Assembly: GCA_038227875.1 (NCBI GenBank) | Contig: JBBRPR010000096.1 | Span: 1-21,583 of the forward strand | Source: Planctomycetota bacterium | Lineage (GTDB): Bacteria > Planctomycetota > SZUA-567 > H5-PLA8 | DNA length: 21,583 nucleotides | Reading direction: 5' to 3' | In this document: one piece after another, positions 1 through 21,583 of the stretch | How positions within the stretch are numbered: the stretch's first letter is position 1 | How the letters are laid out: each line of letters opens with the position of its first letter | The notes under the pieces: model-generated | What the model was told of the DNA's origin: nothing | Database searches by the model: none | The model's input: only the letters and a program-made list of their open reading frames with translations | Made by a program: the position numbers and the translations under genes

Positions 1-887
1 CTGATTTGCGAGGGCGCTGAGTTGGCCCTCGCGCTTGGGCGGCTCATGGATGTCGATGTGGGGCTGCTCGTGCTGTTGAGATAGGCGGGACTCGAAGTCT
101 TCGCGGGTTTGCAGCGGGTGGTGGTGTGGCTGCGCTTCCAAGGTTTGGGTTTGGGCTTGTAGCTCGCGGGGTGGAGGGTGATAGGGGCTTCGTGTTGCTT
201 GATCAACTCTTCCGTGGCGGCTTCAACTTGTTCTTTGACGGTGCGCGTGGGGTCAAAGGGTTTCGGTTGGACTTCTTCGATGGGCTGCGGTGCGGTGACG
301 TTCTTCGGTGTGCCGTCGTCGTGGACGGGGTTGTTCGCCCAAGCGTGAACGTAGTCGGGCTGGAAGCCGGCGCAGGCGCCGGGCTCGGCGCGGTCCCCTT
401 CGGTTCCGGGACGGTCGGCACGGTCGGCACGGTCGCCGGGTTCGCGGTCTTTCGAATGGAAGGAGACTTTTTCGACGGCTTCGGCTTCCTGCAGTTCGGG
501 GAGTTTGTCGTTGAGCAGACTGGTCGGGTTCGGCAGCTTCGCGTTGAAGCCCATCAGGTCCCAGAAGCGTTGCGTGTGGCGGAGGATCGCGGTGCAGCTC
601 AGGCGGCGTTCCATGTCGGTCGTGTTGACCTTCAGGATCATGTGGCGGAGTTGCTGCGCGGAATCGAGTCCGCCTTCGATGAAGGTTTGCGCGGTGAGCT
701 GGACTTGCGTCCGCATGCCAGCCATGTTCTCGCCGACGGTTTTGCTGAGCGCCTGATCGAATGCGGGGATTTTCTTCCAACGGCAGAGGGTCTGGCGGCT
801 GATGTCGAGCTCCTGGGCGATCGAGTTGATGTCTTTTCCCAGCGATAATAGAACGATGGCGCGTTGTTGATTGACGTGCAGGGCCAT
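1..887 (-). CDS. N-terminal helix-turn-helix protein (homeodomain-like / phBC6A51-type HTH) with low-complexity C-terminus; 3' end lies outside the window
   Basis: Translated by hand from ATG at 887: MALHVNQQRAIVLLSLGKDINSIAQELDISRQTLCRWKKIPAFDQAL... The frame stays open to the window edge, so it has no stop and is absent from the ORF track. Strong RBS AAGGAGGAG lies just upstream. IAQELDISRQTLCRWK is a typical HTH. Confidence 0.8.
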   Translation of the reverse strand, partial: MALHVNQQRAIVLLSLGKDINSIAQELDISRQTLCRWKKIPAFDQALSKTVGENMAGMRTQVQLTAQTFIEGGLDSAQQLRHMILKVNTTDMERRLSCTAILRHTQRFWDLMGFNAKLPNPTSLLNDKLPELQEAEAVEKVSFHSKDREPGDRADRADRPGTEGDRAEPGACAGFQPDYVHAWANNPVHDDGTPKNVTAPQPIEEVQPKPFDPTRTVKEQVEAATEELIKQHEAPITLHPASYKPKPKPWKRSHTTTRCKPAKTSSPAYLNSTSSPTSTSMSRPSARANSAPSQI

Positions 888-942
888 GGGTTTCTCCTCC
901 TTATTTTCATCCATCATATTAGGGTTTTGTTCACATGTCAGA

Positions 943-970
943 AGATTACACCGTAGGATTGGGATGTCAA
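943..970 (-). promoter_or_regulatory. Putative sigma70-type promoter for the HTH gene
   Basis: Minus strand reads TTGACA-N16-TAATCT, about 55 nt upstream of ATG 887, in an AT-rich stretch. Confidence 0.5.
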
Positions 971-1100
971 TAGTTATTTTGTTAAAAACCGGGAAAGTGA
1001 TGTTTGGGGATTAGCGTGGGTTATTCCGAGAGACTGTGCGCAATCCCCTCACCCCGCGAGAGCTCGATCCGGACGTATCGGACGGGCGGGGATTGTTCGC

Positions 1101-1146
1101 GAGTGTGCCACTGGTGGCTTAACGGCTAGCCACCAGTGGCACACTC
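1101..1146. repeat. Perfect 19-bp inverted repeat (REP-like hairpin)
   Basis: GAGTGTGCCACTGGTGGCT (1101-1119), 8-nt loop, AGCCACCAGTGGCACACTC (1128-1146). Lies between divergent genes and has no U-tract. Confidence 0.85.
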
Positions 1147-1218
1147 CGACGGTTCTCATTGCAAGAGAATCGTGATTGTCCAAATTACAAGCGCGGCGTC
1201 CATCTATTTGGCAACAGG

Positions 1219-1247
1219 TTGCTCTGTGGGTGGGGCGGTGGTAATTT
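1219..1247 (+). promoter_or_regulatory. Putative sigma70-type promoter for the E2-like gene
   Basis: TTGCTC-N17-TAATTT with extended -10 TGG. ATG 1257 follows 9 nt later with no SD sequence. Confidence 0.45.
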
Positions 1248-1256
1248 CAAACGTCT

Positions 1257-2267
1257 ATGGAATCCGAATCCGAAACGACTGAACCGACGCCAACGCCGAC
1301 TTCGACGCCTTCACGCTTGCCGCGTGCGCCCGTCGGTCTTCCGCCTGAAGGTCCGCCGGCGATTTCGCCGCGGGCCAGACGGGCGGCAAAGAACATGGAT
1401 GTGCCGCTCCAGGCGCTACCGATTCCCGCGCCGGGTAAACGCATCACCGAACGCGATGTGCTTGCGGCGGCGAAGCAAAGCAAATCCGTTCCGATGACCA
1501 CGGCGGCGCGCAAACTCGCGGCGGCGCGGGGCGTCGATGGGGCGGAGCTCAGCGGTAAGATCAAGCGGCGGCTGAAGAGCCAGGACGTCGCGAAGCTCAA
1601 TCCCGTGGAGCTCCGGCAGCCGGCTGAACGGGTGAAGCTTTCTCACGAAGAACTGGAACACGCGGTGCGTGCGACGACCTTGATTCGCGACGTGCCGCAG
1701 ATTGGCGTCGATGCGTTTCTGCCGCGCGTTCGCGGCGCGGCGCTCGCCCCTTCCCTGCTCCACGCCATCGCGCAGCTGCTCACCGAAGAAACTTTCAAAC
1801 CGTTCCGCGCGGTGCTCGATGGCGACGACTGCGTCTACCGCGGGCAGCTCAACCTGAATTATGTAGCACATCGTGCCGACGGGGCGACGGCCGACAGTCA
1901 CCTCCTGCAAAATACCGAAAAGCTTTCACCCGAGGCCATCGGTGACGTGCTGGCTCAAGCGCCGGTACCATTTGATGCATTGCAAGCGGGAGTGCTGATT
2001 ACGGTCCGGGATTTGAGTGCGCTTCCCGTTGATGGTTTTCGAGCAGAGGTCGAGCCGGGACAGTCGGCAGTGATTACCGTATCGGGGCTGCAATCTCGGA
2101 TGGTGCACAGCGTCGAGCGTGGGGAATGGGTGTTCGAACAGGGATGGCGGATCTATATGGGGGCGGACGCACGAGTGATCACGCCAGAATTGTCAGGATT
2201 TTTTATTTCTCGCCTGAAATCCCGCATCGAGAATCCGTCTACACGTGTACATAATTGTGCAAGTTAG
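1257..2267 (+). CDS. 2-oxoacid dehydrogenase E2 (dihydrolipoamide acyltransferase)-like protein: two E3-binding domains plus a degenerate catalytic domain, no lipoyl domain
   Basis: E3-binding-like motifs ISPRARRAAKNMDV...GKRITERDV and MTTAARKLAAARGVD...RRLKSQDV. The C-terminus IYMGADARVITPELSGFFISRLKSRIENP aligns with canonical LSxDHRxxDGAxxxxFLxxLKxxLENP. Confidence 0.8.
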   Translation: MESESETTEPTPTPTSTPSRLPRAPVGLPPEGPPAISPRARRAAKNMDVPLQALPIPAPGKRITERDVLAAAKQSKSVPMTTAARKLAAARGVDGAELSGKIKRRLKSQDVAKLNPVELRQPAERVKLSHEELEHAVRATTLIRDVPQIGVDAFLPRVRGAALAPSLLHAIAQLLTEETFKPFRAVLDGDDCVYRGQLNLNYVAHRADGATADSHLLQNTEKLSPEAIGDVLAQAPVPFDALQAGVLITVRDLSALPVDGFRAEVEPGQSAVITVSGLQSRMVHSVERGEWVFEQGWRIYMGADARVITPELSGFFISRLKSRIENPSTRVHNCAS

Positions 2268-2312
2268 TGCATTCGGCGCCGTTAGTTTGACAGACGATCA
2301 GCGAGAATGTGA

Positions 2313-2996
2313 ATGAAGAGCGATTTCGAGTTGATGGCGAAGTTCAAGAGCGGCGACCCGGCCGCGTTTCATGCTCTCGCTCGTCGGCACCACGTCTCGG
2401 TTTACAACTTTTTTCTGATGCTCACCGGCCGCGAAACGGCCGCCCAGGAGCTCACCCGCGGCATCTTCGAGCAGCTGGTCGCTGACCGCTACCGCCTGCC
2501 GCTGGAACGGAAGTTTTCGACCAGTCTTTACCGCCTGGGTTACAGCCGCTGGGTGGCGTTTGAACAGTCGGGCGGGAACCGCCGCCACGAACCGGACGCG
2601 CCGGCCACGCAGGAAGCCGACAAGCTGGAACAAATTGCCGCACAAAAGGAATCCTTGCGCTTGCTGGCGCTCTTGCCCCGCGAGCTCAAGTTCCTGATGG
2701 TCTTAAGCGAAACGCTGCGCCTGAGCTTCCGCGAGATCGCCGAGATTCTCGACATCTCCGAAGAAGCGGTGGCGCGCCGCCTGTCCGACACGTACGGAAT
2801 TCTCACCGGCTCACTGCAGCAGCCCGCGCTGGAAGCGCCGAAGATCGTGCCGCCTCCGCCGCGAGCTCAGGCGCAATTGCCGGCGCCGCAGACGCCACTT
2901 CCTTCTGAACCCGTCGTGCCGCCGACACCGGAAGCGGCTTCCAGTGGCGAGTACCCCACAGGAAGTTCTGGCGCCACCGGGGAAAAGGCGGAGTAG
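2313..2996 (+). CDS. ECF (sigma-70 group 4) RNA polymerase sigma factor, divergent, with Pro-rich C-terminal tail
   Basis: SDFELMAKFKSGDPAAFHALARRH is a typical ECF N-terminus. LALLPRELKFLMVLSETLRLSFREIAEILDISEEAVARRL is region 4. The gene sits immediately upstream of an anti-sigma. Confidence 0.85.
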   Translation: MKSDFELMAKFKSGDPAAFHALARRHHVSVYNFFLMLTGRETAAQELTRGIFEQLVADRYRLPLERKFSTSLYRLGYSRWVAFEQSGGNRRHEPDAPATQEADKLEQIAAQKESLRLLALLPRELKFLMVLSETLRLSFREIAEILDISEEAVARRLSDTYGILTGSLQQPALEAPKIVPPPPRAQAQLPAPQTPLPSEPVVPPTPEAASSGEYPTGSSGATGEKAE

Positions 2997-2999
2997 TCC

Positions 3000-4094
3000 A
3001 TGAAATGCTCTGAGAACACCGCCAACCTCGCCGCGTATCTCCATGATGAATTGACGTCGTACGACGAAGACACGTTCCAGCTCCATCTGTCCGTCTGCAT
3101 CGCCTGCCGCGACAAACACGCCAAAGCGCGCGACGTACTGCTCCGATTTCAGCGCACCGTGCCGATGGAACCGTCGGCGATCGCGCGCGAAGACCTGCAC
3201 CGCAGCATCGATGTGGCGTTACGCAAGTCCGGCTCGCAGCCGCCGATCCGATTCCGCGACGGATCGGAAGTGCGCTGGCGCCGCCCGTTTGCCGCGAAGC
3301 CCTTCGCGCTGCCGATGCGCCGCACGCCCGCGCTGCCGGCTCCCGCGGCACCGACTGAAACGCCAGCGAATGCCAACCCGGGCGCGACGCCTGTGCCGAG
3401 CGGGCAGAACGTTCAGAACGCCGACACGCTTTCACCGTCCGCGCGCGTGGTTTCGGCGCGGTTGGAGAGCATCACCCGCCGCCGCAAACGCCTGCGCGTG
3501 CGCCGTGGTTTTTGGATGGCACTGGCCGTCGTCGCGCTGGCCGGTGGAGTCTTCACGTACTGGACCAGCCGCAACACCGCGCGACCGGTCACGCATCCGA
3601 CGATTTCAAAAGAGGAGTGCCTAGCGCGCCAGCGCTGGAACGAACGCCATGCGGCGTTTGAGCGCCAGCACGATGGCGGCGCGTCGCTGCTGATCAACCG
3701 GCAGATCGATCTCACCGGCCAGATCGGCACGACGGCCGTACGCGTCGTACCGCATGTCGACCCGCATTCCGGCGAAAGCTGTCTGGTCATCTACCGCGAG
3801 GAAGATCTCCGCGCGATTTACGCCGACGAGCAGTACGATCCGGCCGCGTTCAAGAAAACCCTGGGCAGCAGCATGGAAGTGGTCCCCGTCAACGGCAACA
3901 TCGCGCTCCCCGCGCAGTGGATTGAGACCTGCGTCGGCGCCGAGAACCGCGTGGTGATCCTGAAGCTGGAAAACCGCCTGGAGTTCTGGTCCTATGCGCG
4001 CCTGGAAAAGTACCTCGCGACGGGACCGACGTTCGACGCGACGGCGAATCTCGCGGTGGTGAATGGGTTGCCTGTTGTAGACCGGCGTTTTTAA
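3000..4094 (+). CDS. zf-HC2 (ZAS) transmembrane anti-sigma factor with a MraZ-like C-terminal domain
   Basis: N-terminal MKC...AYLHDEL...HLSVCIAC (HxxxCxxC), then a Pro/Ala linker, basic run RRRKRLRVRR and TM helix FWMALAVVALAGGVFTYW. Starts 3 nt after the sigma stop. The MraZ-like tail call is less certain than the anti-sigma call. Confidence 0.8.
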   Translation: MKCSENTANLAAYLHDELTSYDEDTFQLHLSVCIACRDKHAKARDVLLRFQRTVPMEPSAIAREDLHRSIDVALRKSGSQPPIRFRDGSEVRWRRPFAAKPFALPMRRTPALPAPAAPTETPANANPGATPVPSGQNVQNADTLSPSARVVSARLESITRRRKRLRVRRGFWMALAVVALAGGVFTYWTSRNTARPVTHPTISKEECLARQRWNERHAAFERQHDGGASLLINRQIDLTGQIGTTAVRVVPHVDPHSGESCLVIYREEDLRAIYADEQYDPAAFKKTLGSSMEVVPVNGNIALPAQWIETCVGAENRVVILKLENRLEFWSYARLEKYLATGPTFDATANLAVVNGLPVVDRRF

Positions 4095-4102
4095 TCTCGC
4101 GA

Positions 4103-4137
4103 AACGGCGGGATTCCCGATTCCCGAATCCCGCTGTT
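4103..4137. terminator. Hairpin between convergent genes, probable (bidirectional) terminator
   Basis: AACGGCGGGATTC / 9-nt loop / GAATCCCGCTGTT (13 bp, one G-U pair) between the stops at 4094 and 4146. U-tract is weak. Confidence 0.55.
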
Positions 4138-4145
4138 AACCAACA

Positions 4146-4718
4146 CTACTCCAACGCCCAAGCATCCGGATCGTGCTTCACCTTGCGTAAATGGTGCGAG
4201 CGGATCTTCATGAAGAATTTGTCATACGTGCCATTCTTATAATCGGGAAATGTGAAAAAGTGGCCCTCCCACGAATCCACGCGGAAACTCATGGTGATTT
4301 CGGCGAATATGCCGTCTCTTAAATAGATCCGGTGCGCGAAGTCTTTGGTCGTGGCGAGCACCAGCTTGGCGCCGGTGACGTAGCCGGCATCAAGGTTGAT
4401 CGGACGCGCGGGCAGCGTTGCTCCAGAGGCAGCGAGCGTGTCTTTCAGCTCGAGTTCCATGCGGTTGGTGGCGAGTTTCCAATCGGCGAGGTCGGCGGGA
4501 TCGCGCAGTTTGCGGAAGGTGAAGAACTGCCGCTTCAACATCGGGCCCATGCTGGCGGTGTAATACTCGGTTTTCTCGAACGGGTAGAGCGGGCTTTCGA
4601 GCTCGATGGGACCGAAAAGATTTTCCAGGGGCGCGCGTGCGGCCTGGAAAAATGCGGCATCGGATGCAAGCATGGCTACCAAAGGTGTCACGCGCCGCGG
4701 AGATCGAAGTTCGCCCAT
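4146..4718 (-). CDS. DUF4416 family protein
   Basis: Characteristic motifs FGPI..S..YPF..TEYY..SMG..LKRQF, RPINLDAGY, LVLATTKDFAHRIYLRDGIFAEIT and FTFPDY. Confidence 0.85.
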   Translation of the reverse strand: MGELRSPRRVTPLVAMLASDAAFFQAARAPLENLFGPIELESPLYPFEKTEYYTASMGPMLKRQFFTFRKLRDPADLADWKLATNRMELELKDTLAASGATLPARPINLDAGYVTGAKLVLATTKDFAHRIYLRDGIFAEITMSFRVDSWEGHFFTFPDYKNGTYDKFFMKIRSHHLRKVKHDPDAWALE

Positions 4719-4843
4719 ATTTCACATTTTAATTTGGGCGGCGCCACTTACCATACCAAGTTGAAAGACTGTCGAACCTTCGATGCCGTTGGTCATCCGA
4801 TACATTCAAGGTTCGAAATCTTTTAGAGGAGCTTGCCCTGAGC

Positions 4844-6730
4844 TTGTCGAAGGAGTTTGATTTGATTACGCAACGCGCCCGGTTTACCGGGTTGCTTTTC
4901 GTCACGCTGCTTTCCATGACGGTCTTGAACGCGAGCGATGCGCCCGAGACCACACCCCCAGCCACCGCGCCCGCACCGAGTGCGGATGCACCGAAAGCCC
5001 CCAGCGACCTGCAGCGCCTGATCGCGGCAACTGGCACCGAGCCGCTGTGCGTCGTCGGCGTTCAAGACGTCAAGACGCTGCCGGAACGATTCGCGAAAAC
5101 GAATCTCAGCCAGATGCTCATCGACCCCACCTACGAAAAAGGGCTCACGACCATCAAGGGGCTGTTGAATGACAATTCCGGCGTGGAATTGAAGGAGTTC
5201 CTCACGCGCGCCGTGAAATTCATTGACGGACCCGCCGCTATTGTGGTGTCTGCCGGGCCCGATGGCATCGCTTACACCGCCTACGTTCAGGCCAAAAGCG
5301 AAGGATCGGCCAAGCAACTCGCTTCGATCTGGCCGGACGTGAAGGATCCCGGTCAGCTTTTTTCCGTGCTGAAGCTCAAGGCCCTGCTGGCCAAGGACCT
5401 GCCCGACGCGACAGCGGCGCTGCCGGATTGGGCCAGCAAGAATTTTCCCGACGGCGACGTCGCCATCATCGTCTCCCCGCGCAAAATGGTGAAGGCTCTC
5501 GAGAAGGCCATCGCCGACAACAAGCTGGATTCCAAAGCCAAGCCGCAGGCGCTGGCGGAGATTGAGCAGACGGGCATTGAGCGCCTGGCGCTGGGCATCG
5601 CCATCGACGGCGAATCGTTCACGGACAATCTGACTCTGGACCTGGCTCCCGATGCCGACAACACATTCACGCATGTCATCACCGCGCTGAAGGAAAAGCC
5701 GAAAGGCTGGGATTCGCTGCTGGCGGCGATGCCGTCCGATGGCGACTTGGTGGTGCTGATGCAGTCGGATCTGAAAGCGGTGAGCGCAGATCTGCCGTTT
5801 GCGATTCAGCCGCTGGAACGCTACCTGCGCGGAAAACGCTGGGCTAAAAAGGTGGGAATCACGTCGGAAGCACTGGACCCCAAGCGCTTCGATTTTCTGG
5901 TCAATCATCTGCACGGAGAACTGGGCATTTCCGCCAAGCCCACGCTGACGGCCGAATTGCATCTCTGCGTGGCCGGAGCGCTGAAGCCCGGCGAAACCGA
6001 CGCGGTCCGCGACGATTTCGTGAAGGGTTTGAATTCCCTGAGTGCCACGTTCGAAACGCTGCAGGGCGTGCCCAAGATCGGCAACAATGCGCCGCTGGGC
6101 GCGCAGTTTCAGGGACGAGGGATTTTCACCGCGCCGGTGATCGGCCTGAGCCCCGGCTGGTCGTGGCTCTGCTCGAATCTCGCGACGTATCAGGAATTGA
6201 CTTCGTCCCTGGCGAAAGGCCGCACGCTGGCCAATGCGTTCAAGAATGAAACAGCCCGATTGAATGCCGGCGGCGCCAAGGTGGAGCTCTGGCATCCGGA
6301 AGACGCGCTGCGCGTGCAGATCAGCCTCGAACGGGTGGTGCAACTTGCGTACACGGCGTGGCTGCTTTCCGGCGAGGACGGCCCGTTCATCGCCGGCTGG
6401 CGCGTGCCGTCGGACATGCTTCCGCCACCGCAGCTTTTCCAGGGGCGACTGGGCAGTCTGCGCGTGGGGCTGAGCCGCTCGGGGCGCACACTTTCTAGCT
6501 ACTCGCACTGCTCGATTCCCGGCGTCTCGGGGCTCTCCGTGCTGTTGATGGGTGAGTTGTCCAACGCGGTGGAAGACGGCCGCGACTTCGCGAAGAATCC
6601 GCCGCCGCCCGCGCCCGATCGGCCTGCGACGGTGAAGCAGAAAAAGAAAGCCGCCAAGGAAGACGCTGATCCGGCAATGGGCGATGACGAGACCAAGCAA
6701 GCCGCGAAGCCCAAGGGAGATCAGCCGTAA
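4844..6730 (+). CDS. Secreted hypothetical protein (628 aa)
   Basis: Long ORF with GC3-type codon bias. Signal-peptide-like RARFTGLLFVTLLSMTVLNA-SD followed by a Pro-rich linker; charged C-terminal tail. TTG start with GAGGAG upstream; exact start uncertain. Confidence 0.75.
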   Translation: MSKEFDLITQRARFTGLLFVTLLSMTVLNASDAPETTPPATAPAPSADAPKAPSDLQRLIAATGTEPLCVVGVQDVKTLPERFAKTNLSQMLIDPTYEKGLTTIKGLLNDNSGVELKEFLTRAVKFIDGPAAIVVSAGPDGIAYTAYVQAKSEGSAKQLASIWPDVKDPGQLFSVLKLKALLAKDLPDATAALPDWASKNFPDGDVAIIVSPRKMVKALEKAIADNKLDSKAKPQALAEIEQTGIERLALGIAIDGESFTDNLTLDLAPDADNTFTHVITALKEKPKGWDSLLAAMPSDGDLVVLMQSDLKAVSADLPFAIQPLERYLRGKRWAKKVGITSEALDPKRFDFLVNHLHGELGISAKPTLTAELHLCVAGALKPGETDAVRDDFVKGLNSLSATFETLQGVPKIGNNAPLGAQFQGRGIFTAPVIGLSPGWSWLCSNLATYQELTSSLAKGRTLANAFKNETARLNAGGAKVELWHPEDALRVQISLERVVQLAYTAWLLSGEDGPFIAGWRVPSDMLPPPQLFQGRLGSLRVGLSRSGRTLSSYSHCSIPGVSGLSVLLMGELSNAVEDGRDFAKNPPPPAPDRPATVKQKKKAAKEDADPAMGDDETKQAAKPKGDQP

Positions 6731-6731
6731 A

Positions 6732-8615
6732 ATGCTCCCGCGCATTCTGCTGATCGTCACACTGCTGCTGGTCTTTCTCCTTGCCATGCAAGGGTGCAAT
6801 CCCGGCATGGACTACTACACGTCCATGCAGGTTCAGAAGCTGGACGGGCAGTCGTATCTGATACTCGAAAACATGGCCTCGACGGCCGAGGGCTCCGAAC
6901 CGTATTTCAGCATCTACAAACCCGGCGACAATGGCCCTGTCGAATGGAAGCCGGTGACCACCGATCGTCTTGGCCACGCATTGGGAATTTTCCGCGTGAA
7001 GGTGGCTGAACCGGCCGCGGCGGTCACACCTCCGGCACGGGCTGGCGTGACGCCACCCAGAAGCGAAACACCGATTTCAGAAATTCAGCCGGTCACCATC
7101 GACAATCCGCCGGCCAAGACAGAAACACCGCCCGCGCCGGCGGCACCCGCGTCTCAAATGCGCCTCGGCATCTTTCACGGCGACAACGGCTCCACACGCA
7201 TTGACCTCGCGGCGACTCCGCCCACATCGACCTACAAGCGTGTCGACTTCAATTGGATTCCGCTGACCACGTCGGAACTCAACGGCGTAACCTACGCGTT
7301 CGGCGTCGATCGCTTCGAGGCGAATGACAAACGCACGGAAGCACCGCTCCGCGTCGCGCGGCTGAATGGCGAGACGTGGACCGATCTGAATCTCTCCGGC
7401 CCGGCGGTGAAGCTCAACACGCTCAAAGCATTTTCGCTCGACGCACTGGCCTTGAGTTCCGGAATCAAAGTGCTCTGGCGCAATGCCGTGGAAGATCCCG
7501 GCCTGCTGGAAGGACCGCGCTACACCACGGACGGGCCGCTGGCCATGGTCTCGTTCGACGGCAAGGATTTTGAAAAGAATCCCGCGGAAGAGGGCAAAGA
7601 CGCCAGCGTAAAGATTATCAACGTGTCCAAGCTGCCCAAGGGCAACGCTTCGCTCTGGGTGGAGCAGAACGAAATCCACGCGCTGATCCAGACCCGCCCG
7701 AAAGACGAGCAGTCGTTGTCGATGAACAGCCCGATGGAAATCTGGACCATCCAGGCGGACGGTGAAACGAAGATGGTCGAGCGGATCGAAGGCTCGCAGA
7801 GCAAGCCGGGCCTGATGGCGTTCATTGCCGCCGAACATTTCACTGACAAGGGGCAGGAGTACATCCTGCGCTCGAACTGGCAGAATTTTGAAGTGTGGCA
7901 GCGCGTCGAAGGCACCTTCAAGATGATCCGCGCCAATCCGCCGGGTCTGCCGACGTACGATCTCGAGTCGGTGCTCTGGACGGGACTGGCTGGAGCCGGT
8001 GCGCTGGTCTTATTCGGCGCGTTCCTGGCGTGGCGGCGCCGTCAGGCGTGGACGCTGATGCGCCGCATCCAGGCGCATGAAATCTATGCCACCGTCGGTT
8101 CGCGGACGGGTGCGTACCTGGTGGATCTCGCCATCATTGTTGGAGGCGCTGTGCTGTACAGCCGCCTCCGCGGATCGTACGCCAGCCCGTTCGAAATGGT
8201 CTTTCTCGATTTCTCGAAGTTGCCCTACTGGCCGTTCTTCGTCATCTACATGCTTTATTTTTCGCTGGCCGAATGGCTCTTCGGCACGACGGCCGGAAAA
8301 CTTCTGATGGGACTTTGCGTGGTGATGGATGGCGGGCAGAAGCTGTCGCTGACGTCAGCGGTGATTCGCAATCTCGTCGGATTCGTGGAGCGTATTCCAC
8401 AAATTGTGCTGGTGGTCGTCTGGCCGATGATTCTGCTGACGCCGCGGCGCCAGCGGCTGGGCGATATGCTCTCGCGCTCATTTGTGGTCCACAAAAGCGC
8501 GCTCGATATTTTCAAGCAGCAGCGCGACCAGGAACTGGCGAAGTTGCGCAGCGAAGCGCTCTCCAGCGGCGCGTTGGCGGGCAAATCCGACGAAACCAAG
8601 GACGGCAAGCCGTAA
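6732..8615 (+). CDS. RDD family membrane protein with a large N-terminal extracytoplasmic domain (probable lipoprotein)
   Basis: ATG 6732 lies 1 nt after the upstream stop. MLPRILLIVTLLLVFLLAMQG-C is lipobox-like. C-terminal RDD motifs: YATVGSRTGAYLVD, GTTAGKLLMGLCVV, IRNL, RRQRLGDMLSRSFVV. Confidence 0.85.
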   Translation: MLPRILLIVTLLLVFLLAMQGCNPGMDYYTSMQVQKLDGQSYLILENMASTAEGSEPYFSIYKPGDNGPVEWKPVTTDRLGHALGIFRVKVAEPAAAVTPPARAGVTPPRSETPISEIQPVTIDNPPAKTETPPAPAAPASQMRLGIFHGDNGSTRIDLAATPPTSTYKRVDFNWIPLTTSELNGVTYAFGVDRFEANDKRTEAPLRVARLNGETWTDLNLSGPAVKLNTLKAFSLDALALSSGIKVLWRNAVEDPGLLEGPRYTTDGPLAMVSFDGKDFEKNPAEEGKDASVKIINVSKLPKGNASLWVEQNEIHALIQTRPKDEQSLSMNSPMEIWTIQADGETKMVERIEGSQSKPGLMAFIAAEHFTDKGQEYILRSNWQNFEVWQRVEGTFKMIRANPPGLPTYDLESVLWTGLAGAGALVLFGAFLAWRRRQAWTLMRRIQAHEIYATVGSRTGAYLVDLAIIVGGAVLYSRLRGSYASPFEMVFLDFSKLPYWPFFVIYMLYFSLAEWLFGTTAGKLLMGLCVVMDGGQKLSLTSAVIRNLVGFVERIPQIVLVVVWPMILLTPRRQRLGDMLSRSFVVHKSALDIFKQQRDQELAKLRSEALSSGALAGKSDETKDGKP

Positions 8616-8617
8616 CG

Positions 8618-10579
8618 ATGAGCGCCGCGCCTCGCCCAGACGACAACGCGCCGGTCGAAGCCTGGAAGGCGTACGCCTCGGAACTCGAAGGCGGCCTGAG
8701 CGCCGCGGAGCGCCGGGCCGGATATCTGCAGCAGCAGCTCAACCGCGTGATTGGTTCGCCGCCCTGGCGGATGGCGCAGCGCCTGCGACGCTTTCTCGAC
8801 GACACGATTTTCGCGTACTCTCCGCGCCTGCGCAAACTGGTGGTGTTGACCGTCCGCAGCGGACCGGCCGCAGCCTTTGAAGCCGTGCGCACACGAACGA
8901 TGCCCGACACGAAGTTCGAAGCGTGGCTGGCGCGCAACGCGCTGACCGACGCGGGAGCGGCGGAGCTTCGCGCGAAAATCGAGGCATTGCCCGCGGAACG
9001 CAAGCCGCTGATCTCAATCCTGATTCCCGTTTACGACACGCCGCGCGAACTGCTGATCGAGGCGGTGAACTCCGTCAAAGCGCAGATCTATACGAATTGG
9101 GAACTGTGCCTCGTCGACGACAAATCGCCGTCGCCGCACATCCGGCCGCTGATGGAAAAGTTCGCGCAGGAGGATGCGCGCGTCCGGCTGCATTTCCGCG
9201 AACAGAACGGTCACATCAGCCGCACCACGCAGGACGCGCTGAACATGGCCAAGGGCGAATTCTTTGGCCTGCTGGATCATGACGATGTGATCTCGCCGGA
9301 TGCGCTGGCGCGGATGGTGTTGAAGCTTTCCGAGCATCCCGACGCGGGGATGATTTATTCCGATCGCGATCTGCTTGAAATGGACGGCCACCATACGGGT
9401 CCGTATTTCAAGCCGGATTGGAACCCCGACCTTTTCATGAGCAACATGTATCTCTGCCATCTGGGCGTGTACCGCACGGCGCTCGCGCGCGAGGTCGGCG
9501 GCTTCCGCGCCGGGTACGAGGGCAGCCAGGATTACGATTTCGTGCTGCGCCTCACTGAGAACCTGACGCCGGAACAGATCCTCCACATTCCGTACATGTG
9601 TTATTCGTGGCGGCGCGTGCCGGGATCCACCGCGCAGCGTTACGATGCGAAAGGCTACGCGGATCTTGCTTCGCGCAAGGCGCTGACCGACGCGCTGCAA
9701 CGTCGCGGCATTCAAGGTTCGGTGGAGAGCGGCAACATTCCGTCGCAGTTTCGCGTGCGCCGCACGATTCAGGGATCGCCGCTGGTTTCCATCTTGATTC
9801 CGTTTCGTGACCGCGCCGATTATTTGAAGCGCTGCATCTACTCGATCCGCAATCTCACGGCGTACCCCAACTACGAATTCATCCTGCTCGACAACGGCAG
9901 CACCGAGGACGCCACGCGGCAACTGCTGGAAGAAGAGCAGCGCGAATCGCGGGTGAAGGTGATCCGCATCGACGAACCGTTCAACTACTCGCGGATCAAC
10001 AACCGCGGAGCGCGCGAAGCCTCGGGCGAGCACCTGCTGCTGTTGAACAATGACACCGAAGTGCTGGAGCCGGAGTGGCTGAGCGCGATGCTCGAACACA
10101 GTCAACGCCCAGAAGTCGGCGCTGTCGGCGCGAAGCTTCTCTATCCCGACGGCCGGGTGCAGCATGCCGGCGTGATCGTCGGCGTCGGCGAGGTCGCCGG
10201 GCACGCCTTCCGCTTTTATCCAGGCGCGGATCCGGGCTACTACGGGAGTGCGTCGGCGATCCGCAATTATTCAGCGGTGACCGCCGCGTGCATGATGACG
10301 CGGAAAAATGTTTTTCTCGAAGCCGGCGGCTTGAACGAAACGGACCTGGCAGTCGCGTACAACGACGTCGACTACTGTCTGCGCCTGCGCGAGAAGGGTC
10401 TGCTGATCGTTTACACGCCCTACGCGAAGTTGCGGCATTACGAATCGATCAGCCGGGGATTGTCAAACAACCCGCGCGAATCCGCGTACATGTGCCGCCG
10501 CTGGGCGAAGTACATGCCGGACCCGAACTACAACCCGCACTTGAGCCAGGTCGATGAGGACTTTTCGATCGGCGTCTAA
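8618..10579 (+). CDS. Glycosyltransferase family 2 with two GT-A domains (RfbC-like O-antigen/polysaccharide type)
   Basis: Domain 1: PLISILIPVYD, WELCLVDDKS, LLDHDD, EGSQDYD. Domain 2: PLVSILIPFRD, LLLLNNDTEV, YNDVDYCLR. Start moved to ATG 8618, 2 nt after the RDD stop. Confidence 0.92.
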   Translation: MSAAPRPDDNAPVEAWKAYASELEGGLSAAERRAGYLQQQLNRVIGSPPWRMAQRLRRFLDDTIFAYSPRLRKLVVLTVRSGPAAAFEAVRTRTMPDTKFEAWLARNALTDAGAAELRAKIEALPAERKPLISILIPVYDTPRELLIEAVNSVKAQIYTNWELCLVDDKSPSPHIRPLMEKFAQEDARVRLHFREQNGHISRTTQDALNMAKGEFFGLLDHDDVISPDALARMVLKLSEHPDAGMIYSDRDLLEMDGHHTGPYFKPDWNPDLFMSNMYLCHLGVYRTALAREVGGFRAGYEGSQDYDFVLRLTENLTPEQILHIPYMCYSWRRVPGSTAQRYDAKGYADLASRKALTDALQRRGIQGSVESGNIPSQFRVRRTIQGSPLVSILIPFRDRADYLKRCIYSIRNLTAYPNYEFILLDNGSTEDATRQLLEEEQRESRVKVIRIDEPFNYSRINNRGAREASGEHLLLLNNDTEVLEPEWLSAMLEHSQRPEVGAVGAKLLYPDGRVQHAGVIVGVGEVAGHAFRFYPGADPGYYGSASAIRNYSAVTAACMMTRKNVFLEAGGLNETDLAVAYNDVDYCLRLREKGLLIVYTPYAKLRHYESISRGLSNNPRESAYMCRRWAKYMPDPNYNPHLSQVDEDFSIGV

Positions 10580-10582
10580 TTG

Positions 10583-11578
10583 TTACCCGGCAGTAGCGCG
10601 CAGGTTTTTCGCGTCGTCTTCCAGCACCAACGCCCAGCGCCGGTCGAGAATCTTTTGAATCTTCGCCATCACATCCGGAGTCAGTGTCACGCCACTGGCT
10701 GAAACATTTTCTTCCAGCTGCGCGGGGGTGGTGGCGCCAACGATGGCCGAGGTGATGGTCTTGTTGTCCAGCACCCAGGCCAGGGCCAGCCGCGAGAGCG
10801 GCATTCCGGCGGACGCGGCAAGTTCCTGCAGTTCCTTCACGGCCTGCTGATTGTATTCGACCAGGAAACGCGCGCGGTAGTCGCCGTTGTTGTCGCCACG
10901 CGAACCGGGCGGAACGACTCCGCCGGCGTATTTTCCCGTCAGCAACCCCTGTGCAAGCGGGGAGTAGACGATCACGCCCAATCCGTGCGCAGCGCAGGCC
11001 ATCAATTCGTCCTTTTCTGGCTGGCGCACAAACATGTTGTAGCGCGGCTGCAAACTCGCCGGCTGATCAAAGCCGCGCGACTGGCAGAGCGAGACTGCGT
11101 CTTTGATCTGCTGGCCGGACCAGTTGGAAATGCCCCAGTAGTGAACTTTACCCTGCCGGCAGAGGTCGTCGAAGGCGCGGCACGTTTCGTCCAGCGGGGT
11201 CTCCGCGTCAAAATAATGAAGCTGGTAGAGATCGATGTAGTCGGTCTTGAGCCTGCGCAGCGAAGCATGGCAGGCTTCCATCACGTGTTTGCGGCAGGCG
11301 CCCCGCCCGTTGATCGCCTTGTCCAGGCCGAATCCCAGCTTGGTGGCGACAACCACGGCGCTGCGCGGAATGCTCTGCAGCACGGTTCCAACAATTTCCT
11401 CGGCCTGTCCGCCCTGGTAGACATCTGCGGTGTCGAAAAGATTGATACCCAACTCGAACGCGCGTTTGTGACAGGCGATGGAATTCTCTGCCGCGTATTT
11501 TCCACCCGCTGTGATCCACGACCCATAGGAGATTTCTGAAACTTTGACACCGGCACGGCCAAGACGGCGATAGAGCAT
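10583..11578 (-). CDS. Aldo/keto reductase (Kv-beta-like subfamily)
   Basis: YRRLGRAGVKVSEISYGSW, FDTADVY, VVATK, SLRRLKTDYIDLYQLH, YSPLAQGLLTGKY. RBS GGAGG. Confidence 0.95.
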   Translation of the reverse strand: MLYRRLGRAGVKVSEISYGSWITAGGKYAAENSIACHKRAFELGINLFDTADVYQGGQAEEIVGTVLQSIPRSAVVVATKLGFGLDKAINGRGACRKHVMEACHASLRRLKTDYIDLYQLHYFDAETPLDETCRAFDDLCRQGKVHYWGISNWSGQQIKDAVSLCQSRGFDQPASLQPRYNMFVRQPEKDELMACAAHGLGVIVYSPLAQGLLTGKYAGGVVPPGSRGDNNGDYRARFLVEYNQQAVKELQELAASAGMPLSRLALAWVLDNKTITSAIVGATTPAQLEENVSASGVTLTPDVMAKIQKILDRRWALVLEDDAKNLRATAG

Positions 11579-11599
11579 GGCGACCTCCGAGATTGGATT

Positions 11600-12340
11600 T
11601 CAGCGTTCAGTGGAAAGGGGCAGTTCCGCCACGGCTATCAACGAGATGCCAAACGGCAGCGACAGACTTCCCAGGACGTGGCGTTCGCTGGAGAACAGCG
11701 CGCGCAACATGGAATTGATGGCCTCCGGCGGCGTGCCGAGATCGTCGGTGTCCTTCTTCATGGATTTTTTGAGCAGGCGCACGCCGGCGACCAGCGGAAA
11801 AAGCAGCGCGTTGTAGTAGCTGATGAATTTGATCGAAAGTCCCGCGCCGCGAATCACGGTGCTCAGTCCCTCACGCAAATAGCGGCGCTTGTGGTGATGC
11901 GTATCGTCGTGGCGCGCCCAGAGAAACGGAAACGCAGGTACAGTGATCACCACCCGCCCACCGGGCTTCAGCCGGGCGACGAGCGCTTTGAGCGAACCGT
12001 TGTCGTCGTCAAGGTGTTCGAGCACATCGGTAAGCACGACCAGGTCAAATTGCTTGGGCGCGAAAGGAATCTCGTCGGGCAGGCGGCCAGGTTCGATTGT
12101 GCCGATGCCGCGGTCAATCGCGTACTGGCGCGCGAGGTCGTCGAGTTCCGTGCCGTACACCTTGCCGTATTGCGCGAGCATTGCCAGATTGCCGCCGGTC
12201 CCGCAACCGGCTTCCAGAATCTCGGCATTGTGCGGCAGGTGGAGACTGGCGATGACCGTGTCGACAATTTTACGCCGGCCCGCGAACCACCAGTGGTATT
12301 CCTCGATCCGGACCATCTGGTGAAAAATATCTTTGTCCAT
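11600..12340 (-). CDS. Class I SAM-dependent methyltransferase
   Basis: Motif I ILEAGCGTGG; DVLEHLDDD; LKPGG. HWWFAGRR and HHKRRY motifs mark the glycan-cluster-associated methyltransferases. Confidence 0.92.
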   Translation of the reverse strand: MDKDIFHQMVRIEEYHWWFAGRRKIVDTVIASLHLPHNAEILEAGCGTGGNLAMLAQYGKVYGTELDDLARQYAIDRGIGTIEPGRLPDEIPFAPKQFDLVVLTDVLEHLDDDNGSLKALVARLKPGGRVVITVPAFPFLWARHDDTHHHKRRYLREGLSTVIRGAGLSIKFISYYNALLFPLVAGVRLLKKSMKKDTDDLGTPPEAINSMLRALFSSERHVLGSLSLPFGISLIAVAELPLSTER

Positions 12341-12368
12341 CGTGAAGAACGGATCTCGGAGAAGAGTT

Positions 12369-13316
12369 TCAGCAGCCGTGCTTGTCGCGGACGAGGTAGA
12401 GCGGCCGGCCCTTGACCTCGTTGTAAATGCGCGCCATGTATTCGCCCAGCACGCCGAGTGTAATCAATTGGATGCCGCCAAGAAAGAGCACGGCCACCAT
12501 CAAGGATGGATATCCGGCAACGTTATTGCCGTAAACAATTTTCAAAACGATCAGAAACAAGGCGTACAGAAAGGCGCAGAATGAAACGAATGTGCCGACG
12601 TACGTCCACACGCGCAGGGGAATCGAACTGAAGCCGGTAATGCCGTCGAGCGCGAAGTTCCAGAGCTTCCAGTAATTCCACTTCGTCGTGCCGGCGTGGC
12701 GTTTTTCGCGATCGTACATCACAGCCGTTTGCTTGAAGCCGACCCACGCAAACAGACCCTTCATGAAGCGATTGCGTTCGGGCATGCGCATCAGCGCGTC
12801 GACGGCCTTGCGATCCATCAGCCGGAAGTCGCCGGTGTTGCGCGGCATTTTGACGTCGGACATCGAGTCGAAGAGTTTGTAGAACAAATACGCCGTCACG
12901 CGCTTGAAAATACCCTCGCCCTGGCGAGAACGGCGCGTGGCGTAGACCACTTCGAAACCCGCGCGCCACTGCTTGACCATTTCTTCGATCAGCTCCGGCG
13001 GGTCCTGCAAATCCGAATCGATGGGGATCACGGCCGCGCCCTTGGCGTGATCTATGCCGGCCGTCAGCGCGATGTCTTTGCCGAAGTTGCGTGAGAGATC
13101 CACGACCTTGATCGCCGGATTCTTCTCCCGGTGCGCGAGCAGACCGGCGAACGTGCCGTCGCGGCTGCCGTCGTTGACGCAGACGATCTCGTAGGTCACC
13201 CCGAGTTTCTTGAGCGCGCCGTTGAGGCGCTCAAAGAAATAGTCGAGGTTCTCCGCCTCATTGAACATGGGCGCGACGACGGAAAGTTCGACCCGTGGTG
13301 TTTCGTTGGAATCCAT
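12369..13316 (-). CDS. GtrB/YkoT-like polyprenol-phosphate glycosyltransferase (GT2, two C-terminal TM helices)
   Basis: LSVVAPMFNE, VNDGSRD, LSRNFGK, IDSDLQDPPE, GDFRLMDR, ERNRFMKGLFAWVG, GEYMARIYNEVKGRPLY. Start is 13316 or 13328. Confidence 0.92.
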   Translation of the reverse strand: MDSNETPRVELSVVAPMFNEAENLDYFFERLNGALKKLGVTYEIVCVNDGSRDGTFAGLLAHREKNPAIKVVDLSRNFGKDIALTAGIDHAKGAAVIPIDSDLQDPPELIEEMVKQWRAGFEVVYATRRSRQGEGIFKRVTAYLFYKLFDSMSDVKMPRNTGDFRLMDRKAVDALMRMPERNRFMKGLFAWVGFKQTAVMYDREKRHAGTTKWNYWKLWNFALDGITGFSSIPLRVWTYVGTFVSFCAFLYALFLIVLKIVYGNNVAGYPSLMVAVLFLGGIQLITLGVLGEYMARIYNEVKGRPLYLVRDKHGC

Positions 13317-13374
13317 TTTGGTCAGCATCGTATCGCGGACGGCCCGCCCGCAAGTGCGCAATTGTCCTGGCAGC

Positions 13375-13422
13375 GTTGACTTCTAACCATGTCGTAAATT
13401 TACGACGGGGTTAGAAGTCAAC
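13375..13422. repeat. 48-bp near-perfect palindrome
   Basis: GTTGACTTCTAACC-AT-GTCGTAAA|TTTACGAC-GG-GGTTAGAAGTCAAC: 22 of 24 pairs are Watson-Crick and there is no central spacer. Confidence 0.85.
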
Positions 13423-13431
13423 AGTCGCGAG

Positions 13432-15120
13432 CTACACATGCGCCGGCTCGGCTTTTTTGGCCAACGGGTCTGACAATTCCGGCGACCACGATGTCGCGCG
13501 GTTTCGGCCGTTTTGTTTGCTGGCGTAGAGCGCGCGGTCGGCTCGGCTGATCAGCGCTTCGCCGGTCAGGCCGGACTGATGCTGCGCGATGCCCAGCGAA
13601 ATGGTGATCGGAACGACCTGGCCTTTTTCGCCGAGGAACGTCGATTTCTGAATCGCAGCGCGCAGCCGTTCGGCCATTTGTTCGGCGGCTTCGAGATTGG
13701 CGTTGGGGAGCAGCAGCGCCATTTCCTCGCCGCCGTAGCGGAAGGCGATGTCGCCACCGCGCAGTCCTTTTCGCAACACAGCGGCGACGCCCTTCAAAAT
13801 CATGTCGCCAGAAAGATGACCATGGTTGTCGTTCACTTTTTTGAAGTGATCGATGTCGCAGAGCACCAGGCAGAAGCCCTGGCCTTGCGAGGCGGATTCC
13901 GCGCGCAGCTTTTCCAGCGTCACCAGGAAATGCCGCTTGATGAAGAGGCTGGTCAGGCCGTCGGTGATCGCCTTGCGGTCGTCTTCGTCCTTCTTCATGG
14001 CGAGAGCAATGTGCTTGGCCGACTCGAGCAGCAGTTCTTCGAGCGCCTCGGCTTCCGGGCCGCTGAATCCGTCCAGCGAGCGGCGGATGCGCAGCACGCC
14101 GACGGGTTTCTGATCGGCAATGAGCGGCACGCACAACACCAGGCCGTCCCCCACCCCGCTCTGGGTGGCGGCGGGCACGCCATCCTGGCGCACGGTCCGG
14201 CGGCGTTCCAACGCTTGAGCGGCAAACGCGCACGCCGCGGAGCTGTAATCGATTTTCGCCAGGCCGCCTTCGAGAATTTCGGCCGGGTCGCTGGACGTCA
14301 GCAGATCGTGATTGGCCTGCGTGCCGCGCCGCCATTGCGCCTTGGCGACGTCGGTGCCGCGGAATTCGAGAATGCCTTCGACGTACAGATGGCAGCCTTC
14401 GCGCGCGATCGTCGCGGAATTCCGTGCCACGCGCATGCGGCTTTCGACGCTGTTCATCAGGCGCGTCGGTCGCTTCTGATCGCCGTGGCTGGTGCTTTCC
14501 GCGGCATCGGCATTGAGCGCCTGAATCAATTCATCGGTGTCGAACGCGACGAAGATCTCTTCCTTGTTCGTGATGCGCAAGCACGCGGCCGGCTGCACGG
14601 AATTTCCGCCGGACGCTGCGAAGAGCGAAACTTCGCGCGCTTCAAAGAGATCGGCCAGCAGGGTCAGGATGCGGTGGAGCCGTTCGTGGCGTTGCGGGAT
14701 CCCCGTCGAGCGGTGGATTTCGCGCATCAAGGCGAGGCCTTCGGCTTGCGCGCGCAGGCGGCGCACCTGCATCATCGCGACGTCACGCTGGGCCTGGGCG
14801 CGCAGGACTTCCTGGGCGGCCTGCGCCATGTCTTTGCGATTTTTTGCGGCCTCGTAAGCGGCGACGCAGATGCCGACGCCCGCTCCGCCCACCAGCAATG
14901 CCACGGGCAGCGTGGCGTCATGCATGGGATTGAGCGGCGATTTGAAACCCAGGCGCGCAGCCGCAGCGGCCAGACCGCTGGCGACGAGAATTCCGCCCGC
15001 GGCAAACGGCGCGGCAGCTTCGACCCGGAGAATCAGCGACGCAACGGTTCCACCCGCAGCAGCGGCTCGAGACGCTGGACCAGGGCTTTTGTCACGCCGG
15101 GGACGTCGCTCAGTTCCCAT
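13432..15120 (-). CDS. Membrane-anchored GAF-GGDEF diguanylate cyclase
   Basis: Two N-terminal hydrophobic segments, a coiled coil and a GAF-like region (LCVPLIADQKPVGVLRI). GGDEF domain: TDGLTSLF, DIDHFKKVNDNHGHLSGD, I-site RGGD, A-site RYGGEE. Start uncertain because it overlaps the upstream gene. Confidence 0.9.
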   Translation of the reverse strand: MGTERRPRRDKSPGPASRAAAAGGTVASLILRVEAAAPFAAGGILVASGLAAAAARLGFKSPLNPMHDATLPVALLVGGAGVGICVAAYEAAKNRKDMAQAAQEVLRAQAQRDVAMMQVRRLRAQAEGLALMREIHRSTGIPQRHERLHRILTLLADLFEAREVSLFAASGGNSVQPAACLRITNKEEIFVAFDTDELIQALNADAAESTSHGDQKRPTRLMNSVESRMRVARNSATIAREGCHLYVEGILEFRGTDVAKAQWRRGTQANHDLLTSSDPAEILEGGLAKIDYSSAACAFAAQALERRRTVRQDGVPAATQSGVGDGLVLCVPLIADQKPVGVLRIRRSLDGFSGPEAEALEELLLESAKHIALAMKKDEDDRKAITDGLTSLFIKRHFLVTLEKLRAESASQGQGFCLVLCDIDHFKKVNDNHGHLSGDMILKGVAAVLRKGLRGGDIAFRYGGEEMALLLPNANLEAAEQMAERLRAAIQKSTFLGEKGQVVPITISLGIAQHQSGLTGEALISRADRALYASKQNGRNRATSWSPELSDPLAKKAEPAHV

Positions 15121-15446
15121 ATCGTATGAAAGGCTCCGCGCTTCTCGCGCTCTTTCAAAATCGCCCGCGCCCGTGACGCGCCGATGCCCGGCAACAGTTC
15201 CAATTCCGCTTCAGTGGCGGCATTGACATCCAGACGCCACGCCGACGATCCTAGTTCTCCACCGTTGCGTTGAACGGTGGCGACCGGCTGCATGCGGATT
15301 TCGGCCACGGCGCCGACGTTGCGCCTGCCGATCAACGGTCCTATGCCAACGAGGAAGACGAAAAGCGTCCACGCTGCCAGCTCGGAACGCCTCAGGCCCC
15401 ACAGCTCAGAGTAAGGGACATCCACATCTACCATCGGAATTTTCAC
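15033..15446 (-). CDS. comEA: ComEA-family helix-hairpin-helix DNA-binding protein
   Basis: TM segment LAAWTLFVFLVGIGPLI followed by LDVNAATEAELELLPGIGASRARAIL..REKRGAF....L..VPGV. Confidence 0.85.
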   Translation of the reverse strand: MKIPMVDVDVPYSELWGLRRSELAAWTLFVFLVGIGPLIGRRNVGAVAEIRMQPVATVQRNGGELGSSAWRLDVNAATEAELELLPGIGASRARAILKEREKRGAFHTIWELSDVPGVTKALVQRLEPLLRVEPLRR

Positions 15447-15539
15447 CGCGCCTCTTTAAGGGTTCTGTTTTACCACAGACAAGATTCGCAGAAATATGCT
15501 AATTCATCATACAGTTGCACTTATGCGCGTGTGCATTTC

Positions 15540-15568
15540 TTGACTCTATTCTTCTAAAGCCATACGAT
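15540..15568 (+). promoter_or_regulatory. Sigma70-type promoter of the Fur-family gene
   Basis: TTGACT-N17-TACGAT, near consensus. ATG 15576 follows 7 nt after the -10 element. Confidence 0.7.
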
Positions 15569-15575
15569 AGTGCGC

Positions 15576-16151
15576 ATGAAGATGGATTCTGAGACCCCCG
15601 CCTCATCATCGGCGGCGAGTTTGCCGACGGACCCGCAGGCCAATCGCTCCGTGGAAGAGGATGTACTCCATTATATAGCGCCCAGCTGCAGCGAGGCGCC
15701 GGAGACGATTTTCAAACGCATGCTTGAACGGCGTGGCCTGAAGTACACGTCGGAGCGCAAGGAAATTCTCAAGGCCGTGCTGACCACGCACGAGCATTTC
15801 GATGCCGACTGGCTGTTCATGGAAATGCGCAAAGTTGGCGCGAAAGCGTCGAAGGCGACGATCTACCGCAGCCTGGTTTTGTTGTGCGAAGTCGGCATCC
15901 TGCGCGAGGTCTTCCACGGACCGCATGGCGCCTATTTTGAGCACGTGTACGGTCACGAACACCACGAACACATGATCTGCCTGACCTGCGGCAAGGTGAT
16001 CGAATTTATTTCACGCAAGCTGGAAGACCTACAGGACGACGCGTGCCGCGCGATGGGCTTTCATCCGGTGCGGCATCATCTTCAGGTGTTCGGCTACTGC
16101 AGCGATTGCCATCCGTGCCGAGCGGCGTTTCCGCCGAAAGAATCACACTAA
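15576..16151 (+). CDS. fur: Fur-family transcriptional regulator
   Basis: GLKYTSERKEIL, HEHFDAD, SKATIYRSL, HHEHMICLTCGKVIEF, GYCSDC. Metal specificity (Fur, Zur or PerR) cannot be resolved by eye. Confidence 0.93.
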   Translation: MKMDSETPASSSAASLPTDPQANRSVEEDVLHYIAPSCSEAPETIFKRMLERRGLKYTSERKEILKAVLTTHEHFDADWLFMEMRKVGAKASKATIYRSLVLLCEVGILREVFHGPHGAYFEHVYGHEHHEHMICLTCGKVIEFISRKLEDLQDDACRAMGFHPVRHHLQVFGYCSDCHPCRAAFPPKESH

Positions 16152-16153
16152 AA

Positions 16154-16858
16154 CTAAACCGGCGTTAGCGCGTCTCGAATCGCGCCGATCTGCGATGATA
16201 GGTCACCGTATGTTTCGAGAGCCAGTTCGGGCGTCGCGAGAACGGCCATGCCGCTGGAAAGTGGCTCCAGAATGGCGGGGGACTTGAGCGGCATCGGCGG
16301 CGTCATAGAAGGCGAAAAATACGTCAGCCAGCCTGCTTCGATGCGGGACGGATATTCCTTGGGATCGGGATGGCCGGGCAGTTCGATATATCCGAAGTCC
16401 GGGAGAAGAGCGTCCGTCAGAATTGTAAAAAGCGTGATCAAATGTTTGCTGCGGCCGGAATCCCTGGGGCCCGCCGCCGTCGTGCCTAACCTGAGTTCAA
16501 ACATGAGTCCGGGACACGTGGCCTCGACTTCACCGGACACAAACGACAGGCGTAAAACCGCGACGCGATCCTCTTCGTAGGAATTAAAGAACACGATACT
16601 GTGGGTCGGATCGCCTGGCTCTCTGCCGAAATTCCAATGGATGGCGGAGGTCGAAATAAACGCAGGCACCCAGCTTTTCTCGCCCTCGAACACGGGAACT
16701 TCACGCATCGCCGGCGAATGACCGCTAAAGGCAAACAGATCGGCATTCAACCGCTGCAACTGCCGTACGATGGATTCCAGCGGAGCAATCAGGTCTTCCG
16801 GCGCAGCAACTTTTGCGTGGCGCACCAATACCAACCGATATTCCGATGACTCATTCAT
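16154..16858 (-). CDS. Hypothetical protein with Imm52-like (polymorphic-toxin immunity) C-terminal region
   Basis: AGWLTYFS...PPMPLKSPAILEPLSSGMAVLATPE...IRDAL resembles the recalled Imm52 pattern GWLTYLS...PPLPAPVRIEPV..GTLIILTPE. ATG 16858 preferred over TTG 16900. Confidence 0.6.
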   Translation of the reverse strand: MNESSEYRLVLVRHAKVAAPEDLIAPLESIVRQLQRLNADLFAFSGHSPAMREVPVFEGEKSWVPAFISTSAIHWNFGREPGDPTHSIVFFNSYEEDRVAVLRLSFVSGEVEATCPGLMFELRLGTTAAGPRDSGRSKHLITLFTILTDALLPDFGYIELPGHPDPKEYPSRIEAGWLTYFSPSMTPPMPLKSPAILEPLSSGMAVLATPELALETYGDLSSQIGAIRDALTPV

Positions 16859-16909
16859 GGTCCACAAAACATACCCGGAGGACGCGGTTCGTAAATTCAA
16901 AAGAAAGCA

Positions 16910-17719
16910 TTAACGCACGCGCGCCAGATATTCCTCAACCCAATGCGACGGCGACATACCCACGGTTTTGCGAAAGATTTTACTGAATGCCGCCACCGAC
17001 GGGAAGCCCACGCGCGATCCGACTTCCGTGCAATTCAATTCGGCATCGCAGAGCAGCTGGCGGGCGTTCTCGACGCGGATGCTGTTCAAATAATTGTGCG
17101 GCGAGCGGCCAGTGTATTCCTTGAACGCCTTGCAGAAATACGCCGGCGACAGTCCGGCTTTCGCGCTCATCTCATCGATGGAAAGCGGCTCGCGTGAGCG
17201 TTGATGAATCCACGGAATCACCCCTTCAATGTTGCGCCACGCTTTAGAAACCACCGGAACTGGCTGCACACCCGCGGCGCTGTGACGCAGGACCCGGCCG
17301 AGCACTTCGATCATCAGTCCGGACACGGTCAGATCGTAGCCTGTCCGGCGTTCGGTCCATTCCTTCACCAATTCATGCAGGCGCTGCGACATGAAAGCGC
17401 GGTCGCTTTTTGGAATTTGCACGGCCATGGGAAATGAGCGCAGCAGCGTCGACTCGGGCGGCAGCTTGAAGTGCGTCACAATGTACTGCTGATTGGCGAC
17501 GCGAATGGCGCTCAGCGCATGCGGAACGTGCGGAGCCATCAACAGCACCACGCCGGGGATCAGGCGATAGGATCGCGCCTCGATGCGAAAATCGACTTCG
17601 CCCCTTTCGCAATACATGAAGACGTATTCACGGTCCACATAGGACGCAATGCGCCCGCCGATCTGGCAGCGCGCGTGGACAATTTTGGGCAAGTGCAGAT
17701 TGGCCGGAACGTCAGGCAT
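16910..17719 (-). CDS. AraC-family transcriptional regulator (cupin plus double HTH)
   Basis: LSIDEMSAKAGLSPAYFCKAFKEYTGRSP...RVENARQLL...EVGSRVGFPSVAAFSKIFRKTVGMSP. Confidence 0.95.
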   Translation of the reverse strand: MPDVPANLHLPKIVHARCQIGGRIASYVDREYVFMYCERGEVDFRIEARSYRLIPGVVLLMAPHVPHALSAIRVANQQYIVTHFKLPPESTLLRSFPMAVQIPKSDRAFMSQRLHELVKEWTERRTGYDLTVSGLMIEVLGRVLRHSAAGVQPVPVVSKAWRNIEGVIPWIHQRSREPLSIDEMSAKAGLSPAYFCKAFKEYTGRSPHNYLNSIRVENARQLLCDAELNCTEVGSRVGFPSVAAFSKIFRKTVGMSPSHWVEEYLARVR

Positions 17720-17802
17720 TGCAATCCCCCTCTCAGTCGTTCGTGATCATCATACGAGAACATCGATTTTGAGCCAGAGGGGATGATGCCGTATTCTCCA
17801 AA

Positions 17803-17870
17803 ATAGGACAAGATTTGACAAAAGATAAGAATCCGCGCCATCGACAGCGCAGGCACTGACGTGGTACCTT
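17803..17870 (+). promoter_or_regulatory. Putative promoter of the dehydrogenase with upstream direct repeats (candidate AraC-type operator)
   Basis: GGACAAGATTTGACAAAAGAT direct repeat, then TCGACA-N18-TACCTT with extended -10 TGG, in the divergent intergenic region. Confidence 0.4.
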
Positions 17871-17910
17871 GAGCTCACGCGAACAGCCACCGCGGAAGGA
17901 GTTCAACGTC

Positions 17911-18918
17911 ATGAAAATTCAGGAAGTCGTCTTTCTCAACACCGATGAAATCGCGTTCAAAGACCGTGAGCTCGACACGAGCAATCTCGCGCCGAATCAG
18001 ATTCTGCTCGCCACCGAGTACTCCGTGGTCAGCGCCGGCACAGAGCTGGCGATCTGGCGCGGCGTTGAAAGCTGGGCTCCGCTGCCAAATGTACCGGGCT
18101 ACGGCGCGGTGGGAATCGTGCAAAAAGTGGGCAGCGCGGTGAAGCGCTGTGCGCCCGGCGACCGCATTTTCTGCTATGGCAAGCATGCGAGCTTCTCAAT
18201 CCTGGATGAACGCATGATCGTGCGCGTCCCCTCTGAGCTCGAACCGCGGCACGCGGTGCTCGCACGCATGGGACAGGTCGCATACACGTCCGTGCGGGTC
18301 AGCGGCGTGGAGCTCGGTGACACTGTCGCGGTCACGGGACTGGGGCTGGTCGGCAATCTGGCCGCGCAGTTGATGAAATTGGCGGGATGCACGGTCATCG
18401 GCTTCGACCTCTCGGAGCGGCGGCTGGCCATCGCTCGGGCATGCGGCATCGATCACGCGATTAATTCCCGCGACCAGAATCTGGAGCAAGTCGTACGCAA
18501 AATCACCGGCGGAAGTCTCTGCAACGCCGCGGTGGAAGCGACCGGCGTTCCTGCCATGATCTCCGCGGCCGCAAGCGTTGTGGAGAAAGGCACCGTCGTG
18601 GTGCTCGGCACGCCGCGCGGAGAATTCACCGCCAACGCGACGGAACTGCTGCGCGATGTCCACCATGCGCACCGCCAAGTCGCGCTAAAAGGCGGGCACG
18701 AATGGTGCGTTCCGCCTTATCCCGAGCCTTATTTGAAACACTCGCTGGCGCGAAACGTACAGCAGCTACTGGGCTTCATGCAGAGCGGCCGGCTGAAGAT
18801 CGCTGAAGTAATTTCGCACTGCGTGCCGCCGACAGAGTGCCGCGAGGTGTACACGCAGCTGCGCAATCGCAACGAAGCATACTTCGGCGTCGTGTTCGAT
18901 TGGAAGTCGATCGCATGA
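17911..18918 (+). CDS. MDR-superfamily (zinc-binding alcohol dehydrogenase-like) oxidoreductase, SAGTE subtype
   Basis: YSVVSAGTE, PGYGAVG, Rossmann motif VAVTGLGLVG, VEATG. ATG 17911 has RBS GGAAGGAG. Confidence 0.9.
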   Translation: MKIQEVVFLNTDEIAFKDRELDTSNLAPNQILLATEYSVVSAGTELAIWRGVESWAPLPNVPGYGAVGIVQKVGSAVKRCAPGDRIFCYGKHASFSILDERMIVRVPSELEPRHAVLARMGQVAYTSVRVSGVELGDTVAVTGLGLVGNLAAQLMKLAGCTVIGFDLSERRLAIARACGIDHAINSRDQNLEQVVRKITGGSLCNAAVEATGVPAMISAAASVVEKGTVVVLGTPRGEFTANATELLRDVHHAHRQVALKGGHEWCVPPYPEPYLKHSLARNVQQLLGFMQSGRLKIAEVISHCVPPTECREVYTQLRNRNEAYFGVVFDWKSIA

Positions 18919-19014
18919 TGCGGAAGGCGAATTCGAATCACGACAGAAGTCGACAACGCGATTGAACGCAGTTCGTTCTTCTCTCTCGGAGAAAAGCGCG
19001 TTAGGATTCGAGGC

Positions 19015-20082
19015 ATGGGAAAACTCGAATCGCCCCGCCCTGACGGCCCCGTGATCGATGGCGAAGCCCTGATCATAAAAGGCTGGATCAGTCCGGCACG
19101 ACCGCTCGCGTTGCTGATTGACGGCAACCTGGCGTGCCAATTTATTCCGGACAAGAACCGGCCGGAGATCGCATCGGCCGAGAAACTGCGTGACGACAAA
19201 GTCGGCTTCGAAATCCGCCTGCGCCCCGCCAACGCGATCGGCGCCCACCGCGTGGAGATTGCCGACGTCTCCACCGGGTCGCGCACCGCGCTGCTCAGCT
19301 CAGAGTTCTCGATTTACCCCCGCGAGCATCTGCCCAGCGATCCGTTTTACATCGTCACGCATGAACGTTCCGGCACACATTTTCTGATCAACACGCTGCT
19401 GCGGAATACGATAGTGCGAGGCGGGCAGGCGGGGCTGACAGAATGGTATGGGCCCTACAACGATCCGGCGTCGCGGCTCAAACCGATCAAGCACATCGCA
19501 GACAACTGGAAGAGCGTCGGCGAACTGGTAACGATGTTGAAAACGCATTCGGACTATCCGCTTTACAAAGCTCATTATCATCCGGCCAAAAACATCTATG
19601 TACAGCGTGATCCGCGCGACACGCTGACGTCGTTCTATCACTACCTCAACAGCGACGCCTTCCACCAGAACCAACCGCAGGCCGGAGACCAGCGTTCGAA
19701 ATCGATGTCCGAATTTCTGCGCAAGCCGCTGACGCCATTTTTGCGCTGGTGTTACAGCTTAAACGGAGACGCCCGGAATGTGGTCGAACGCTGGGCGCTG
19801 CACACAGCCGGCTGGCAGCATGCCGAGAATACACGGACGGTTCATTACGAGGATTTGAAACGCGATTACGAGGCGGTGCTCGCTGAAGTGATTGCATTCA
19901 CCGGCCTGCGCCTGCAACCGGTGCGCAAGCCTGTGGGTTTATTTGATGAGCTTTCGGTGCTGCCGCGCAAGGGCATCGTGGGAGACTGGAAATCGTTGTT
20001 CTCCGCCGACGATAATGCCTTCGTCAAAAAGACGGTGGAGGCGGCTGGCGTGCCGTGGGATTCCGCACGCTGGATCGACTAA
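19015..20082 (+). CDS. PAPS-dependent sulfotransferase with an N-terminal beta-rich accessory domain
   Basis: 5'-PSB loop THERSGTHFL, 3'-PB RDPRDTLTSFYHY, VHYEDLK, C-terminal RKGIVGDWK. Confidence 0.9.
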   Translation: MGKLESPRPDGPVIDGEALIIKGWISPARPLALLIDGNLACQFIPDKNRPEIASAEKLRDDKVGFEIRLRPANAIGAHRVEIADVSTGSRTALLSSEFSIYPREHLPSDPFYIVTHERSGTHFLINTLLRNTIVRGGQAGLTEWYGPYNDPASRLKPIKHIADNWKSVGELVTMLKTHSDYPLYKAHYHPAKNIYVQRDPRDTLTSFYHYLNSDAFHQNQPQAGDQRSKSMSEFLRKPLTPFLRWCYSLNGDARNVVERWALHTAGWQHAENTRTVHYEDLKRDYEAVLAEVIAFTGLRLQPVRKPVGLFDELSVLPRKGIVGDWKSLFSADDNAFVKKTVEAAGVPWDSARWID

Positions 20083-20939
20083 GCCGCGGTTGCGAGCATA
20101 TCGATCTGTCGCGACGCTTCGGAAATCACAATCGTCAGGTCGTCGCGCGAAATGGGCAGCCTGTTTCCAATAGCGACCGGCAACTGCGGAATGAAGTTTA
20201 ACATCCCGTTGACGACGTGGTCCTGCATCGCATGGGCCAGGAAGTCGGCCACCGTAACGATCAAATTCTGCGGCTCAACCACGGCGTTCGCCGGCACCTG
20301 CTGATGATGATTTTCCACCGCTGCCACAATCACCGCGGGCAGCTTCCACTGCTTCAACAATTCTGCGCCGAGTTGCGCGTGCGAGGCGCCGTAGCGCTGA
20401 TACTCGCGTTCAATCAAGGGATCGCCGTGAACCGCACCGTAGTCGCAGAGCACCGGGTAGCTGATATCCACCTGGCACAGCATCAGTTTTCCAAAATCGT
20501 GGAGCAGCGCGGCTGTGTAATAAGCGTCTTCGACGCGCCGCGCCACAATTTTCCGAGCCAGTGTGCGCGCGAACACCGCCGTGGCGATGGCGTGCGACCA
20601 GAGGTTCTCGCCAAAACCGTCCCACTGTTCCGTGGCCGCGAACAACTCCTTCGCCTTGGCGGCCGCCGCGATCGAGAAAATATCTTCGAAGCCCAGCCGG
20701 ATGATCGCGTCGTCAACGCTGCGGACCGTGCGCGTCAAACCGTAGTAAGCACTGTTCGCGGCGCGAAGAACCTTGGCCGTCAGGACCGGATCCATGGCAA
20801 TGATTTCGCCGAGGTCGCAGATGTTCTGCGTGGGATTCTGCAGCGCGGTTGTCAGCCGCGAGTAGAGCACGGGACACACCGGCAGTTTGTTGCAGCGCGA
20901 AATCATCTGCTCGACTGTGAGACGTTGAAAGACAACCAT
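20079..20939 (-). CDS. HDOD domain protein
   Basis: KLPVCP, DPVLTAKVLRAANSAYYG, AIIRLG, LWSHA, AALLHDFGKL, HAQLGAELLKQWKLP, ENHH. RBS AAGGAG. Stops overlap with the sulfotransferase by 4 nt. Confidence 0.93.
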   Translation of the reverse strand: MVVFQRLTVEQMISRCNKLPVCPVLYSRLTTALQNPTQNICDLGEIIAMDPVLTAKVLRAANSAYYGLTRTVRSVDDAIIRLGFEDIFSIAAAAKAKELFAATEQWDGFGENLWSHAIATAVFARTLARKIVARRVEDAYYTAALLHDFGKLMLCQVDISYPVLCDYGAVHGDPLIEREYQRYGASHAQLGAELLKQWKLPAVIVAAVENHHQQVPANAVVEPQNLIVTVADFLAHAMQDHVVNGMLNFIPQLPVAIGNRLPISRDDLTIVISEASRQIDMLATAA

Positions 20940-20963
20940 GGCGTTTCTCCTTCGCTACTTTCC

Positions 20964-21503
20964 CTAGTGTGCAGCGGCCGCTTTCGCAGGCTCTGGTTCG
21001 GACGTCGCAGGCGGTGGCTCGAGCATCTGGTTCAACATCTTGCTCAAGTAGGCTTCCACCGGCATCTTGGTTCGCTTCGAGGCATCCAGCGCCACCTTCA
21101 GCGCTGGGGCGCTCAAGGTGATCGCAATTCCTTTGACGTCCACGGGCGCAGCGGTGGCAAGATTCGGAAAGTACTCCGTTACGATTTTGTTCAGATCCGC
21201 AAGCTGGACCGGTTTGGACAGGACATGTGAGATTCCCGCCGCGATCGCCTTGTTGACCATTTCCGTGTCGGGCCGATGCGTCATCAGACAGAACGGGATT
21301 TTGCGCACGGCACGGATCCTCGTGAACAATTCCAAGCCGCTCTCTCCGGGCAGATTCTGGTCCGCGATCACCAGCTCTGGATGCTGCTCGTTATAGATCG
21401 TCCAGGCATCCTCCGCCGAACCCGCATCCAATACTTCAAGTTTTGTAAACGGCGGTCGAAAACTGGAGCGGAGGGCGGGCGAAAAACGTAGCACTCTGCC
21501 CAA
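20964..21503 (-). CDS. Atypical response-regulator receiver protein with a short C-terminal extension
   Basis: HPELVIADQNLPGESGLEL, LMT and LSKPV are receiver motifs. TTG start; an in-frame TAA lies 17 codons upstream. Confidence 0.8.
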   Translation of the reverse strand: MGRVLRFSPALRSSFRPPFTKLEVLDAGSAEDAWTIYNEQHPELVIADQNLPGESGLELFTRIRAVRKIPFCLMTHRPDTEMVNKAIAAGISHVLSKPVQLADLNKIVTEYFPNLATAAPVDVKGIAITLSAPALKVALDASKRTKMPVEAYLSKMLNQMLEPPPATSEPEPAKAAAAH

Positions 21504-21583
21504 CGTACTGCTTCCTGCTGGAATGTCTATTCCGCCTGGTGAGACGACTATTTAGTTTCGGATTTAGAGGGCTCGTCGCCGCC

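Follow-up and report, generated by a model that had tools for sequence, protein, structure and literature searches.

The window, a stretch of 21,583 nucleotides from a bacterium of the Planctomycetota (contig JBBRPR010000096.1), contains a locus that on balance is best read as a lineage-specific ECF sigma factor/anti-sigma factor pair located directly behind an orphan E2 paralogue, with which it is probably co-transcribed. From its predicted structure, the anti-sigma factor appears to have recruited a complete MraZ-type barrel as its extracytoplasmic domain, with loss of the DNA-binding motif. The link between the E2-like gene and the pair is most likely one of co-expression, the E2-like gene being a member of the operon or regulon, and an obligate physical switch of three parts is probably not what the locus encodes. 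A first-pass annotation of the same DNA had proposed a regulatory module built from repurposed folds; its descriptions of the genes hold and the synteny is partly conserved, but genomes G003 and G008, in which the E2-like gene occurs unpaired, argue against an obligate module.

Layout of the locus

Three genes with intact frames follow one another on the plus strand, and the ORF coordinates bear out the gaps of 45 nt and 3 nt and the common orientation that were first reported for them. The features of the locus and its immediate flanks are as follows.

1101 to 1146, unstranded: inverted repeat with perfect 19-nt arms (100% complementary) and an 8-nt loop, about 110 nt on the 5' side of the E2-like start
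1257 to 2267, plus strand: gene for the E2-like pseudoenzyme (336 aa), in which a disordered N-terminus is followed by two PSBD-like helical units and a dead core of CAT fold
2268 to 2312, plus strand: spacer of 45 nt between the E2-like and sigma factor genes, in which the terminator scan called no terminator
2313 to 2996, plus strand: gene for an ECF-type sigma factor (227 aa) of a diverged subclade
3000 to 4094, plus strand: gene for a single-pass class I anti-sigma factor (ZAS, RsiW-like; 364 aa) with a C-terminal MraZ-fold domain
4103 to 4137, unstranded: hairpin with 13-nt arms (4103 to 4115 and 4125 to 4137, 92% complementary) between the convergent anti-sigma factor and DUF4416 genes
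4146 to 4718, minus strand: DUF4416 gene (Pfam E 7.5e-50), a convergent neighbour that is kept in relatives

The palindrome ahead of the E2-like gene is built from a dispersed repeat that resembles the terminal repeat of a MITE, with 44 matches in genome G000 at up to two mismatches compared with none for the reversed control. Public contigs are fragmented to the left of position 1140, and the summed contig depth at position 1130 is 304. The junction between the E2-like and sigma factor genes is bridged by an independent public contig (run X2, record 13), which covers 2237 to 2467 with no differences. Of the two signals that the first-pass annotation had placed around the three genes, the putative promoter finds no support, the sigma-70-like matches numbering 3 compared with 1.2 +/- 1.0 in shuffles. 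The terminator-like hairpin is real as a hairpin, but it has no T-run and was not called by the terminator scan.

The E2-like pseudoenzyme

The E2-like protein retains the PSBD and part of the core of an E2, and differs from an active enzyme at the following positions.

1362 to 1463, plus strand: first PSBD (residues 36 to 69), better conserved than any other part of the protein
1494 to 1601, plus strand: second PSBD-like unit (residues ~80 to 115), which aligns to the second PSBD of a canonical E2 (P0009)
2007 to 2009, plus strand: Arg251, in the alignment columns of the catalytic Ser/Thr of (T/S)xSNLG
2166 to 2174, plus strand: D304-A305-R306, which replaces the catalytic DHR of DHRxxDG (His to Ala)

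Pfam E3_binding (PF02817, the PSBD) matches residues 36 to 69 with 28.6 bits against a cut-off of 23.7, and Pfam 2-oxoacid_dh (PF00198) matches residues 245 to 329 with 29.4 bits against a cut-off of 23, over profile positions 147 to 229 only. Among the 45 invariant columns of an eight-row family alignment, 22 fall within residues 28 to 72 and 23 within residues 120 to 320; the SPRARR motif of the PSBD is invariant in the family. Pfam reported no separate stretch at the second PSBD-like unit, which is modelled with helices at residues 82 to 91, 96 to 102 and 108 to 112. The AF2 model of the protein (pLDDT 76.6) has E2 or E3BP cores as all of its top Foldseek matches (E 7.6e-14 to 1e-11, TMt 0.6 to 0.7).

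The absence of a lipoyl domain and of the catalytic His, which had been noticed from the sequence at the outset, is confirmed, and the catalytic Ser is replaced too. The protein begins about 35 residues ahead of the PSBD, there is no Biotin_lipoyl (PF00364) match at E <= 0.1, and no lipoyl-Lys-like motif occurs in its first 90 residues. In the columns where the outgroup and the live members have DHR and SNLG, the window protein has DAR and RDLS. The residues treated here as catalytic are those that we take to be so in E2 enzymes generally; the titles of PDB entries 1dpb, 1dpc and 1dpd name Ser558, His610 and Asn614. Because the lipoyl arm, the catalytic His and the catalytic Ser are all missing, acyl transfer by this protein is impossible.

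Sixteen family rows, from which a partial row of G019 and a mis-framed row of G007 are excluded, comprise twelve that lack the His, the Ser and the lipoyl-Lys motif together and four that keep all three. The 15-member E2-like clade has a support of 100/100. Purifying selection acts on the dead clade: dN/dS (NG86) is 0.16 for the dead pair L021/L022 compared with 0.25 for the live pair G001/L020, although these values are rough because dS, at 1.3 to 2.9, is near saturation. Since the frames are intact and the dead clade is under purifying selection, the E2-like gene is not a case of simple decay, as had already been argued from the intact frames.

The E2-like gene adjoins no E1 or E3 gene; genome G000 has canonical E2 genes elsewhere, as well as three E3-type genes. 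The protein has no signal peptide and is therefore cytoplasmic. By analogy, its most likely role is that of an E3BP-like adaptor or structural subunit, which may bind E3 or E1 or join an E2 core.

The ECF sigma factor

The sigma factor was correctly recognized in the first pass as a diverged ECF protein: regions 2 and 4.2 are both degenerate relative to close canonical orthologues, although region 4.2 is still recognizable because its Sigma70_r4_2 score (PF08281, 30.7 bits) is above the Pfam cut-off of 25.7. Region 2 has no PF04542 match in Pfam at E <= 0.1, and the 29.5 scored on TIGR02937 falls short of its cut-off of 42.9; residues 1 to 80 nevertheless align column by column with orthologues whose Sigma70_r2 scores are 60 to 62 bits. 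The four E2-linked sigma factors have in common the change of RNCW to Y-x-x-W. The C-terminal tail, from about residue 170, is proline-rich and non-conserved.

Gene order in relatives and competing explanations

A check of synteny across genomes, suggested with the first-pass annotation, gave a divided answer. An E2 or E2-like gene is followed directly by a sigma factor gene of the diverged subclade, about 25 to 45 nt away, in four of the six assessable loci (the window, genome G001, and metagenome loci L020 and L022). In G003 and G008, however, the E2-like gene is kept next to DUF4416 without the sigma pair, and the sister sigma/anti-sigma clade, found in six genomes, has no E2-like neighbour; in four of these six, the upstream position is taken by a degenerate GGDEF-like gene. 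The anti-sigma factor has no match at all in G003 (86% complete), and in G008 (89% complete) it has a weak N-terminal one and no other. The order of sigma factor gene and anti-sigma factor gene also occurs in G001, G002, G004, G006, G007, G012 and G014.

One alternative, judged unlikely as a whole, is a true three-component system (four with the upstream TPR gene), in which a PSBD oligomer derived from an E2 would act directly, in the cytoplasm, on the sigma factor or on the cytoplasmic part of the anti-sigma factor and would make release of the sigma factor depend on the state of 2-oxoacid dehydrogenase subunits or on lipoyl/acyl-CoA status. The four linked loci account for all four context-known members of the diverged sigma subclade, and the short spacing is maintained across E2-like identities of only 31 to 40%. 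The subclade also co-varies with the linkage. The order of a TPR gene followed by an E2 or E2-like gene recurs in L020, L022, L003, L004, L021 and G008, and purifying selection on the dead clade is also consistent with such a system. The E2-like genes without a sigma pair in G003 and G008 argue against it, as do the six sister-clade genomes without an E2-like gene. Furthermore, the slot is occupied in G001 and L020 by a fully equipped, active-looking E2 (lipoyl Lys, Ser and His present), so the linkage does not depend on the pseudo state. Among longer proteins, none was found to be a fusion of E2 and sigma factor (weak evidence), and the conserved order within one family may be mere descent.

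More doubtful still is an envelope-to-metabolism module composed of the TPR, E2 (or E2-like), sigma factor and anti-sigma factor genes, in which the PSBD scaffold would act directly on the pair in the cytoplasm and the exapted MraZ barrel, outside the membrane, would be the sensor and might read the secreted TPR protein. If true, this module would couple sigma release to the subunits of a dehydrogenase complex.

It is also improbable that the E2-like gene and the pair have no functional relation, their proximity being synteny inherited around DUF4416, with separate promoters, the E2-like protein serving a dehydrogenase and the pair responding to an envelope signal. The wider synteny favours this possibility: DUF4416, a 628-aa gene and an RDD gene are in the same order in G008, with FUR and GT2 genes nearby in both, and a DUF4416 orthologue is located 1 to 4 kb from the sigma pair in G002 and G004, where there is no E2-like gene. 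A weak sigma-70-like match (TCGAGA-17-CATAAT, 2227 to 2255) overlaps the 3' end of the E2-like gene just before the sigma factor gene, and the GC3 of the E2-like gene is 0.65 compared with 0.77 to 0.80 for its neighbours. On the other hand, the gaps are very short, the orientation is common to all three genes and no terminator was called. Moreover, the adjacency of the E2-like and sigma factor genes persists in G000, whose TPR orthologue is on contig C21, away from the E2-like gene, and in G001, where the gene upstream is a different one.

The anti-sigma factor

In the preferred reading of a sigma/anti-sigma pair co-expressed with an E2 paralogue, the third gene encodes a membrane protein with three recognizable parts.

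3084 to 3107, plus strand: H29-x3-C33-x2-C36 zinc-binding (ZAS) motif, present in 25 of the 28 family members including that of the window
3507 to 3563, plus strand: predicted transmembrane helix (residues 170 to 188), one hydrophobic 19-mer
3636 to 4034, plus strand: MraZ-fold domain (residues ~213 to 345), predicted to be extracytoplasmic (AF2 pLDDT 92.6)

At its N-terminus, the profile of the anti-sigma family matches RsiW (5wuq_C, E 1e-7, residues 1 to 74) and RslA (E 7.7e-5), and also ChrR and RsrA. NCBIfam NF052375 matches at E 1.8e-8, short of the cut-off of that model, and the zf-HC2 score of the window protein by itself is 15.4, where the cut-off is 22.2. A hydrophobic 19-mer is present in all 28 members, and its N-side flank is the richer in K/R in 25 of them. 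In the window protein, 8 K/R are found in the 15 residues before the helix and 2 in the 15 residues after it, a bias that indicates an N-in, C-out topology as predicted from hydrophobicity and charge alone. The mean Kyte-Doolittle value of this helix, 1.57, is the lowest of the 28 members (range 1.57 to 2.82).

If the protein acts as RsiW does, its cytoplasmic zinc-binding domain would hold the sigma factor while one helix spans the membrane, and a signal would bring about regulated proteolysis and release of the sigma factor, as membership of this anti-sigma family suggests. M50 site-2 protease genes are present in G000; no site-1 protease was identified. The MraZ-type double swapped-hairpin barrel, with its DNA-binding motif lost, may be a sensing, partner-binding or protease-gating module.

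The predicted MraZ-fold outer domain

The boldest claim of the first-pass annotation, that the outer domain is MraZ-like, is supported by both structure and profile matches. In the AF2 model, which was made from a 30-row alignment and on which the fold assignment rests, the C-terminal domain is a complete two-repeat swapped-hairpin ('cradle-like') MraZ-type barrel in one chain. The best 10 of its 13 Foldseek matches at E <= 0.001 are all MraZ (E 1e-5, TM 0.5 to 0.6), and the next listed match has an E of only 0.13. VIA-wide, 1n0e_A has a Z of 11.0 (rmsd 5.2 over 120 of 141 residues) and the next match a Z of 5.0. The C-terminus of the family profile matches MraZ 1n0e_A at E 3.9e-4. On Pfam MraZ (PF02381), the window protein alone reaches E 0.078 (13.4 bits, under the cut-off of 23), and six of the 28 relatives match at E <= 0.1, the best at 5.4e-4. 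Alignment by hhalign with the separate MraZ that G000 encodes on contig C12 gives a probability of only 17% at E 0.0014.

The DXXXR motif is kept in neither repeat; hhalign places V-N-G-N of the window protein against D-x-x-G-R of the MraZ of G000. No member out of 28 has D in the Asp-equivalent column, half (14 of 28) have K/R in the Arg-equivalent column, where the window protein has Asn, and 14 of 28 have Gln at the repeat-1 equivalent. The net charge of the domain is negative in 21 of 28 members, and is -5 in the window.

It is very unlikely that this domain is cytoplasmic and DNA-binding, in which case the anti-sigma factor would double as a transcription factor tethered to the membrane. 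In favour of this possibility, a DNA-binding regulator has this fold and half of the members do have K/R at the Arg-equivalent position. Against it, the single hydrophobic segment lies between this domain and an anti-sigma domain that must be cytoplasmic, the charge bias agrees with that orientation, the domain is acidic, DXXXR is missing from both repeats, and MraZ is described in PMC12957436 as having DXXXR for its DNA-binding motif and as requiring, for contact with DNA, a positively charged surface that carries Lys13, Arg15 and Arg86. Because the E2-like protein is cytoplasmic and the predicted place of the MraZ-like domain is beyond the membrane, contact between them would be impossible.

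Distribution and significance

The anti-sigma family is represented by 27 cluster representatives in 1.84 billion proteins and occurs in 10 out of 62 genomes from the class; when 401 genomes of the phylum were sampled, the eight matches obtained all belonged to that same class. Because the family is so narrow, its reach is limited unless the mechanism proves general. MraZ/AbrB-type swapped-hairpin barrels are known as cytoplasmic DNA-binding modules, and an MraZ-fold sensor would widen the uses of the fold and bring a new class of sensor into ECF signalling. Full-text literature searches found no description of an MraZ-type anti-sigma sensor, and MraZ is unmentioned in the main text of the ECF reclassification (its supplement might list it) and in the class I anti-sigma survey.

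Comparison with known systems

The anti-sigma factor most resembles RsiW, the partner of SigW in Bacillus subtilis (PDB 5wuq), which is a class I zinc-binding, single-pass protein released by regulated proteolysis. The resemblance lies in the HxxxCxxC motif, the one transmembrane helix and the position of the gene 3 nt after that of an ECF sigma factor. The two differ in that outside the membrane the window protein is predicted to have an MraZ-type barrel, to which the corresponding domain of RsiW bears no relation, and its proteolysis is only presumed.

MraZ (PF02381; PDB 1n0e, 9qlg and 9r4j) is a regulator that binds DNA and is encoded first in the dcw cluster. The window domain shares with it the whole two-repeat barrel and a sequence similarity that is weak but recurrent. 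In contrast to MraZ, it follows an anti-sigma domain and a membrane helix in the same polypeptide, has a predicted location outside the cell, has no DXXXR, is acidic, and is encoded away from the dcw cluster.

The E2-like protein has the PSBD and the CAT-like core fold of canonical bacterial E2 proteins, such as the 423-aa E2 on contig C2 of G000, and live members of its own clade (G001, P0007 and L020) keep the lipoyl Lys, SNLG and DHR. The window protein differs from these enzymes in having none of the three catalytic features, and from canonical E2 in having no E1 or E3 gene alongside.

With eukaryotic E3BP (protein X) the E2-like protein has in common that it is an E2 paralogue with a PSBD and a core without the catalytic His, and its best Foldseek match is the core-binding domain of a fungal E3BP (7r5m_A, E 7.6e-14), E2 cores being nearly equal. 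The available part of PMC10156792 gives as criteria for E3BP an E2-like topology, an E3-specific PSBD and a catalytically inactive core, uses the absence of the catalytic His to tell animal E3BP from E2, and describes a PSBD that serves both E1 and E3 as the bacterial state, with no bacterial E3BP named. Unlike E3BP, the window protein is bacterial, has no lipoyl domain and has two PSBD-like units; it is not orthologous to eukaryotic E3BP, because the tree puts it inside a planctomycete clade of orphan E2 proteins. It is a bacterial E2 paralogue that has lost the lipoyl arm, the His and the Ser together and has kept the PSBD under purifying selection, and the live and dead forms within its one clade make up a clean bacterial pseudoenzyme series, parallel to eukaryotic E3BP.

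Organization and continuity of the locus

The E2-like, sigma and anti-sigma genes are intact and co-oriented, with gaps of 45 nt (E2-like/sigma) and 3 nt (sigma/anti-sigma), exactly as the first-pass annotation had described them, and the terminator-like hairpin that it placed after the third gene is also present.

Features of the locus on contig C96 of the window's own genome (G000; 9.3 Mb, 176 contigs, 88% complete)
1101-1146: perfect palindrome with 19-nt arm, upstream of the E2-like gene
1257-2267, + strand: E2-like gene, intact ORF, 336 aa
2313-2996, + strand: sigma gene, intact ORF, 227 aa
3000-4094, + strand: anti-sigma gene, intact ORF, 364 aa
4103-4137: hairpin with 13-nt arms, downstream of the anti-sigma gene
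4146-4718: DUF4416 gene, convergent to the anti-sigma gene

Comparison with public contigs, which bears on continuity only, indicates that the three genes are truly contiguous, because a single contig from the probable source run covers 1140-4800 with 0 differences and one contig from an independent run bridges the E2-like/sigma junction. The join of the three genes to the window's first 1.1 kb is less certain because it passes through a repeat: contigs of the probable source run are broken to the left of position ~1140, with summed depth of up to 304, and the 19-nt arm of the palindrome matches 44 sites in the genome (two mismatches or fewer), versus 0 for the reversed control. At many of the other sites, + and - copies of this arm lie 160-360 nt apart, much as terminal inverted repeats do in small non-autonomous elements. 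The gene at positions 3-917 (- strand), cut by the contig end, has an N-terminal IS630/HTH-like domain (NF033545, E = 1.1e-4; HTH_Tnp_1_2 slightly below cut-off), followed by low-complexity, proline- and arginine-rich sequence. This gene and the dispersed repeat suggest that mobile DNA displaced a TPR gene that lies 5' of the E2-like gene in relatives and has been relocated to contig C21 in G000. The third-position G+C content of the E2-like gene (1257-2264) is 0.65, compared to 0.72-0.80 in five neighbours.

The promoter proposed upstream of the three genes found no support, since a scan gave 3 sigma-70-like matches versus 1.2 +/- 1.0 in shuffled sequences. Among the few upstream sequences compared, a -10-like string, ATGATA, is shared at the E2 stop codon by genome G001 (L070:8460-8572) and loci L020 (2200-2340) and L022 (2020-2160); in the window, CATAAT lies at 2250-2255, ahead of the sigma gene. 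These strings near the end of the E2 gene may represent an internal promoter. The pseudo-E2 is probably co-expressed with the ECF pair.

A maintained E2-like pseudoenzyme

Pfam models of a subunit-binding domain (PSBD) and of the E2 catalytic domain score above cut-off on the E2-like protein, at 28.6 and 29.4 bits, the latter over the final third of the domain; no lipoyl domain is recognized. The predicted structure (AF2 model, pLDDT 76.6) matches only E2 and E3BP cores (E = 7.6e-14 and weaker, TMt ~0.65). Alignment to canonical E2 proteins shows DAR in place of DHR and arginine in place of the serine of SNLG, residues that we take to be catalytic from the E2 literature, in agreement with the titles of PDB entries 1dpb, 1dpc and 1dpd. 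The absence of both lipoyl domain and catalytic histidine noted at first reading is therefore upheld.

The histidine, the serine and the lipoyl-lysine motif are jointly missing from 12 of 16 family members scored (a partial sequence from G019 and one out-of-frame sequence from G007 were set aside), and all three are kept in the other four (G001, G018, P0007 and L020). One dead member, that of genome G008, retains a lipoyl-like domain by Pfam and has DYR as its catalytic motif. The histidine position is occupied by A, E, Q, R or Y among dead members, as would be expected of a site released from constraint. The 12 dead and three live sequences form one clade of the maximum-likelihood tree (support 100/100), separate from canonical E2 proteins, with the partial G019 sequence again excluded; the tree is compatible with either one or two losses. 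The dead pair L021/L022 has a dN/dS (NG86) of 0.16 and the live pair G001/L020 has 0.25, values that are rough because dS is 1.3-1.6. As judged from sequence, the E2-like protein is not decaying, in line with the initial proposal. Of 45 invariant columns in an eight-sequence alignment of the family, 22 fall within residues 28-72, around the first PSBD.

Elsewhere, G000 encodes canonical E2 proteins, such as one of 423 aa with DHR adjoining an E1-beta-like gene, and three E3-type proteins. Other E2 paralogues include a 372-aa protein with DHA (contig C12, L016:1489-2604) and a split E2 (contig C7, L014:1498-3628), in which a 436-aa E1-beta-like protein with a C-terminal lipoyl-like segment precedes an E2 core of 288 aa that lacks a lipoyl domain and has kept DHR. 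A further E2-like paralogue without a lipoyl domain, 286 aa long and with DRR at the catalytic motif (contig C9, L017:973-1830), is a candidate for another pseudo-E2.

A divergent sigma factor subclade

Gene 2 passes the Pfam cut-off for sigma region 4.2 but not for region 2, and falls below cut-off for the ECF superfamily model; against PDB sequences it gave only a chance-level helix-turn-helix match (E = 0.0094). Its orthologues in six related genomes (G002, G004, G006, G007, G012 and G014) are canonical and nearly alike, with AEDLTQEVFLRLY and RNCWIDYLRR, and scans of two of them (G002 and G004) gave 60-62 bits for Sigma70_r2. In the window, G001, L020 and L022, Y-x-x-W replaces RNCW and the linkers are variable. 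The description of gene 2 as an ECF factor without the usual region 2 and 4.2 motifs was thus half right: by these sequence criteria, gene 2 belongs to a distinct, fast-evolving ECF subclade and still encodes a sigma protein.

An anti-sigma factor with an MraZ-fold domain

The C-terminal 164 residues of the anti-sigma factor have 27 cluster representatives in total among 1.84 billion proteins, nearly all of them 280-370 aa long, and no usable match in the ESM Atlas. The 28 aligned members all contain a hydrophobic 19-mer (mean Kyte-Doolittle 1.57-2.82), flanked on its N-terminal side by an excess of K/R in 25, and HxxxCxxC is present in 25. The N-terminus of the family profile matches RsiW (1e-7), RslA, ChrR and RsrA.

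The most surprising element of the first-pass annotation, the MraZ likeness of the putative outer domain, is well supported. The C-terminal domain model has a pLDDT of 92.6; Foldseek gave 13 matches with E <= 0.001, of which the best 10 were all MraZ (next listed E = 0.13); an independent all-against-representatives aligner gave MraZ a Z score of 11.0 (rmsd 5.2 over 120 residues), with the second best at 5.0; and positions 222-313 of the family profile match MraZ 1n0e (E = 3.9e-4). The Pfam MraZ model touches six of the 28 members (best 5.4e-4), which adds support from sequence. A separate MraZ is encoded elsewhere in G000, and its hhalign comparison with the anti-sigma family gave E = 0.0014 with a probability of just 17%.

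The DXXXR motif, described as DNA-binding in MraZ (PMC12957436), is lost from the anti-sigma domain: none of the 28 members has D in the Asp column, and 14 have K/R in the Arg column, where the window has Asn. Most of the domains (21 of 28) are acidic. The MraZ barrel may serve as a non-DNA-binding module for sensing or partner binding. In one relative (P0037, 443 aa), the ZAS domain and a single transmembrane helix are followed by an MraZ-like domain in two tandem copies.

Of 62 genomes of the class, 10 carry the MraZ-fold domain (order and class tallies count the unpublished genome G017, which has no match), as do 8 of 401 sampled genomes of the phylum, all eight in that same class. Two genomes of family f5 (G024 and G026), excluded from the synteny counts, encode a ZAS plus MraZ-like protein of 463-466 aa; in G024, Pfam finds no family in the ORFs immediately upstream of this gene.

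Conservation of the three-gene arrangement

The evidence best supports an ECF pair that has a new type of sensor domain and is co-located with a maintained E3BP-like pseudo-E2. The observations behind the initial proposal were confirmed as a whole; to read the locus as an undescribed three-part system is a minority view, rather improbable on present evidence. No published description was found in literature searches and the main texts looked up.

An E2 or E2-like gene is followed by this sigma subclade at ~25-45 nt in the window, G001, L020 and L022, which are four of the six loci with downstream DNA present and all four members of the subclade with known context; in L020, L022, L003, L004, L021 and G008, the E2 or E2-like gene has the gene for a secreted TPR protein ahead of it. 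Both orders favour a link among these genes. Against an obligate module of E2(-like) protein, sigma and anti-sigma, the synteny check envisaged by the first-pass annotation held only in part: G003 and G008 keep the TPR gene, the E2-like gene and the convergent DUF4416 gene but lack the sigma pair (with no anti-sigma match elsewhere in G003), and none of the six genomes of the sister sigma/anti-sigma clade has a gene of the E2-like clade. Wider-context scans yielded one locus among genome contigs (on the same contig as G003) and three short metagenomic loci.

The occupants of the slot upstream of the sigma gene also speak against an obligate module. An active-looking E2 fills it in G001 and L020, and in four sister-clade genomes it holds a degenerate GGDEF-like gene, directly upstream of the canonical pair and co-oriented with it.

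GGDEF-like genes upstream of the canonical sigma/anti-sigma pair (229-247 aa, partial GGDEF match only)
L073:6143-6844: G002
L072:6989-7675: G014
L071:8723-9463: G006
L074:9230-9952: G012

The sister-clade pair also lies near DUF4416 in G002 and G004. Inherited gene order explains part of the pattern, because unrelated neighbours (DUF4416, a protein of 628 aa that matches no family and an RDD membrane protein of 643 aa; window 4146-8615) occur in the same order in G008 (L077), with 38-58% identity. No fusion of the E2-like protein, to a sigma factor or otherwise, was found among the longer proteins searched, which is weak evidence against a single module.

Comparison with known systems

Set beside RsiW, which its N-terminus resembles in profile, gene 3 would be a membrane anti-sigma factor from which the sigma factor is freed by regulated proteolysis; both topology and mechanism are inferred, and M50 protease genes are present in G000. 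The E2-like protein, a maintained pseudoenzyme, appears to keep its conserved function in the subunit-binding domain, in a role similar to that of eukaryotic E3BP, and animal E3BP is distinguished from E2 by the same missing histidine (PMC10156792).

Follow-up and report, generated by a model that had tools for sequence, protein, structure and literature searches.

Mammalian E3BP is a catalytically inactive paralog of the dihydrolipoyl acyltransferase E2 that recruits the dihydrolipoyl dehydrogenase E3 via a specialised PSBD and shares the domain topology of E2, as described in PMC10156792. Such E3-recruiting, non-catalytic E2 paralogs are regarded as a eukaryotic device, and PMC10156792 sets them against bacteria, which use one PSBD for both E1 and E3. 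A bacterial E2 derivative with a dead active site was not found in the published literature that we searched, a search outside the scope of which most subscription journals lay.

Here, we analysed a stretch of planctomycete DNA of 21,583 nucleotides (hereafter the window), in which a first-pass annotation had pointed to an E2-like protein without lipoyl domain, with two E3-binding-like domains and with both catalytic motifs replaced. Three readings had been offered for it: a bacterial E3BP analogue, a decoy or a self-assembling cage. We found that the inactive, PSBD-keeping E2 derivative holds up and has homologs, while the choice among the three readings is not established. We propose, giving it about an even chance, that the product is a PSBD-bearing protein that binds or scaffolds without catalysing, an analogue of E3BP that arose independently, and that its gene is probably transcribed jointly with an ECF sigma/anti-sigma pair.

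RESULTS

Domain architecture and predicted fold

The open reading frame is present as claimed (Table 1), and the Pfam scan assigns it two domains. E3_binding (PF02817) matches aa 36-69 with 28.6 bits (cut-off 23.7) and 2-oxoacid_dh (PF00198) matches aa 245-329 with 29.4 bits (cut-off 23), the latter over profile positions 147-229, i.e. only the last third of the profile. The NCBIfam E2 models stay far under their cut-offs, with 37 versus 445 bits for the best of them. The structure prediction covers more of the protein. An AF2 model of all 336 residues, based on an alignment of 106 sequences, reached a mean pLDDT of 91.2 and a pTM of 0.84, a value that would suit PSBD1 and PSBD2 packing on the core. 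Residues 140-334 of the model can be superposed on E2 cores of known structure with a Z of ~20 and an rmsd of 2.4-2.8 Å over ~185 residues (for 1dpc, Z 20.4, 2.4 Å and 183 residues aligned). Foldseek likewise matched the model to E2 cores at E ~1e-13. Based on the superposition and the Foldseek matches, the entire CAT-like core is present, though strongly diverged. The best PDB sequence match of the family profile is the E2o core 9mu6_A (E 6.7e-15).

Table 1. Features at the locus (positions in the window; aa, residues of the E2-like protein)
Feature	Position	Strand	Remarks
Divergent HTH gene, 5' of the E2-like ORF	3..917	opposite	
Hairpin, upstream intergenic	1097..1149		perfect 19-bp stem; one copy of a dispersed repeat
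E2-like ORF, lipoyl-less and catalytically dead	1257..2267	+	336 aa, stop included
Pre-PSBD motif, clade-specific (aa 20-35, LPRAPVGLPPEGPPAI)	1314..1361	+	8-sequence family alignment
PSBD1 (aa 36-72), best-conserved module	1362..1472	+	Pfam, 7bgj_A alignment
PSBD2-like repeat (aa 77-115), degenerate, variable across the clade	1485..1601	+	hhalign, AF2 helices
CAT-like E2 core domain (aa 116-330)	1602..2246	+	structure and profile matches
TVRD (aa 249-252) for T-x-S-N	2001..2012	+	oxyanion Ser to Arg, Asn to Asp
DARVITP (aa 304-310) for DHRxxDG	2166..2186	+	His to Ala, Asp to Thr, Gly to Pro
ECF-type sigma factor	2313..2996	+	45 nt 3' of the E2-like ORF; adjacency also in L032, L009, L011
Anti-sigma factor	3000..4094	+	N-terminal zf-HC2 (HxxxCxxC); cytoplasmic part 3000..~3530
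DUF4416 gene	4146..4718	-	conserved locus flank in L033, L036, L068

PSBD1 aligns to the PSBD of 7bgj_A (E 1.6e-4) and retains the basic SPRARR helix, which matches solved PSBDs. Its loop is atypical (PLQALPIPAPGKRIT; PIPAPGKRIT) compared to the GxGxxGRI of the canonical members of the alignment. The domain is preceded by LPxxPVxLPxEGPP, a conserved motif specific to the clade described below, of which the columns L28, G32, P33 and P34 are invariant in the family alignment of eight sequences. A second PSBD at aa ~79-112 was detected neither by Pfam nor by BLASTP against PSBD1, which gave no alignment. However, the family profiles of PSBD1 and PSBD2 match in hhalign with a probability of 91.6% (E 8e-7; a single comparison, made without a shuffled or unrelated-profile control), and the AF2 model has helix-loop-helix elements in both segments, those of PSBD2 comprising the helices 82-91, 95-101 and 108-112. 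Thus, the first of the two annotated E3-binding-like domains is found by Pfam, while the second is seen only in the profile comparison and in the model.

The hydrophobic C-terminal tail of E2 cores makes inter-trimer contacts. Other clade members keep this tail; it is replaced in the window protein and in its closest relatives P0002 and P0016. The loss of the tail would make a self-assembling cage less likely for the window protein, for which we would expect a trimer instead.

Loss of the catalytic residues and of the lipoyl arm

Both catalytic motifs are replaced as annotated, the DHRxxDG replacement at exactly the coordinates that had been given. How unusual are these replacements? Outside the clade, E2 sequences hardly vary at the three positions: in the 106-sequence alignment A3, the His column holds His in 86 of 87 non-clade sequences, the Ser/Thr of T-x-S-N (Ser558 in the A. 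vinelandii entries 1dpb/1dpc/1dpd, according to their titles) is kept in 86/87, and position His+4 is Asp or Asn in 86/87. With such near-universal conservation, the replacements in the window protein, including the Arg at the Ser position, are far from what chance would produce. Within the clade, the full catalytic set is found in 4 of 19 sequences (A3).

The lipoyl domain is missing as well, as had been claimed: Biotin_lipoyl (PF00364) gave no match in the ORF at E <= 0.1 in the Pfam scan. A truncation, by a frameshift, of a protein whose lipoyl domain lies further upstream had been named as a competing possibility; it was checked and not found. Stops interrupt each of the three forward frames of the intergenic stretch 918-1256 (340 nt) 5' of the ORF, and window positions 1-1500 yielded no lipoyl remnant, the best tblastn match of clade lipoyl domains having E ~8. 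An Rfam scan of 880-1300, a region that includes the upstream hairpin, gave no match. As the lipoyl domain, the His and the Ser are all missing, no annotation as dihydrolipoamide acyltransferase is warranted. Judged from its sequence, the window protein is an E2 derivative that would be incapable of E2 chemistry as it is known.

A small clade of orphan E2s in one planctomycete family

Is the window protein a solitary case? The first-pass annotation had held a lack of conserved homologs against its own reading; homologs exist. A word-indexed protein search with the window protein returned 14 proteins at E <= 1e-3, and an exhaustive search of 1.84 billion cluster representatives returned 123 at E <= 1e-3, 17 at <= 1e-10 and 7 at <= 1e-30. 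In the source databases, relatives of the window protein carry dihydrolipoamide acyltransferase labels. When the window protein was used as the query, 5 of 62 class genomes, the window's included, contained the clade, all of them in one family (4 of the 16 other genomes of family f1, and none of the 45 genomes of other families). No claim made here depends on the unpublished genome G019.

A maximum-likelihood tree of 30 rows, 22 of them from the clade and none eukaryotic, separates the clade from canonical E2s at 100/100 support. Its basal members P0007/L009, P0018/L032 and P0020 have the lipoyl domain, T-x-S-N and DHRxVDG all intact, and P0024, also basal, is lipoyl-less and otherwise intact. 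Nested within the clade is a dead group of 12 rows (91/90), in which the His is changed to Q, E, R or A and in which the lipoyl domain is lost as well in those rows that have a complete N-terminus. The window protein belongs to a 6-row His-to-Ala subgroup (100/99), where it stands beside P0002 (75% identity). Separate His losses are seen in P0025, which kept its lipoyl domain, and in L033/L037, so that the His column is replaced by A, E, Q, R or Y, differing between subgroups. These several independent losses indicate that catalysis has been dispensable more than once. On the DNA, the lipoyl loss was confirmed in L011, L036, L010 and L037, in all of which the preceding gene lies too close for the domain to fit. 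The window protein is the most degenerate member of this small clade of orphan E2s, which was found in one planctomycete family.

As leads, we also note atlas clusters with proteins of 252-278 aa, of which 99-100% of the members have E3_binding and 29% or none have 2-oxoacid_dh.

One locus with intact, dead and missing copies

The locus is common to the window, L032, L009, L011, L033 and L036. The clade gene follows a TPR gene in L033, L036, L009, L011 and L037, a DUF4832/GH42-like gene in L032 and the divergent HTH gene in the window. On its other side lie the ECF sigma gene in L011 and L009 (where the contig is cut), the sigma and anti-sigma genes in L032, and these two and DUF4416 in the window; in L033 and L036, DUF4416 comes next, followed by homologs of window ORFs 4844 and 6684 in the former and of ORF 4844 in the latter, while L037 breaks off at a contig cut. 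The gene itself encodes an intact E2 in L009 and L032, an E2 with a lipoyl-like domain and a His-to-Tyr replacement in L033, and a dead E2-like protein in L011, L036, L037 and the window. In G017, a congener of the genome that holds L036, the TPR gene is directly followed by DUF4416. Relatives thus show the same locus with an intact E2, with a dead form or with an empty slot.

No intact clade member was found in the window's genome. Given this absence and the locus shared with intact orphan E2s, the window gene is the ortholog of those E2s and not an additional paralog. It is also dispensable, as follows from the empty slot in G017 and from 12 of 17 family genomes that have no match to the window protein at E <= 1e-20. 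An E1 or E3 gene adjoining any clade member was not found, and the scanned genes of the window are, in line with the first-pass annotation, without a match to E1_dh, Transket_pyr or Pyr_redox_dim.

In four loci (window, L032, L009 and L011), the E2(-like) and sigma genes lie on the same strand with gaps of 25-45 nt, and no terminator-like site was found between the two genes in the window. Moreover, the anti-sigma factor has a single clear ortholog among 17 family genomes, and this one lies beside a clade E2, in G004. We consider it probable that the E2-like gene is co-transcribed with the downstream ECF sigma/anti-sigma pair. The same observations, together with the HxxxCxxC motif of the anti-sigma factor, would also agree with the idea that the protein is a signalling accessory of this pair, which feeds the anti-sigma factor the state of a dehydrogenase complex, a redox or an acyl-CoA signal, or that the gene is the main member of the regulon. 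However, the sigma pair is missing from L033 and L036, both of which have the clade gene, a gene order within one family may merely be inherited, and a neighbour of this kind does not appear in the main text of the ECF classification paper PMC7826278. We regard a role of this kind as rather unlikely. The same holds, at a slightly lower probability still, for a signalling adaptor in which the pre-PSBD motif and PSBD1 would dock either E3/E1 or the cytoplasmic zinc-finger of the anti-sigma factor and so relay the 2-oxoacid or lipoamide-redox state to the ECF sigma factor. If true, a fossil of a metabolic enzyme would have been reused as a sensor subunit.

Selection acts mainly on the docking module

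Do the dead genes decay, or are they maintained? Contigs of a near-identical strain (run X2) cover positions 1372-1755 and 2129-2467, a part of the ORF in which 134.7 of 519 sites are synonymous. Two of the contigs differ from the window, by 6 and 3 substitutions; of these 9, the 8 that are listed are all at third positions and synonymous, and so is one more listed difference that comes from other contigs. Within the dead group, the pair L010-L011 has a dN/dS of 0.16 (dS 1.57), compared to 0.25 for the intact pair L009-L032. Comparisons of the window gene with distant members gave 0.28-0.49 at saturated dS, and closer relatives with available DNA were found neither in the 62 class genomes nor in the scans of genome and metagenome contigs.

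The conservation is unevenly distributed along the protein. For PSBD1, the mean pairwise identity is 0.71 among dead, 0.73 among intact and 0.68 between dead and intact members; for the pre-PSBD motif, the corresponding values are 0.70, 0.74 and 0.62, compared to 0.34 in canonical E2s. The core, by contrast, falls from 0.57-0.67 among intact to 0.21-0.43 among dead members (0.23-0.40 between the two), with the least conserved part of the dead group, 0.21, in its middle. The equal identity of the docking module in dead and intact proteins, next to a lower one of the core in the dead, indicates that selection on the former is unchanged and on the latter relaxed. Purifying selection keeps the window gene, and it acts mainly on the pre-PSBD motif and PSBD1.

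These data bear directly on the view that the gene is a functionless relic close to deletion, the late stage of decay of an orphan E2 that the family can do without. Such a relic would fit the intact, dead and absent states at one locus and the 12 family genomes in which the clade was not found, the weak Pfam score of the core (29.4 bits), the long branches of the dead group, a GC3 of the E2-like gene that is lower than that of its neighbours (0.66 versus 0.72-0.79) and the altered C-terminal tail. It is at odds with a frame that is open in every dead member examined, down to 34% identity, and with a confidently predicted fold. Above all, the exclusively synonymous changes among the listed recent substitutions, the dN/dS of 0.16 and a PSBD1 conserved as in the intact enzymes show that the gene is not a decaying pseudogene, and we consider the relic improbable.

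Candidate partners in the genome

The window's genome encodes two bona fide E3s, on C17 (L049, 1468-2883, minus strand) and C39 (L048, 1468-2892, minus strand), and several E1s, with E1alpha-beta proteins on C8, C12, C7 and C2. It also holds two E2s to which an E3-recruiting subunit could be of use: a 1057-aa E1alpha-E1beta-lipoyl-E2 fusion on C43, whose lipoyl and catalytic domains are only ~30 aa apart and in which E3_binding has no match, and the E2 on C12, in which no PSBD is detectable either. A third E2, on C7, is lipoyl-less and of the active type, and the lipoyl domain is found on the C-terminus of the neighbouring E1beta.

If the window protein co-assembled with the C43 fusion or the C12 E2 and recruited E3 for it, it would be a true functional E3BP, and a repeated loss of catalysis with the PSBD retained is what such a role predicts. 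However, fusion-type frames of ~1090-1190 aa were found in G007, G009, G011, G013, G014 and G015, all of which are without a clade member, and G005, G016 and G018 have a clade member and no such frame among the hits. As fusion and clade do not co-occur, the idea that the clade protein supplies the PSBD-less E1-E2 fusion with a PSBD in trans was rejected. The altered C-terminal tail would further argue against an integration into the core of another E2, and we assign the E3-recruiting subunit a low probability.

Other candidates were rejected on similar grounds. A specific partnership with the TPR neighbour is contradicted by TPR orthologs in 16/17 family genomes, whether the clade is present or not; the ortholog of the window's genome is found on a different contig, where a pseudopilin-like gene follows it. 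The orphan E1alpha-beta on C8 is present in 15 of the 16 other family genomes. The lipoyl-PSBD mini-protein on C51, considered as a split-off N-terminal half, has ordinary E2s as its best matches and no clade member among the top 18. An 82-aa lipoyl protein is encoded on C16.

DISCUSSION

Based on the retained docking module and the lost active site, we favour a non-catalytic binding or scaffold protein. The best argument for binding is that dead members conserve the pre-PSBD motif and PSBD1 to the same degree as intact ones, next to a relaxed core. The protein descends from an orphan dihydrolipoyl acyltransferase, of which it has lost catalysis and the lipoyl arm and retained the docking domain. 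The selected function would then be the docking of a partner via PSBD1, which would be displayed on the CAT-like core, probably a trimer. PSBDs are known to bind E3 and E1, and the partner would most plausibly be a dihydrolipoyl dehydrogenase E3 or an E1. We suggest that the protein tethers, sequesters or organises this partner, with no acyl transfer and no swinging arm involved. Due to the atypical loop of PSBD1, the ligand may also be neither E3 nor E1 at all.

That the protein is still an enzyme, i.e. a CAT-fold acyltransferase that uses other catalytic residues on a substrate that is not lipoyl-bound, is very unlikely, since, although the ADARV around the former active site is invariant in the six-member His-to-Ala group and thus under some constraint, and although His206 and His284 are conserved in most of this subgroup, all three catalytic positions are replaced, differently by subgroup, and conservation is lowest in the middle of the core.

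The gene is of interest mainly for the record that its relatives keep. One orthologous locus shows the full path that begins with an intact orphan E2 and ends with a dead protein that has no lipoyl domain and is still under selection. This series amounts to a natural experiment on how the core of an enzyme turns into a module that only binds or scaffolds. The intact, half-dead and dead sequences allow the step from an E2 to an E3BP-like protein to be tested biochemically. Of all that the system offers, this series of evolutionary states at a single locus is the most useful.

How does the window protein compare to the systems known so far? With canonical bacterial E2s (PF00364 + PF02817 + PF00198), it has the PSBD and the fold of the CAT-like core in common. 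It differs from them by the missing lipoyl domain, the replaced Ser, His and Asp/Gly, the absence of adjacent E1 and E3 genes, the atypical loop of PSBD1 and the LPxxPVxLPxEGPP motif in front of it. The lipoyl-less E2 on C7 of the same genome also consists of a PSBD and a core with no lipoyl domain in cis. Unlike the window protein, it retains DHRVHDG, reaches 186.6 bits on PF00198 and is part of an E1-E2 operon. Closer in appearance is P0060 (307 aa), a protein with two PSBDs that lacks a lipoyl domain and in which the His motif reads ADARLV. However, it falls outside the clade, with ordinary E2s as its nearest relatives (<=35% identity), and as a singleton it was rejected as a sign of a wide family.

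The likeness to E3BP (protein X, PDHX) is that of a shared design. Both proteins are derived from E2, both have an inactive acyltransferase-like core and both have retained a PSBD; indeed, the family profile finds the core of human E3BP (6h60) at E 1.5e-10, and the AF2 model matches this core with a Z of 19.1, though E2 chains outrank it in the PDB profile search. In contrast to the window protein, E3BP has a lipoyl domain and the topology of an E2, and it is a paralog beside an intact E2, whereas no intact copy of the clade accompanies the window gene in its genome. Their ancestry is not shared either, as the nearest relatives of the window protein are intact bacterial orphan E2s at a syntenic locus. 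By this comparison, the independent bacterial origin and the missing lipoyl domain place the window protein outside the E3BP family, which it would resemble in outline only.

Other lipoyl and E2-type proteins of the genome

Is the dead, lipoyl-less E2-like protein of the window (1257..2267, + strand) the only degenerate E2 of its genome? A second degenerate E2-like gene, unrelated to that of the window, is found on contig C9; its product has the catalytic domain as its sole domain, and its His motif reads FDRR, i.e. His is replaced by Arg. The change of His to Ala seen in the window protein is shared by P0060, a 307-aa protein encoded on a 1868-base contig; it carries two canonical PSBDs (peripheral-subunit-binding domains), lacks a lipoyl domain, and its His motif reads ADARLV. 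P0060 lies outside the small orphan-E2 clade of the window protein and represents an independent case of a dead E2-like protein.

The E2 that follows E1beta on C7 is likewise lipoyl-less, with a PSBD and a core, and is catalytically intact (DHRVHDG); here, a lipoyl domain is found at the C-terminus of E1beta. On C43, E1_dh, Transket_pyr, Transketolase_C, lipoyl and E2 catalytic domains are fused in one protein, in which no PSBD was found. Among the 17 related planctomycete genomes of the family, at least seven besides this one encode frames resembling the fusion (~1090-1190 aa). In the mini-protein of C51, a linker joins a lipoyl domain to a PSBD and no catalytic domain is present; its gene adjoins a DHH/DHHA1 protein gene and two SIR2-family genes. 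Its kin are the N-termini of ordinary E2s and not the clade of the window protein. On C16, the gene of the stand-alone lipoyl protein is followed downstream by tmk-like and holB-like genes.

Features of the window and of other contigs of the same genome
Feature	Location	Strand	Details
HTH protein gene	window 3..917	- (divergent)	HTH_Tnp_1_2, 27.0 bits, slightly below cut-off
Hairpin	window 1097-1149		perfect 19-bp stem, arms 1101-1119 / 1128-1146
Antisense ORF pair	window 4823..6808 / 4844..6730	- / +	overlap nearly complete
E1beta + E2 pair	C7, L002:1495-3628	-	
Degenerate E2-like gene	C9, L005:973-1833	+	286 aa, PF00198 75 bits
Stand-alone lipoyl protein	C16, L052:3736-3981	+	81 aa, VTDKAA motif
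E1-E2 fusion	C43, L053:222-3392	-	single ORF, 1057 aa
Lipoyl-PSBD mini-protein	C51, L069:4131-4634	+	167 aa

Antisense ORFs and the left end of the window

In the antisense pair, the plus-strand ORF shows a coding-like GC3 pattern and has homologs in two loci of relatives (L033 and L036), and therefore the minus-strand ORF is probably a high-GC artefact.

At the left end, the synteny with the relatives, which carry a TPR gene upstream, is interrupted at the HTH gene, itself incomplete and extending past the contig start, and at 900-1220. In metagenome run X1, the summed contig depth over 900-1220 is several-fold above the remainder of the compared stretch, in part due to the hairpin repeat. 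This hairpin (-44.6 kcal/mol, z -8.2, RNA fold) is a breakpoint of contigs in four metagenome runs, and an Rfam scan of 880-1300 assigned it to no family. It is a dispersed repeat with 54 matches on many contigs of the genome (both strands counted), frequently close to contig ends, and looks like a REP/MITE-like element.
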